Assembly: GCF_041146345.1 (NCBI RefSeq)
Contig: NW_027191411.1
Location: 434,001-498,000 of the forward strand
DNA: 64,000 bases
Direction of reading: 5' to 3'
Source: Neodothiora populina
Lineage: Eukaryota
Shown here: positions 1-64,000 of the stretch, piece by piece
How positions within the stretch are numbered: the first letter of the stretch is position 1
Layout: the number at the start of each line of letters is the position of its first letter
The notes under the pieces: generated by a model
What the model saw: only the letters and a program-made list of their open reading frames with translations
Databases searched by the model: none
Told to the model about the DNA's origin: nothing
Made by a program: the position numbers and the translations under genes

Positions 1-906
1 AGCAGTAGTGGGTTGAGAAGAGCTGGTCTCGCGTGTAGGCTGTGTATCGCTCCGGAGCCTCGATGCCGTTCCAGAAGGTCGTGGGCTCGCCGGATAGGTA
101 GAATGCTATCTGTGAGGATTGAAGGTTCTGCTGACATGATGAGAGGTAGTGGCTCAGTGTGAAGAGGAGTGGGGTCATTTTACGTCGCAGACGAAGAGCG
201 ACGGGTTGGAAACGGACTTGTTTCATTGCTGAGTGGTAGCTGCGTCTTACTGTCAGCATTTCCATGGCGATATGTGGAAGCAGAGCTCTAAATGGTGGAT
301 AATCAACAAGAGGGCTGATGGGCTTAATACGTACTTTGTCTGCCCGGCATACGCACCGGGTAGTAATAAAGCAGCTAGAATCGAAGCAGACAGGATCGGA
401 CTTGAACTCTGACGTTGGACCAGCAAGAGAGTCCTATACTGAATGTGATAGGCTATCATCTCGGCCAAGTGACGGGCTACATTCCACCTATGCATCTGCG
501 CAGTCAGATACGTCCAGAGGTCTCCGGCTGGAGGCACAGGATAGAGGCGATGGACCGGATGAAGTTTCGAGCTTATCCAATATCTCGAGACGGAAGAGTA
601 AGGACCAGTGACGAATTGGTTTACTTCCCGTGACGTTGCTCGTAAGGCACAAAGATCGTCAAAGGAGCAGTACTGTAGAATCTGAATTTGTATCTCGGTC
701 GGCAGAGAGAGTAAACTCGAATGGGCCGTTTCCGCGTGTGTGGCGGGCATCTCCATGTCCTTACGTTTGCTGCTGCGGAAGGGTAGAGTCATTGCCTTGA
801 GAGAAGTCACACTCGACTTCCTTCGCTTCATGTTCGCAGGCTCGGTATCATTGGGAGTGGCGGATAGAGATGTGCTACTCCGCGACAAGCGCCCAATTGA
901 GGGCAT
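1..906 (-). CDS. F-box domain protein (3' end runs off the window)
   Basis: ORF 253..906 contains the F-box motif LLSLPTEIQIQILQYCSFDDLCALRATSR. A GTACGT donor (~334), GCTGAC branch and CAG acceptor (~240) join to an open frame (YHSAMKQVRFQP...) that continues to position 1. Confidence 0.75.
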
Positions 907-1409
907 GATAGCTGAAATGGTTCCTAGCTATGAGCTAAGTGAACGAGGAAGTCAAACAGGCGGAGATAGCAATGAGTTACAACGAAATGGCACGGATTCC
1001 CTCTACCCTGAACAGAGGACACTTTGATGGTGGGAAGAAGGGTATAGAGATGGTCTTTAGCCGGGCTCCGGCTGATCAGTTGCTAGAAAGACTAACAGCG
1101 TCACTATCTGAACGCGAGATGTGTACGAGGCAGCTCAATCGTCCAAAGAAGGAGAAAAGGTACAGCGCAGTATTCATTGGATTACCGAGATATCACGGAC
1201 GAGGGGTTTTTCAGAATCTACAAGGAAGTGGAATGACGCTTCTAAGACATTATCTCGGAGTGAACGGCTGTCGGTAGTGGATGGATACGGTAGTGATGCT
1301 CTCGGTCTCTTATCATTAACGCGGAGCCCCGCCTGAAACTCTCGAGTGGGTTCAGCCTTGGCAACTGGACCCCAGAGACTTGGCAAAGCTTGATCTCAGC
1401 TTCCACAGA

Positions 1410-1436
1410 ACGCGTCGTTAGGCGCCTCAGACGCGT
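1410..1436 (+). promoter_or_regulatory. Pair of MCB elements (ACGCGT) upstream of SMC6
   Basis: ACGCGT at 1410-1415 and 1431-1436, about 140-170 bp before the SMC6 ATG; typical of G1/S MBF-regulated chromosome-maintenance genes. Confidence 0.55.
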
Positions 1437-1576
1437 TACCCAAATTCATTGGCCGAAGCCGTGATTGCCTGGATTTCATACAGCTCTCACTCACTCATCA
1501 TCATCCTTCGGAGCGGCAGTGCCTATCTAGGTTCTCGAAGCATCGAGGCTGTCTCTTCGGCTGCTTGATAGCCATC

Positions 1577-4500
1577 ATGGTTCAGTGCAAGAGAAGACGG
1601 GCGGAACCAGAATCCGACGATGGTTCTGATGAAGAAGAGGTTGCCTCGCGCACCAACGGACATGCTCGTGTATGCTACATGGTCATCAGTTGTCCAGAAC
1701 GATCAAGGCTGATTCGCTGTGCAGACCAAGAGGACGCGACTGACACAATTCCCAAACATGTCGAGCCCCATAAGCGCCACTCAGCTCTCAGACGGTGCAA
1801 GTGAGCATAACGACAGCCAAGAAGATGAAGATGACCTTGAAGGAGTCTACACATATCAATACACTGCACCAAAGAATGATGCCAGTATGGCAATTGATAT
1901 ATTCAGCTCCGAAGATGAGGACGAGGAAGACAATGATAGCGACGACGGTATCACCTCTAGGATCGTAAAAGAGAGCATGAGCAGGGTGCAGGAGAACATG
2001 CCTTCGGAATCAGGCGTAATAGAAGAAGTGTCGATGAAAAACTTCATGTGTCACGCGAGACTCACGATCCCACTAGGTCCTCTGATCAATTTCATCATTG
2101 GCCATAATGGAAGTGGTAAGAGCGCAATCCTTACTGCCCTGACTGTGTGTCTTGGTGCGAAAGCAAGTGTGACCAACCGTGGCGGCAAACTCAGCGACTT
2201 CATCAAGGAAGGTGAGGAAGCCGCCTGGGTGTCCGTCAAGATAAAAAACCAGGGTGAAAATGCTTATCAGCCCGAGCTGTACGGTCAATCTATCTATGTT
2301 GAACGTCACTTTTCTCGCGCGGGTACCAGTAGCTTCAAGATAAAGAACTCGGAAGGCCGCATCGTATCTATCAAAAAATCCGACATGGAGAACATTTCGG
2401 ATTTCTTCGCATTACAAATCGACAATCCCATGAACGTTCTCTCACAAGATCTTGCTCGTCAGTTTCTCAGCAATTCTACACCACAAGACAAGTATAAATT
2501 CTTCATCCGAGGAACTCAGCTCGAGCAACTCGACAAGGATTATACTCTCCTGGAGCAGTATCTCGATGAATGTGAAGCGCGCAACGAGGCTCGACAGGCG
2601 GATGTTGCAGCTCTAGGCGAGAAGAAAAGAAAGGCCGAAGAGAAGAAGAAGATGATGCAGCGTACGGACACTATCCAGACCCAGATCAACGAGACTGGCT
2701 GGATGTTTGCTTGGGCGCAGATCGAAGAACAAGAACGCAATCTGGCTAAATTGGACAGCGAGGTGGCCAAGAAAGACGAGATGATTGTTCGCACCCAGCG
2801 TGGGGCGGACGACGCCTCTAAAATCTTCGAAGAAGAAGACGGCACACGTGAGGCCACCGTCGCGGTCATCCAGGACTTGGAAGATCAGCTACAACCTCTG
2901 AAAGAAAGTCATCAAGAGATAAAGGAGCTCTTCGACCACAACAAGGCTCAGCTGACCGAGTCACTGACCACCCAACGACAGATCAAAACGGACATTGGTC
3001 GTCACAAAAGTAATATCGCTACAGCCGTTCAGCAGATCGCTGCAGAGCATGCCAAGATAGAAAACTCCAACGGTCCAGCCCATGCGCAGAAGATCACTGA
3101 GATGGAAGAAATGAAGGCCGTCTTACCAGAACAAGAAGCTGCCATGATCAGCCACAGAGACACCAAGCCTGCACTGGATAGAGCAGTCCAGATAGCTGAG
3201 AATGAAGCACAAGCTAGTCAATTCCCTATCCAGCAAAAGCGGAACGAGCTCGAGCAGGCAGAATCGCTTTTGCCGAGGTTGGAAAGAGAGCAGGGAGATC
3301 AGACGAAAGCCTATAACCCCCAAACCATCGCAGTCGTCAGAGCTATACAATCCGAACGGCGATTCCGAGACAAGCCTGTGGGACCGATGGGCTTTCATAT
3401 CCAGCTGAAGAAGCCGGAGTGGGCATCAATCATCGAGAGAACGGTGGGCGGCAACATGGATGCTTTCGTCGTCACCAACAAGCAGGATCAGACCATCCTG
3501 TCGGAGATCATGAAGAGAAACAAGTGCAATGCTAATATCTTGATCGGAAGCTCAAGACACATCGACGTCTCCCAGAACGAGCCTGAGCCAGATGTGGATA
3601 CCATGTTGCGAGTACTGGACATTGACAACGACCTGGTCCGCAACGCACTGATCATAAACCAAAGGATCGATCAGACAGTCCTTATCCCGAAACGCGCTGA
3701 TGGCAGTGCATATGCTCAGCGACGCAAACCGAATGTTTTCTCCGTCATGTCTCAACATGATACCATACGCGGGCAGGGATGGCGATTTGATGTTACAAGA
3801 GGAGGTGGCAACAAGACAAGTCCTGTACAAAAATGGGATCGTATGATTCGTATGAAAACTAGCCAGGAAGAACAAATCCGCCTGCAGAGAGGTACTATCC
3901 AACATATCAAGCAAGAAATAGATCATCTGCAATCTCGGCTTCGCGAGAAGCAAATTGCAGTGAAAAACGCCCAACAAGCAATTGCCCGCCACACCCAAGA
4001 AGCCAGAAAACATCGTACGGCAATTCAGCGCACTGAGACGCGAATCCAGGAGCTGGAAGCGGAGCTCGACCAGGACAATATCAATGATACCGGTGTCCTT
4101 GATGAGCTACAACACCAGAAGCAGGAGGCGGAAAGTGAGCTTCAGTCCGCGAGAGATTCATATGAAGACTCTATCAATCAGAAAGATAAGATTGATGAAG
4201 CGCAGAGGGTCGTCAAAGCTGATCTCGAGGCTGCGTCTGCCGCAATCCGAGAGCTCGAAGCCAAGATCAACAAAGCTCGCAACAGAGGTGAGCAGCGTGA
4301 GCGATCTCGTCGTGAGGCACTACACAAAAAGAATCTTGCCATAGGTTTGTTGGAGGAAGCTCAACGCGAGAGAGAGGAGGCCGTGCAGAGACGGGAAGCT
4401 CTCGCAGCCCAGATCGAGAGCGATCTCATTCCTCAAGCTGAGGAGGTTCACTCGAGAATCCCGGTACCCGAGAATATGACGACAGATATGCTTGACGCTA

Positions 4501-5249
4501 AATTAGAAGCACTGGTCAAGGAAAGGGATAGAGTACAGCAAAGGTCAGTCGCCTCATGAGATTCTATCATGTCAATCTAACATTGCGACAGTATTGGTGG
4601 CAGCCGTGAGAGGATATGGGGAGCATGGCGGGCTGCTTCGGATGCATTCAAGAAGGGCAACAAGGACCTCAATGACATGATGTATGCCGCAAAGGTGAGA
4701 TAGTATTTCTTGACGAACACCCAACCACTTACTGATACCTCGCAGCTCATCAAGATTTCACTTCTTCATCGCAAGGGAAGATGGAAAAAGTTCCGCAAAT
4801 TCATCACTACTCGTGCGCAGAACATCTTTACATATCTGTTGTCCGAGCGAGGATTTCGTGGCCGCATCCTTGTCAACCATAGCGAAAAGATGCTGGACAT
4901 CAGTGTGGAGCCCGACATCACAAGAGAAAGTGACAAGGGTCGCCAATCTCGCTCACTTTCAGGAGGCGAGAAGTCCTTTTCCACAATCTGTCTCCTGCTC
5001 TCGATATGGGAAGCGATGGGATCTCCCATTCGATGCTTGGACGAGTTCGACGTCTTCATGGACCACGCCAACCGCGAAGTCAGCATGAAGATGATGATTC
5101 AAGCGGCCCGCCGATCGGTCGGGAGACAGTTCATTCTCATCACTCCTCAGGCCATGACTTTTGTCGAAGGCTGGCAAGATGTGAAGATCTTCAAGATGCG
5201 TGATCCCGAGCGTGGGCAAAGGACACTACCGTACGGAGAGGAAGAGTGA
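1577..5249 (+). CDS. SMC6: Structural maintenance of chromosomes protein 6 (Smc5/6 complex)
   Basis: Walker A GHNGSGKS preceded by NFMCH, long coiled coils with a hinge, signature LSGGEKS and Walker B CLDEFDVFMD. Introns near 1669-1724, 4544-4590 and 4694-4745. Confidence 0.95.
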
Positions 5250-5498
5250 GGAGGATGCAAAATAGGCTCTGGGAGCCTTTTTATATTCGTGATTTCTTGC
5301 AGAATACCCAGATATGACTACGTAATGACAGGAATGCTCAAGTTCCGTCCGGAGGTCAATTGATCTTGTTCTCCGACAATTCGGTTCTTGAGGCCTACTT
5401 CCAGCCACACTGGACACAGCAAGCTAAAACTGAGCGATCGCTTTTCAGTTTGCAATGAGACGCGATCGTACTGATACAAAGTGAAGCTACTTTACGCT

Positions 5499-7057
5499 TC
5501 ATATGCGGGCGAAGACTTTCGGGCGGAGCCTGAACCGAGCAACAGCTTCGACCAAGCCTCCCGCAATCAGAACAGAACCAGTGAACATGGCCATGGCAAG
5601 GTAGCCGTAATGCTGTACTAGCTGACCACAAATGGGACTTCCGAAGAGACCACTGCGCAAAGTAAGAGTCAGCTTTCATGAGACCTAATATTATCAATCG
5701 TTCTACTCGGGATGTACAAACTCACGTTATAGACGCCGATCCCATGACCATACCAATAGCTTTACCCGAATCTTGCGGTTTCACAAGCGATACGGCGCAC
5801 GCACTCTGTAAACTCAGGATAGCCTTACGAAAACCGTCAGTTTTGTCCCAGCTCGCCGGAAAGGATTTCAAGGAACAGCAGAACTCACTCCAGACGCGAA
5901 ACCGTACGCCAGACTCCATACAATAATGCCCGCGGTACTAGTAGCAGCCGTCATACAGAACGCCACGATCGAAGACGTCAACATAGACACAAGCAAGAGG
6001 TTCCACGAGCCGTATCTGTCCGCGACGATGCCGGGTAGTATGCGTCCGAATAGCGACGCCGCGTTCAGTATCGCGATGAGGTAGAAGCTGAAGCTGGATG
6101 ATTGCCCAATAGACACGGCGTAGCTCGAGACGTAGAAGAAGGGGCCGAAAAAACCCAGGTAGACCAGGGCTATGGCTGCGCACAGGATTATGGAGTTTGT
6201 GTTCTTCCATACTGGCAATGTCCCTGCTTCTTCGTTGTCTTTGCTGGTTTTTTCGGCCTCGTCTGTGGTATCCGTTGCTCTATCCTGCTCCTCGACTTGT
6301 TCAATGGGGTCCCTAGCAGCTGTGGGTAAAGGCAATCGGATGGTTAGGCAAGTCACCGCCAGCAGAGGCAGCATGACAAATCCCACGATCCTAAGCGTCC
6401 AACCGAATCCCACTCCAGTGTGATTGAGGAGTCTGTTGAGCATGATTGGCCAGATGATACCACCAAGACTGGATCCACCGATCGTGACGCCCATGGCCAA
6501 TGCTCTGTTCTGTTTGAAGTATCTAGGCACGACAGCAAATGACGGCGTGGCGACAAACCCAATGCCCGTGCCCAACAGCAGAGCCTGGGCGAGGAAGAAC
6601 TGCCAATAAGTATGACAGAGACTCGTCATGAACACGCCAAGGAGTATCGCCACCGAGCCGACCGTGATGGGAATGATGGGCCCGATGCGATCCATGAGTA
6701 TTCCAGCGGGGATAGCGAATAAGAACATCGCGAACGACGTGAAGGATCCCAGCCAGGATATGTCAAAGGGCGTGTGTTCTGATAGCTGGTTCAATTGATA
6801 GTATTCCTGGAAGACACCGAATGCATTGATGAAGCCGACTGTGCAGAAAATTGCTGTGAACGCTCCAAGTAAGGCGAGAGAGGCTCGAGGACTGGATATC
6901 GTATTAGCATGGAGTTCTTGTAAAGTGGCTTGGGTTGATCGAGGAACATGTCAACTCACCCGCCCTCTCTGTTAGGGTCTTTACCCATGTGCTGAGAGTC
7001 TTCTGGATCGTCACCATGGACCGAGCCTGAGGTTTCTTTTTGGTCTACCTTCTGCAT
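5499..7057 (-). CDS. MFS monocarboxylate-porter (MCT/Mch) family transporter
   Basis: Motifs GFINAFGVFQEYY, ISWLGS, G..MDRIGP and GRILPGIVADRYG with many hydrophobic helices; three predicted introns; last exon ends ...KVFARI* at 5499. Confidence 0.9.
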
Positions 7058-7519
7058 ATTGAGGATAGGGACGGAGGGAGGTGCAAAAGCAAGGGAATTG
7101 GTAGTTAAATCCGGGTGCTTTCAAGACTATATCTAAAGACGTGATCACTCTCTAGACAGTGCAAAGAGTAGATACTCACATGTTTAATTCTTTACATGGC
7201 GTCGTTATATGGACCATCCATACCGCTGGTCGGCTCGGAGGCTCCACGGAGAGTCCGAGCGCCAAGCGTTTTCGTAGGATCACATCGAACCTCAGCTCAT
7301 TTACCACCTGCATTACACGTCAGTATATACTCCACATCAGGCTTATGTCACCCATCGATGACCGTAGCTATTACACGTTAATGCTGTCGTGCATCTTTGT
7401 GCAGTGTAGGCGAAGGCTGCCGCGATCCCATAAAGCTTACACATGTCCCCGGACACTCCGAGCTCAAGCTCCGACGCTCGGTCTAGAACAACACCACAAG
7501 TAAGCGAAGGTCGCAGACC

Positions 7520-10156
7520 ATGAAGCGCTTAACACGGCGCTCAACACCCGAAGGGAGCTCGACAGCCAAACGGAGAAGACAAGACCCAGTGTCCTGCTCC
7601 TCTTGTCGTGGAAGGAAACTGAAATGTAGCCGCGAGCAACCATGTTCGAACTGCATCGCTAGAGGTTTTGAATGTGACTATGGGATCACGAAGGAGGCGA
7701 GAACGGAGGCCTGGAGCCTTTCGCCTATTGCGAATAGTGGCGGTGGGCATCCTAGCTCGAGGAGGAACGTAGAGAATGAAGGGTACGCGAACCATGCGAA
7801 GATCGTCTTACCGGCGGACTTTCCGCGGACGTCAATACATGCGTCAACGTTTGTTCAGGAACTGACGGTATGTGATAGATCCATACATGACCAGGTTCTG
7901 ATTGATGTCTTGGCGCGTCTCAAACGACTCGAAAGTGCTGTATTGGATCAAGACCGGAGTCCTGGCCGTAGTGAAGATATTTCGTTGCGTGTCGATGGTG
8001 GCAGAGCCCAGGATCGTGTACCGTAAGTTGCGTGCGATAGGAGAGGAGTGTTGACCCATCCAATCTTCTTGCGGTTGCATTATGGTCTTTCACTACTTGC
8101 TCCACCCCTTCAATCTCTCTACATTATCGACATGTTATCTCCATAATTACGCCTCCTATAAACGCCGTGCCACTCGAAGGGCTAATGATCGGTCTCTAGG
8201 CAAGGTTCCCGTGTACAAGCAGATACAGTCACAGATCAAGCGTTCTCGTCAGCTGAGAATTTGACAGCCTTTGATAACACCATGACCGTGGCATTAGGCG
8301 ACAATCTTGTCTATAATATTCGATCCATATCAGACATAGCCGCATACGCCGATGCTAATAAGAAACCTCTCGGAAAGGGTGATGATTTTGAGAGACTCAT
8401 TCTCACAAGACATCTGTTTTTGCCACCCGAGTCGGCTGCATTTGCATTCTTTGATATACAGACCGCTTCGATCGGCAATCTGTACCATATATACCATACT
8501 CAAAGCATACAACAACTCATCAGGGAGATATATGAGCGACTGGGGAACGATCAACAAGTCCATCCCTCACATCTAGGGCTGCTTTTGGCCATTTCAGCCA
8601 CAGGGGCTTACTTCTGGAACCCTGGGCTTCCGATTGCGGATAAAATCTTTCAGAACCAGAGTGAAGCGATGGATGCGTGTCTCGTTTGGATAAAGCTGGG
8701 GTTGGATGTCCTGGACAACAACCGCCGAACAACATTTCCTACCATTGAAGACATCCAAGCGACTATTTTCTTAGTGCAAGTGCTATCGAACCTCGAGGGA
8801 TTTTCTCCGGAGGTCCGTTTCCTCCATATTTCTACGCTCAACATGGCTCGAGATATGAGACTCCATGTCCTGGACTCGCCTGCCTCGCGCAAGCGAGCAT
8901 CTTCAGTCGAGGGATACGTGATGACTGAAGTCAAGAGGAGGGTTTGGTGGTACATTGTAGGGAACGATTGGTGAGCGATGTTTTACGAGTCAAAGCCCAC
9001 CATATGCTACAGCAGTTGACGTATATTTTTCAGGATTCTGGCCAATCTTATTGGTCCCCAAGATGGCTGCTACCTCATTCAGCCTGAACAGACCTGTGTT
9101 GATCTCCCGCTCAACATCAACGACACTGATCTTACGGACGACAGAGTACCTGTTGGTCTTCCCATATCCCAGCCGACCGACATGTCCTACATCATCGTCC
9201 GCATTACTCTCGCAGATTTATGGAGGCAATTCGTCAACGCTCGGCCTCCGGTATCTTCTGAAGCTCACCTTATATCTGAAAGTGTTGTCCGTCAGATGGA
9301 CGTGTTGGTCGATCGCATGTATGACGAGCAACCCCCGTACTACCGACTCGACATGGCGGACGATGCAGAGGTGAAGAGACAGTACGAGCGCATGCCACAC
9401 CTCAGGATGCAGTGCAGGATCGTGAATCTAGGTCGACATCTAGCTGCACTTCGCCTGCATCGCCCGTTCCTCTTCCGTAGACCCGTCTCACGCTCGAGGC
9501 AAGTATGTGTAGACGCCGCGCGCAGCATTTTGTCAATCAGACGGTCCATGGACGATATCAACACCACTCTTGCTCACGCGCGTACTAGCGTCTCTTTCAT
9601 TGTACACCACACCTTCCTTGCCGTCTTGGTACTAACGTTCGACCTCTGCTTCAACGACTTCCCCGATGACGGTACTAGAGAAAAGCGGAAGGCAGAAGTT
9701 CAGGCAGCATGCAAGACGTTGCAAGACACCCGCGATAATTCAACAGTCGCAGCTCGCTATCTAGAGCCTCTCCTTGATACACTCAAGAAACACAAAGTCG
9801 TTTTCCAGGATCTGCAGCCGCAACAACAATCGCAGACGCTAGGCAGCAAGGACATGCTCAAGATGAGGCAACGAAGCTTCGCGACCGCAGCCATCTCTCC
9901 AGGGACTACTATGAGCCAGGAATCGATTTATACACCCGGCTTGAATGACAAGTTCGCCACTCGAAGCTTGACATCCACAAATGGGAGTACAGCGAATGAC
10001 TCAACGATGCCTGATTGCAGCGCGATGAATATGACTAGGGGATATGAAGGATCAGGTGCCACACAATGGCATGATATCTTAGACTTTCCGGCTCTGGAGG
10101 TGACGCCGGACTGGGACCAGCTGTTTGCTGATCTTGATGCTACCCTTACTTATTGA
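7520..10156 (+). CDS. Zn(II)2Cys6 fungal transcription factor with fungal-specific middle homology domain
   Basis: SCSSCRGRKLKCSREQPCSNCIARGFEC zinc cluster; ARDMRLH...EVKRRVWWYIV..DW Fungal_trans motif; LHRPFL; multiple introns. Confidence 0.92.
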
Positions 10157-10426
10157 AGTGATTTGTAAGGGTTTGGATAGTAGACAAAAGAAATTGATCA
10201 AGACTGATTCTATGATTATTGGAAGATGCTCGACGTCAGTATGAGAAGAGTGTCGATGCCTGTTCTACCATTTCCACAGTCACGGCCACTGACTCGACCA
10301 AATGCATGATACTGTCACAGCACGTAAAATTACTAAAAGCTATAGTATATTAGCCTGAAATCGACGAGTTGTCTACTGTAGGAGCCACATAGCGTGTCAG
10401 ATAGCAAAAAGAGAGAGAAAAGTAAA

Positions 10427-10545
10427 ACGTACAGCAGCAGGGATTCCCACGTGGTCACCCACCGTAGTACTAATCTGCCGGTCAACTGCTTATGTCTGGC
10501 AGAGCGGACGGGATGCCCAGTTCTCAGCCGCCTGTGGCCGTACGT
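10427..10545 (-). rRNA. 5S ribosomal RNA (dispersed copy)
   Basis: Reverse complement ACGTACGGCCACAGG...GGGCATCCCGTCCGCTCTGCC...TTAGTACTACGGTGGGTGACCACGTGGGAATCC...GCTGTACGT (119 nt). The termini pair, a T-run terminator follows, and a TATA-like ATATAG lies about 26-30 nt upstream. Confidence 0.96.
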
Positions 10546-12335
10546 GAAGCGATAGTTAGACAAGGGACTCTATATCCCTTTTGTGTCTGTTAAGCATAGC
10601 CGGCGTTGATTTTGCGCTGTTGGCGCCATCTTACTTCGGCAGCGCTGCAAATTCCAATCCGTAAGAATGACTGGATTGCCGTACAGTCAACGCCGCTTGT
10701 AACAATTGAAACCTGCATCTGATGGAATATGTTATCGTCACGAGCATTGGCGTCATTTGTTTGCTGATACTCTTCAAACCAGATACATTCCAACTCCAAC
10801 CTGCGTTGCGGCTATAGTGCCCTCTCCGTCCCTAGTTCTCATTTCCATACGCTTGTCGTGGTGACGATTTTTTTGATCAGGTCACGAATTCCTCAATAAA
10901 TTCCGATAGATCTCGGTGTGTTTCCCAGCATCTAAGAGATCAGTCGTGGACGAGAAGAAATGCCAAGCCCACTAGAGAATACTTGTGCTTCGTTGGAATT
11001 CCACATGATAATCATAATTCCGCGACTTACTATTCCGTGACCATGACTCAGACAGATAACACACCAGTCGCTGAAATATCAGATATAGTACCATGACCAG
11101 GTTCAGTCACCGAATTCCAGAACATGGAACAAACGTCTCATTATAACGCTCAGTGAGCAAAAGTCGATGAAGAATGGATTCACAACAGAGATTATGTACC
11201 TAGTCCTCGCGCCGAAACAAGTGTGCTACTGAAGGAAGACATTCACCACACACGACCGGTCCTCCGCTCTCATCTGTATAAAAACCCACCTTTGACTGGC
11301 CCTCAGACTTTCTTTTCCAGATCGACTTAAAAAGCACGCGAGATACGGCAGACAAGTGACGCAGAGTCTAGGGAGCGTGTTGTGTTGCCTGCTCTCTGTC
11401 CCGGCGTCACTGAGAGGGCGTGGGGCATAGGACATGGCGAGTGGAACAGGCATGCGCGCGGGAAAGTGGAGGTCTCCAATATGTGAGTCTGGAATACTGA
11501 CCATCTGGGGGACTTCACGGGGGTACCTGCGCTGTCATAGGTTCTGATAATACGTCTCAGTAGCTGATCCTAGCCCGGATCCCCCCTTCTCGTTGTTCGT
11601 GCACATATCTCGGTTGATCACTCGCAAAAACTGGAACAAATCTGGAACGCAATTGCGTGTTTCTCACACGGCTTCGTAGCGTATTTGCCGAAGAAAGTAG
11701 GCGTGTGATTACATTTAGCATCGATGAACATGTTCATAGCAGCAAGGACACCTGCATTGTGGTCCAGATCCAATACAATCCGACTGATGTTGTGATTGAA
11801 GCTAAGGAAGGAAGGCTGCGGCAAATTTGGAGATACATAGTCTTGGGACGAACCTTGGCCAAAGTTTCAAGCCAATTGAAGCTTCCTTTTCAGCTTCGCT
11901 TTGGCAATCAGAGAGGATTTGCTACATCATCAGTGAGTTTATGCTGTGGTTGCGTCACGGAGGATTGATCCTGATTACGTAATCACCCTCCACGAGCTGT
12001 CAAGCTCGCTGTAATATTCCTCAATTTGATACCGATTCACTGGAGAGTAAAAGTTCGATTCGGCAGAGAGTGAAGATCAATTCTCTTGAGGACACACCCA
12101 TGAGAGTAGTTGATATAAGAGCTCTGAGCACTGGGATATTCCCTACAAAGCTTCGCTCGACGCGGAGCAATGAAATTCATCACGCAGAAGGAGTGTATAG
12201 GTCATGACTATTCATCGTGCATAAAAGAGTGAGTTGGCAAGAAAGAACCCCAGCTATTACAGCTATCTCCCACCGACATGCCTCATCTCGCTCACCGGCT
12301 TTGCTGCCTTCAAAACATTCGCTGCCTCAGATGAC

Positions 12336-13785
12336 TTAACATTGCCCCTCGTACACGGTGCTAGCGTCGAAGTTGTTGGTTTCGACGTTATAGTCCAGCA
12401 CCAGGCCTGTGCGAATACCAGGAGTAAATTGAGACCAAATACCCGTGAAAGCCGAGGCTGTGAGGAGAATGTCAGTCAGTTATGGTTCATCACTTGCTAT
12501 CGCCACTTGCCACGTAAAAAGGCAAGAGACATAAAAGCAAAGATGAATAAGATATGAAAGAAACTCACCGTCATCATTACCGACCAAACTCTGCGCCCCA
12601 ACAGTAGCAAGCCCCTGCTCTCCATCCGGCCCATCGACGTCCCAGAAGGTATACCTAAACTTAGCACTTCCTTCGAAAAACGTGATCCAGAATCTATAGA
12701 GCTGGAGCTCCGTACGGTACGCGTGGCTGGCTACCCACTCGACTGTGAAAGTCCTGTTGGGAGCCGTGCCTTGAGTGGCGTACTGGATGTGTTGTGGAGG
12801 GTAGGGCGCTGCGTCGCTGGCCGGGTTGATCCATAGGTCGGACCAGAAGACTGTGAAGGCTGTGTCGGCGAGGAAGTGGGGTTGGTCGCCGCGGAAGGCT
12901 GGAAGCGCGAGGGGGAGGTAGCCTGCGAATCCACCGGCTGAGAGAGATAGGACCTTTTACGTAGGGAGTGTCAGTGCGAGAATTGAAGAGCTTCTGACAT
13001 TGCTTTTGGAATGAATAGAGAGAGAGGGAAACTTACGCCGTTGACAGATGCGTACACCGACGTGTTACTGCTCGACACATTTCCGAACCCAATCGGGAAA
13101 GGAACATCCGTGATCTCGTACATCTGATCATCCGCAAGCCCATCTGCGCCAAGATCCGTCAACAACGTCGGCGACGGCAGATACGTAGTCGACGAAGTGC
13201 TGTTGGTCTGTCCAACATAAGTCACATAGCTGGTGGCTTGCGTGGTGTAAGTCGAGATCTGCGTGGTCGTGCTCTGGTAGTGATAGGTCTGGGTGACTAC
13301 AGTGCATGGCGTTGGGATGGCGCCGAGACAGCTGCATGCTGAGGACACATCAACCCATAATGGAGGGTCGGAGCTGTACTGTGATTGTGGCAATGCTGCC
13401 CTTTTCTGCTGGGTCGAGCCGGCTGAGCAGAAAGTCAAGGTGCTTGTGGCTCTGTCTGGTGTCAGCAATTGGATAGATCCTCATACATTGTTCACTCTGT
13501 CATCGCACTATGATAGACAAGTACCACTCACACTATATTCGACACAGTGGTCGGAGTACCAATTTCGGTAACGGAACCCGGACCCCATATGGTCTGGCTG
13601 ACAGTGATAGTCTCGGTAGCAACTTCAAGATAAGAACCACAGAATGCCGTAGCATTAGCGCGACCAGCAATGGAGGACGCGACCGATCCGCATGTAGACG
13701 CCTGACGGGCCCAGTGAGGAGAACCAAGAGCGGTCGACAATGATGCGATGCCCGAAAGCAGCGAACAAGGAGTAGATCTATGCAT
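12336..13785 (-). CDS. Putative secreted Thr/Ser-rich protein with a C-terminal beta-rich (NIDO-like) domain
   Basis: Signal-peptide-like start, ATAFCGSYL and SSACSCL motifs, Thr-rich linker, then DD...PFPIGF...YASVNG|VLSL...FWSDLWI...GTAPNRTFTVEW. Four exons joined at GT/AG sites, stop after ...YEGQC at 12336. Exons 3-4 are not in the ORF track. Confidence 0.65.
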
Positions 13786-14298
13786 GTTGATCTCCAAGGT
13801 GTTGAGAAAAACGAAACGATCCGCTGTAGGCCGATCATCTTTCTTTTATATCTCTATATATCTATATATAAAGATATGGACAGACGACATATGCAGCTAA
13901 ATCAAAGCTAGGGGGGCGACATGGTCCGTAGCATGATGCAGAGTCCATCCTGCTGATCCACAATTGGACTTTTCGTTACTAGGTATCACAAAATATAGTG
14001 ACTATTCCTTCGGCGATGGAGACAGCAGGACGAATGGTGGTATGATGGACGGCTTGCCTGCATGGGTACCTTGCAGAGTTTCTCAGCTTACTCCAGACTG
14101 TCGGAGCAACTCCAATCATCTTCCCGTTGTTGTGTTACATGCAGGAACATAGAGCGGGGTACGAACGATCATGCATGGGCCATGAGATGGAGACTAGCCG
14201 AGTCATGCTGCTTGCCTCTAGCGCAAGCCAAGATCGACTGTGCATGCAGTCCGGTGTGAGACGGAGCAAGATCCAGTGTTTCTGATTGAAGAGGAATC

Positions 14299-16434
14299 TC
14301 AATCGTCTTGCTCGCCTTCATCTCTTGGCATCTTGACTCCGAGCATACTCATGAGGTTGCCAGCAGGTCCACTCGTACCGGTCTGTCCTTTGAAAGCCTC
14401 TAGGAGATTTTTGAGCATGTCGGCGTCCATACCACCGAGAGGATCTTCGTCGCCACTGCTATAGTCGTCGTCCTCATCTTCGCTCTCCACCTCGACGACC
14501 CGATTCTTGCCTTTGCCACTGAGACCAGGAGCGAATCCAACACTCTTCGCTTTCTTCGTTTTTGATTTATTCTTCTTCGGACCTTCCGTGCCAGATATAT
14601 GGTCTTTCGCGATGGCCTCACGGATTTTTTCCCTTTCGGCTTTGTCGGCTTTGGCTTTGCCCTTCCCACCGTCAAGATCCAGAGCACCATGACCCTTGAG
14701 TTCCTCCTCCATCAGACGCATGATTTCTTGGACGTCGGCTTCCTTGTCTCGTTCGCCTTCTTCTTCATCTTCCATTTCCAAAGCGAGTTTCCGTGCTTCT
14801 TCGGTTAGTCCAGAGGTCTCTTTTTCTGAATCAGGCATGCCCATCATCTCCCGCATTGCTTTCTCGAATTCTGCATCAGTGAAGGAGGCTTCTTTGTCCT
14901 CACCCTCTTCGTCAATGTCAGAGTCAGAGTCGGGATCTGACGAGTGATAAGACGACAAGTCGTCGTCGTCGTCGTCGTCGTCGTCGGAAAAGGCAGCACC
15001 ATCGGGACCGGCTTTGTCGTCATTGAGAAATTTCTCGAAGTTGTTGACGATATTGCGGAGATTCTCTTGGGTCTTGACATCACCGAATCCGTCTTTGCCA
15101 CCCTTCGAAGGTAAGTCGGCTTGCCTAGGGTCTGTCGATGAGGATGATGCAGCATTAGCTGTAGTCGCAGTATTCCCTTTGTTCTTGCCGTCTAGCTCCC
15201 GCTCGAAATCCTCAAAGTTGATATCTAGCCATTTCTCGTCGTCGACGACTCTAGACCATGATCCCAAGTCCTTGTCAGAAGGAAGTTCGTCTTCACCTTC
15301 CTCCAGATCCTCGATGAGCAATCGGATTTCTCGCACAGCTCTCTTATTCTGATTCTGTGGATCTTGGACAAGCATCTCAAAGCCGCAAGTAAGCTTCATT
15401 CCCATGGCAACCCTGGGCTCCTTGATCCTGGGGATGACCGAAGTCCAAGAGGGTGGCGGAGGGAAATCCTGGGAATGGAGCTGGGCATAGCCAACTTTGT
15501 TGAACTTGACACTCACATCCACAAAGTCCTCGGGAGAAAAAATTAGATTAGCAGTGTCTTTGGTCGCCAATGGTTTCACGGCAATAGGATCGCGAAGATA
15601 AAAGGCCTCGACAGCTGGGGAAATGTAAGCAGGGTTGGCGTGGAGCAGGTAGGCTAATTTCCGCGGGATGGATAAAAGTGCATGATGATGCGAGGAGGAA
15701 ATGGCTACAGGATAGTCGTAGAGTCTATGGAACGCTTCTTCTTCGATGAAGGGTGAATGAATCAGACTCTTCGGCGTCGTCTCTATGAATTTGATAGCAT
15801 CTTTCAGCGAGATTTCGGCAGGCAGACCGGGCGTTTTTGGTCCCGCTGCACCACCCTTTGCGTCTTGCGCCAGTGGGACAATCTGCAGTTGACCGCGGTT
15901 GATCCAGATCCTGTAGGGTGCGACGTCCGGCTCTAGCCATTTCGGTAGAGTATTGGCAGCTTCGATAAGAAGAAATTCACCGTCTGTGTCGTGTACTCGG
16001 ATCCAAGCATCAGGAAATCTTTTGCTCAGTTCTCGTAGCAAGAAAACAATCAGCCACTCATCGGCGATGGAGTCTCCGAAGTTCGTCTGGCCACGCAAGT
16101 GGTGTGTGTGTGGCGACTGACCCTTTTCGTCCGTCTTCTTGGCACCCGCAGCAGCATTATCTGAGGAAGCAGAGAGCTTGTGTGGATGAACGAGTTCTAG
16201 CGTGAACGCTGCTCGCTGCCAAATGTAGTCTTTTAATAACTTCTTGACCAAGTCATTCGCAGCAGCTTGGATTTCTCGGAGCCTATCACGAAGCAGAGAT
16301 TCGTGCGCCTTGAACTTTTGATCGATAACAAAAACGCTGTACTCGACGCAGTCTTCCGGGACTCTTTTGGGGAAGCCTTGGAAGCCCTCTTCGTCCACCC
16401 ACTTGAAGTCATCTTCAGCTTTTGGGAGATTCAT
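14299..16434 (-). CDS. ECD: Ecdysoneless / SGT1 (hSGT1) family protein
   Basis: YIWQR, G.TNFGDSIADEWLIVFLL, DTDGEFLLIEAA..LPKWL, AFYLRDP, GMKLTCGFEML, and an acidic C-terminus ending NLLEAF..Q.G.SGPAGNL. Confidence 0.9.
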   Translation of the reverse strand: MNLPKAEDDFKWVDEEGFQGFPKRVPEDCVEYSVFVIDQKFKAHESLLRDRLREIQAAANDLVKKLLKDYIWQRAAFTLELVHPHKLSASSDNAAAGAKKTDEKGQSPHTHHLRGQTNFGDSIADEWLIVFLLRELSKRFPDAWIRVHDTDGEFLLIEAANTLPKWLEPDVAPYRIWINRGQLQIVPLAQDAKGGAAGPKTPGLPAEISLKDAIKFIETTPKSLIHSPFIEEEAFHRLYDYPVAISSSHHHALLSIPRKLAYLLHANPAYISPAVEAFYLRDPIAVKPLATKDTANLIFSPEDFVDVSVKFNKVGYAQLHSQDFPPPPSWTSVIPRIKEPRVAMGMKLTCGFEMLVQDPQNQNKRAVREIRLLIEDLEEGEDELPSDKDLGSWSRVVDDEKWLDINFEDFERELDGKNKGNTATTANAASSSSTDPRQADLPSKGGKDGFGDVKTQENLRNIVNNFEKFLNDDKAGPDGAAFSDDDDDDDDDLSSYHSSDPDSDSDIDEEGEDKEASFTDAEFEKAMREMMGMPDSEKETSGLTEEARKLALEMEDEEEGERDKEADVQEIMRLMEEELKGHGALDLDGGKGKAKADKAEREKIREAIAKDHISGTEGPKKNKSKTKKAKSVGFAPGLSGKGKNRVVEVESEDEDDDYSSGDEDPLGGMDADMLKNLLEAFKGQTGTSGPAGNLMSMLGVKMPRDEGEQDD

Positions 16435-16648
16435 ATTGTCTTTGGGATGCGAGTGGAGAGAGGCGTGCACCCGGGAGTAATGACGGACATTATCTCAGCA
16501 GCACGCAGCGGAGCGGAAAGCTTGGCGCCTGTCGCGATAAGATAAGCACCGAGCTTCATGTGATTAAATGGGCGATTTTCCATTCCACATCATCATCCTC
16601 ATCTTCATCTTACCTTCCGGTCAAATCATCACAACCAAACCACACGGA

Positions 16649-17422
16649 ATGTCACGGACAATACCCCGAGCCCTGAGCTCCCGCCTCCTGACCCGCAATG
16701 TCTTCCCATCACTCATCACAAAAGCCACACGCGCATTCACGACGAGGATGCCTCCGCCCTACGCAACAGCAGCAACAGCAACAGCAACAACAACACCGCA
16801 CCCTCCCCGAGCAGCGATGCCCATGCCCTTCGTGACCGAGACCGTCGGCGGCGGCTGGCACACATACGACATCTTCTCGCGCCTGCTGAAAGAGCGCATC
16901 ATCTGCCTGAACGGCGAAGTGGACGAAGTCATCTCGGCGTCCATCGTGGCGCAACTCTTGTTTCTCGAAGCCGACGCGCCCGAGAAGCCCATCTCGCTGT
17001 ACATCAATTCGCCGGGCGGGATCGTGACGGCTGGGCTGGCGATTTATGATACCATGACGTACATCAAGAGTCCTGTCAGCACGATATGCATCGGGCAGGC
17101 GGCGAGCATGGGATCGCTTCTGCTGTGTGGTGGCGCTGAGGGCCAGAGGTATTGTCTGCCGCACAGCAGGATCATGGTGCATCAGGTCAGCGGCGGCTAC
17201 CAGGGCCAGGCTAGCGATATCGCCATTCACGCAAAGGAGATTCTGAGGGTCAGGGAGCAGCTCAATAAGATTTATTTGAGGCATTTGACCAAGAAACACA
17301 CCATGGAGGAGATTGAAAAGTATATGGAGAGAGATTACTTCATGGGTGCCGAGGAGGCGCTGGAGTTTGGTATCGTGGACAAGATCCTGGATCGGAGAGA
17401 TGAGGTGGAGAACGACAAGTGA
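16649..17422 (+). CDS. CLPP: Mitochondrial ATP-dependent Clp protease proteolytic subunit
   Basis: [27 protein letters not shown] (catalytic Ser), RIMVHQ (His), ERDYFM (Asp); Arg/Ser-rich presequence; head-to-head with ECD. Confidence 0.95.
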
Positions 17423-17553
17423 AAAAGTGTCCGCTGCTGTCAGTATTTCAGTATTGTTCGTAATTTACCACCAAGCGCGCCACAAGCAAAGGTCGGGCCC
17501 GCATGTCATACGCTGGCTATGTATCATGTACATGATTGGAGATACCCATCAGT

Positions 17554-19641
17554 TCAATCACTAGCCTCCTGATCACTACACCCAAGATAAAAAATAGCGA
17601 GAGAAATACTGCACACGAGCAGACTCGTAGCAACGCCCGCAGCCCAGCTCGAATTGGCAGCCTGTTTGAGATCAGACGCTCCCTTGAACAACACCACCCA
17701 GCCGGTGTCGCCTTTGCCGAGTCTGTCGCTTTTGCACCAGCAGTTGTCATACACACCAGTGTACTCGAGTAAGGTGGAGACGATGAGCCAGAGCCCGTTC
17801 AGCACTGCTACTGTCTTTCCTGTGTAGCGCAGGAGCACGGCTGCGGCGCAGATGCTCGAGTGCTTCCAGGTACGAGTGTAAGCTGAAGGACCTGAAGCAG
17901 CGGCGTTGGTCTCGGGGTCGTCGCCATTTCGGTATGGTTCTCTGAAGTCCGTCGAAGGCGAGAGTATGTGCTTGTCTTGGTAGAGCAACATTGCCCAGTG
18001 GCTCAGTAGCGCAGAGGTCAAGAGGCATATCCAGACGAAGATGCCCAGACATCCGTACAGCAGATACCCGCCTGAGCGACAGCCGAGACCTACGGTCGGA
18101 GTGAGGTAAGCAATAAGGATCGATGGACCTGTCGTGCCCGCTTGCACGAATACAGCCATTACACACGCGGCCAACAGCCGCTTCCATACTTCTCCCGGTA
18201 TCTCTCGGCGTGTGGGGTAGGCTTTCATACGGGTTCGGGGGTTGCTCAGCCCACAATATCGAGATACCGCCAGACCATCGCCACGCAGATTGCCCTCGCG
18301 CAGCAGAGGATCCCAGCGCTTGTTTTGTCCCGCATCCTGCTCTACGGCCTTGTCGTTTTCGATCTGGTCCAACTCCGTGCTGATTGCTTGTTCAATCACT
18401 CTCGCCACTTCTGACCAGGTGAATAGCTTTGCGTAGTTGTATATTGGTCCGTGGCGACGTTCGTCCCCACCCACATCGGCGCCATTCCACGTGGGTATAT
18501 CAAGATAATCAAGCGTATGTGTCTCGAAGCCACCTTCGTTGGTCTGGTTGCCGTGAGGTTGCGGGGTCAGACCAGAACGGCTCACAATGCCACGTTGGCC
18601 TGCTTTTACTGTGTGGACACCATCCATTATCGGTGGCTCAAGGGCCCGTGTTGCTCCACTATGTTTGAGGGCGTCGTCAATACCCTTGGGCTGTATCTGA
18701 GTGCCGACAAGAACCCATCCCCATATCACAGGAATCTGGAACAGGCTTAGTGAGAGGTTCGAAGTTGACGTGTCCAAGTCCGCTCTATCTTACCAACCAT
18801 AGCCAGAGGCTGCCCGAGGAAATATCTAGTGCCACACCCATATCTCCAACCGATGTGATGAACGACGCAATCACTGTGAAGAGATATGCCACAAAGGCTA
18901 GGAATATCTGCGCGACGAGTGAGGGCGTGACTTCACGTCTTGTGTCTTTCAGCTTCTTCCGAGCATTTATCCACCACTTCAGATTCTCGGGGAGAACGAT
19001 GAGGCTGCTCAGCCAGCCATCTTCTTGTGACAGTCTGATTGGAACCTGCTGGATCTCTTGTAGCACAAATTGTGCCGCCCTTACAAGCAGATGCATCTCT
19101 GGATATGATGAGCGTACATTCGTGCTTAGAGCCCGGTCAAAGAGTTTGTTGAATTTTCCACGAACCCAGTAGCGATTCAGTATCGTCACTGTGAGTGAAT
19201 AGGTGACCAGTGCAGGACTCCCAACCGCAAGGAAAAAGCTCATGACGTTGCTGTAGTTATCGCCCGTCTCATACGGCAATTGTGCACACAGCGCGATCCA
19301 GGGCAAGAAGTAGTTGGTTATACTAGACGCGAAGTTGGGAAAATTGAAGTCCTGCCGTCATGTCAATACTAGTCATCGACAATGATACAACGGCTCTCGC
19401 TCACGATGGGCACGTTTTCACCATTGCATGCCGTCTCGCAGCTTCGATAGGTCACTCCCCAAGTCTGGGCACTAAACTCGGATACGTTGTTGCCGTTCTT
19501 GTCAACGAGTTGAATCCCGGCACTCGCCAACCCTGTAAAGTTCGCTGTGATGTTCATCAAGTGATGGATACATGTGTTAGTCCATTTTGACGGGTTCAGC
19601 GTTGATAGCGCCTGTGGCAAGTCATATGGATTACAGCTCAT
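17554..19641 (-). CDS. Multi-pass fungal membrane protein of unknown function
   Basis: Three ORF segments joined by predicted introns (~19350-19400 and ~18740-18792). Motifs LPWIALCAQLPYE, LAVGSPAL, PTVGLGCRSGGYL and YDNCWC, with several hydrophobic helices. Confidence 0.7.
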
Positions 19642-22104
19642 GGCTGCGGCTCATTGAAGTAATCACCAGATGTACGATATTGCGATAGATTTCAAGGAAC
19701 GTAAGAGCAAAAGAAACATACTCGCTAGAGCGCTCTTGTCACCTACTAATAGTCAGGCACACTACGTGCGCAACGAATACCAACATGATTACGTGTCAAG
19801 CATCATAGGTCTATGGCAATGCAATGCACGTTTAGCGAAAGCCGCGTTTGGGCCTGGATGTTTACTGCCGACCAGCATGCAGCCAGACCAGAATGGGAAT
19901 CTCCAAGGTGGCTTAGCAGGGCTCGATCCAATATTTGTTCCCGCGTGCTCGATGCTGTTGCCCTGCAGTGGATTGTGAAGGTGAAGGAGGAGAAATCAGG
20001 GCCCTGTCAAATGCGTGTGTATCTGAAACAAATGCCCCAGAGATCTAGCGATCTACGATTAGACAGTTGATAACAGGCAGTTGTCTGGCATCTGTCAAAG
20101 ACAGAAAAGACCGAGGAATCGAATTAGTATCAAATCTCCCATAGGGCAGCAATAGTAGTCTATCTCGGCTTCTGATGATCTTCCCAGCAAGGAGAAAGTC
20201 GGTGTCTGACTGTTTTGGGAAGTGTTGGAAGTGAATATCCTGGGTATCTGCGCCGCATTGATGCGTTGTCGATACTAATCAGCCGCACGTGTTGCTTGGG
20301 GTCCGGTCTTGCACCACTACATGTGCACATGGACACGAGGGGGCCGCAGATCGCTGTCGTGATTGGAGGTAGATAGCAGCAGGTTTCCATGTATGGGTAG
20401 CTGGCGCTGAGGCCCTCAGGAAGCCAAGCTTGACGCCTTGTTTTCCCGCACACTCATCTTTGAGCACCTCACGGGACATTGAGGCTGAGGGCTTGTCAAT
20501 CTGCAATGACTCATTACGTGTTGACATAGAAGACATGCGAGTGACATCTCCGATGGGATGAATATGCTGTAAGCGGTAAATGGTATTCACATGGCCAGGG
20601 GCACTCATTTCTTGCTAGATCGTGTGGATGTGTATGCAACCGACAAGTCAATGTACTCGAAGTGAGGTAGACATGGAGTCGACCAGTCGATTCGGAGCCT
20701 CGTAAGGTTAGTGCGTCGGGCCGATCACGGAACGCAAAGTCTAATAATCCACCTGATCTTGGTGAAAAGGTATGCGCAATGGCCGATCACCTGGAGAAGC
20801 TTATCGTACCTTTCTAACCGATTGCGTCGCATCTGTTTGACCAATGTGGGACATAGACAGTGCCAGCACCCTACCTGGTTTTATTGCGCTCTCCCCATAC
20901 AGAGTAACAGATCATGGCTGCTGGACGCCGGAAACCCAATTTTATGATAGTCTCCCACTTCCTGCATCCCTGCTCTGGTCAAGCTATCTTTGCTGGTACC
21001 ACGGTGTCTTGTTGAGTGGTTCAACATAGAAGTCCGCGAAGAGGCAGTTTCGTTACGAATGAGATTGCTTCGCTTCCAGACATCGGGGGCATTGATTCGT
21101 CACAATGGTATACAGATCTCCGGTAGAGTCCACACTTCTTCTGCGGCGGTCCAGTGCGCGCCGTGTGCTCTTTTCGTGCCTAGTAGTTGCCATACTCTCC
21201 AGCCGGTCTCTAGTAGACAGTGGTAACCTAAGGTATCTGCTTTCTTACTAGAGTTTTAGTTTTCATGAGAATCGTTGCATGGATAGCATGATCGAGAGTT
21301 ACTAAATGTGGTCTTTCATTATGTCCATAGGAACCAGCACTAGTCGCTCCTGCCTCTGGAAGAGTGTGCGGGCACAGAACACAGGCACTTGTCACTGCTT
21401 CAGCTTTGACTTTTTGGAGGACGTTATATCTTGTAAGAAGACTCCCTCATCAACATAAAGCAACGACTGCTCGGAACACGCCGTCCGACTCGACTGTCTG
21501 TGTTAAGTTCTAGCGAAGATCTTCATCGATATCAAGATGGTGAGGTTCACTTCACAGGCCGCTCTGAGCACAGATGATCTCGGAACCGCATTGCCAGGCG
21601 CAAAACAGAATACTCACACTGTGCACTGCTACTGAATGCAGCATCGCGACATGAGACACTGGGTAGTCCCCATACTTCACGCGTTTGCCTGAGGTGAGTA
21701 CTCGTACAAAGCGTAGCGTTAGCAAAACTTCAATGGTCTGAGCAAAAGCGGCGATCTGGACCCTCTCAGCTCCAATTGGGCCAAGATGTCTGTCGCGGCG
21801 CCGCTACCGCAGAACACCCGTACACTCGTACTGTCCAGTGGCAGCAAGCAGCAGCACAGGCATGATCTGGAGTCTAAATGGAGTCTACAGGAAATGCTCC
21901 GATTCAAACCCCGCAACGCGTTTTGCGTGGAGAAAAATATTCGATCTCTGGAGCACAGAGTCATTGAATCCTCTTGTAGCTCTATACATTTTTTTAGCTC
22001 GATTTTCGCCTCCTACTTTTCTTCTCTCCCCGATTTTTCTTATCTTCTATTTCATCAATCACAACCCCTCTTTCTCTCCATCAGCACTCACCATCACAAC
22101 CAAA

Positions 22105-23756
22105 ATGGCTGCTACCTACGCCCTCCCCCAGGCCCACAAGGATGTCAGTGAACATAAGCACTATCCCATTCATCAAATGCTAGATGGCGTGAGTCAATGG
22201 ACATCAAAGCTAACAGAAGATGCAGCTCATGGAGAAGTCCCTCATCGAGACTGACCCTGAGATCGCCGAGATCATGGTATGGAACTCTTCTTGATTGCAT
22301 TTGGTATCGATGAGCTCTGACTCACCCATTTGCAGAAACTAGAGGTCCAGCGCCAGCGCGAGTCGATCCTCCTCATTGCCTCGGAGAATGTCACCTCCAA
22401 GGCTGTCTTCGACGCCCTCGGTTCCCCCATGTGCAACAAGTACTCTGAGGGCTACCCTGGCGCCCGCTACTACGGCGGCAACGAGCACATTGACGCCATC
22501 GAGCTCACCTGTCAGAAGCGCGCTCTTCAGACCTTCCGTTGCGACCCCGAGAAGTGGGGGGTCAACGTGCAGTGTCTCTCTGGCAGCCCTGCCAACCTCC
22601 AGGTCTACCAGGCCATCATGCGCCCTCACGACAGACTGATGGGTCTTGATCTTCCCCACGGTGGTCACTTGTCCCACGGTTACCAAACCCCCGCCAAGAA
22701 GTATGCCTTTCTCTCTTCTCTTTCGCGCTGCTAGTCCGTGCCGAGTACACTTGGATGAACCCCGTCTAACCACTGTGTCAATGTAGAATCTCGGCCGTCT
22801 CCACCTACTTCGAGACCTTCCCTTACCGCGTCAACCTTGAGACCGGCATCATCGACTACGAGCAGCTCGAGCAGAACGCCCTCATGTACAGACCCAAGGT
22901 CATCGTCGCCGGTACCTCCGCATACTGCCGTGAGATGGACTACAAGAGATTCCGCGAGATTTGCGACAAGGTCGGCTGCTACCTCATGGTCGACATGGCT
23001 CACATCTCCGGTCTCGTCGCCGCTGGTGTCATGGACTCTCCTTTCGAGTACGCCGACATTGTCACCACCACCACCCACAAGTCTCTCCGTGGTCCCCGTG
23101 GTGCCATGATTTTCTTCCGCAAGGGTGTCCGCAAGACGGAGATGAAGGCTGGCAAGGAGATCCAGACCATCTACGACCTCGAGGGTCCCATCAACTTCTC
23201 CGTCTTCCCTGGTCACCAGGGTGGCCCTCACAACCACACCATCACCGCTCTCGCCGTCGCGCTCAAGCAGGCCCAGACCCCCGAGTTCAGACAGTACCAG
23301 GAGCAGGTCAAGAAGAACGCCGTCGCCATTGGCGAGGAGTTCAAGAGCCGCGGATACACTCTTGTCACTGGTGGCACTGACAACCACATGGTCCTCCTCG
23401 ACCTGAAGCCTCAGGCTCTCGATGGTGCGCGTGTCGAGGCTGTGCTCGAGCAGGTCAACATTGCTTGCAACAAGAACACCACTCCTGGCGACAAGAGCGC
23501 TCTCACCCCCATGGGCATCCGCATCGGTGCTCCTGCCATGACTTCCCGTGGAATGGGCGAGGATGACTTCCGTCGCATCGGCGGCTACATTGACAGCTGC
23601 ATCAAGATTTGCAAGAAGGTGCAGTCTGAGCTCCCCAAGGAGTCCAATAAGCTCAAGGACTTCAAGCTCAAGGTCGCCGGTGGTGATGTCGAGGAGATCA
23701 ACGCGCTCAAGAAGGAGATCGCCGCCTGGGCCGGCACTTTCCCTCTTCCCGTCTAA
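22105..23756 (+). CDS. SHM2: Cytosolic serine hydroxymethyltransferase
   Basis: [37 protein letters not shown]-lysine motif [13 protein letters not shown] and [11 protein letters not shown]. No mitochondrial presequence; strong codon bias; three introns. Confidence 0.96.
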
Positions 23757-25014
23757 GCGCATCTGTCATTCTCGACGCATGCGATGTCATGGTGAAGGCG
23801 GTGTAATCTGAATGTTAGCATTTTATCGGCGTATTTGGCAGGGTCGGTCCAAAACATGGTGGGAACACAAAAGCGCTCAACGCGGGATGTATTAAGGATT
23901 TGGTTTTAGGGGACAGCTTCAACCTGTTTACCCGTTATGATACCAGAGAACAAGAAATATTTAGAGAGAGATTGAAAGAAAATACCATCATTGAAGACGC
24001 TTCTTCGAGACGACGTCGATGATGACATGCATGCAATCGCCCGCTTGATCACCATGCCTTATGTCACCACGTGCACGCTATAACGACACACAGCAAGGAA
24101 TTTCCCTTCGCTGCACGCTGCGACAAGCCGCTGGTGCACCACGAGACGGCACGGCGAAGCACATGTAAAGCAACCAACGAAAGTTGGATATTCCCAGTAA
24201 TAGAAGTGCCAACACAGAGTGACGGTGTGGCTCCGGACCCTGAAACCACGCTTGCGATGGTTTCCCCAGAGACGCCAGTGTTTTCGCGTTCGCTTAAAGT
24301 GGCAACAAGCGCGTCGTCCGACCAAGGATGAGCGAGCATCGCGAGTGGCTGGGGGATTCGAAGGTCTAGTAGTCTGGCAGTCTAGTTATACATTTGGGTG
24401 TTGATAGTCGGCCAGCCAAAAAGATGGCTGGACTCTACCAACCTCATTATTTCACGGATTCGCAGCGCAGACAACACCCCTACACCGCACATGCACCGAA
24501 CCAAAAAGACCTTGCGACTTCTCAATTGCTTTGAGCTAAGCCAATATTCCCCTTCATCCTACACCTTGCCCAATCCCCCACCACTCACGAAAGATAATCT
24601 GTAACTGTCATTTATAACGGAATAACGATCTTCTGACGGTTGGATTTGGTAAACGAAAAGGTAGAACAGTGTCAACGCTCTCACGAATCTACGATACCTT
24701 CGTTTATCAACTTCGATAAAGATAAACGTTCGCTTGCAACTGGTAAACGGCGTTACCATTCCTCGGATTGATTGTCCATCGACGACAAGACTAGAAGTTC
24801 ATCGCCTACCAGGCCCGATCTGTCACATTCCTCGAGCTCTATCATCGCTGTCTGAAGCTTGGATCAATCGACACTGGTCTGAACGAAAAGCACACTCGTC
24901 GGGCATAAGCAAGCCCACTCTCCAGACACCCCCGGCTCCTCAGGGAAGCCGTTGGAGCATCGGTAGTCTTATAACTAATATCATACTTGGACGCCGACAT
25001 CTCATACACACAAG

Positions 25015-25981
25015 ATGGCGAAACAATTGCGTTTCGCGATGGGCATGCAGCGGTTTATACCGTTCATTGGTTACCACCATGTCCTCATGATACTAATAGC
25101 AATCGCCATAATCTTATTATGTGAGTACCACGATTTCCATCCTCTTGTTTTACCGTGTCGACTCTTCTCTATAACTCAAGCAATCATCATTTGCTGACTA
25201 TGTCTTTCTCAACACAGCATTACTACTCGCAGGATGTTCTTCCTCGTCACCGCTCATTCCCGGCATATTCCTAATAGACTTCTACTACAACTCATATACG
25301 CCGACATACGACCCTGCACAAGTTGACCCCGGCGTGACTGCTGCGATAGCCAACATCGTCGGACAAGCTCACCTCGAAGTGCGCGTCGGATACTTTGGTA
25401 TCTGCATAGCTTCAGACGATGGAAACTTTCTCTGCTCGAACAACGCAACACTTCTCGCGCAACAAGTCAGCATTGACCAAGATCCACTGAATTTGATATG
25501 GGTGGCGAACACTTTCAAAGACAGTGTTGTCTTTCCCTATCTCATGTAAGTTGTCCACGATTCATACCTCGGCACCTCAATGTCTCGGCTTGCTGACAAT
25601 ACAAACAGTATCGTGGCCATCATCATGGCATTCGTAACCTTCATCCTCCTCGCCACATTCCCAGGCTGGCACGAAATCCCCAATGAAGACGGCTCAGACT
25701 ACGATCTCAAGCCCTTCCCCTCACGTTTTGTCGCCCAACTATCCCTCGCCTTCATCTTCTTTGCGTCCGTCTTCGTGTTGGTGTCAGTACTCTGGCAACA
25801 CACTGCCTCTGTAGCAGCAGCACAAGTGGCGCAAGATCTAGGGAACGGCAGCGTCAGAAGCGGCGTCGGCACGTCGGCTATGGTACTGGGATGGTTTGGA
25901 TTCGCGTTGCTTATACTTGTCACGATCGGATTCTTGCTCATGATTGTGAGTATACACGTGCTGGATCGGATGATAGAGTGA
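25015..25981 (+). CDS. FIG1: Fig1 mating/low-affinity calcium uptake membrane protein (claudin-like)
   Basis: GYHHVLMILI|ALLLAGCSS, claudin-like RVGYFGIC...FLCSNN, DPLNLIW, FPGWHE, KPFPSR and LWQHTASVAA; introns ~25121-25217 and ~25546-25608. Confidence 0.88.
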
Positions 25982-26879
25982 GACGAAACAGCACAAACGG
26001 GAAAAAGATAAATGACCCAGGGGCAAATAAACCTCGAGGATGATGCGAGATGGAAGGCAATAGAAAACTGGATAATTTCGAACCGGAATTGGAATAACGA
26101 GAAGATACGACAAGGAAGCAAAGATTACGAAAAGGACAGAAATGAGCACGAAGGCACGAACGAGGATGACACTCAAGGAAGTACAGGAAAATGTACTACC
26201 AGACGAAAGAAAGGAAAAAGAGAAATACGAACAAGATTCAACAGAAGAGACAAGAAAAATTGGGCGAGACAGGAGGACCATGTACAAGACCAAGGCATGC
26301 TCTTCCTCTCATCTTTCCTCTTCCACAAACCCAACACCATTATGCATATCGCAAGCTTTTTTTTTCTTTTCACTTCTACATACGCGCATTCAGCGTCAGC
26401 ATTAGCATTGCGGAAAGGAGTTTGGGATTCTCTTAGACAACCCCCGTTCAAACCTCCACTTTACATCTTTTTTGATACGAACTATTGTAATTACTACTCT
26501 TTTTCTCTCGTTTCTTTCTTTGTTTACGCTTTTTCCTGGTTTTCACGCCGGCTCCTTCACAGTGAGGTTGGCTGCTTGACGGATTGGTTTAGATAGGTGG
26601 GACGAGTGTATATATAGACTTTAACCTTTTGACTTCGCGGAACGATAGGAATATATAGGTACTTGTGAATGGATGGTATTTGCCTTGAAGCGTATCATAC
26701 TTTCTTGTCTTGTGTCCTTGACGTTTCACATGTGATGCGTATTGCCGGTCATCGATCAAGTTTTGTCTTAACTGCAAAAGACGGGATGAGAGGTGAGCTG
26801 ACTAGGCGTAGATTCATAGCGGCGTCATCATTGTCAAAAATTCACAGTAAGCAAATAAAGTCAAGGGAAACAAAACCGC

Positions 26880-29755
26880 TCAATACCTCTCCAACAACCA
26901 GATCCGACTCGCTTCCATCCCCATACCCTCCAACATCTCCCTCTCGGCCCTCTTCATGTCAATATACGCGGCGACCATCTCCCTGCCCAGAACCTCACAC
27001 AATTCGTCATCTGCGTCTAGTCTGGACAACGCTGTCTCTAGATCGGAGGGTAACTCTTCCCTGATACCTAGTTCGCCTCGTTGAGAATCCGATATATCGG
27101 CAGGGTTGTCGCGACAGTCGGACATGGTCAGTTGTGTTTCGTGCTGTACACCAAGCAGACCTGCGCCCAATAGAGCGCCGAGAGCAAGATAAGGATTCGC
27201 GAAGCCATCCATACAGCGCAGCTCGAAGTGGGTGTGAGAGTTTGGTGTGATGGTGCGGAGAGGGGTTTCTCGGTTCTGATATCCGTATGCGACGTATGTG
27301 CCTCCTGTCCAGTGATTCGCTCGTACGCGCGAGTAGCTTATGTTGTTGGGAAGGGAGAAGGCGCAGATTGATGGAAGGTGGGATAGGATTGACGACAAGA
27401 ACGAGCTTGCTTGGGTTTCTGTTGTGTCTGAGTCGGTGTTGGGAGGAAATGAGTGCATCGAAACATGCACGTGTTGGCCGCTGCCTACGGAATTGAACGG
27501 GACCGGGTGCATCGTAGCTTTGAGACCGTGAGCGCAGGCGATCTGTTGTAGGACCTGACGTGCCTGCACAAGAGCATCGATAGCAGCCACTGGTGGCAAG
27601 GGTGCCAAGGCAATCTCGTATTGTCCAGGCCCAGACTCTGAATGGAAATGGCGGACTGCGATGCCCATTCTCAAAAGCCCTGCCACAATCTCTGCGAGAA
27701 TCGGAAGAGTCGTCCCGCATTGCTCAGGCGTCAAAGTACCCCATGCATGATTCGTCTCGCTTGGCTCGAAGGATCTATCGTTATCTGCTGTATTAGATCG
27801 CAGGAAAACGAATTCAATCTCGAATCCAAGCAAGAGTTGTAAGTTGTTTTCGACGGCAATGCGATCTACGATTCTCTGCAATATCGATCTCGGGCACGTG
27901 GGAAGCAGATTTCCCGTGTCATCCTTGAAAGATGCTATAACACTGGCAGTAGCGAGAAGCTTCTTCCTATACGCCGCTCGAAGACTTTCCAGATCTGGTT
28001 TTACGAGGATGTCCCCTTGCATCGATACGGCGGAGGTGATGGTGTCGTTTTGCAGGGTCCCAATATTACCTAGAGCAATGCTGAAACCTTGTCCGTCTTC
28101 GACCAACTTTCGAAATTCTGCCCAAGGGAAGATTCGCGCACGCAATGTCGACATGTAGTCTAACCATTGCACACATGCGAATTGATGATCGTCGTGCTTC
28201 GATTCAAAGTCGTTTAAAAGCTGCAAGTCATTGGTGCCACTACTAGACATGGCGACCACAGGTACGGCCGATACTGAAGTGTTGTCTTGCCACGCGAGCT
28301 GGAGAGTATTTTTCTACATAGAACTGTCAGACCAGACAAGGTAGAGGTAGAAGGGAGCTCGAACACAAGCTCCTGGACGCTGTTTCCATCAAGAGAATCT
28401 TGGCATGCAGGATTGGAGATGGGGGTGTAATGACGGAAAGCACTGTAAGATGCATAATAACTGACCTTTGGCACTGCAAGGTCTGGTAAGTCGAGATCGA
28501 GCTCGTATAGGTCGTTCGAATTATTGAAGAGCACATCCTTGGCTACATTGATAGCTTGATTGATAGTCAGATCGCCACATTCGACATAGTCCACAAGCAC
28601 CTTCTCAAGCGCCTGACGAAACTGCTTATTGGCAAGCCAGTAGCCTTCAGCAAAATGATGCGCATCCGTTGAGTAAAGTAATTTGGTAGTAGGTGTCATT
28701 TCCATAGCCTGGCGAATTATGTGCTCCTGTCCGTCTCTGCTGACCATAGGAAATACTTCGCCCAGGTCAAGAAAGACGTTGCTGTATACTGTTGCAAGAT
28801 ACCCTGCCTCGCGGGTGTATGGGTAGGACGAATGTAGCAGTACGAATCGCACCTCAGGGAACCTTTGAATCAGGGGCTGCATATGGGCTGGGTTACTCCT
28901 TATGATTGACATGTCGTTATCACCGAGTCCAGTGTGAAATTGAAGAGGCTTCATGATGCCATTCTGTTCGTTCGCTGCAGTCAATAGGCGGCAGGTGGAT
29001 ATCAGTAAGCAATCATTCAATCCTTTCGAAGCGATACGGAAAGTAGGATTATCGGTATCACAATCGGCGAGGAAATCATCCCTGAATGCATCTAGGCCCC
29101 GTGTTGCAACCTCAACGTCGGAGCCAACATGAACGTTCAGACCAGTTCGATAACAGATCACGGACTTGAACCCAGCAACGTCAACATCCTGAATGAAATC
29201 GGCTATGACCTTCTCAAAGGCCCGCAGAAATGTGATCCAGATTTCTCCACACACTTCATCATCTTCGATAGCTGCTGTGATGTCGAGCCGGTCACTCTCC
29301 CACATACCCCGAAGGAGGTCGGCAGCCACAGTCTCAATGCGAACGATTCGCGAAGTCCCACCTGGCGTGAACTGATTATGCCAGGCATACGGATGCACTT
29401 CATCGCCATCGAGACCATCCTCCATCAGTATCATATGTATACCTTCAAAGCATTTTCTGAAGAAGGCAGGAGCATCTGCGGCGAGTAGTTCATGTCTTTT
29501 CGCCATCAACTGTTTCCATCCTGCCGTCTCGTCACAACCATACAGCTCCCGCAAGTGACGGAGCATCCGGAGATGAGGCAGGGATGTGGGCGCATCTCGT
29601 AGGGCATCACCTGATGCTTCGGTGGCCGCATTCAAGAGGGAGTACTTGCTCTCCTGCGATGGGAGCAACAGATTATGAGCATGGTTGTCAATAGCGGGAC
29701 ATGACTGTACCACGAACTTGAGGTCATCTACAGTAACGTTGTTGATCGACATCAT
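26880..29755 (-). CDS. fluG: FluG: N-terminal amidohydrolase fused to a C-terminal glutamine synthetase-like (gamma-glutamyl ligase) domain
   Basis: N-terminal IDNHAH, QFHTGLGD, LLHSSYPY and YSTDAH; C-terminal GFEIEF, HSESGPGQYE, GSGQHVHVS, NRETPLR and FELR..DG.ANPYL. A phase-0 intron (~28314-28466, GTCAGT...CTGAC...TAG) joins the two ORFs in frame. Confidence 0.92.
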
Positions 29756-29943
29756 GCAACAGTCAGTAGTGAGATGCTGAGAAAGTAAGATAAGGTAGCA
29801 ATGCTATCCTAAAGGTGGAAGATAAGCGTCGGAGATTTAGTCTTATCCCCGATGTCCCGCAATCACGTCACACAGCCATTACATCAAACACGTCTAGACA
29901 CCTTAGCTACCTACCTTACGCTATACCTCAGGTCGCGCGGTTC

Positions 29944-30015
29944 AGTCAATCATCATTTACCGGGCAGTCATTGACCTTTCATTGAAGACTCATTGGCGAT
30001 TCGTCGGTCACTTGT
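29944..30015. repeat. Degenerate ~11-bp-period TCATTGA array (family copy A)
   Basis: ATCATTTACCGGGCAGTCATTGACCTTTCATTGAAGACTCATTGG closely matches the array at 32561. Confidence 0.6.
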
Positions 30016-30170
30016 CAATTGTTTACTAGAAATCCTTTTGGGAAACATTGACAAGAACGCTAATCACGAAAGCCGAGTCCCTTTGTACTTGCCTTTTACG
30101 TAGTGACGGAATTATCACAACACATATCTCTTCGACTTTCCTCCGCATAGCTATATCAATCACCTCAGCG

Positions 30171-31038
30171 ATGCCAAACGTTCTGATTGTAGGAGCAACT
30201 CGCGGGCTCGGCCTCGAACTAGCTAAACAGTACCAAGCCAAGGGGGACATTGTCTGTGGAACAGCTCGCAAGGCACCAGAGCATTCGTCCGCAGGTATCA
30301 AATGGATAGCCGACATCAACCTTGCGGAAGAGTCAGCTGGCTCGAAACTAGTGAATGCCTTACCCAGTCAGCCAATCGATCTCGTCATTTTCGCTGCTGG
30401 CTACTTTGGCAAAGAGAGCTTCGAAGAACCCGACTTCGATAAGGAAGTGCTGATGTACAAGACCAGCGCAATAGGTCCTATCTTTGTTGTGCACAGTCTT
30501 GTGAAGGCCGGTCTGTTGAAAGAAGGATCGAAGATCATTATAGTCAGTTCGGAAAGTGGCAGTATTACCCTCAGACATGAGAGCGAAGGCGGTGGTAATT
30601 TTGGTCATCACGCAAGCAAGGCTGCTTCCAATATGGTAGGAAAGCTACTCAGTCTTGATCTCAAGGACAAAGGTATCGTCGTGTGCAACCTCCACCCTGG
30701 GTTCATGCGCACAGAGATGACCAAGGGTGTCGGGTTTGACAAATATTGGGATGCTGGTGGTGGTAAGTATATGTGTTAGAGGCAGAAATGGCGCAGTCAG
30801 CTAACAATGCGAGCAGCGGTCACTCCGGATGTCGCTGCAAAGTCTTTGGTTGATTTCATCGAAACCATAGACATGTCTAAGACTGGCCAGTTCTGGGCAC
30901 CACGTGGCCCAGGGTTAGTATTTTCCGAAATCCGTATCTCGGCACATGCTGACATCTACAAACAGCGACATTGGAACTGCACCAGATATATTGGGCCCCA
31001 AAGATCAATTGCCTACACCACTCCAGCTTCCTTGGTAG
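30171..31038 (+). CDS. Short-chain dehydrogenase/reductase, CsgA (C-factor)-like
   Basis: Rossmann motif VLIVGATRGLG, SSESGS, HHASKAA and HPGFMRTEMT; two 3' introns; ends ...LQLPW*. Confidence 0.88.
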
Positions 31039-31317
31039 ATACTGATAGCCTCCATCATCGGTATTTTCCACGTGTCAGTTCAGCGTTATGCTACGAGGTC
31101 CTCCATTTCTTGCTGGCGTTGGACTTTATCTCTGGAAGGAATAGGATCCTAGGCTGGAACTTATGAATGAATGTGATCTTACTGATATTAACTAACCTAC
31201 TAGACCACAAATCATCATAAGCATACAGTATAGCTGTGTCTCGTATCATCATTCTGGACTTCTGTGAGAAATCTTGACTCGATATCACCAGCAATTCGCA
31301 GCATGTGTGCGATCTCC

Positions 31318-32036
31318 TCAAGCCTTCTTCTTGGCTGCCTGGCTCGCAGGAACAAAGCCCATTCCATAGTCATAAGTCAATGATCCTCCCAAGCTTGCCG
31401 TGAACAGTGTGCCGGCAAGGGTAATCAGCCCCGCAATCATCATGTACGTCGTGCTCTCGTACGAAGCAGGATTTTTGCCTTCGAGTAGCAATTGCGCCGC
31501 ACCTGCCTGTCTCTTGTTCCACCAGAGCCATGCGCTAGCAACGACGATGACATCGCTGATGGCGGCATGGGCAAGCAATGTCTTGACTTTGGGTTTGATG
31601 GTGCCATCGGGGCTCTTGATACCCTTGCTCAACAAAGGTAAGCCCTGTGAGATGCCGGAAGTGACAGTCGGAATAGCTGTGAGAACACCAAGCGAGAGGG
31701 CGTAGTACGAGATTCGAGAGAGCTCCGTTTGGCCCGGAAGATAGCTCGTTATCATGTCGGGAAGATAGGACCAGCCGTGAATCAAGGCATCGAGTCCATA
31801 GGCTGTAGTAAGGAACGTGATTGGAAAATGCACCAAGGCAGGGTGGACTGGATGACTATAGAGTGCAATGTCAGCGATAAGACCAATACCTTTTGATGAG
31901 ATTTATTTGATATTTGTAACACGCCTCGGCCCGGGTATTCGATGGCCGCAAACAATGTAGATATTCAGGTAATTAGGTAGATAAAGATAGTACAAATGCG
32001 GGGATGTGTGGGGTTGAAGCTAACTTACTCAGACAT
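31318..32036 (-). CDS. DUF2231-like small membrane protein
   Basis: An 8-nt first exon ATGTCTGA plus intron 31856-32028 gives MSDHPVHPALVHFP; later G...A.P...SG, HA and GG.L.Y.YG motifs; about four hydrophobic segments. Confidence 0.75.
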
Positions 32037-32552
32037 CTTCAAGGTATGTTGTGTTATTGCGGTTGATAAACACTTGTAGTTCGATGGACAAGAGACAATT
32101 GGGATGCCGCAGAGGAAGAGAGATCCAGCAAGTCAGCGACAAGAGCTTCAGTTCCTCTACAGTACCGGGGTGGGCGCTTGTTACGTTATGTAAGGCACTT
32201 TCGACTCAATTAGCTAGGTACCTTAAGGTATGGTGCTAGGTAGTGTTTCGGCCCCTCAGTTCCCCATCCCCGCCAATCAGACAGGCTGATTGTGTCAGCA
32301 TAACCATGACGACATTGTGTATTCAACGCATTGCTGCTTGCACCTCAACTACAGATCCTTGAGATAGGATAAGGTGACCTTTGAGGCAGTGTCCAATCGG
32401 TCTCTTCTGATGCTGTCGGTGCATGCAAAGGCAAACAAACGTCTCGTTCTGCAGCTCTCCTCAGGACATGCCATACCCTGATTGTGGGTCCCAGAACGGT
32501 AATTTTTCCTACAGTCATGTTGGCCGAGGACAGAACAGAGGAACTCGTTTCA

Positions 32553-32698
32553 AGTCATTGATCATTTACCGGGTGGTCATTGACTAGTCATTGAGGAGTC
32601 AACTGCCTGTCATTAGAGACTCATTGACTATTCATCAAGGACTTACTGACTATTCATTATGGACTCATCGACCATTCATCATGGACTCATCGACCAAT
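32553..32698. repeat. Degenerate 22-bp (2x11) tandem array (family copy B)
   Basis: Units GACTCATTGACTATTCATCAAG / GACTTACTGACTATTCATTATG / GACTCATCGACCATTCATCATG / GACTCATCGACC, preceded by further TCATTGA units. Confidence 0.8.
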
Positions 32699-33308
32699 AA
32701 AGAGCTGTGCATCCACATCCGGTGCCTCCCTACATTTTATATCATCTATGCTCGAACAGTCGAAAGTCTTTCACCGCACCACGACAGCAGACCATCTGTC
32801 AGTCATTCTGTAGGTTTATATATCCTGGACCAGTCTTGAATGTCAATTCTTTAGCTTTTTGATCTTCATCCCGGCTGCGTCCAGATCCAATTCTTGCTGC
32901 ATATGCTAAGGAGGAATTTTTGGTGCGATTTTGCAACACCATCTTATGCAAAGTCCAGACTCGATCCTTGCAAAAGCCACTCAGCATGAATATCGCTTTG
33001 AGGTCGATTAGTTATACCAACCGCGCAAGTATTTCTCTTGAATAGCGTCAGAGTCTTTCGATCTATTCTCGTGCATTTCGACTCAAGCTAAGGTAAAGTC
33101 TTTCTCGCGTGTTCCGCTCAGTCGATGTGGAGTCGGTCACAAAGGCACATCTTAACATCCATACTATAATCACTATTGTTCGAGTCCTTTCTTCCAATCA
33201 GAGTCCTTAAATTACTCCCTGCAATCAGTGAGCATAAGTGGGAAACTCCACTTTACCCATCAGGGTACGCAGCAAAGTCCTAGAAACATGAGGTAGGAAG
33301 TCGATGTG

Positions 33309-33323
33309 GCCATCAAGGTGTTT
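33309..33323 (+). promoter_or_regulatory. Putative ZafA/Zap1 zinc-response element
   Basis: GCCATCAAGGTGTTT fits the recalled Aspergillus ZafA consensus DYYVYCARGGTVYYY. A near-copy (CCCATCAGGGTACGC) lies at ~33256 and TATAAATA at 33391, upstream of a ZIP transporter relic. Confidence 0.55.
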
Positions 33324-33456
33324 CGAGCCAAGCCAAGTTCTCCTTCGCAGCAGGATTCGTTCAGCTGTACTCGACCACAAAACCCAGCTGTATAAATATG
33401 CGCGCATGCTCCTTCATTTGACATTTCTAGCATCTTCTTTACGGATCAGCGCAAAA

Positions 33457-34046
33457 ATGTCGTTCGACGCAAGTAGTGTCGATCTCGACACTGTTGTTCC
33501 GCAAAGGTCATATGTTATCTCATGCTTTCAGTAATGAATGCAACGACCACTCAGGTGCAAAAATACCTTCTGTTTCTCAGGCTTGGATCTCGGGATTGCT
33601 GGCGATGAGTTCGCAACGCTCTATCCAGTGCTAGTTTCCCACCAATCTTTCGAGGGTCTCGATCTCGGCGGCCGCATATCTGCTATACCGTTCCCGAAGC
33701 GAGTAAGCTGGCTGCCTTGAGCGCTGATATTTTGTTACGGCCTGACAACTTCAATCTCGATAGCAATCGGGCTGGGCGTAAGGCATACATATAACGGCAG
33801 CTCCTTCACTGCAGTGAGCTTTATGAATGTGAATATCAAGACTAACAAGATCTACAGAGCACCATAGAAGGGGTCTTCGATTCCGCCAGCGCGGGGATAC
33901 TCATGTACAATGGACTGGTCGAGCTGCTTGCGAGGGACTTTCTGTTCGATCCGAACAGAACGAAAGACAATAAGTGCGTCTCCTTCATGGTGTTCTGCGT
34001 ATTTCTGGGTGCTGGTTTGATGGCTTTGCTGGGCAAATGGGCCTGA
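33457..34046 (+). pseudogene. ZRT1: ZIP-family (Zrt1/ZrfA-like) zinc transporter pseudogene
   Basis: Fragments read MSFDASSVDLDT../AKVICYLMLS/NECNDHSGAKIPSV (two frameshifts), then jump to GLDLGIAGDEFATLYPVLVSHQSFEGL...WLP*ALIFCYGLTTSISIAIGLGVR...SFTA (stop 33718-33720). After intron 33814-33857: GVFDSASAGILMYNGLVELLARDFLFDP...GAGLMALLGKWA*. Confidence 0.9.
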
Positions 34047-34384
34047 ACAATTTGACTGGCACACTCGAGAAACATCAACAGGGAAAAGGGTCAGAAGTGC
34101 GAGGGGATGATTCTCGAAATAGATGTAAGTTCAACAACGCAAATTAGGTATGTATAGCATTGACACATCGTATTCGCTCTCCCTCTACAATCTATACAAA
34201 GGAAAGTACAGCTCAAGCATGGTGCCGAATAGCAAGTGTAGAGGGAATTCTAGAACAATGGCTCGAAAGGTGAAAGGTAGCTTCGAGGATTAGTTCGTGT
34301 TTCGGCTGCCGCACGTTTCGCGATTGCTTCATAGTCCGCGCCACAGATATTCTTGTAATGGTATCAGCACAGTATCATGCACTA

Positions 34385-35728
34385 CTAGAATAGGACTGAT
34401 TCTGGTCTTTCCTTGTGTCGCTCTCTATAGTCCACGTAAAGATTGTTCCATATCTCACGACCCGTACAGTCCTCAGGCTCAGTCTCGGTAGCATTTTTAC
34501 AAGTAGGCTGAAGTTCAACTCGAAGTTCTTCGGATCCTTCAAACCATGGCTTAGGAAATGGCCAATCGGAGAAATGAACAAATTTGGCTTCAGCAAAGAC
34601 TTTGCCGGAATCCCAAACCTCCTCTTTGGAGCCGAGATATTTGCTGTGGTCCTTACTCCTGAACTCGCCGGTCAGGAGAGTGTAAGGGCGGTGTGGCAAG
34701 ATGAGACAGTCTTTGCGATACAAATCATTGACCAACTCCATGTCAAATTGGGTTTCCTGTCTTGTTCTCATGGCTCCCTGTATCCGTTTGAATACAAAGT
34801 CTGATGGCTCGACCACGAGGAGTTGGGACGAGAGGCTATCATCATCGAGCCAGTACGCGCGAGCCATGGCAACTGGGGCGCTGGGTAATGAAAACAATTC
34901 ATCCATAGGCTAGATGTTTCAGCACTATTGTATCGATCACACAGACAATGTCTACCCCTGGTCACTTACCTGCAACAAAGTTCCATCCGAATCAAGACTG
35001 ATGACACGGTCGTATTGTGTTTGGTTGAAGGCAAGCAGCTTTGTGAAACTGTCGGCCCAAGTCGCGTCACCCTCAAGGTGCTGAACATGTACCGGCACAA
35101 GGTGGACGTGATATTCATTCTGCGCTTTGAGTAGCAAGCGAGCTTCAGTACTGGGATCGGCTTCACCTATCCGCCAGTCCTTGGGATACATGATAACTCG
35201 CTCGGCCTTGCTTCCAAAGGTGTGGAGACGCTCGAATACCATCAAAGAGTTGCATAGATAGTTATGGTTCGTGACATATTGAGTGTATGCAAACCGTTTC
35301 CACATACTGCTGTCGACTTCCTCTGTATTCACATCGTCGACAACCTGTATTGGAGCAGGAGTTGTTGAATCAGATAGTTCCGAAGCAGAGCTTGAGACAT
35401 GCCTTGTTAATTCTCGGCCATACAATACCGTAAGACTCGTAAGAGCTAAAAATAATGTGGTTACTAGAACCACACGTAAATGGATTTTTGATGGGAAGAT
35501 CTGCTTGATCCTCGGCAGCCATGATGACCGCTCGTCATCTTCGTTATGTTTAAGGAATGTGTCGCTGAGGTTTTCTTCGTCCTCTTCATGAAGAGCGCTG
35601 TATCTCCACCGTTCTACCAGCTGGCCCACGCTATCAACGATGTTGATATCAACGATCTTCGACAATCCCTGAATGACGTCTCGAGGCTTCATTTTCGGCA
35701 AGATAGAGTACTTCGTATTTTCCCACAT
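34385..35728 (-). CDS. Glycosyltransferase family 8, GNT1-like N-acetylglucosaminyltransferase
   Basis: Type II membrane anchor; AYTQYVTN..YLCNS, WADSFTKLLAFNQTQYDRVISLDSD (DxD), RAYWL and HFSDWP.PKPW; intron 34910-34969. Confidence 0.88.
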
Positions 35729-37172
35729 CTTAGAGAATGGGATCTAATCTTATGGGAAGAGAAGCTGTAAGGTCAACGCCGAACACATATACGTTGCTAA
35801 CGATGTCGACATGCTATTTTGGTGGTTCATTGAAGACCCACTGAAGACCCATCGGCCTCTAAGGATTAGGCAATAAGCGCCAGGATGGTAGTAATGTCTA
35901 TGCCAGCGAATTTCGGCAAGACGAGACATGCCGATCATCTCGTTTCATACCTTGATCATCAGGTCTTTCTTTACTTACGATTTCCCCCATTGGCAAAACT
36001 CTGGCCTGGATCGCTCCAAAAGAATGCTCCGTATCGGATGATGTACTTGGCTGCATGGAGGAAGGGTGCATTCGACACGCGAGGCGCTTAAATTATATCA
36101 ATGCTAGCGAGCTACTGCAGGGCATCATATCCGTATATGAATGAGGCTGGCAGCGGGCGCATAATACTCAATCAATCATTGGGTCAAATGTGGTGGGAGT
36201 GATGAGGACCGTAGCCGCCTGGCTGTTCAATTTCGACTTAAGCAGGCAGTACAGTGCCAAGGTTGAGGTCCTCCAAGGTGGAATCCGCACCTCCGATTTT
36301 GCACACTTGCTGCGTGCGCCAGTCTTGTCGCCAGTCAACATCGCCCGGAGGATGGTGACAGTCCCGAGTGTCTGGATTCGTATATTACTTTTTTACTGCT
36401 CGTTGATCACATGGTTTGGGCAATCATGGTGCCAGAGATCAGGATATCAAGACTAGGGCAGGTTGTAGACGCACATACCAATTTCGAGCTTGGACTCCTG
36501 CCTGACAACACTTCCTCACACCATCTTTCAAAAAACGTACCTACGTATCTCACACGAGCAACATTGTCACTGAAGCAAGGGATCCTGTGAGTGGTTCGAA
36601 TCAGCCACGCATATGATCCATCCGAATCGACCCATGTATTGCATTGGGAGATGTGTCCAAACGGCACAACCATTCACGAGAACTCATGATGAGCTTGCGC
36701 TAGACACGGCCAAAATTCAACACTGACCCCCCTGGAGTCTTCATAGTGTGACACTGGAATCCTCTCGATTTAGAGCGATGATTGTTGTTCAATCGGGTTG
36801 TGAGGAAGTTAGCCCGTTGGCAAGCGGCAAATTCAAGTGGCCCGATTAGGGTAACGCGCTTAAGGTAGTGGGCAGTCGAGTCGTTGGCCAAGGGCGCTTA
36901 CTGATACACACGGCGCTCTATCCGTATGGTCAGCGATCTCGCCTTCACTCAAGTCGACACACTCTGGGAAGATGCAGGTAAAATCATGGAGCTCCTTATA
37001 CACCTCGTCAGGTAGATTTGCAAGTAATGTCCGCATGCTCTTGCCCTGTACGTTCCTCATGCTTTATTGTGAACACAGTTTGTTTAGTAGGACTCCTGAC
37101 TTGAATTTACAAGATCACCAACTTGTTCTCGCATACTACTAATCAATATGTTTTATTTCACCCAGGTGCTGG

Positions 37173-39060
37173 ATGCAGTCTCTCTCTTCGACGAGTATTT
37201 TTGCATTGTCCGCGTTTCTTCGAATATGTTCCGCATCCCAACTACCTTACCTTGCAGTCGCTTGGAGTGGAACTACCTATGGACCTGATGGACCTTGGAA
37301 TGCTGTCACTGTCCAGGTCGGCAGCGGCCTATCAACTGATGGACTACAAGGATCTGGTTCTACCGTTGATCTCCTCCCTGGTAGTACGTGGGCAACATAC
37401 ATTCCGACAAGGGAGTCGTGCTCGACACTCCCTTTTGACGAGCGCATACGGATGCGGAGTAGGCAGCACTTGGTCCCGGTTGGTGGTACGCCAATCACTT
37501 GGAAGGGACCTGAGAATGTAGACGCGGCTGGGATCCAAGCTGGGCTTACTCATTGGCTGGCGACAACGTCCATCAAATCTGGCGACACGGAGTATACCAT
37601 CGCCAACAACAGTATTGGTGCTCTCAACCCAGCAAACATTACCTACCCCAATGGTGTAGTGACTGGACTTGAGCTAGGGTACTTTGCTCTGAACACAGGA
37701 TCTCAAATAGCACAGGCACAATTATTCTCTGGAGTCGCTACATACCCAAATTACACGGCATGGATGCCAGCAGGGTATTTGTTCAATACAAGCGTTATAC
37801 CATCGTATTCATACGGGATGCAAATTGGCTCAGCAGCTCTCCAATATCCCGGCTCATTGTATCTTGGCGGCTACGACAAAGGCAGACTGATCGGGCCTTA
37901 CACAACTTTCGCATTCGACGGACCAAGTCTTCAAGACATTACGATAGGTGTTGAGACTGGTGGAAACCCTTTCTCATTTCAGACGCCTGAAAATGGCTTC
38001 CTAATCACAAACACAAGCCAGAAGACTGCTATCAAAGTCTCGATTGATCCAATGGCACCCTATCTACGCCTTCCAAATAAGACCTGTGCAGCTATAGCCG
38101 CTAAGCTCCCTGTGTTTTTCGATGTGAAAACTCAGTATTACATCTGGAACACTTCTGACCCTGACTACAAAGGTGTCGTTTCCTCCCCTGCATACTTGGG
38201 TTTCTCGTTTCCTGGCTCAATTGGTGCTACTGAAGATGTTCTCATCAAAGTCCCATTCATGCTTCTTAACCTCACACTGGTGCCACCAATCGTTTCAGCA
38301 CCTCTTCAGTACTTCCCCTGTCAGCCATTCACACCACAGGCCGGGGACAACTATGTCCTAGGCCGCGCGTTCCTACAGGCTGCCTTCATCGGTCGAAATT
38401 CGCGCCAGCAGATTACTTGGCTTGCACAAGCTCCTGGTCCCGGAGCATCGAATAACGGTCTAGGGGTGACGGGCGTGAGCATCCAGGACTCTCAGACCGA
38501 GCTCGATGATATCGAGAACGATTCATCGCTGTTCGCACAGAGCTGGGCCCATCACTGGACTCCAATGGTTGCGAACAATGATATCAAAAACCACACGACC
38601 GTACCTACAGACTCGCCTGACCCGACACCTAGCCCAATACAGACTGCGATCTCAAGTGCAATACCGGGTCTTGCGTCAACAAATGTGGCTAAAGATGGGA
38701 TTTTCCAAAGGAGCCATTGCTGGTGTTGTATTAGGTACAGCGACAGGTACCGCCATCATCGCTGTGGGATTCTGCTTCTGCTTGCGAAGACGCGCTTCGA
38801 AGCCTAATGCCGCAGCGAAGATCTCGACTCATCGACTCTCGAGCGAAAAATCATTGACAGGCATGTCCGAGGAGTCGTCGGCTGTTGCATTGGGTCCGAT
38901 CAAGAAGTCAGCCTCCCAGACGAGCCGGCATAGCTCTGGACAAGCTTCACCGCCTCGGTATCGCAACGAGCAAGATTGGTACGTCGAGATGCCTAGTCAG
39001 ATTGACCCACAGGAGCTTCCGCCTACGCATCCTCAAGAACTTCCTGCCCGGAGTCATTGA
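37173..39060 (+). CDS. Pepsin-like (peptidase A1 fold) secreted/membrane protein with degenerate catalytic motifs; frameshifted in this sequence
   Basis: Signal peptide, YGPDGPW, SYSYGMQIGS, GSLYLGGYD..R and YVLGRAFLQAAF. The TM segment GAIAGVVLG...CLRRR lies in a different frame after a T-run at 38701. Confidence 0.75.
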
Positions 39061-39431
39061 GTTCTTTCTCGCTTTGCCAATTTCTCCTATGTATTCTTTA
39101 CCCTTCTTTGCGTTAGTGGTTCACTTCGCATGGACCTATACTTGGGCGAACGTGTGGACGACCTTTGTACAAAGAGGGAAAGTCACACCTTTTATGTAAT
39201 CACGAAGAATAGCAAAATACCCTGTCAGTTTGATTTTTTCCTCATTTCGTTCAATGAGATATCCAACGAGGGTTGGAAATGAGTATCATATATGCCTACA
39301 TTTTCGCTATGGAGATAAGCAACTACTTTTGATGACCAACGAGCTCTCCTGCAAATGCTCGGCTGTGATGTTCTACAAATTAGAGAATAGAGGGAAATTT
39401 CACCTAGGCCAAGACTCCTGATCCCCATCTT

Positions 39432-41414
39432 CTATACATCGTACCTGATCCACTCTCTCATCGGCGGTATCTCAGGCATAACTCCATCCTTGAACGTCCC
39501 TGTCTCCCTTACAAATGCGTAAGCCGCCTCCAATATAGCGTCATACACTTCAGGTCGGGGGTCTTGAAGGTCAGGATTTGGCGGCGGTGGACCGTCGGGA
39601 AGCCATATCCGTTCCCACGAGCCGTCGGCCTTCCTATAATATGGGGCTGAAGGCTGCCCAGCGTCACCCATATATTGTACTGGTGCGTTCTTCCAGTTAG
39701 TGAGCTTGTTATTGCCATCCCGGCGTGTGTAAGTCGATGGGTCCGGGGAATTCAATGGACCTGTCGGCTGCAGAGGGTGGGCTGATCCATTACTCTGCGT
39801 CGATTGGGCCTGACCAAAAGGTGATGGGCTCGCAGCTTGCGGCGCTGCGCCGAATGGTGATTGCGATGGTTTCGACGGTTGGCCGAACGGTGATGGAGCT
39901 GATGGTTGTCCGAAAGCTGGAGCCGCAGCTTGGCCAAATGCAGACTGCTGCTGTGAGATCGGATTCTGCTGTGGTTGTGACGGGGCGCCGAAGGGGCTGG
40001 GATTGGCTGGCTGACTGGCACCCAAGGACAATGGTTGACCGAAAGCACTTGGTTGGCCATCAGGATTTGATGCCTGACCGAATGGGCTACTCGATTGATT
40101 GTTTACGGGTTGGCTGGGCTGACCAAATGCGGAAGCTTGACCGAATCCTCCAGATGTATTTGACGCGGGCGCTGCTGAAGCGAACGGGGAAGCCTGATTC
40201 GAAGGCTGACTTGCTTGACCGAATGCACCACTTCCCTGTGAGGCCTGACCGAATGGACTTGGCCGTTGGCCAGGATCTGATGCCTGGCCGAAAGCTGATT
40301 GACGGAACGCTGGCTTTCCGAGCGCGTTCATCTGGCCGGGTGCGGAAGGCTGTCCAAATGCACCACCTTGGCTCGTGGCGGCAGGCTGTCCCCAGGGCGA
40401 CTTAGCACCAAGTGCGGCCACTTGACCGAATCCGCCGGATTGCCCAGGGGCTGAGGGTTGACCAAAGGCACTACCTTGGGCTGGAGCTGATGGTTGCCCG
40501 AATGCGCTACCTTGTGTCGAGGTCGAAGCCTGGCCAAAAGCACTACCGTGACCCGGCATAGACGGTTGGCCAAACCCACTACTTTGCCCAGGGGCCGAGG
40601 GCTGACCGAAGGCACTTCCTTGAGCAAGAGATGATGGCTGGCCGAATGCTGTGTTCTGCCCGAGAGCTGAGGGCTGCCCAAAACCACCTGGCTGACTTGG
40701 AGCACCAAAGGCCGGTGCACCGAAGGCTGGTTTCGGTGCTGCAGCACCAAAAGCCGAGGGCTGTCCAAAGGCTGGCCCCGAAGGTGTGATGCTGCTGACT
40801 GGAGGTTGCGGATGCATCGGCTGAGTTCCGGCACCAGGCTTCAAGCACATGTCAAGACGATTAGGATGCTCGTCTTTCCCAGCTAGAACGTATTGAATTG
40901 CACCGTCTAGATTGCTCAAGACTTGCTGTACTTGTTGGTTAGATCGAGCCAGCAGTTCTTCTTCTTTTTGAATATATGCTTGGACACTGCCTTGAGCTTG
41001 AGCGAGATAGAACATCAGTCGCATCTCCTCGAAACTTTGCTCAAGCGGAAGACCACCAAAAAGCTGTCTCGGGGCATCTCGGCCAGGACCATAAGCAGAC
41101 AGTGGCCATTCCGGCCGGTCGTTTCTCAAATCAGTCTCGATGCCTTCCTTAGTCATGAGATAGGGGAGAGGCTGTTGGCCTTGTTGATTTGATCCTGGTC
41201 GATAATGGTCGCCACGTGCCAAGCCAGACGGACGATTGTTGTTGTTGTTGTTATTATTGCGAGCATTATTATTGCTCAATGCAGCGAACGAGTTCTGGTC
41301 TCCTTGAGGTTGATTGGCACCTGGATGTTCATATTTGCAGGCATTCCCGAACTTGCAACGACCTTGCTGGTAGAATCTGCAGACATTGCTATTTTGCTGG
41401 CCTCGACCAAACAT
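39432..41414 (-). CDS. NUP42: CCCH zinc-finger FG nucleoporin (Nup42/Amo1/hCG1 family)
   Basis: CRFYQQGRCKFGNACKYEH CCCH finger, RPEWPLSAYGP..EQSFEEMR, many SAFGQP/SPFG repeats, and a C-terminal F..G.MPEIPP motif. Confidence 0.88.
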   Translation of the reverse strand: MFGRGQQNSNVCRFYQQGRCKFGNACKYEHPGANQPQGDQNSFAALSNNNARNNNNNNNNRPSGLARGDHYRPGSNQQGQQPLPYLMTKEGIETDLRNDRPEWPLSAYGPGRDAPRQLFGGLPLEQSFEEMRLMFYLAQAQGSVQAYIQKEEELLARSNQQVQQVLSNLDGAIQYVLAGKDEHPNRLDMCLKPGAGTQPMHPQPPVSSITPSGPAFGQPSAFGAAAPKPAFGAPAFGAPSQPGGFGQPSALGQNTAFGQPSSLAQGSAFGQPSAPGQSSGFGQPSMPGHGSAFGQASTSTQGSAFGQPSAPAQGSAFGQPSAPGQSGGFGQVAALGAKSPWGQPAATSQGGAFGQPSAPGQMNALGKPAFRQSAFGQASDPGQRPSPFGQASQGSGAFGQASQPSNQASPFASAAPASNTSGGFGQASAFGQPSQPVNNQSSSPFGQASNPDGQPSAFGQPLSLGASQPANPSPFGAPSQPQQNPISQQQSAFGQAAAPAFGQPSAPSPFGQPSKPSQSPFGAAPQAASPSPFGQAQSTQSNGSAHPLQPTGPLNSPDPSTYTRRDGNNKLTNWKNAPVQYMGDAGQPSAPYYRKADGSWERIWLPDGPPPPNPDLQDPRPEVYDAILEAAYAFVRETGTFKDGVMPEIPPMREWIRYDV

Positions 41415-42258
41415 GATGAGCGCAGCAGCTATAGACTTATCTGGAACATATGCGGCATTGGTGAGCACGAATCACCATGTACCAGGCAGTAGACCTTGTG
41501 TAGCGATGGAAACCACAGAGCAGTAGCTGTATATCAGATCTGTAAGGCAGCTAGCTGTATGTGAGATGCTTCACTCATAAAAGCATACACCAGGCGGGCA
41601 AGCAAGACCGCGGACGCGATACGTCCGTGCTCAGAAATCGCAGACTGCAAACGGCGCATACAAAACACAAAGAGTCCGTCTCCGTCTGACTTGTTAATTA
41701 GCCCTTATTGGCGCAGAGAACGAAATTATATTACGGCTGGCTGACGAAGGAGACCAGTCGCGCACTTCTCGTGAACTTTGTGTACGAGTCCTTTGTATGT
41801 TGTCGTCACCATAACATGCCGCATGGTGCATGCGCCCGCACTTTTCTCCGTCAAATCTGGCGCAAACATAGCATTCAAGGGGTCCTTTTCTTTGGCGTCG
41901 AGATCTTCCACTTTTTCTGTGTAGATTAAAGCATCTATTGACCAATTGATAACTGGCTGCCCATTGCACATTGCTTCGCGGCTTCGATCACCCAGTAATC
42001 GTCCACGTGCTGTATACTTTGGTCATACCGCGTCCCACGCTTTCGCTGTCTTGCTAGCTGTCGCATATCCTCAAGACACGGCCAAACCTCTAAGCCCCGT
42101 TCCTCTTTCTGATTAATCATTGCCTCTTCTCCACGTTTCAAATCTCCATCTCTTCCCCTCCAACTGCCAAGAGGAGAGAGAGAGAGAGAGACAACGCGCC
42201 AGAGACCCACGTCGACGACAGCACATGGTCGCCCTCAGGTCATGAAGCGTGCCATCCT

Positions 42259-42743
42259 ATGCACCCATTCTCTGTCCTTACCCTTGGCATATTTGTAGCC
42301 GGCTATATCACCGCCCGCTGGGATCTCGTCACCAGACTCTATGAGCTTGCCATTTTCGCTTGGGATCACGGTGTCATTGTAAGTCGCATTCGAGCTCGTT
42401 GTTACTACCCTTGAGCAGTGTTGTTTCATACATGTTCATGCCCTTTGCAAACACGCCGCAACATAAAAACCAGCGATGATTGACGGACGCATGTACGCGC
42501 ATATACATTTCTGACGGCTTCCCCCAGACACGCTGTATCAAAGGCTTCATAGTGCTCTCTATCTTCTTCCTCGTCGTCATAATCCCCATTGGGCGCATTG
42601 CCGCAATAGAGGCCGACACAGTCAGTTCACACTGCGATCCCGATATACATCCAGGACGTCATCCTGACACCAGCAAGCATCCTCGGTCAAGAGCTCTAGG
42701 TCTATCCGCGCGCGAACAGTTGAAGCGAAGAGGGTCTTTCTAG
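42259..42743 (+). CDS. Spliced ~92-aa two-TM microprotein immediately upstream of GPI1
   Basis: Exon 1 42259-42378 (MHPFSVLTLGIFVAGYITARWDLVTRLYELAIFAWDHGVI); intron GTAAGT..CTGAC..CAG 42379-42527; exon 2 TRCIKGFIVLSIFFLVVIIPIGRIAAIEADT; probable in-frame intron 42621-42677; last exon HPRSRALGLSAREQLKRRGSF*. Confidence 0.75.
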
Positions 42744-42762
42744 CTGCTATCGACATGGTAGC

Positions 42763-45113
42763 ATGGTTACGCACAATGGGTTGATGCGCATTTTCTGGCC
42801 GACAGATATCGCAAATACCACCAAGTCGGGCGTCATCGTAGGATGGCGTAATTCGGAACTCGACGTTGTCGTCGTTGCTATCCTCTTCGACGTGGAGGTC
42901 AGTGGCATCGAATGCGACATGGAAGCTGGACCATTTCTGATTCTTTCTGTTAGGCACGCAATGTTGACACTGCTCTGAAAATGGGACTCTTGTATCGAGG
43001 CAGCCCACACCCAATCCATCAATTGACCGACAGATGTGGTGAAAAGTCTTTGGAGGTCCTAGGAGCACTCAACCCCCGCACCACTCCCCTTGTCTTCAAC
43101 GCTGCCTCGTTCGCAGCCTACACGACTCCTGGCAATCGCATGCCTCAGGTGTATTGTTGCGAAGATGGCAAATACACATTACAGATCATCACTTTTGATC
43201 GTCCAGATCCCCATCGGATGCAGTATCTGTCTTTGTCGCCCATATCGCTTACCCTAGGAGACAGATCCAGCAATTCTGAGCTGGCAGATGAGATTACTGG
43301 TGAAGAAGAGGCTGCTGAGAAGAAGCGCAAGCAGAAGCTCGTGGAGAAGCTTCGATTGCATACCGTGATACGCCAGCCGCGAACGCTCAAGGAGATGGCG
43401 CTTCCGGTGATAATCAATCAGATCAACTGCTCGTACGAGATGAATCAACTCCTGCAAAAAAACGTTGGCCTCGTAGGCCTCCGTTCCAAACGAGCCTTGA
43501 GCGTGAGTGAGAAATTCGTCGAGTCTGCCACAGATCTTTGGGACTATGCTCAGTTCGGTTTACGTCACACTTTTGACGCATATGTGTACCCAGTCCTCGC
43601 TCAACTACTCATCCTTGCTTTGGTACTGCACCGAATGGCAGGCGAAGTCTTGCTGCGCATCCTGGAATGGCGATTATTGCCCGATTATGCGGCGCTCAAG
43701 GACATTTCCGCAACCGCTCAGCAGGTAGATATGCGCCTCCAGCAATTCTGTTATTGGCCCATCCAGTACATTACCTTGCGCAAACGACGTACGAACTGGG
43801 GCAGTATCACCAATAGCCACCCGGAGTACATTCGCTTCTACAACAGTCTTTGGCTGGTAGCAAACGACATCATTATCGGCATAGCACTGGGCTCATATAT
43901 CATTGAAAACTCACATCTTGTCGCTGGTCAAGTAGATAATATTGTCAGCTCCTGGTTTGTCGAGGGTCTTCAGCGTATGATTTCCTGGTTGACTGACTAT
44001 CCTGCGGGACTGAAACTGAACACTGAGCTCGCTCACTTCCTGGGTGATTTGTTCCTGTGGGTAATTGAGTACTGGGCTGGTAAGACGATGCAAACCCCTG
44101 ATACCTGTCGCTTGTCTAATGTTCTCCTAGGTTGCATGCAAAGCCTTCGACCAGCCCTTCCAGGCATCATTCGTTTCATAGGCTTCTCCAGTTTCGCAGG
44201 TGCCAGCATGCCTGTCTCGCTTTTCTCGGATCTGACGTCTATACTCACATTGCACATATATGCCTTCTATATTGCATCCGCGCGCATCTATAGCTGGCAA
44301 TTGACCATTATCGTGTCACTCTTCCATCTCTTTCGAGGCAAGAAACGCAATATCCTGCGCAATCGAATCGACTCCTGCGATTATGATCTTGATCAATTGC
44401 TATTGGGAACCATACTGTTCACGTTGCTGGCTTTCCTTCTTCCCACAGTCGGCGTCTTCTACGCAACCTTCGCCAGCGCTAGAATGGGTATCATCGTGCT
44501 CAAAGCAGCATTAGATACGTGGCTGGCTTGCTTGAACCATTTCCCGCTCTTCGCGCTGATGTTACGGTTGAAGGATTCGCGTCGCTTACCAGGTAAGTTC
44601 TGTCACGTAAGGTTATTCCGAAAGGTCGCTAATCAATATTTAGGTGGCATCCAATTTGATTTGTTGAATTGCCCTACTACAAACCGTCCTACCGAGCAGT
44701 ATCAGCCGACTGGCCGACCAACCGCGCCGACTTCGCATATCAAGCTCAATGTAAGATGTATGCAGCCAAGCTTCCTTTGACCGCTCTCTGACTCCGCATA
44801 GTCCGTCCCGCTGCCCTTTTCGCAGACATTCTCACAGTATGCACAACTCGAGCACCGCATTCGTAAGCATTACTTATCACCACGCGTGTTCTTCCGGCTT
44901 TTCACGGGTCGCTTCGTCCCGCCCATTCATCGAAAAAGTCTGTACAGCTTGCAGTATAGCATGCTCCCGGCAAGACGCATACCTGTTATGGAGTTGTGGA
45001 ATCTGCTGATGGATCGGAAATTTGCGAAGGACAAGGCAAATGGTGCGCCGAGCACATCTCTACCGCGTCGCGGTCACAGGCAGAAGACCAGGGCGCACTG
45101 GTGGAGCCAATAG
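42763..45113 (+). CDS. GPI1: GPI-N-acetylglucosaminyltransferase subunit Gpi1 / PIG-Q
   Basis: MRIFWP..GVIVGWRNS start, YIRFYNSLWLVANDII.G, PAGLKLN.EL, LFRGKKRN.LRNRIDS..YDLDQLLLGT and LNHFPLF; several introns. Confidence 0.95.
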
Positions 45114-45220
45114 TATAAAGGAATGCTTGTAGGCCTATATCGAACTGCCGAACCATTCTAACCGCCTTTCTACCGTTGATCGACATTCATCCGTTGCCTG
45201 TATGTTTGTTCCAGGGAAGT

Positions 45221-45294
45221 CTCCAGATGTAAAGTATGGAGAACCCCCGCACATCTCCACATATCTTGGCATCGAATGATGATCACATCTCCAC
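45221..45294 (-). promoter_or_regulatory. Cluster of four CreA/Mig1-type SYGGRG sites upstream of the GH51 gene
   Basis: CTCCAG at 45221, CCCCGC at 45245, CTCCAC at 45255 and 45289; TATA-like element at ~45490. Confidence 0.4.
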
Positions 45295-45566
45295 ACGTTT
45301 GCTGGAATTGTGCTATTGGTGGATTGACTACCTCAGATGCAGAAACAGCATCTGCATACCGCAGATGTCGGGTGAAGTACCTGGATTTTGGCTTCATCGG
45401 ACAACAATGATGTCGTCGGGGCTCTGTATTGAACATGGGTTCTGCGAAACCACAGCCGGAGTGGCTGGCCGAACCGACGAGGATATGACTTTATATAGCT
45501 CTGGCCACTCAGAGCACCAAGTAGATTTCTAATGTCTTCACTTGTGGACAGCAAGATCTCAATACA

Positions 45567-47970
45567 ATGTTGACCATTTCTGCTCTGGCACTCGCTTGCG
45601 CGGGTGTGGCTGGAGCCAGACGACTCCCACCTCGACAAGCTGTGAATGCCTCCCTCGATGGCTCGTTGCCCTCGTACATGTCATATATCAATGCGACAAA
45701 AAATGACAATTCACCTGTGACATTAAAGATCGATACGAGCGATAAATCTGCGCGGAACGCTACTTCTCCATATCTCTATGGATTGATGCATGAGGTATGA
45801 TCTGCAGCTTCTGACTGGCCTTCATTTGCTTATATAGATAATCAGGACATTAATCATTCTGGTGATGGCGGCATCTACGCAGAGATGATTGCCAATCGGG
45901 CTTTCCAAGGTGAGATGAGCTGGTAGTCTGTACGAAACATGTACTGAGACCAGTATAGGCTCTACTGCGGACTTCTCTCTAGTCAAGGGCTACGATGGTA
46001 CCTTTGTCATTCCTGAATTGTCAGAAAACCCTATTGTACCCTTCGCTCCAACGCCTGATGCTTGGGCAACGATCGGGCATGGTGTTCGGATGACTCTGGA
46101 CATTACGCACCCTCTCTCCAATGCTCTGCATGTCTCTATGCAGATTGATATCCCTCAGAACGCCACAGGGGAAGTCGGATTCAAAAACTTCGGTTTGTAT
46201 CGCCAGACCCTCTTCACTCATCGATGGACTAATCACTTCAGGCTGGTGGGGATTTGACGTTCATCCGCAGCAATACAATGTATCTTTCTGGGCATTGTCG
46301 AACTATCCTCGCAACCCCAATGGCACTGCTGTAACTTTCACTACGTCTTTCCGACGAAACGACACCGGTGCTGTGCTTGCATCGTCACAAATACCTAATG
46401 TCATCTTGCCATATCTTGACTTCGTGCAATTGAACACTACTCTTTACCCTAATGTCACTGCACCCGATCAGAACAACACGTTTGCAGTCACCATGGATGG
46501 AGCGCAGGTGGCAGGACAGACTTTCTATTTCAATCTGGTTTCCGTCTTCCCAGAGACATTCAAGGGATACAAGAATGGACTGCGTCCTGATATTGCCGGT
46601 GCTTTCAACGACATTTCGCCGCGTTTCTTGCGTTTCCCTGGTGGAAACAACCTCGAAGGATACAGCCCGCAGCAAAGATGGAAGTGGTGGGAGACAATTG
46701 GCCCCCTCAAGGACCGCCCCGGACGACCTGGTGACTGGACCTACTTCAACACAAACGGACTTGGTCTGCTTGAATATCTTGAGTGGACAGAGGCAATGAA
46801 CATTGAGCCAGTGCTCGCTGTCTATGCTGGCTTTTCTCTCGATATCTACGGTCAAAGCGGTGTATCGTACCCGGAGGACCGCATGGGTGAAATCCTCCAA
46901 GAAGCTATTGAGGAGCTAGAGTACTGTATGGGCGATGTGTCGACCACTTGGGGAGCCAGACGCGCTGCAGATGGTCATCCAGAACCATTCAAGATCAGCT
47001 TTGTTGAGATCGGAAACGAGGACTGGTTCAGTACGACTTACCCGTACCGCTGGGAGTTCATGTACAATGGTCTCAAGGCAGCACACCCCAACATCACCTA
47101 CATCAGCACCGCATTCGACGAGAACTCGCTGTACAACATCTCCATCCCCGCAGGCGGCATGTGGGATTGGCACACTTACCAGGAACCCAGCTGGTTCGTC
47201 AGTAACTTTGACCAGTGGGACAACTGGCAAAAAGAAACCAACAACACAGATGTGAGTATTCTTCTCGGAGAATACAGTGTGATCCAGATCGACACGCCTT
47301 CCGGTGTAATCAACTACAGCTACCCACTCGACTCTCACGTCTTCTATCCTCGCCTTGTTTCTGCCATTGCAGAAGGCGTCTACGCTATCGGTGCTGAGCG
47401 TAACCCCAACACCGTCAAGATGAGCAGCTATGCGCCCAGTCTGCAACACCTGAACTTCACGAACTGGACACCAGACATGATCGCCTACACCGCTCAGCAG
47501 GACGAGACAGTCAAAAGCGCGAGCTACTGGCAACAGTGGATGTTTGCACACTACCGTGGAACCGAGACGTTGCCAGTGACTGGAGAGCTCAACCCGCTCT
47601 ATTGGGTTGCTAGTATTGATGGAGAGAAGAATGCAATTTATCTCAAGGTAAGCCCAGGCTCACGTGTAATACTACCACAAAACCGTTCGTCCTAACAATA
47701 CGTGCTGCACAGGTCATCAATACCCTCAACGCTACCGTTCCCCTGACAGTTGATATCACTCAGCCCTTTACCAACGTCAACGGCACCATCTTGACCGCAG
47801 CGGACTTGAACTCGTATAACTTTGTGAATAACCAGACAGAAGTGGTACCCAAGCCTTTGTCGCTTCCATCCGGCGGTTCTTATGCCAAACACGGTAACTC
47901 GAGTGAAGGGGGCAGCTGGACTTGGGATGTACCCAAGTGGAGTATTACTGTCTTGCAATTCGATTTGTAG
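45567..47970 (+). CDS. abfA: Secreted alpha-L-arabinofuranosidase, glycoside hydrolase family 51
   Basis: Signal peptide, YGLMHE|DINHSGDGGIYAE, FLRFPGGNNLEG, EIGNED (acid/base), GEY (nucleophile) and ERN...M.SYAP; several introns. Confidence 0.92.
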
Positions 47971-48555
47971 ATGGCGTGGATCTATGATAGACGATAACGA
48001 ACCGTGTTGAGCAAAGAATAAATCTTTATTTTGCAATCATCTAGCGTGTGTGTACAGCCATGGTTGAACTCGAGAAGAACATGGCGAAGTTGCATAAGGA
48101 CCTTAGCGTTCATCCATTCACCATCGGACTTGAACAGTTACCTCACCGGACAAGCATCTAGAACCATTTACCGGATCAAACTTTGCTCAAGAACAGAAAA
48201 TTCATCCTATCAATGAGACGTTTTTCCTTCATACTCCGTAGAGACTTTTCCCTTCCTCTACACGGCGGCATCTCCTCGGCGCAAATATTATGTCTTAGGT
48301 GGATTTTTATACAAAACCAAGACCACCTCGCACAGAGATGCATGTCCCAATTACTTCTAAACACTGTACAAGTGCCCGAGCTGCATAAGAAATCCCATGG
48401 CAAGCACAATGTATTCGTGACCCATCCAGATCTTTACTTTCAAGCCCACAGCATCAACTTGCCCACCTGACGCAAAACCATGTACGATGTGGTATCGGCA
48501 TAGAACTGGATGAGCAGTTTATGGAGAGGCCAGCACGAGCCTGCCATTCATCAAA

Positions 48556-48629
48556 TCTTCCGTGGCGCAATTGGCTAGCGCGTTCGACTGTTAATCGAGA
48601 GGTTCCTAGTTCAAGCCTAGGCGGGAGAG
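48556..48629 (+). tRNA. tRNA-Asn(GTT), copy 1
   Basis: Acceptor stem TCTTCCG/CGGGAGA, D-loop TGGCGCAATTGGCTAGCGC, anticodon arm TTCGA-CTGTTAA-TCGAG, T-loop GTTCAAGC, downstream T-run. Confidence 0.96.
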
Positions 48630-49014
48630 TTGTGTTTTTTTTCTTTTGCTCTGTCTTCGCCGTGTCTTTTTTCGGCTGTGCACTTTTGCTGGTGGAGAAG
48701 TGGTGGGACAGAGGGGTGGAAGTGGGGTGGTTTACAGCATCAGGATGAGGTAGGTCGGGTTGGTTTTCTTGAGTGAGTGGGTGACACGGAGCGGGGGGCA
48801 GCGTGTGATGGTGAGTTTGCTTCGTCGAGGATTGGACTCGCTGTGCGCATTCACAATGGGCGATTGTATTGCTACTTACCTGCAGTGCAACAAGACTTTT
48901 TTATGCATGACATTGTTCGAGTTACGATGCTATGCACTATACACAAGCGAGCGAATGGTCAGAGCAATAGAAAGAGGTACATGAATGGTAAAGTCTGCGA
49001 AGTAATTTACCAAT

Positions 49015-49122
49015 GGCGCTTTGGCGGAGTGGTTAACGCGATGCCCTGCTATAGATCGCTTTCATTCGGTCTTAGTCCAGGCATTTCCTTCGGGAGCGTG
49101 TGTTCGAATCACACAGGCGTCG
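49015..49122 (+). tRNA. tRNA-Ser(GCT) with a ~27-nt intron
   Basis: Acceptor GGCGCTT/AGGCGTC; anticodon arm ATGCC-CTGCTA|intron 49052-49078|A-GGCAT; long variable arm; T-arm GTGTG-TTCGAAT-CACAC. Confidence 0.93.
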
Positions 49123-50248
49123 CAGCTTTTGTCTTTTGGCTGCATGGTGATAATGCCCTCCTGTCTTCCAAGTGTTATCTTGATGGAGAGCGAGCAAGAG
49201 TATTTTTACAGAATCACATTGATACTGGGTCTTTTGCTCAATCTCATTTGGCATTCATATCAAGGTGGATACATCAAGTGCAAGTTGAGCAGCTTTTGAT
49301 CTTGTGTGATCACCTTTGAATTGATGAGTGGTGCCCAATCCTACTTGCGAAGAGATAATTATGTGTCCGGATCATATGTGTATGATCTTGTAGTGAATTA
49401 CTCATATCACATTGGATATCTCCAACTTGTTGACATGGGTTGTGAGGTTGCACGTGGTAAAACTCTACGACCTTACTTCTCTACCGACCAGACACGATCG
49501 GAATATGACGCCAGCCCAAAGTGCCACTTCGAAGACACACCGTTGCAAAACAAGTGCTACAGATGGAATCATATAGATACTTACACATGCCAGATTCCCA
49601 TGGTCAAGGGGGCCCTGTCATGGGTTGTTCGCGAAGTGAGGGTACTGCGTTATGGCTGCTAGCGAGCGACCAGGGTCGCCCTCGAGACGATTCCATGTCG
49701 AGTAAAATAAAGCTACGACTAATTCATTCTAGCTTGTGTGAGTACGCATGCAAAAGACATTGCGGCTATTGAGGCGTCTAGCAGGGCAAAAAGAAAGACA
49801 AAACAGATTGCAGCTTCTGTGGATCGAACACAGTACCTCCAGATACCGCACAGAATGCTTTTGACTAAAGTAAACTTCAGTCTGGCGCTCTCCCAAGTGA
49901 GCTAAAGCTGCTTGATAGGAGAATTGTGGATTCTAGTAGTATTGATACAAAAACACGCAAGTCGACGTGTCAGTGCTTGGCAAAGGTGGGCTGTTGATCG
50001 ATTTGTTAATTGATTCGTGTCGCGGTCGACGCGCGTGAAATCGCGAGGTTCATTTCCACTTAACGTCGCCATCAGAGCAATTTCCAAACAAAAGACGTTC
50101 ACAACTCCATTTACTACAACCCTTGATGATACTATCCATCAATCTCACCGTAAAACTTCTCTATCACACACACACAGTGCTCTGAAGTTGATAATAAGCT
50201 TCATATCCTATACTCAAGCACAGCACAAAATCCACACATACGCACACC

Positions 50249-51216
50249 ATGGCGGCGGTATCTTTACTTAACGTCGCTGTACGCAACAACCCAGCACCCT
50301 TCAGCTCTCCTTACGAATTCGAAATCACTTTCGAGTGTCTAGAGAAGCTCGAAAAGGATCTTGAGTGGAAACTGACCTATGTGGGATCTGCCACCTCGTA
50401 AGTATTTTTTGTTCATGCGCCATCCAGCATCTCATTGACATTCTGCGTCCTAGCTCTGAACACGACCAAGAACTCGACTCCCTCCTTGTTGGACCAATCC
50501 CAGTCGGCGTCAACAAATTTGTATTCGAGGCAGACCCGCCAAACCTCTCCAAAATCCCCTCCAGCGAAATCCTCGGTGTGACTGTGATCCTGTTGACATG
50601 CTCCTATGACGGCCGTGAGTTTGTTCGTGTGGGATACTACGTCAACAACGAGTACACCGATGAACAGCTCGCGAATGAGCCTCCTGCGAAACCCATTATC
50701 GAAAAGGTCCGACGTGTCATTCTGGCCGAGAAGCCCAGGGTCACTAGATTCGGCATCAAGTGGGACAGCGAGGAGAGCGCGCCTGCTGAGTTCCCGCCCG
50801 ATCAACCCGAGGCTGATGCCGCCGAGGACGACGAGGCCAAGTATGGCGCAGACGAAGAACTTGAGGTCGAGGAGGGTGTGGAAGCTCCCGAGCTGGTCGA
50901 GGGCGAACAAGCTGCCACTGCTGCCATCGCGGTAGAAGGAGAGGATGCTGAAATGGAGGGCACAGACGACAAGAAGGTCGACGACGATGCAGCCTCAGAA
51001 GCCGGCAGCGAAGATCTCGAGGCAGAGAGCTCTGGATCAGAGGACGAGGAGGAAGACGATGAGGAGGGCGAAGGCGAGGCCGAACCGGTCGACGAGGACA
51101 TGGGAGACGTCGCAGACGACAGATCGGCCCATGCTGCAGCTGCAGCGGGTTCAAGTAAGCCTGACGGCAAGGAGAACATCCAGCAACAGCCCAACCCCGA
51201 CCTCATGGTCCATTAG
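50249..51216 (+). CDS. ASF1: Histone H3/H4 chaperone Asf1
   Basis: VSLLNV...[43 protein letters not shown]...[15 protein letters not shown]...PRVTRF, acidic tail, one intron; CGCG-rich (MCB-like) promoter at ~50020-50047. Confidence 0.97.
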
Positions 51217-51480
51217 ACGCTGACGCACCCGACCATGGGAGTACTTGGAGAGGCATACACTGCGGGCATGATTCGTCGGTTACCGTTACGGACAGCATTG
51301 CGGGGAAATAGTTGCAGCAGAGGCATTGGCGCGCTTGAGTCTTATGACTTTATTACATTTCTTAACGAGAGCATGTTTCCACCGACTTTCTTACTGTACT
51401 GAATCTCCGCCCCAATCTTGCTGTGTCGATGTATGCTTCACCATTCTTTCATTTATGCTCCACGGAGCGCTCATGTCATG

Positions 51481-51848
51481 TTCATCCAAGTCTGACTGGC
51501 CATTCATCCAAAGCTCGACTGCTCGTTCGTCTGAGGTTGATTGTCTAAGGTTGACTGTCAAGTCTGACTGCCTGTTTATTTATGGTCGCTTGCTTGTTTA
51601 CCCAAGTATGACCGCTTGTTAATTCAAGCCTAAATGCCAGTTCTCCTAGGCTTGGGTGCCCGTTGGTCTAAGTTTAACTGCTTGTTCATTCATGGTTGAC
51701 TACCCAAGATCGACTATCCATGGTTGACCTTCCAGGGTTGATTCTTCGTTCGTTCAAGGCTGATTACTTGGTCACCTAAAGCTGACTGGCCGTTCAATTA
51801 AGGCTCACTGCTCGTTCTTCCTAAGGTTGACCGCGTGTTCATCTTGAC
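51481..51848. repeat. Degenerate 22-bp minisatellite with 14-bp sub-units
   Basis: About 18 units approximating TTCATYCAAGGYTGACTGCTYG, e.g. TTCATCCAAGTCTGACTGGCCA, TTTACCCAAGTATGACCGCTTG, TTCGTTCAAGGCTGATTACTTG, TTCAATTAAGGCTCACTGCTCG. Confidence 0.8.
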
Positions 51849-51991
51849 CCTCGATCCAGTCATATATCCTTTATCTTGCTTCACATATCCGGTACACCTG
51901 CAGGAGTCTGTTGCCATACGACCACAACATGCGATGAGTGGGTGAACTTGATGAAGCCTCGAGACTGGGGGATGGACCCCGCATGTCTTTA

Positions 51992-52143
51992 CAGTCATGG
52001 ACCATTGACCAATCACCGAGTAAGTCACTGACCAGCCATCGAGGGATCATCAAGGATTCATTAGACAGTCAATGAGTATTCATTAAGGGCTCGTCGGCTT
52101 TTCGTTGGGGATTCGTCAACTGTTCATTAGGGAGTCATTAACT
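51992..52143. repeat. Degenerate ~11-bp-period TCATTGA array (family copy C)
   Basis: CATTGACCAATCACCGAGTAAGTCACTGACCAGCCATCGAGG aligns with CATTGATCATTTACCGGGTGGTCATTGACTAGTCATTGAGG of copy B. Confidence 0.6.
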
Positions 52144-53007
52144 GTGCAGGTGGGTGTCCATTCACTGCGAACGAGTTCTTTTGTACAGCTGCTGTTGTAG
52201 ACTCTTCTTATGTCCTGTCGTACGTAATCGCAATACGCTTTGCTTCAGACCTAAGATCTCAGGTATCAAGAGCCATAGATAAGTGCTTTCAGAAGTGCAA
52301 GATACGTGGTAGCTATTATGTGTTAGAAAAGACTACTTGAGGTTCGATATCTACGAGCACGTGACCAGTTGCTGAAATATACCCAGCACTCCCCACATAG
52401 ACTTCCTCTACAACATACTTTCTCATCATTCTACATTATCCAATATGTCTCTCCTCTGTATAGGTTCCCAATATTCAGTAGGGCCTCCTGGAATCGTTAT
52501 GCTACGAAGAGAAGTTGTGCATCGCGTTTGTGCATATCCAAAGCATCTTCAAGCGTTCAGCTGGCTAATTGTTTTAGCCTTGTCAACGAGTCGGCTATTA
52601 TTGCCGCAGAATAAAGCACAGCGTGTCTACTGTATGACTGCGGACACAAGGACCCGGTTCGCCAGGCCAACTCCTTTGGCCTTGTTAGCGACTCGGCGAT
52701 CACAAAAGAAGCACACATGACTACGGGATCCACTTCCCTCCAACCAACTCTTTTGGCCTCGTCGATAAATCGGCGATCGCCAACGAAGCACACTCAGCCA
52801 GTCCGTATGACAGCAGGGATCCACTTGGAGGTCAGTGAGGAGCGCATCTATTGGTCGCTGAAAGCGCTCAGGCCGCAAGCAATCTCCCTACTGCACCAAC
52901 CACCCCAACCACTCTTCTATCAATTTCCATGCCCTTTGCTTGCTCTTGGTCTGAGCGTCTCTGAGAGGGGTATATATACACCTCTTTACCCGCTCCCTCT
53001 TCATTTC

Positions 53008-53257
53008 ACCAGTCTCGTACGATTTTCTGGTTCCCTTGTACAGCAGCACATTTGCTAACAATCCTCACAGTTTGCCTTTTGGCTTAGATCAAGTGTAGTA
53101 TCTGTTCTTTTCAGTTTAATCTCTGAAACACTCCTACGGGAGTATTTATTGATTATACTTATTTTTGGAAATAGGTCTCCGGGTGCTCTGAGCTTGCTCA
53201 TCCTCGGGACCACAGTGTCGCTCGTATTGCACTACCTCGAGCTGACGCGAACCCACC
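53008..53257 (+). ncRNA. U2: U2 spliceosomal snRNA, interrupted by a predicted 54-nt spliceosomal intron (53017-53070)
   Basis: TTTGCCTTTTGGCTTAGATCAAGTGTAGTATCTGTTCTTTTCAG includes the branch-pairing GTAGTA; Sm site ATTTTTGG at 53161; loop IV ATTGCAC; T-run after 53258; TATA at 52971. The 5' nonamer ACCAGTCTC is separated by GTACGA...GCTAAC...CAG. Confidence 0.95.
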
Positions 53258-53409
53258 CTTTTTTTTCATTGGTATCCTGGCTCATTTCGAGCTGGGTTCT
53301 GAAGAAGAAAAACCTGTTCAGAGCTTCGTGAAAGGGGTTGGATCAGCTGCTACAGATGCTGTATTGTGTAATCGATGCACTGTCAGTGCTGAGTGTTGTG
53401 ATTGTGCTT

Positions 53410-53433
53410 TGTGTGTGTGTGTGTGTGTGTGTG
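53410..53433. repeat. (TG)n microsatellite
   Basis: About 12 TG units. Confidence 0.9.
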
Positions 53434-53603
53434 GTTGTGGCAGAATAAAATCACTAGTGCATTAGTGGATAGGTTAGTCAAACTCACTTTCACTTCAATA
53501 CAGCTCACCACCTCAGGACTGCAGGCCGGCAACAATTTACCCGAAGCTTGGCCCCACACCAATCAAAAAATATAGATCAGATCAAGCACCATCTTTTCAG
53601 CAG

Positions 53604-53677
53604 TCTTCCGTGGCGCAATTGGCTAGCGCGTTCGACTGTTAATCGAGAGGTTCCTAGTTCAAGCCTAGGCGGGAGAG
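53604..53677 (+). tRNA. tRNA-Asn(GTT), copy 2
   Basis: Identical 74-nt sequence to 48556-48629. Confidence 0.96.
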
Positions 53678-54286
53678 CAATTTCTTTTGCACATTCGAGC
53701 CCCATATATCCAACAAGCGATATCACCATTTTTCGCCCGCGACCGTAGTCATTTTTCCGTATACGTTGTTCAAAAAAGCATATAGCATACGCACATCCAT
53801 GACTATAAGAGTATTGGAGTCAGAAACGGATCAAAAGACAGTTAGGAAACGGCTTTCGCGGACTTTCGGCTCTCTGGGTTCATGTGCTCTATCCACCACG
53901 ACATCTTCGGCATCTCAGCCCTCCTTGGCACGACCCAGCCCTCTACTGTCATACCGCGTGATCCGAATAGTATATTGAAATCGAGACGTTTACGAGTGGG
54001 CTTCCGCATAGCTTATCTGGACATTGGTGCTGAATCGCAAGATTTTCGTGGACTGTATAAGGTAAGTAGTCCAAGTCGGCTCCAAAGGGAGCACTCCACT
54101 CTATGCAGTGGCGCCAAGGTCTGCGGAATGACGCACAAACTTGCTGTGATGCTTCCCAAGGTACGCTTGCGCGGCAAGCTTGCACGACCGCTTCTGACCA
54201 TCGACCCTTTTATTTACTTATCCAGGCTCTACCTGTCGAGCCTTTCATACAAGTATCTTTGTTGAGATAAGCTATACACCTCAAGT

Positions 54287-57200
54287 ATGGCAGGTCTTCT
54301 TCGTGGCAAGCAGGTCGGGATACAGAATGATCTATCTGCTGGCATCCTGCCCGAATTCTTTGCTATTGACGATGTAAGGCTGCAACACCCGATAATATCA
54401 TGGTTATCTTATACTAATCAAAACCACAGCTAGCTCGATTCGGCATCAACTCTCAAATATGTGCTTTAGCATATGATCCCGTACAGTCTCTGCTTGCTGT
54501 CGGCACCAGGGACAGTAAATTTGGTCCTGGTCAAATCTATGTATTCGGGCGGCACCGAGTGAATGTCGTCTTTTCTCTACTCCAGAGGGCAACAGCTTCA
54601 ACGTTGCAGTTTTGTGCAGAAAAACTCATCTGTCTTGACTCTAAGCATGATCTATCAATCTTCTCGCTTGAAGCCAAGAAGCTTGTCGCTACTTACTCAC
54701 CACCTGGAGTGGCCACCGCCCTCGCTACAGATCCCATGCTTGACTATGCAATGTTGGGTATGCAGACTGGTGATATCATTGCCTATGACCTGGATCGTGA
54801 ACATGTTGCCCCCTTCCGAATACCAAACCTCTGGGCTGAGTATGATTCGCGGGCCCGAGTTTCGCCTATCGTCAGTCTGGCCTTCCATCCTAGAGACATT
54901 GGCAAAATACTTATTGGTTATACTAATGGCGCGGCCGTGTATTCCTTCAAGCAAAACAAAGCACAGTGTTTTTTCAATTACGAGATTCCTCCAGGCGCAC
55001 CGGGCGGCGATGCAGATCCAGCTTCAATGAACACCATTCGACGACCCAAACTCACGCAGGCAGTGTGGCACCCTACAGGAACCTTTATTCTCACAGGCCA
55101 TGAAGACAGTTCAATCGTCATCTGGGACCCCAAGGATGGAAGAATCATCCTGGCTCGAACCATTACCGAGACCAATATCAATAAGCCAGGTGCAGCTATA
55201 GCTACATCTTTGTCTGGCACAGTCACTGTGAAAGAGCCCATTTTTCGCATCGCATGGTGCGCTAAGAACGATCCTGATGACACTGCAATCCTGATTGCTG
55301 GAGGCTCTGCCACGAACAGTCCGACCAAAGGCTTAACGCTGTGGGAATTGGGTCGCACTCCTGTTTATGCTACATCATCATGGGAAGTTCTCAGCAAGCA
55401 TTTCGAATCTCCTGTTCGCCAGCGCATTCTACCGACTCCACCAAATGCCGAGGTGATGGGTTTCTGTCTTATCCCGCGCTCCTCGCCACATTTTGCAGGA
55501 GCGCAAGATCCGATTGCCATTCTCGGTATTCTTTCTTCGGGGGAGATCATCACATTGTCATTCCCAAGTGGGATACCGATCTCACCAACAAATCAGCTAC
55601 ACGTGTCCATGACCTTCGTTCATCCATTCATAAGACGGGTGAACATGGCGGTGGTGGACCGAGATAGATGGCTCGGCATGACTGAAGCTCGCTCGTCGGG
55701 TCCGCGGATGTTGAAAGGCGGCCTCGAAGCACCACTCCCAATGCGACGCTTCGAAAGCAGAAACATTGTGCAAACAATCCATGCTGATGGCACCGTCAGG
55801 ATCTGGGACGCAGGACATGGCGATGAGCTTGAGAACCCCAAAGTCCTTCAAGTCGATGTTGGCAGAGCTGTTGGCCGTGTTGAAGGTGTTGACATTACAT
55901 GCACTTCGCTTGCCGGCGCAAGCGGCGAGTTTGTAGCCGGTACGAGGAGCGGTGATGCCGCCATCTTTCGCTGGGGCCACAACAGAAACGCTGGCCATGA
56001 GATACCGCCATCAGGTCCGAACAAGACAGATGCTCTTACGAACATCGTCAACAGAACAGACCCTCTGCTCTCAGAAGGCTTGTGTCCATTCACACTGTTA
56101 AACCTCGACAACGGTCCTATCAGCGCTGTGAAGTTCAGCGATGTCGGATTTGTAGCCATCGCGGCGGAAGGCGGAAAGATTGCAATAATAGATATGCGTG
56201 GTCCTGCGATTATTTATACAGGCAACACGAGAGACCTACGAGGTGGTCCAAGAATTGGAAGTATCCGACGCAGAGGCAGTTCAGAGGTTCGCCCCGACTG
56301 GGTCACTTGCTTGGAGTTCAGCGTAAGTTCACACAGCTATATTTTGGGAATTGAACTAACGACCGTAGTGCATGACCGTCGAAGGTGACAACTACTCAAG
56401 TATACTACTCCATGCGGGAACACATCTCGGTAAAGTAGGGACTTTTAAGATCGTTCCTGATTCCAGTGGGCGCTACACTGCACAATTCGCTGGTTCGACG
56501 TCAGTCGAAGGCAGAGTGATACACATCGCGCCAATTGACGCCCATACTGGCAAACATGCATATGCTTCGCAGAACGTTGTGGCCAATCTCCGCAGTGGCT
56601 TCAAAGTCGATGGAGCCGTGATGGCAGTCACACCATCCGAAGTCAGGCTATTCCGACCAGCTACAGGAAAGGGTGCCCACAAGTCATTTGACAATTACTT
56701 CTGCGATGCTGTCGCAGTCGCTAGATACCAAGACCAAGGACACGCTCTCGTAGGACTCTTCGGAGATGGCTCGGTCCGTGCTTACTCGATACCTGCACTG
56801 AAAGAGATTGCGTCTGCCAAGATTAGCCACATCTTGGACGTGAGAAGATTCCCCGATTCGGTCATCACGACAAATGGTAATATCCTTGGGTGGACTGGAC
56901 CATCTGAGATGGCACTGATCAATGTATGGGGTACTGGTCAACTCCTGCCAAAGTCAGAGGACAAGATCTTCAATCCTGAAGCAGTGCTGCCACCGCGCCC
57001 CACAATCTCAAATCTGCAGTGGATTTCTGGCTCCCAATATATCACCCCTTCGGATATGGATGTTCTCAGTAAGTAGGAACACTGCTGGTTTATTGATAGT
57101 TTATCTAACATCCCATAGTCGGTGGCCCTGACCGTCCTCCGTCGAAGAGAATGATTGCTCAAGCACGCTCAGAGGAACAGCAGCGCCTTGCTGCCGAGCG

Positions 57201-57483
57201 TGCGTCTGGTTCGCACAGGAACACAGCACATGCAGACGAGGGCTATTGGGCATACATGCAACGCCAGATCCAGGAGCGTACCGAGAATCTCAATATCATG
57301 GGAGACAACATGCAAAGCCTCGAAGAGAACAGTGCAGGCTGGGCAAACGATGTCAACAAGTTTGTTTCTCAGCAGAAGAAAAATGCTGTTACTGGCAGTG
57401 AGTATTCCTAATGTTCTCGCACCCTCGCGTAACGTTGCTAATCATCTTGCTCGACAGTCATCAAAGCCAAATTTGGCTTCTAG
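54287..57483 (+). CDS. SRO7: Sro7/Sro77 (tomosyn / lethal giant larvae-like) WD40 exocytosis regulator
   Basis: RFGI...LAYDPVQSLLAVGT, WD40 repeats (FHPRDIG, WHPTGTFILTGHED), DGTVRIWD, and a C-terminal R-SNARE-like segment (ERTENLNIMGDNM..LEENS); four introns. Confidence 0.93.
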
Positions 57484-57992
57484 AGAGATGTTGTAATGGT
57501 ATTGGCGGAAAGTTTAGCAGCCCACATAGAAAAGTATGATACCCATGTTTAATGCTACATGCCGTGTTTAGATACAGCGCGAGAGCGTCTTACAAGCAAA
57601 TCGCCTACTACTGGGATTTAAACTTGGTAATGGTGACAGCTATCTCGGCTGCACTCAGGGCATCCACGTCGAATTTGCCAAAGGATTCGTATCACAGGCT
57701 TTAGTGCCATGATCCATGGCCTATTTTTAAGCAGGGAGCATTTACGTTTATAATACAGCAGCAAAACTATCTTGATCCTTCAAGCCTTCCAAGCCTCTCA
57801 GATCTTTGAAGTCTTCCGAGCCCTCCATGGGAAACTTCCAGTACAAGCAGTGAATTCCAGCATCACAGCGACGATAAAGACACCGCGATAAGGCACGTGT
57901 TAAAGAAGCAGAGAACCGCACTTTACACACAACTTATCTACAGGATCTCGTGAGGTACAGTAGTAGTACACACAACTAATCATTAACCATGC

Positions 57993-58320
57993 TACAGTAT
58001 GCGCGTCTGTCTTTCTTCCTCGGTGCCCCGTTCGCGCGACCATGGTGGGACCTACTCAAGCTTCATACGAGACAATCTGCGTCGAGGAGGTGAAATAATT
58101 GCCTCTTTAAAAGAGGTTGAGATCCTGCCTCAGACCTACCGCTATCGGGGTTACAGTATGCTCGTCTGTCTGTCTATCTGTCGTCCTCGGTGCCCGGTTC
58201 GCGTGATCATAATTGGATTTACTCAAGCCTTATGCAAGACCTTGTGCATCGAGAAGGTACAAAACTTGCCTGTTTAGAAGAAGTTGAGATCCTGCCTAGA
58301 CCTACCGTCATCGGGGCTAC
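57993..58320. repeat. Diverged head-to-tail tandem duplication of ~160 bp
   Basis: Two copies begin TACAGTATGC (57993 and 58152) and end GTTGAGATCCTGCCT(C)AGACCTACCG..ATCGGGG. Confidence 0.85.
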
Positions 58321-58755
58321 ACCCTAGACGCGAAATCGCCGACTTACGTTGAGCGAGTGATTGGTCGAATAAGACTCGAACATCAGCGCCGAGGTATCGA
58401 GATGGAAAGGGGGGTTTCTCTGGGAACGGCTTTACACGTACACTTCTTACTAGTCGTGCAGCTCTTGAACGAGGAGGATTTCACTCACACACACGGATCT
58501 TTTTCTGCATCTCTCGTTGTCGAAAGTCATTGAAGTACTTCAACCATTTCTCAAGACTGACTTGCTTCTTCCTTTGCATCTATCCTCGAGACTTGCTTCT
58601 TCCTTTATACCCATTTTGAGAACGTGAAAGATTCACTTTCTAATCGAGATTGCAACGCAGAAGCTCTTGCGTGCAGACAAAAACATTCCAAATCCCACAA
58701 GCTACTCCTCATCGGTCGAGTTTGTCATCTCACTTCTCGTGAAAGCCTCGGAATC

Positions 58756-60495
58756 ATGGAAGATGATCACCACCAAATGAATCGTCCGCGTTCTTCTCTT
58801 ACCGCAGCAAACGCATCTAGTCCGTCAGATTCCAGCAGCATGTCGTCTTCGTCATCGTCATCGGCGGGCACAAGCGAAGTGCATGGCCCACGTGAGTCTG
58901 GCAATGGTACCGAAAGTGTGTCTCTGGCACTTGATCGTCTTCTACTTCATGCGGATCAAGAAGAGGACGCCGAAGGCGAGGTTGTCGATGAGATTGTCTA
59001 TGACGAACACGAGGCGTATGATGGTCGTGCATTCGACATATTTGAGGACTTTAGCTATTATGTCGAGCACATCGAGCACATAGAGCATATTGACTACACC
59101 AGCCATGACGATCAAGTTGGCGTGCCAGCCTTCGAGTCAGCAGCTGATAACACTGATGGAAATCTACTGTCATTAAATCAAGAACCATCCATCACTGCAA
59201 CCACCTTCAGCATTCCCAGGCACAGAACTCGTCCCCAGCACCATGAATTCCATCGATTTTCCGCCGCTCTAATGCGCACTCCTCCAATCGCACACTCAGA
59301 GGATCCAACTCTGACAACGAACATCGATTCAGCACCTCGTTACTTCAATCCGTTACTTCCAACAACGCAAGCACATGCTTCTTCACTACCATTTCTTCTG
59401 GCGGCCCTAGGGGATGACGCATTAGCATCATCGAGCAGTGCTTTCGACAGAACAGCAGCAGCAGTCACTGGACCAGTTGCCTTGCTCACGACCCAGGCCC
59501 GTCGCGACTTCTTGGATTTTCTCTTCTTGCACCTGCGCGTGCCCACCGAGTGGGATCCACACGACACGACACTCGACTGGGCTCGCATAGAGTCCGAAGG
59601 TCTGCTGCCGTCTACAATGGACATCGCCCTCGCTGCTTCCCTCGCAGCCGAACGCACAGGTGACGGAGATGCGCGCACTGCTCATGGCAACAACGGCCAC
59701 CAGGCGAGCATCAGCGACAACATCTACGTGCAATACCAAGCGCGTAGACAAGTCCCCGGGAGCAGTCTGCTGGTGCGCGAGACGCGCGCCGTGGATCTCG
59801 CGCCTGAGCCCGCTGGCTCGCCTCCTCCTGTGCCTGAGCAGGGACATGCTCCCAGGGAGCTGTCGCGGTCGTCGTCGCCAGATGCCTTCTCTGAATATGA
59901 CGAGGCTCGCGCGGCAGCACTCAGGGCAGAAACCGCCCGCACCGACGCCGTGGCCAGGGCCGAGATGAGCATAGGTCCTGATGTGGACTTGTCTACGCCT
60001 GGATCGACCTTCTCCCCTGCTGGGCCTGTGCCCCTCTCGCCACCTTCCAGCGCTCCTCCTCCCGGCTGCGAGAACACAGCCCCGGCTCTGGACATCATCA
60101 CACCCCGCGATCTCCAATCCGCGATTTCTGTGCTGACAGCGTGCGCGACACTATACACCGTGTCCGAGGCGCAGCGGGCTCTTGTTCCTGGGTCTGAGGG
60201 CCCTGCCGTTGCCTTTTCCGCTGCACCTTCCGCTGCATCTCCCGCAGAAGCAGAAGAGGTGACACCAGCCAGGACTGTTGTTGTCTTCTACCCCTCGGAG
60301 GCTCAAGTGGAGCACTTGAGATCTGTGCTGGGAGAGACGGCGTGGGAGAGGTTGAGTGGCTGGGTTGAGCAACTCGAGGGCGCTGCGGGGCATGGTCGTG
60401 CAGCGGGTCGTGAGGGGAGGGGTGAGGGGGGAGGAGAAGAGGTGAGAGGGCTGAGGGGTGGAGACAGGATCGTGCTTGTGTGGCGGTCTGGGTAG
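58756..60495 (+). CDS. Hypothetical low-complexity protein
   Basis: Uninterrupted ORF of ~580 codons from ATG 58756, Ser/Ala/Pro/acidic rich; no recognised domain. Confidence 0.55.
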   Translation: MEDDHHQMNRPRSSLTAANASSPSDSSSMSSSSSSSAGTSEVHGPRESGNGTESVSLALDRLLLHADQEEDAEGEVVDEIVYDEHEAYDGRAFDIFEDFSYYVEHIEHIEHIDYTSHDDQVGVPAFESAADNTDGNLLSLNQEPSITATTFSIPRHRTRPQHHEFHRFSAALMRTPPIAHSEDPTLTTNIDSAPRYFNPLLPTTQAHASSLPFLLAALGDDALASSSSAFDRTAAAVTGPVALLTTQARRDFLDFLFLHLRVPTEWDPHDTTLDWARIESEGLLPSTMDIALAASLAAERTGDGDARTAHGNNGHQASISDNIYVQYQARRQVPGSSLLVRETRAVDLAPEPAGSPPPVPEQGHAPRELSRSSSPDAFSEYDEARAAALRAETARTDAVARAEMSIGPDVDLSTPGSTFSPAGPVPLSPPSSAPPPGCENTAPALDIITPRDLQSAISVLTACATLYTVSEAQRALVPGSEGPAVAFSAAPSAASPAEAEEVTPARTVVVFYPSEAQVEHLRSVLGETAWERLSGWVEQLEGAAGHGRAAGREGRGEGGGEEVRGLRGGDRIVLVWRSG

Positions 60496-61232
60496 TGCGG
60501 GCGCTGGGGTGCTCTCCCGCCTGTCTTCTTGGTGCCATGCTGGTGGTTTATGGATGGAGCGGGGTGGTTTGGCGGTTTTGTATGCTGATGGAGATGGGAG
60601 GAAGAGAGGACGGAGGCGCGGGCCTGAACCGAGGTGGAAGGGGGTCTGGCGGAGAAGGGGCCGCTCCACCCTTTCTTGCTTGTGATGATCAAGTGAATGG
60701 GTAGGGGTACTGTGAGAATAGATGAAAAGAGAAGAAAACTTTCGAATCCTCAAGATGTGTTCAGTGAATGTTGAAAGGAGTGAAGTTTGAGCGAGTAGGT
60801 TCTGTAGAGGGACAAGACACAGGGAGGAGGTGCAGTAAGTAGAGTGCAGGGGTGAGTGACTAGGATTAGTCACGCGATGAGGAATAGAGAAGTTGAACCC
60901 ATGCTTCAGTGCTGGTCTTCAACTATCATTATTCGCCATCATCACTTACCATCGTCATTGCCGTCATCATAAAATACAAAGCTGGATTGTAGCATCGTCA
61001 GGAGCTGGCCGTAACATACAACAATCGCTTTGTGTCTTTGTTTTGGCCTTCAATCGCATATCAGAGTTTCAATTACAGAAGTGGTATGTACATGACATGA
61101 ATGCAATCAACAAAGCTTCGGCGCTAGCGTTAGGAGGAAAGAAGGACATACAAAATACTTCAGCAGTTCTTTGCGAATTAGAATACAAGGGGAGAATCCA
61201 GACGATTGGAAGACAGTAGAAAAATCCACCGA

Positions 61233-63068
61233 TCAGTCCGAACGGTAAAAATTCGTCTTCCGAGGATGAATAAGCATGCCAGGCACGAGCACCTCACCAT
61301 CAACCACAGCCATGAACCCAGGCATGTCGTCGTCGACCTCCTTCTCCCCCTTCCAATACAACATCATCCGGTCCGGCATCGGGCTGACCCAGTCCCAACT
61401 CAATCCCCTGATGAAGAACCCTAGTGATTCTCCTCTGTATCTCGATGGTCCCATGGCGATGCCGTCGTCAAACCTGTCCAGTCCGCCTCCGTTGAGCACG
61501 AATTCCATCTCGGCCCGGTCGCGTAGAGGATCCATGAAGACAGGTATGGGAAGTCCGACGACTTTAAGACCATGCCACAGCGCAAAAGATGGGAGAGTAG
61601 CCTCAGAGTGGACGCGTAGGTCCTGCTGAGACTGTGCGTGGTGAATAGCGTTCAGGAGATTCCAGCTAGCGCGACCTTGCGCGGGTGGAGACATGAACCA
61701 TGGCAGATCGTCCGAGTGTTGTGAAAATCCGTAGTGCCAGTGTTTGAACACCCAGTCTTCGAGACGTCGGACATCTTGTAGGCTGGACGCGGTGAGGTAG
61801 TCTGCATCTTCACCTACGCCCCACTCGAAGTTGTCATCTCGTGGGTCTGGAGTCGGTGGCGAGGGACCGATAGGAGAGATTTCGGGTCCAACAGGGATCG
61901 GACCCCATGGTTTTGCGTCACCTTGAAGGGTTTCATTCAGTCGTTGGGAGAATTCGGCATATGTTCCGTGGAAGCGCGGCATATGACTCCAGCTAGCACG
62001 CTCGCGTGACTGCTTGCGTGGCTGTTTGCGGCTGAATTGATGGAAAGCATCGAGCAAGTCACCGGTATGCTGCGTGGTACGGACATCCATCTCGAGCTGC
62101 CAGTAGTGATCGAACTCCGGGTAGAAGTGTGCGAAAAGCTGGAAAGGTTGCATGATTTGCCACATGGGCATATGCTCCGGAATATCTGGATACCAGCTCT
62201 CGAGCAATGACTGATCAAACAGCACTGCCATGTCTCTGAACTCCTCAGGCACAGCCGCTTCCAGCTCAGCCGTGAGATTAGCAGCATCGGAGTGGATATG
62301 CGCGTCAAGGTTCTTGACATCGACCAGTAGAAACACGGCATATTCAGCACTTCGGTCCAGCGCCGCTTCCGTGACAAGACTACGGAGGTTCTGCAGGTCA
62401 TCTTCCGTATACGGATAGGTCGACCACGTTCTCATCACAATGGCTTGTTTTCCAGTCTTGTCAGTTGCGCGACGCGCCTTAATTCTCGCCCGCTCGTCTA
62501 CGAGAGGGCTAGGTTCCGCTTCCTGGTCGCGGTCCCTGTAGACGAAGCGCGTCTTATTGGCAAACGAAAAGAGCTTGGGCAGTCGCTCCTCGTTCGCATC
62601 TGCGCAGGAGTCTTGCAGAGCACCCCATCTGACGCCCTTCCAATCAACTTTGCTTCTGTTGTAACTTTCCTGATCCTCACCGAATCCGTATGGACCATAT
62701 CGTCCAGAAGCTGTGAACCATAACTTCTCAAGCTCAAATGCATCATACGATCCCATCATAGGCTCAGGGTAAGTAACATTCTCAGCTGGGAAGGGGCGAA
62801 TTTGATCATCCTCGCTCTCCGCGAGCACCCTTCCTCTAGGCCCACGACAAGGGACAGCACTAGAGGGAAAATTCGGACGAGGCCATTGCCATTCGAGATA
62901 CTGCTGTTTGTACTCTAATTCGGGCTTGTGAGATGGGGGATGCTCGAATACATGCGACGGAGTCGACGAAAGGAGATACAACGAGGTTGTAAAAGCAGTC
63001 AAGACAGCTAGGCAGACAAGAGATCGACCTCTGAATAGATACGAGCTCAGGATACCTCGCACGTTCAT
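61233..63068 (-). CDS. DUF3405 family type II membrane protein
   Basis: N-terminal TM, RYGPYG, W..V.WGALQ..C, AIVMRTW, LRSLVTE, Y.VFLLV.VK, YWQLEMDVR, SEATLPSFALWHGLK and HP.K. Confidence 0.85.
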   Translation of the reverse strand: MNVRGILSSYLFRGRSLVCLAVLTAFTTSLYLLSSTPSHVFEHPPSHKPELEYKQQYLEWQWPRPNFPSSAVPCRGPRGRVLAESEDDQIRPFPAENVTYPEPMMGSYDAFELEKLWFTASGRYGPYGFGEDQESYNRSKVDWKGVRWGALQDSCADANEERLPKLFSFANKTRFVYRDRDQEAEPSPLVDERARIKARRATDKTGKQAIVMRTWSTYPYTEDDLQNLRSLVTEAALDRSAEYAVFLLVDVKNLDAHIHSDAANLTAELEAAVPEEFRDMAVLFDQSLLESWYPDIPEHMPMWQIMQPFQLFAHFYPEFDHYWQLEMDVRTTQHTGDLLDAFHQFSRKQPRKQSRERASWSHMPRFHGTYAEFSQRLNETLQGDAKPWGPIPVGPEISPIGPSPPTPDPRDDNFEWGVGEDADYLTASSLQDVRRLEDWVFKHWHYGFSQHSDDLPWFMSPPAQGRASWNLLNAIHHAQSQQDLRVHSEATLPSFALWHGLKVVGLPIPVFMDPLRDRAEMEFVLNGGGLDRFDDGIAMGPSRYRGESLGFFIRGLSWDWVSPMPDRMMLYWKGEKEVDDDMPGFMAVVDGEVLVPGMLIHPRKTNFYRSD

Positions 63069-64000
63069 GCTGACAGATAACCGCGACAGTCGTCAGCTAC
63101 CACCCACGGCAAAAGGCTAGAGAGTCGCTCTGGTTCAGTGAACAGGAGGCTCGTCTTGGGGTTTTCGTTGTCCCCATAATAATCCGAATGCAGAAAAAAG
63201 TGGGAACACTGGACGCAAGGGGGCGCCCCTGTGGATGGTAACCAGGAAATGACGAAGATACCGCGCCGTAGGATCAAGGTTTGCAGCGGAGATTTATTAC
63301 AGTCAAGGGACGGCACGCTTCCCACAATCCCAAGGCTAGAGCCGCCGCGGACGATGACACTATGTGGCTTACCATTACTTGCTTGATACTGGTCGAGTAC
63401 AGTAATGCCAAGGCATCTAGACAAGACATGTTGCCGCACCGGGACTTGATCGAAAATTGATTGTGATCTCGCCGTAGTGCGGCGGTGTTCAGATCTCTTG
63501 GCGGACTGCTAGCTCACTCGGTCCCTTAGTCTATCCGCGGGAGAGGGCTAGCGAAGCAGGTCATGAGCTAATATTCAGCGTTCCTACTCGGAGGACTTTG
63601 CATATACGCTACTCCAAATTGGTGTTCGTGTCGCACATTGCGTGACATACCTCACTCCGTAGATCCGGTCATTAGCCGCGTCCGAGTAGCCCCAGAAAGG
63701 CCTTCTTAAGCCGCAACTCTATATTATTAGAAAACGAAAGCAGAAAGAGTTAAAGTTCCCGGCTGGGGATACTTAAACACAAGCCCTGTAACCTTACCTT
63801 GACTTCACGTGTTGGTGCTGATCTGACTGACCGGTCTGATAAGCCCAACATCTCACCGAACACAACTTAAGGATTCTAAATACCTACCTGACGCTTTCGC
63901 TTCAACATCGAGGTAACGTTACGCGGCCCAAGCCAGCAGCAAGCCATCTCTTCATTTCCTTCAGGCAAACGCCAGCAGCGACATACTTCCAACTTCTCAG

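Follow-up and report, generated by a model that had tools for sequence, protein, structure and literature searches.

The window analyzed here, a 64,000-nt stretch of the Neodothiora populina genome, carries on its forward strand a small gene followed closely by GPI1. The small gene is a three-exon ORF at 42259-42743 (+) with a 92-aa product, called the microprotein below. The GPI1 product is the PIG-Q subunit of GPI-GlcNAc transferase (GPI-GnT). The locus is composed as follows.

41472..42258, no strand assigned: putative shared promoter/leader, flanked by the microprotein ORF and by a divergent ORF on the minus strand (39432-41471); contains a CT-rich tract plus a (GA)n run (~42120-42192), and small upstream ATGs lie at 42225 and 42242
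42253..42262, +: surroundings of the microprotein start codon, with C at -3 (42256) and C at +4 (42262), a weak Kozak context
42259-42378, +: microprotein exon 1, codons 1-40; first hydrophobic helix, then a second, less hydrophobic helix
42379-42527, +: intron 1, 149 nt, phase 0, GTAAGT...CAG, CTGAC branch site
42528-42620, +: microprotein exon 2, codons 41-71; main transmembrane helix
42621-42677, +: intron 2, 57 nt, in frame, GTCAGT...AAG, CTGAC
42678-42743, +: microprotein exon 3, codons 72-92, HPR...SAREQLKRRGSF; stop codon TAG at 42741-42743
42744..42762, +: inter-ORF spacer, 19 nt from the microprotein TAG to the GPI1 ATG
42755..42784, +: out-of-frame 9-codon ORF, beginning 8 nt before GPI1 ATG1; its TGA (42782-42784) overlaps ATG2
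42763..42897, +: GPI1 exon 1; ATG1 at 42763 (A at -3, G at +4), in-frame ATG2 at 42784, which begins MRIFWP
42776..42784, +: nested out-of-frame mini-ORF ATG GGT TGA, at +13 from ATG1, with a purine at -3 and G at +4
42954-44079, 44131-44592, 44644-44750 and 44802-45113, +: GPI1 exons 2-5, separated by GT..AG introns of 51-56 nt

A first-pass annotation, made from the sequence alone, had described the upstream ORF as a multi-exon gene of ~92 aa with good splice signals, and all that it described lies at the positions it gave. The spliced ORF encodes 92 aa with 100% identity to P0061, which NCBI/RefSeq lists for N. populina as a ‘hypothetical protein’. Intron 2 is real because its removal yields exactly this protein; its position is also intronic in other taxa, where the intron measures 44-55 nt and often is no multiple of three. 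We reject a 111-aa form as the main product: it is the intron-retention reading, and the conserved HPR...RRGSF exon needs splicing. The many taxa in which the length of intron 2 is not a multiple of three weaken it further. An intron follows codon 40 in most of the relatives' loci that have two introns, and intron 1 of the window is unusually long at 149 nt (vs 48-114 nt in other loci). The ORF list for the window lacks exon 1 of the microprotein, as that annotation had remarked.

The two hydrophobic segments that the annotation had also claimed are recovered on the Kyte-Doolittle scale at residues ~4-18 (1.5-1.9) and ~45-65 (2-3.2). The AlphaFold2 model has three helices and a basic tail (mean pLDDT 83), with helices at 2-18 and 21-36 (pLDDT ~90) and a third at 39-71. 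The tail ...RRRGSF-COOH matches an RRxS kinase site, and it also fits a C-terminal 14-3-3 motif and an Arg-based ER-retrieval signal.

More than 1000 close homologs of the microprotein (1016 database matches) come from at least six classes of Pezizomycotina; named ones belong to Eurotio-, Dothideo-, Leotio- and Sordariomycetes, Orbilia and Morchella. Exon 1 identity is 93-100% among the best 120 of the 1016. For the divergent member P0199, all named matches among the 120 listed are Pezizomycotina. A dN/dS comparison, proposed at first pass as a check on the peptide, finds selection at the protein level over the full length: synonymous sites are saturated (median pS ~0.76) vs a pN of 0.17, which indicates strong purifying selection. 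The N-terminal 40 residues (pN 0.10) are conserved at least as strongly as the C-terminus. The last 12 residues, SAREQL[KR]RRGSF, are invariant in 43/43 sequences, and constraint at the RNA level is rejected as the cause because every synonymous codon is in use there.

The microprotein falls outside the families searched. Pfam-A hmmscan of the exons and 11 full-length orthologs at E up to 10 returns one chance-level DUF6412 match and no family. In particular, this full scan gives no match to PIG-Y/Eri1 (presumably PF15159), PIG-P/Gpi19 or DPM2, nor to the Gpi1 domain PF05024, which sits in the downstream ORF. A PDB sequence profile search finds no match at E up to 10, and Foldseek of the model against PDB returns 0 matches. 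A wide search with VIA-align brings up nothing beyond generic helical matches (Z <=5.9; the top rows have an rmsd >=9 A), and the ESM Atlas returns only the microprotein's own ‘pig-Q’ clusters. A search of representative proteins yields 255 at E up to 0.001; the ten inspected among the best 150 are all either members of this family or gene models that are mis-spliced or fused. We found no description of the microprotein ORF or of a GPI1 bicistron in CC-licensed PMC papers and bioRxiv preprints.

The joined five-exon GPI1 model encodes 713 aa with no internal stop. Its start codon, which the first-pass annotation had put 19 nt past the TAG on the same strand, is indeed there, and it shares a frame with MVTHNGLMRIFWP and the Pfam Gpi1 domain (PF05024, E 2e-108). 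Our searches found no solved structure of any Gpi1 homolog. GPI1 exon 1 lies directly downstream of the microprotein in 75 of 80 related metagenome loci, and the contig ends in the remaining 5; the adjacency that was to be checked in relatives is thus kept in every locus that reaches far enough. Together with the homologs and the purifying selection, this puts the ORF well outside what chance would give. The spacer spans 6-63 nt over 44 non-redundant loci, with a median of 20, too short for a separate terminator and promoter to be plausible.

Transcript evidence comes from relatives, in the form of contigs from short-read metatranscriptome assemblies, which can fuse overlapping transcripts. 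A study on Zymoseptoria likewise notes that short-read assemblies may merge such transcripts (10.1101/2023.04.26.537486). Two contigs, L041 and L048, are intron-free, are 99-100% identical to genomic contigs and run through both ORFs. L041 (2669 nt) holds both ORFs complete, is 99.4-100% identical to genomic L050 and lacks three short introns of it, one in the microprotein ORF and two in GPI1; its Gpi1 and that of the window are 56% identical (tblastn). L048 is the intron-free counterpart of L035 and L032; it begins at microprotein codon 15, with the first 14 absent, and its 5' end is chimeric. L026 has a spliced relative in L001. Three further contigs (L014, L025 and L023) hold both full ORFs in intron-free form, and of these L014 and L025 are mRNA-sized. 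Exon 1 served as the seed of the locus search, which is therefore blind to transcripts of GPI1 alone that begin within the upstream gene. On this evidence the microprotein and GPI1 appear to be carried on one mRNA. The dicistronic mRNA suggested at first pass is thus supported in relatives by the spacer, the spliced contigs and the start contexts described next; for N. populina itself we infer it.

The two ORFs start in very different contexts. Among 47 non-redundant orthologous loci, which are related and so do not give independent counts, the microprotein ATG has T at -3 in 41, C in 6 and a purine in none, and C at +4 in 46, A in 1 and G in none; neighbouring positions are mixed. For GPI1 ATG1, the -3 position is a purine in 39/44 loci. 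ATG2 is present in 38/44, with a pyrimidine at -3 in 37 of these 38. Internal in-frame Met is absent from the microprotein (0 in 4275 residues), and out-of-frame ATGs number 0.94 per CDS vs 1.53 expected (0/500 resamples as low). The sole codon pair able to make a strong-context ATG, His37-Gly38, never does so (0/38); a weak-context ATG at Tyr28-Glu29 is kept in 28/43. This depletion is incomplete, as 35/47 microprotein ORFs retain 1-2 out-of-frame ATGs. The 100 nt upstream of the microprotein ATG hold ~1.2 ATGs.

Small ORFs surround the GPI1 start. An out-of-frame ATG with a purine at -3 occurs at -8 from ATG1 in 24/44 loci. A further out-of-frame ATG lies at +13 in 41/44 and at +16 in 2 more, and GPI1 codon 5 is mostly NAT though the residue varies (N, D, H). 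Overlap between the stop of this mini-ORF and ATG2 is seen in 37 loci, 26 with TGATG and 11 with ATGA; the window has TGATG, through the TGA at 42782-42784. The microprotein stop codon is TAG in 34/47. To judge from the aligned sequences, the start contexts are the signature of a leaky-scanning bicistron.

We propose, with a probability of roughly 0.6, that the locus is a conserved Pezizomycotina bicistron in which leaky scanning yields Gpi1, that both ORFs encode real proteins and that the microprotein is likely a partner of Gpi1 or the GPI-GnT. One promoter upstream of 42259 would drive a single pre-mRNA in N. populina, and the spliced mRNA would carry the 92-codon ORF, which encodes a small membrane protein made of helices, then 19 nt and the GPI1 ORF. 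The microprotein AUG is kept in the poorest context there is, with a pyrimidine at -3 and C at +4. Some scanning 40S subunits may bypass the microprotein ORF because its AUG is weak, it has no internal Met and strong-context out-of-frame AUGs are avoided; these subunits would start at the purine(-3) GPI1 AUG, and both proteins would be produced in a fixed ratio. The microprotein would most likely be an ER-membrane partner or regulator of Gpi1/GPI-GnT, with its invariant basic C-terminal tail probably cytosolic. A more specific claim, that it is an unrecognised Pezizomycotina-specific subunit or regulator of GPI-GlcNAc transferase whose ratio to Gpi1 is set by the leaky-scanning bicistron, strikes us as a long shot. 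The human PYURF(PreY)-PIGY mRNA is bicistronic and its two products are functionally unrelated, so a shared mRNA does not prove a shared function.

The most credible alternative, though a doubtful one, has two overlapping, independent units: a GPI1 start site inside the microprotein gene (intron 1/exon 2) and a microprotein mRNA that ends within GPI1. Bicistronic molecules would then be rare read-through or an assembly artefact. Overlapping UTRs are frequent in compact fungal genomes and are merged by short-read assembly (10.1101/2023.04.26.537486); L048 shows that such contigs can be chimeric, GPI1-only contigs could not have been revealed by a search seeded on exon 1, and the long intron 1 could carry regulatory sequence. 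What independent units leave unexplained is the weak microprotein AUG, the purine(-3) GPI1 AUG, the zero Met count and the avoidance of an ATG at His37-Gly38. Such features matter only if ribosomes pass the upstream ORF to reach GPI1, and they therefore count against this arrangement, as does a spacer held within its narrow range over whole fungal classes. If the mRNA is bicistronic, Gpi1 could still be made by termination-reinitiation, in which ribosomes stop at the TAG and 40S subunits resume at ATG1 or ATG2 with the mini-ORFs assisting. The very short median spacer, the favoured TAG and the overlap of the mini-ORF stop with ATG2 fit this route, TGATG and ATGA being classic stop/start overlaps. 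However, eukaryotic reinitiation after a 92-codon ORF is normally inefficient. Nor does it call for a weak upstream AUG, although that weak context is conserved more strictly than any other feature of the locus (47/47), and the last codons of the ORF show no nucleotide-level conservation that would mark a reinitiation element. We rank reinitiation as unlikely, behind independent units.

The first-pass annotation had left room for a long conserved spliced uORF. In its strictest version, the conserved C-terminal peptide would stall the ribosome near the stop codon and gate the GPI1 AUG, and the ORF would be chiefly cis-regulatory with no role of its own. The ORF does lie in the leader of the GPI1 mRNA in the relatives' contigs, the peptide is conserved as that reading expects, and its invariant, polybasic last 12 residues end just before GPI1 ATG1, where a stalled ribosome would block scanning. 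A stall peptide requires exit-tunnel residues only, however, and conservation extends well beyond them into the N-terminal 40 residues of a 92-codon ORF that includes a hydrophobic transmembrane helix and is confidently modelled as three helices. Because selection acts on the full-length protein and AlphaFold2 predicts three helices, a mere uORF is unlikely to be the whole story, and we hold this version improbable; a uORF role and a protein role could coexist. Finally, the upstream exons might be 5' coding exons of GPI1, joined to it in a fused protein by splicing or read-through, since 25 of the 120 best Gpi1 database matches carry the microprotein N-terminally (e.g. P0140 and P0147). We reject a fused protein and give the idea almost no weight. 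The four fused models inspected, and also P0140 and P0147, each use another junction and drop conserved residues; the spliced transcript contigs retain the stop codon and spacer; spacer lengths fall in all three frames; and the C-terminal exon and the N-terminal MRIFWP motif of Gpi1 are both conserved.

The bicistron that we favor resembles human PYURF-PIGY in that a GPI-GlcNAc transferase subunit shares a bicistronic mRNA with a small ORF. The two differ in that the human subunit is the small downstream PIG-Y and the fungal one the large downstream Gpi1/PIG-Q. The human upstream product (PreY) is unrelated to GPI, and there is no sequence similarity between the two cases. The microprotein also recalls the small subunits Eri1/PIG-Y, Gpi19/PIG-P and DPM2 in its size class (92 aa), its two hydrophobic segments and its linkage to a GPI-GnT subunit; unlike them, it matches no Pfam family and has a model of three helices plus a basic tail. 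In an AlphaFold3 model of the human complex, these subunits form V-shaped two-TM hairpins and contact PIG-A rather than PIG-Q (PMC12182360). Colletotrichum graminicola has a separate ERI1 candidate in a published supplement, which by locus-tag number does not adjoin GPI1. The idea that the microprotein is a subunit of PIG-Y/PIG-P/DPM2 type that binds Gpi1 thus gains no direct support.

Conserved bicistronic loci that use leaky scanning are reported for green algae (PMC7896298, PMC11892635). The second of these papers ties the same start-context signature experimentally to leaky scanning and reports one capped mRNA, an example with a 14-nt spacer, a weak Kozak-like context at ORF 1 and a stronger one at ORF 2, and under-representation of AUGs before ORF 2 (PMC11892635). 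The GPI1 locus shares the tiny spacer, the weak and stronger starts and the deep conservation, and ORF 1 in the algae is often a small membrane or complex subunit. In contrast to the genome-wide algal class, the microprotein-GPI1 pair is a single locus in fungi (Pezizomycotina), known from sequence, with only partial AUG depletion and with extra conserved mini-ORFs around the start of ORF 2. Among fungi, adjacent same-strand genes on one transcript are reported for Agaricomycetes (PMC4503453), for a secondary-metabolite ‘operon’ of Glarea lozoyensis (PMC4471562) and for Zymoseptoria, where they are interpreted as rare read-through, each gene having an mRNA of its own as well (10.1101/2023.04.26.537486). 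Unlike the Zymoseptoria cases, the GPI1 locus combines a spacer of 6-63 nt, subphylum-wide conservation and tuned start contexts, which speak for an obligate bicistron that is translated.

The microprotein is joined to GPI1 from Orbilia and Morchella to Aspergillus and Fusarium, making it a candidate missing component or regulator. The first enzyme of GPI synthesis is a poorly understood multi-subunit complex to which small membrane subunits have been added one by one, and GPI-anchor synthesis, an antifungal target area, is indispensable to the fungal cell wall. Bicistronic arrangements are rare in fungi, where polycistronic transcripts are mostly dismissed as read-through. If our reading is true, the locus would be a clean, ancient, obligate fungal bicistronic mRNA that extends the green-algal leaky-scanning model. 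It also misleads annotation: the 25 microprotein-bearing entries among the 120 best Gpi1 matches are artificial fusions. Many 92-aa database entries are misnamed ‘PIG-Q’, a name that probably derives from such fused gene models.

In the window, a three-exon gene for a 92-aa microprotein lies directly 5' of GPI1, whose first in-frame ATG is called ATG1 here. The features are:

42259-42743, + strand: microprotein ORF, 3 exons, 92 aa when spliced
42259-42378, + strand: microprotein exon 1, 40 codons
42379-42527, + strand: microprotein intron 1, 149 nt, GTAAGT...CAG
42528-42620, + strand: microprotein exon 2, 31 codons
42621-42677, + strand: microprotein intron 2, 57 nt, GTCAGT...AAG
42678-42743, + strand: microprotein exon 3, stop TAG at 42741-42743
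42755-42784, + strand: out-of-frame ATG at -8 from ATG1 opening a 9-codon ORF, G at -3 and G at +4
42763-42897, 42954-44079, 44131-44592, 44644-44750 and 44802-45113, + strand: GPI1, 5-exon model, 713 aa, no internal stop
42776-42786, + strand: out-of-frame ATG 13 nt after ATG1, in the same place in the related loci (L001-L080)

The frame downstream of the microprotein matches Pfam Gpi1 (PF05024, E 2e-108). The first-pass annotation had described a spliced ORF ahead of GPI1 with two hydrophobic segments and a 19-nt gap. All three are present: hydropathy peaks at residues ~4-18 and ~45-65, and 19 nt separate the stop from the GPI1 ATG at 42763 on the same strand. The microprotein gene model is already in public annotation, where the Neodothiora populina ‘hypothetical protein’ P0061 (NCBI/RefSeq) is identical to the spliced 92-aa product. 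UniRef names it ‘Phosphatidylinositol glycan, class Q’, and ‘PIG-Q’ or ‘gpi1’ is the label of many other 92-aa entries that contain no Gpi1 domain. Gene models that fuse the microprotein to the N-terminus of Gpi1, found in 25 of the best 120 Gpi1 database matches (P0243-P0362) and in P0140 and P0147, are probably the source of this naming; the junction differs in each of the four fused models inspected. We found no description of the microprotein ORF, or of a bicistron with GPI1, in the openly licensed papers and preprints searched.

Comparative sequence evidence shows that the microprotein is a genuine protein and is conserved. A query with only exon 1 returned 1016 database proteins, the best 120 of which are 90-100% identical, and 92 aa is the length of many full-length entries. 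The named members belong to Eurotiomycetes, Dothideomycetes, Leotiomycetes, Sordariomycetes, Orbilia and Morchella. Across 11 aligned orthologs, 58 positions are invariant, among them the majority of residues 2-42 and SAREQL[KR]RRGSF at the C-terminus. The peptide conservation that the first-pass annotation proposed to examine by dN/dS is borne out: across 43 non-redundant 279-nt ORFs, median pS is 0.76, with synonymous sites near saturation, against a pN of 0.17 (0.10 for residues 2-40). Every synonymous codon is used within the invariant tail of these ORFs, so that, with pS far above pN, it is the protein rather than the RNA that is constrained. AlphaFold2 with a 20-sequence alignment predicts helices at 2-18, 21-36, 39-71 and 82-88 (mean pLDDT 83). 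Searches of Pfam families, solved chains and solved folds gave no specific match, and the ESM Atlas returned only the microprotein's own clusters. The stop codon is TAG in 34 of 47 orthologous ORFs, TGA in 10 and TAA in 3. His2 is always CAC (42/42), as is His37 (37/37); His72 is CAT in 26 and CAC in 16.

In spliced ORFs rebuilt for 72 sources, introns recur behind codon 40 and behind codon 71, and their length is often not divisible by 3. Intron 1 is 149 nt in the window versus 48-114 nt in the other loci that have it. Loss of one or both introns is seen in several lineages: L005 and L008, on long genomic contigs, are intron-free, and intron 2 is the only one left in L050 and L035.

Wherever the locus extends far enough to check, the microprotein gene is adjacent to GPI1. 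Of 320 candidate stretches in a metagenome scan, 225 were confirmed, and 80 loci were retained. By tblastn, 75 of these 80 have GPI1 exon 1 as the next feature downstream, on the same strand; the other five reach a contig end no more than ~50 nt from the microprotein ORF. Stop and first in-frame GPI1 ATG are 6-63 nt apart (median 20, 44 non-redundant loci). In the annotated genome of Cladosporium halotolerans, the two genes have consecutive locus tags.

Transcript evidence from relatives comes from several contigs that run through both ORFs without introns. The 2669-nt contig L041 matches the Alternaria-like genomic locus L050 in four blocks at 99.4-100% identity and lacks exactly three short L050 segments, namely one microprotein-ORF intron (L050 3714-3767) and two inside GPI1; both ORFs are complete (178-456 and 477-2612). 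L001 corresponds to the spliced form of an L026 relative, and intron-free copies of both full ORFs also occur in L014, L025 and L023, the first two mRNA-sized. L048 is the spliced counterpart of genomic L035 and L032 with four introns removed, and its microprotein begins only at codon 15. Its nt 1-114 do not match the fungal genomic locus and resemble a plant chloroplast psbA mRNA at its 5' terminus. The contig is therefore a 5' chimera, and any transcript evidence drawn from contigs calls for caution. These contigs are short-read metatranscriptome assemblies, which can join overlapping transcripts (10.1101/2023.04.26.537486), and show continuous spliced RNA over both ORFs rather than single molecules. 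The bicistronic reading is well supported by this comparative and metatranscriptomic evidence from relatives; in N. populina itself a bicistronic mRNA is probable.

Leaky scanning, in which part of the ribosomes pass a weak microprotein ATG and start at GPI1, is the most likely mechanism. Around the microprotein ATG, 47 non-redundant loci have T in 41 and C in 6 at -3, and C in 46 and A in 1 at +4; bases vary at -9 to -4 and at -1, and T is the most frequent base at -2 (24/47). For ATG1, the base at -3 is a purine in 39 of 44 loci; the window has A there, with G at +4. Internal Met is absent from all 4275 microprotein residues examined. Out-of-frame ATGs average 0.94 per ORF, against an expectation of 1.53 when synonymous codons are resampled with the codon usage of GPI1; 0 of 500 resamples were as low, which is not a probability because the sequences are related. 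CAT GGN at His37-Gly38, the sole codon pair able to make a strong-context ATG, is used in 0 of 38, and a weak-context ATG at Tyr28-Glu29 is tolerated in 28 of 43. Green-algal bicistrons have the same translation signature, and there such a context pattern was tested experimentally and was consistent with leaky scanning (PMC11892635). Against pure leaky scanning, however, ATG1 is preceded at -8 in 24 of 44 loci by an out-of-frame ATG that itself has a purine at -3, and ~1.2 ATGs occur within 100 nt upstream of the microprotein ATG. Small putative uORFs in the window open at 42225 (6 codons) and at 42242 (18 codons, running across the microprotein ATG). In L039, L041, L046 and L052, a 3-codon uORF (ATG ACG NTN TAR) starts 12 nt before the microprotein ATG and ends exactly there.

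A second in-frame GPI1 ATG (ATG2, MRIFWP), in weak context, is present in 38 of 44 loci, 21 nt downstream of ATG1 in 36 and 24 nt in 2. Another ATG, out of frame, is found at +13 in 41 of the 44 non-redundant loci and at +16 in a further 2; almost all of these have a purine at -3. It opens a 2-3 codon ORF whose stop overlaps ATG2 in 37 loci (TGATG 26, ATGA 11); in the window, the 9-codon ORF shares this TGA with the mini-ORF. At codon 5, GPI1 mostly has NAT with a variable residue (N/D/H), which suggests selection on nucleotides. In one reading, the +13 mini-ORF would be a catch-and-release element, handing ribosomes that missed ATG1 to ATG2.

The most testable functional lead is the basic tail ...RRRGSF-COOH, which fits an RRxS kinase site, a C-terminal 14-3-3 motif and an Arg-based signal for ER retrieval. 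Subphylum-wide linkage and size class make the microprotein a candidate GPI-GnT subunit. In a human AlphaFold3 complex model, the small two-helix PIG-P, PIG-Y and DPM2 contact PIG-A, and PIG-Q contacts ARV1, PIG-C and PIG-H (PMC12182360). The microprotein is probably not the Eri1 ortholog, since the Colletotrichum graminicola genes listed as ERI1 (GLRG_01976) and GPI1 (GLRG_02030) in the supplement of PMC8949851 are not neighbours by tag number.

Divergent from the microprotein gene, and sharing ~800 nt of upstream region with it, is a long ORF at 39432-41471 (- strand) with a CCCH zinc-finger-like motif and many FG/GQPS repeats, nucleoporin-like by appearance. Within the shared region are a CT-rich tract and a (GA)n run at ~42120-42192. 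Downstream of GPI1, 46094-47695 (+ strand) is a 533-aa open frame, glycoside hydrolase-like by eye.

What the first reader, a model, noticed from the sequence alone, without database searches (positions are those of the whole stretch)
53008..53070. U2 snRNA gene split by an mRNA-type spliceosomal intron after nucleotide 9
Seen: the conserved U2 body begins abruptly at 53071 (TTTGCCTTTTGGCTTAGATC) and is preceded by a 3' splice signal (GCTAAC at 53054-53059, then ATCCTCACAG) instead of the expected ...TCTC. 54 nt upstream is a GTACGA donor (53017), directly preceded by ACCAGTCTC and, about 30-37 nt further up, a TATA element. Splicing gives ACCAGTCTC|TTTGCCTTTTGGC, in exact register with S. cerevisiae U2 (ACGAAUCUC UUUGCC). 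Established: mRNA-type introns are known in fungal U6 (e.g. S. pombe) and in Rhodotorula snRNAs including U2, and have been explained by reverse splicing near the catalytic core. Inference: this insertion lies in the 5' segment forming U2 stem I / U2-U6 helix II, and I do not know of a U2 intron at this site in a filamentous ascomycete. U2 maturation would depend on U2-containing spliceosomes using a 9-nt capped first exon, a possible feedback loop.
Basis: partly seen in the sequence, partly recalled or inferred. Interest (0 to 1): 0.88.

Follow-up and report, generated by a model that had tools for sequence, protein, structure and literature searches.

The report
Intron-split U2 spliceosomal RNA gene
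In this ascomycete fungus the gene for U2, a core RNA of the intron-removing machinery, is itself interrupted a few bases from its start by a small ordinary-looking intron, and the same arrangement recurs in many environmental fungal U2 genes without, as far as I could find, having been described.

Summary
Rfam finds one full-length U2 snRNA gene at 53064-53256 (138.2 bits). Its first bases do not fit the model, and two pairs of stem I are missing.

Removing 53017-53070 in silico has three effects:
- It restores stem I.
- It lengthens and improves the match to a profile of intronless relatives (160.0 against 154.2 bits).
- It places the start 35-40 nt behind the TATA box, as in intronless genes.

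Chance gives the signal set in 8 of 400,000 shuffles.

The main evidence comes from other genes. Of 115 classifiable U2 copies on metagenome contigs, 22 are interrupted in the first 5-11 nt. Of these, 21 parse without mismatch as consensus prefix + GT…CTRAY…AG (51-66 nt) + consensus remainder, at six positions. Four share the window's site.

No RNA evidence could be obtained. Nine full-text searches found no description of such U2 introns in ascomycetes.

Verdict: a real spliceosomal intron (confidence 0.85). It is a new variant of a known kind, not unique to this genome.

The parts
52953..52957 (+). GAGCG, a one-mismatch version of the TAGCG element found upstream of the TATA box of related U2 genes. 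A weak, optional part of the promoter.
   Evidence: TAGCG lies within 110 nt upstream of +1 in 34 of 54 related loci, against 3.2 expected in shuffles. The window has only GAGCG.
52971..52978 (+). TATA box (TATATATA) of the U2 gene
   Evidence: In one search the distance from the last TATAWA to A53011 is 38 nt; to A53008 it works out at 35 (derived). Intronless relatives span 37-57 nt (27 of 34 with a TATAWA) and intron-bearing relatives 32-45 (9 of 22, the window counted among them). From this TATAWA (52973) to the start of the Rfam hit or of the U2 body (53064-53071) it would be about 91-98 nt.
53008..53016 (+). Exon 1 at its largest extent. The probable start is A53008 (9 nt) or A53011 (6 nt). 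It ends in …TCTC and supplies the outer two pairs of stem I.
   Evidence: The last four bases match the consensus AGCTCTC of relatives. The AG is displaced by one base (2 mismatches in 6).
53017..53070 (+). 54-nt spliceosomal-type intron: donor GTACGA 53017-53022, branch GCTAAC 53054-53059 (A53058), acceptor CAG 53068-53070
   Evidence: Same site as L004, L028, L049 and L116. Relatives' introns are 51-66 nt long.
53071..53256 (+). Exon 2: the body of U2 snRNA (rest of stem I, branch-site recognition region, stem-loops, Sm site, 3' stem-loops)
   Evidence: Rfam RF00004, 138.2 bits, model positions 1-192.
53095..53100 (+). GTAGTA, the branch-site recognition sequence of U2 (motif name recalled)
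   Evidence: perfect match to the Rfam consensus in this stretch.
53161..53168 (+). ATTTTTGG, the Sm-binding site (motif name recalled)
53259..53266 (+). Run of eight T directly after the end of the Rfam match. This is 3' flank and its role was not tested.

Best explanation
This is a working U2 snRNA gene whose transcript must be spliced before it can function.

Proposed mechanism:
1. RNA polymerase II starts 35-40 nt behind the TATA box, at A53008 or A53011.
2. The capped precursor carries a first exon of only 6-9 nt (…AGUCUC).
3. The spliceosome recognises GUACGA (53017), the branch GCUAAC (A53058) and CAG (53070), and removes 54 nt.
4. This joins …UCUC to UUUGCC…. The junction recreates the conserved U2 5' end, completes stem I and, by inference, the segment that pairs with the U6 3' end.

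Shown here:
- the sequence signals and their improbability by chance;
- restoration of structure and of profile match on in-silico removal;
- promoter placement relative to exon 1;
- the same architecture in many other U2 genes.

Inferred: transcription, the start site, actual splicing, and that this copy supplies the cell's U2.

The intron belongs to a set of 5'-proximal U2 introns at six neighbouring positions in ascomycete-type U2 genes. These arose by repeated insertion, by sliding, or both.
For: -: full-length U2 (138.2 bits) whose 5' end alone fails to match, with stem I outer pairs missing.
- the in-silico spliced 5' 32 nt fold with the extended stem I (-7.7 kcal/mol), against -4.4 kcal/mol and the inner stem only for the unspliced 32 nt.
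- against a profile of 29 distinct intronless relatives, the spliced form scores 160.0 bits and aligns from profile position 4. The unspliced form scores 154.2 bits and aligns from position 8.
- the TATA-to-start distance fits exon 1, not the U2 body.
- 8 of 400,000 shuffles pass the signal test.
- among 118 U2 copies on 116 metagenome loci, 22 are interrupted. Of these, 21 parse with 0 mismatches as a prefix of AGCTCTCTTTGCC, then GT…(51-66 nt)…AG, then the exact remainder. The positions are 5 (1 locus), 6 (5), 7 (4, the window's site), 9 (1), 10 (1) and 11 (9).
- all 22 introns tabulated (21 loci plus the window) have G at +5, a CTRAY branch 10-19 nt before the 3' end, and CAG, TAG or AAG acceptors.
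- intron interiors diverge faster than the U2 bodies. For three copies on one contig the bodies are 84-93% identical and the introns 56-74%.
- all 10 intron-bearing loci tested are full-length U2 by Rfam (119.5-151.3 bits).
Against: - No RNA evidence. No whole genome is held. No sequencing run holds more than 0.09 of the stretch's words.
- The window's donor is the weakest of the 22: it is the only one with A rather than T at +6. Its exon 1 is one base shorter than the consensus. A decaying copy therefore cannot be excluded.
- Other U2 copies in this genome could not be looked for.
- The profile gain on splicing is modest (5.8 bits), because only 4 further positions align.
- The comparison loci are unnamed metagenome contigs. 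Calling them ascomycete is my inference.
- A capped first exon of 6-9 nt is very short for spliceosomal recognition. This is a concern from recall, not a test.
Confidence: 0.85

Rival explanations
1. The intron is real by descent, but this copy is a weakly expressed or decaying paralogue. Another U2 gene, with or without an intron, supplies the cell.
For: The donor GTACGA is the only one of 22 without T at +6. Exon 1 lacks one base of the consensus. The exact TAGCG upstream element is absent, with only GAGCG present. Fungal U2 genes can be multicopy: three copies lie on one contig (L061-L063) and two on another (L039 and L081).
Against: The body is intact: 138.2 bits over the full model length, with a perfect branch-site recognition region and Sm site. 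TATA box, exon 1, donor G+5, branch and acceptor are all in place. Only one U2 gene lies in the 64 kb. The rest of the genome could not be searched.
Confidence: 0.09
2. There is no splicing. This lineage's U2 has a divergent 5' end, with transcription starting inside or just before 53060-53071. The upstream motifs are coincidental.
For: Rfam aligns the unspliced DNA end to end and well above threshold. No RNA data exist.
Against: The TATAWA used (52973) would then lie about 91-98 nt upstream, outside the 37-57 nt seen in intronless relatives. Stem I would lose two pairs. Chance gives the signals in 8 of 400,000 shuffles. Twenty-one other U2 genes show the exact complementary split of the consensus 5' end.
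Confidence: 0.04
3. The 54 nt are a recent insertion, such as a mobile-element fragment or an assembly artefact, that has inactivated the gene.
For: None specific. An insertion at this place would also break the Rfam 5' alignment.
Against: The insert begins with GT, ends with AG and has a correctly spaced branch site. Insertions at the same site with unrelated interiors occur in L004, L028, L049 and L116: interiors are 35-50% identical to the window's in global alignment, which I take to be no detectable similarity (no shuffled control for this score was run).
Confidence: 0.02

Closest known systems
mRNA-type intron in the U2 snRNA gene of the basidiomycete yeast Rhodotorula hasegawae (Takahashi et al. 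1993, Mol Cell Biol 13:5613). I saw this only as a reference and as one sentence of the review PMC5855946. The paper itself is not held.
   Same: The same gene family is interrupted by a GT-AG intron that the spliceosome must remove, so U2 production depends on splicing.
   Different: From recall, not checked: the Rhodotorula intron lies just downstream of the branch-site recognition region, not in the first dozen nucleotides. That is a single species. Here the intron sits 6-9 nt from the cap, and equivalents occur at six neighbouring positions in many ascomycete-type genes.
Introns of fungal U6 snRNA genes (S. pombe and others; Tani and Ohshima 1989 and 1991; Canzler et al. 2016). Known to me through the review PMC5855946, passages read.
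   Same: Canonical spliceosomal introns in a spliceosomal RNA gene. They are unrelated in sequence between lineages, occupy several positions, and are explained by reverse splicing.
   Different: U6 is a Pol III gene without a TATA-to-cap-proximal exon arrangement of this kind. Its introns concentrate near the catalytic core (ISL, ACAGA box). Here the host is U2, a Pol II, Sm-class RNA, and the sites are at the extreme 5' end.
Introns of fungal U3 snoRNA genes (Canzler, Stadler and Hertel 2017, PMC5832005; passages read)
   Same: This is the best analogy for how it works. U3 is an independently transcribed, TATA-driven, trimethylguanosine-capped small RNA gene. [quoted passage not shown] They are common in Pezizomycotina, and both intron-bearing and intronless genes occur in relatives.
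   Different: A different RNA with a different function (rRNA processing). [quoted passage not shown] U2 is not on the list.
Spliceosomal introns in rDNA of ascomycetes (Bhattacharya et al. 2000). Seen only as a citation.
   Same: Spliceosomal introns in non-coding RNA genes of ascomycetes.
   Different: The host genes are Pol I genes. I read no details.

Membership tests
U2 spliceosomal RNA (Rfam RF00004) | Covariance-model score at or above the gathering score (46 bits) over the whole model | tested here: met
   138.2 bits, model positions 1-192 of 192, window 53064-53256 +.
U2 spliceosomal RNA (Rfam RF00004) | Branch-site recognition sequence and Sm site present (motif names recalled) | tested here: met
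   GTAGTA at 53095-53100 and ATTTTTGG at 53161-53168, both matching the consensus line of the Rfam alignment.
U2 spliceosomal RNA (Rfam RF00004) | Complete 5' stem-loop I | tested here: met
   Met only after removing 53017-53070. In the unspliced DNA the outer pairs are gapped or flagged, and only the inner 3-bp stem folds (-4.4 kcal/mol). The spliced 5' end folds with the added UCU:AGA pairs (-7.7 kcal/mol).
U2-type GT-AG spliceosomal intron | 5' splice site GT with G at +5 | tested here: met
   GTACGA at 53017-53022. All 22 introns compared have G at +5. The window alone has A at +6.
U2-type GT-AG spliceosomal intron | Branch-point CTRAY a short distance before the 3' splice site, with no intervening AG | tested here: met
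   GCTAAC at 53054-53059. The branch A is 12 nt before the end. Relatives range from 10 to 19 nt.
U2-type GT-AG spliceosomal intron | 3' splice site YAG | tested here: met
   CAG at 53068-53070. Across the 22 introns: 16 CAG, 4 TAG, 2 AAG.
U2-type GT-AG spliceosomal intron | The exon junction recreates a conserved product | tested here: met
   Twenty-one of 22 interrupted relatives rejoin to the exact consensus AGCTCTCTTTGCC. The window rejoins to …AGTCTCTTTGCC, one base shorter. The profile match extends from position 8 to position 4.
U2-type GT-AG spliceosomal intron | Removal seen in RNA (junction reads, lariat) | not testable with these tools
   No genome is held. No run holds more than 0.09 of the words. 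No intronless near-identical twin of any intron-bearing locus was found in the contig set (best ungapped identity 83%).
Introns of snRNA genes acquired by reverse splicing next to the catalytic centre (Tani and Ohshima model) | [quoted passage not shown] | not tested
   The site is in stem I and the 5' terminal segment. Its distance from the catalytic centre was not examined here. This genome's U6 is not in the window, so pairing could not be checked.

The most novel reading that the evidence does not exclude
Cap-proximal introns in U2 snRNA genes are a widespread, so far undescribed feature of filamentous ascomycetes. They occupy at least six positions within nucleotides 5-11, so they have been gained, or have slid, repeatedly at a hot spot. 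They are spliced from capped first exons of only 5-11 nt, which from recall would be among the shortest natural first exons known. Together with the 5' introns of fungal U3, they would point to a general mechanism that places or keeps introns next to the cap of snRNA-type Pol II genes. Candidates are reverse splicing into the pyrimidine-rich 5' end, or a benefit of splicing for the maturation of these RNAs.
Probability: 0.4. Interest if true: 0.8.

Novelty: new variant of a known kind. Interest (0 to 1): 0.62.

Why it matters
- **Self-dependence.** U2 is the RNA that selects the branch point of every intron. A U2 gene that needs splicing makes the machinery depend on itself.
- **Annotation.** Standard searches (Rfam here; BLAST in the A. 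fumigatus study) return U2 genes with a wrong or 'poorly conserved' 5' end.
- **Intron gain.** If the broader pattern holds, fungal U2 joins U6 and U3 as a frequently interrupted small RNA. That gives a third natural data set for asking how spliceosomal introns are gained (reverse splicing against sliding).
- **Splicing mechanism.** It also provides natural substrates with 5-11-nt capped first exons, which test how the cap-binding complex, U1 and U5 handle an almost absent 5' exon.

Tried and rejected
- **Own-genome search** for other U2 copies and for U6: no genome is held.
- **RNA evidence.** The run search found 24 runs, none holding more than 0.09 of the sampled words and only one on record as RNA. 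I did not resend any part.
- **Earlier findings of this scan** by place, words and sequence: nothing on fungal U2 introns.
- **Papers not held.** The Rhodotorula U2 paper and Canzler 2016, so the Rhodotorula intron position is recalled only.
- **A. fumigatus supplement** with the predicted U2 structures: no text could be read. It may bear on whether an Aspergillus U2 intron was overlooked.
- **Organism identity.** A 611-aa protein of the window sits alone in its 90% cluster. The Atlas gives only Ascomycota. Class or genus remains unknown.
- **L058.** It has a clear branch and acceptor (…GCTAAC…TTAAG|GCC), but its exon 1 was not found in the 153 nt before the contig end. I count it as interrupted but unresolved.
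- **L019.** It starts at CAG|TTTGCC and is too short to classify.
- **Spliced twin.** A cDNA-like spliced twin of any intron-bearing locus among the contigs: none.
- **Rfam scores as a proxy for spliced against unspliced.** Ten intronless loci mean 149.4 bits and ten intron-bearing loci 134.1 bits (my arithmetic). This is confounded by differences in the bodies, so I use it only as consistent.
- **U2 body tree**. It is too weakly resolved (43 of 87 inner branches open) to decide between one origin with sliding and several gains.

Full report
**What is there**

Rfam finds one U2 snRNA gene in the window, at 53064-53256 on the + strand (RF00004, 138.2 bits against a gathering score of 46, full model length). 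From 53071 on, the match to the consensus is nearly perfect through stem I, the branch-site recognition region (GTAGTA, 53095-53100), the Sm site (ATTTTTGG, 53161-53168) and the 3' stem-loops.

The first seven bases of the hit (CUCACAg) do not match. Two model positions are gapped, and the outer stem I pairs are flagged as non-pairs.

| Element | Coordinates |
|---|---|
| TATATATA | 52971-52978 |
| ACCAGTCTC | 53008-53016 |
| GTACGA | 53017-53022 |
| GCTAAC (branch A at 53058) | 53054-53059 |
| CAG | 53068-53070 |
| TTTGCC… | from 53071 |

No AG lies between the branch A and the acceptor. The host is an ascomycete: a 611-aa DUF3405 protein of the window has its nearest Atlas clusters in Ascomycota. 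I could not get a finer placement.

**Is it more than chance?**

I asked for three things together: an AG directly before TTTGCC, a CTRAY 8-25 nt before it, and TCTC immediately followed by GTNNG 40-120 nt upstream. This passes in 8 of 400,000 shuffles of the 150 nt upstream. The full pattern occurs once on both strands of the 64-kb window, at this place. A generic GT…CTRAY…AG pattern occurs 133 and 143 times on the two strands.

**What removal of 53017-53070 does**

This was computed in scripts from the window file.

- The 5' 32 nt of the rejoined RNA fold into stem I with the added UCU:AGA pairs (-7.7 kcal/mol). The unspliced equivalent forms only the inner 3-bp stem (-4.4 kcal/mol).
- I built a profile from 29 distinct intronless relatives. 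The rejoined sequence scores 160.0 bits and aligns from profile position 4. The genomic sequence scores 154.2 bits and aligns from position 8. The gain is small because only four more positions align.

**Related genes**

One scan of the metagenome contigs with a 36-base stretch of the U2 5' core returned 116 loci with 118 U2 copies. It is restricted to genes with exactly that core.

Classified by what precedes GCC:

| Class | Copies |
|---|---|
| Contiguous …ACCACTCKG\|GCC | 47 |
| Contiguous 'ascomycete-type' 5' end | 41 |
| Other contiguous 5' ends | 5 |
| Too short to classify | 3 |
| Interrupted | 22 |

- The first class is a separate clade in the tree (98% SH-aLRT). In 41 of the 46 copies with enough flank it carries its own upstream element.
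- In the second class, 34 copies read exactly AGCTCTCTTT|GCC.

Of the 22 interrupted copies, 21 parse without a single mismatch as three parts: a prefix of AGCTCTCTTTGCC, an intron of 51-66 nt that starts with GT and ends with AG, and the exact remainder of that consensus. The split falls at these positions:

| Split after consensus position | Loci |
|---|---|
| 5 | L027 |
| 6 | L006, L018, L073, L082, L114 |
| 7 | L004, L028, L049, L116 |
| 9 | L029 |
| 10 | L035 |
| 11 | L039, L061, L062, L063, L069, L081, L109, L112, L113 |

- The window has the position-7 site.
- L069 and L081 have identical bodies, and L112 is close to them, so the number of independent genes at position 11 is lower than nine.
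- L058 has a clear branch and acceptor, but its exon 1 lies beyond the contig end.

All 22 introns tabulated (the 21 parsed loci plus the window) share the standard signals:
- G at +5;
- donors GTAAGT (8), GTACGT (5), GTCAGT (5) and four singletons;
- a CTRAY branch 10-19 nt before the end;
- acceptors CAG (16), TAG (4) or AAG (2).

All ten intron-bearing loci that I gave to Rfam are full-length U2 genes (119.5-151.3 bits), as are the ten intronless ones (135.2-160.1 bits).

Intron interiors diverge faster than the RNA bodies. Three copies on one contig (L061-L063) have bodies 84-93% identical and introns 56-74% identical. The window's intron interior is 29-53% identical to the others in global alignment, which I take to be no detectable similarity (no shuffled control for this score was run). 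Conserved exons and splice signals around free-running interiors are what working introns look like.

**Promoter geometry**

- In intronless genes the last TATAWA lies 37-57 nt (median 46) before the A of AGCTC. A strict TATAWA was found in 27 of 34 of them.
- In intron-bearing genes it lies 32-45 nt before the same A of exon 1. A strict TATAWA was found in 9 of 22 of these, the window counted among them.
- In the window the distance is 38 nt to A53011, which makes it 35 nt to A53008.
- Measured to the start of the Rfam hit or of the U2 body (53064-53071) it would be about 91-98 nt.
- A TAGCG element upstream of the TATA box occurs in 34 of 54 of these loci, against 3.2 expected. The window has only GAGCG at 52953-52957.

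The promoter is therefore placed to start transcription at exon 1.

**Where the RNA starts**

This is not settled. Against the consensus AGCTCTC the window reads AG-TCTC, one base shorter. By homology the start could therefore be A53011, giving a 6-nt first exon.

Both candidate A's follow a C. The TATA distances do not discriminate.

With A53008 as +1, the A reported as 2'-O-methylated in Neurospora U2 (A31, followed by G32; PMC2780460, passages) would fall on A53092, followed by G53093. This agrees with the 9-nt reading. However, I did not see how that paper fixed its numbering.

**Evolution of the positions**

A tree of 90 distinct U2 bodies is weakly resolved: 43 of 87 inner branches are open.

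- Seven of the eight distinct position-11 genes form one clade (99%).
- The position-6 and position-7 genes are scattered among intronless ones.
- One supported clade (95%, 12 rows) holds 8 intronless genes, 2 at position 6, 1 at position 9 and 1 at position 10.
- L004 (position 7) and L058 (an acceptor at position 10) are sisters (100%).

A gene tree of 189 columns cannot separate one gain with sliding and losses from several gains. Either way the first dozen nucleotides of U2 are a hot spot.

**Mechanism, and what is shown**

Shown:
- the signals and their improbability by chance;
- structural and profile restoration;
- promoter placement;
- recurrence in many genes.

Inferred:
- Pol II starts at 53008 or 53011;
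- the capped precursor is spliced by U2-containing spliceosomes;
- the product is the functional U2.

As far as logic goes it is positive feedback (less U2, less U2 maturation), and nothing here tests it.

I could not test pairing with U6. No U6 gene lies in the window and no genome is held.

No RNA evidence was obtainable.

**Against the reading**

- The window's donor is the only one with A at +6.
- Its exon 1 is one base short.
- It lacks the exact TAGCG element.

A decaying paralogue is therefore a fair rival, to which I give 0.09.

The comparison loci are unnamed environmental contigs. That they are filamentous ascomycetes is my inference, drawn from their similarity to this window's gene and from their short introns.

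**Comparison with what is known**

- *Introns in spliceosomal RNA genes.* Spliceosomal introns are known in U6 of many fungi. They are also known in U1, U2 and U5 of Rhodotorula hasegawae (review PMC5855946, passages). From recall, the Rhodotorula U2 intron lies downstream of the branch-site recognition region. The paper is not held.
- *Fungal U3 snoRNA, the closest functional analogy.* This is also a TATA-driven, trimethylguanosine-capped small RNA gene. [quoted passage not shown] - *A. fumigatus.* The small-RNA study found that U2 'could only be partially aligned'. It predicted loci of 276-277 nt and noted a size mismatch with the northern blot (PMC2377427, passages). This would fit an overlooked intron. 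I could not read its supplement.
- *Search for prior reports.* Nine full-text searches found no description of a cap-proximal U2 intron in ascomycetes. The library lacks most subscription journals, so this is not proof of absence.

**Verdict**

I rate it a new variant of a known kind, with interest 0.62.

Noticed in passing
L-loci (for example L024, L046, L056, L062, L069), 55-100 nt upstream of the U2 start; window 52953-52957: A TAGCG element (often CACTAGCGCC or TAGCGGCTTGGC) lies upstream of the TATA box in 34 of 54 ascomycete-type U2 loci, against 3.2 expected in shuffles. It is probably a proximal promoter element of these snRNA genes. The window has only GAGCG.
   Followed up: partly
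47 loci of the …ACCACTCKG|GCC type (for example L012, L020, L064): A second, well separated U2 type (98% support) never shows the 5' intron in this sample. It carries its own upstream element, GKYCYGTGCR, in 41 of the 46 copies with at least 100 nt of upstream flank (exact GGTCCGTGCGC in 24), against 1 of 66 other copies. The taxon is unknown.
   Followed up: partly
L061, L062, L063 (one contig, about 1-1.7 kb apart); L039 and L081 (one contig): These are tandem arrays of U2 genes in which every copy keeps the position-11 intron, while the intron sequence and length differ between copies (66, 51 and 63 nt).
   Followed up: partly
L032 and L055: Each is an inverted pair of U2 5' cores about 230 nt apart. 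One copy of each pair sits on a very long branch (1.39 and 1.52 changes per column), so it is probably a truncated or decayed duplicate.
   Followed up: no
window 48556-48629 and 53604-53677 (+): Two identical tRNA-Asn(GTT) genes, one of them 350 nt downstream of the U2 gene. Their flanks are unrelated: 186 of 474 positions are identical ungapped, counting the 74 identical gene positions.
   Followed up: partly
window 49015-49122 (+): Rfam calls a tRNA spanning 108 nt (45.1 bits) that ARAGORN does not report. It is probably a long-arm or intron-containing tRNA.
   Followed up: no
window 10426-10545 (-): A solitary 5S rRNA gene (76.4 bits) lies away from any rDNA unit in the window.
   Followed up: no
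Literature: PMC2377427, Table 3: [quoted passage not shown] They may hold an unrecognised intron.
   Followed up: partly
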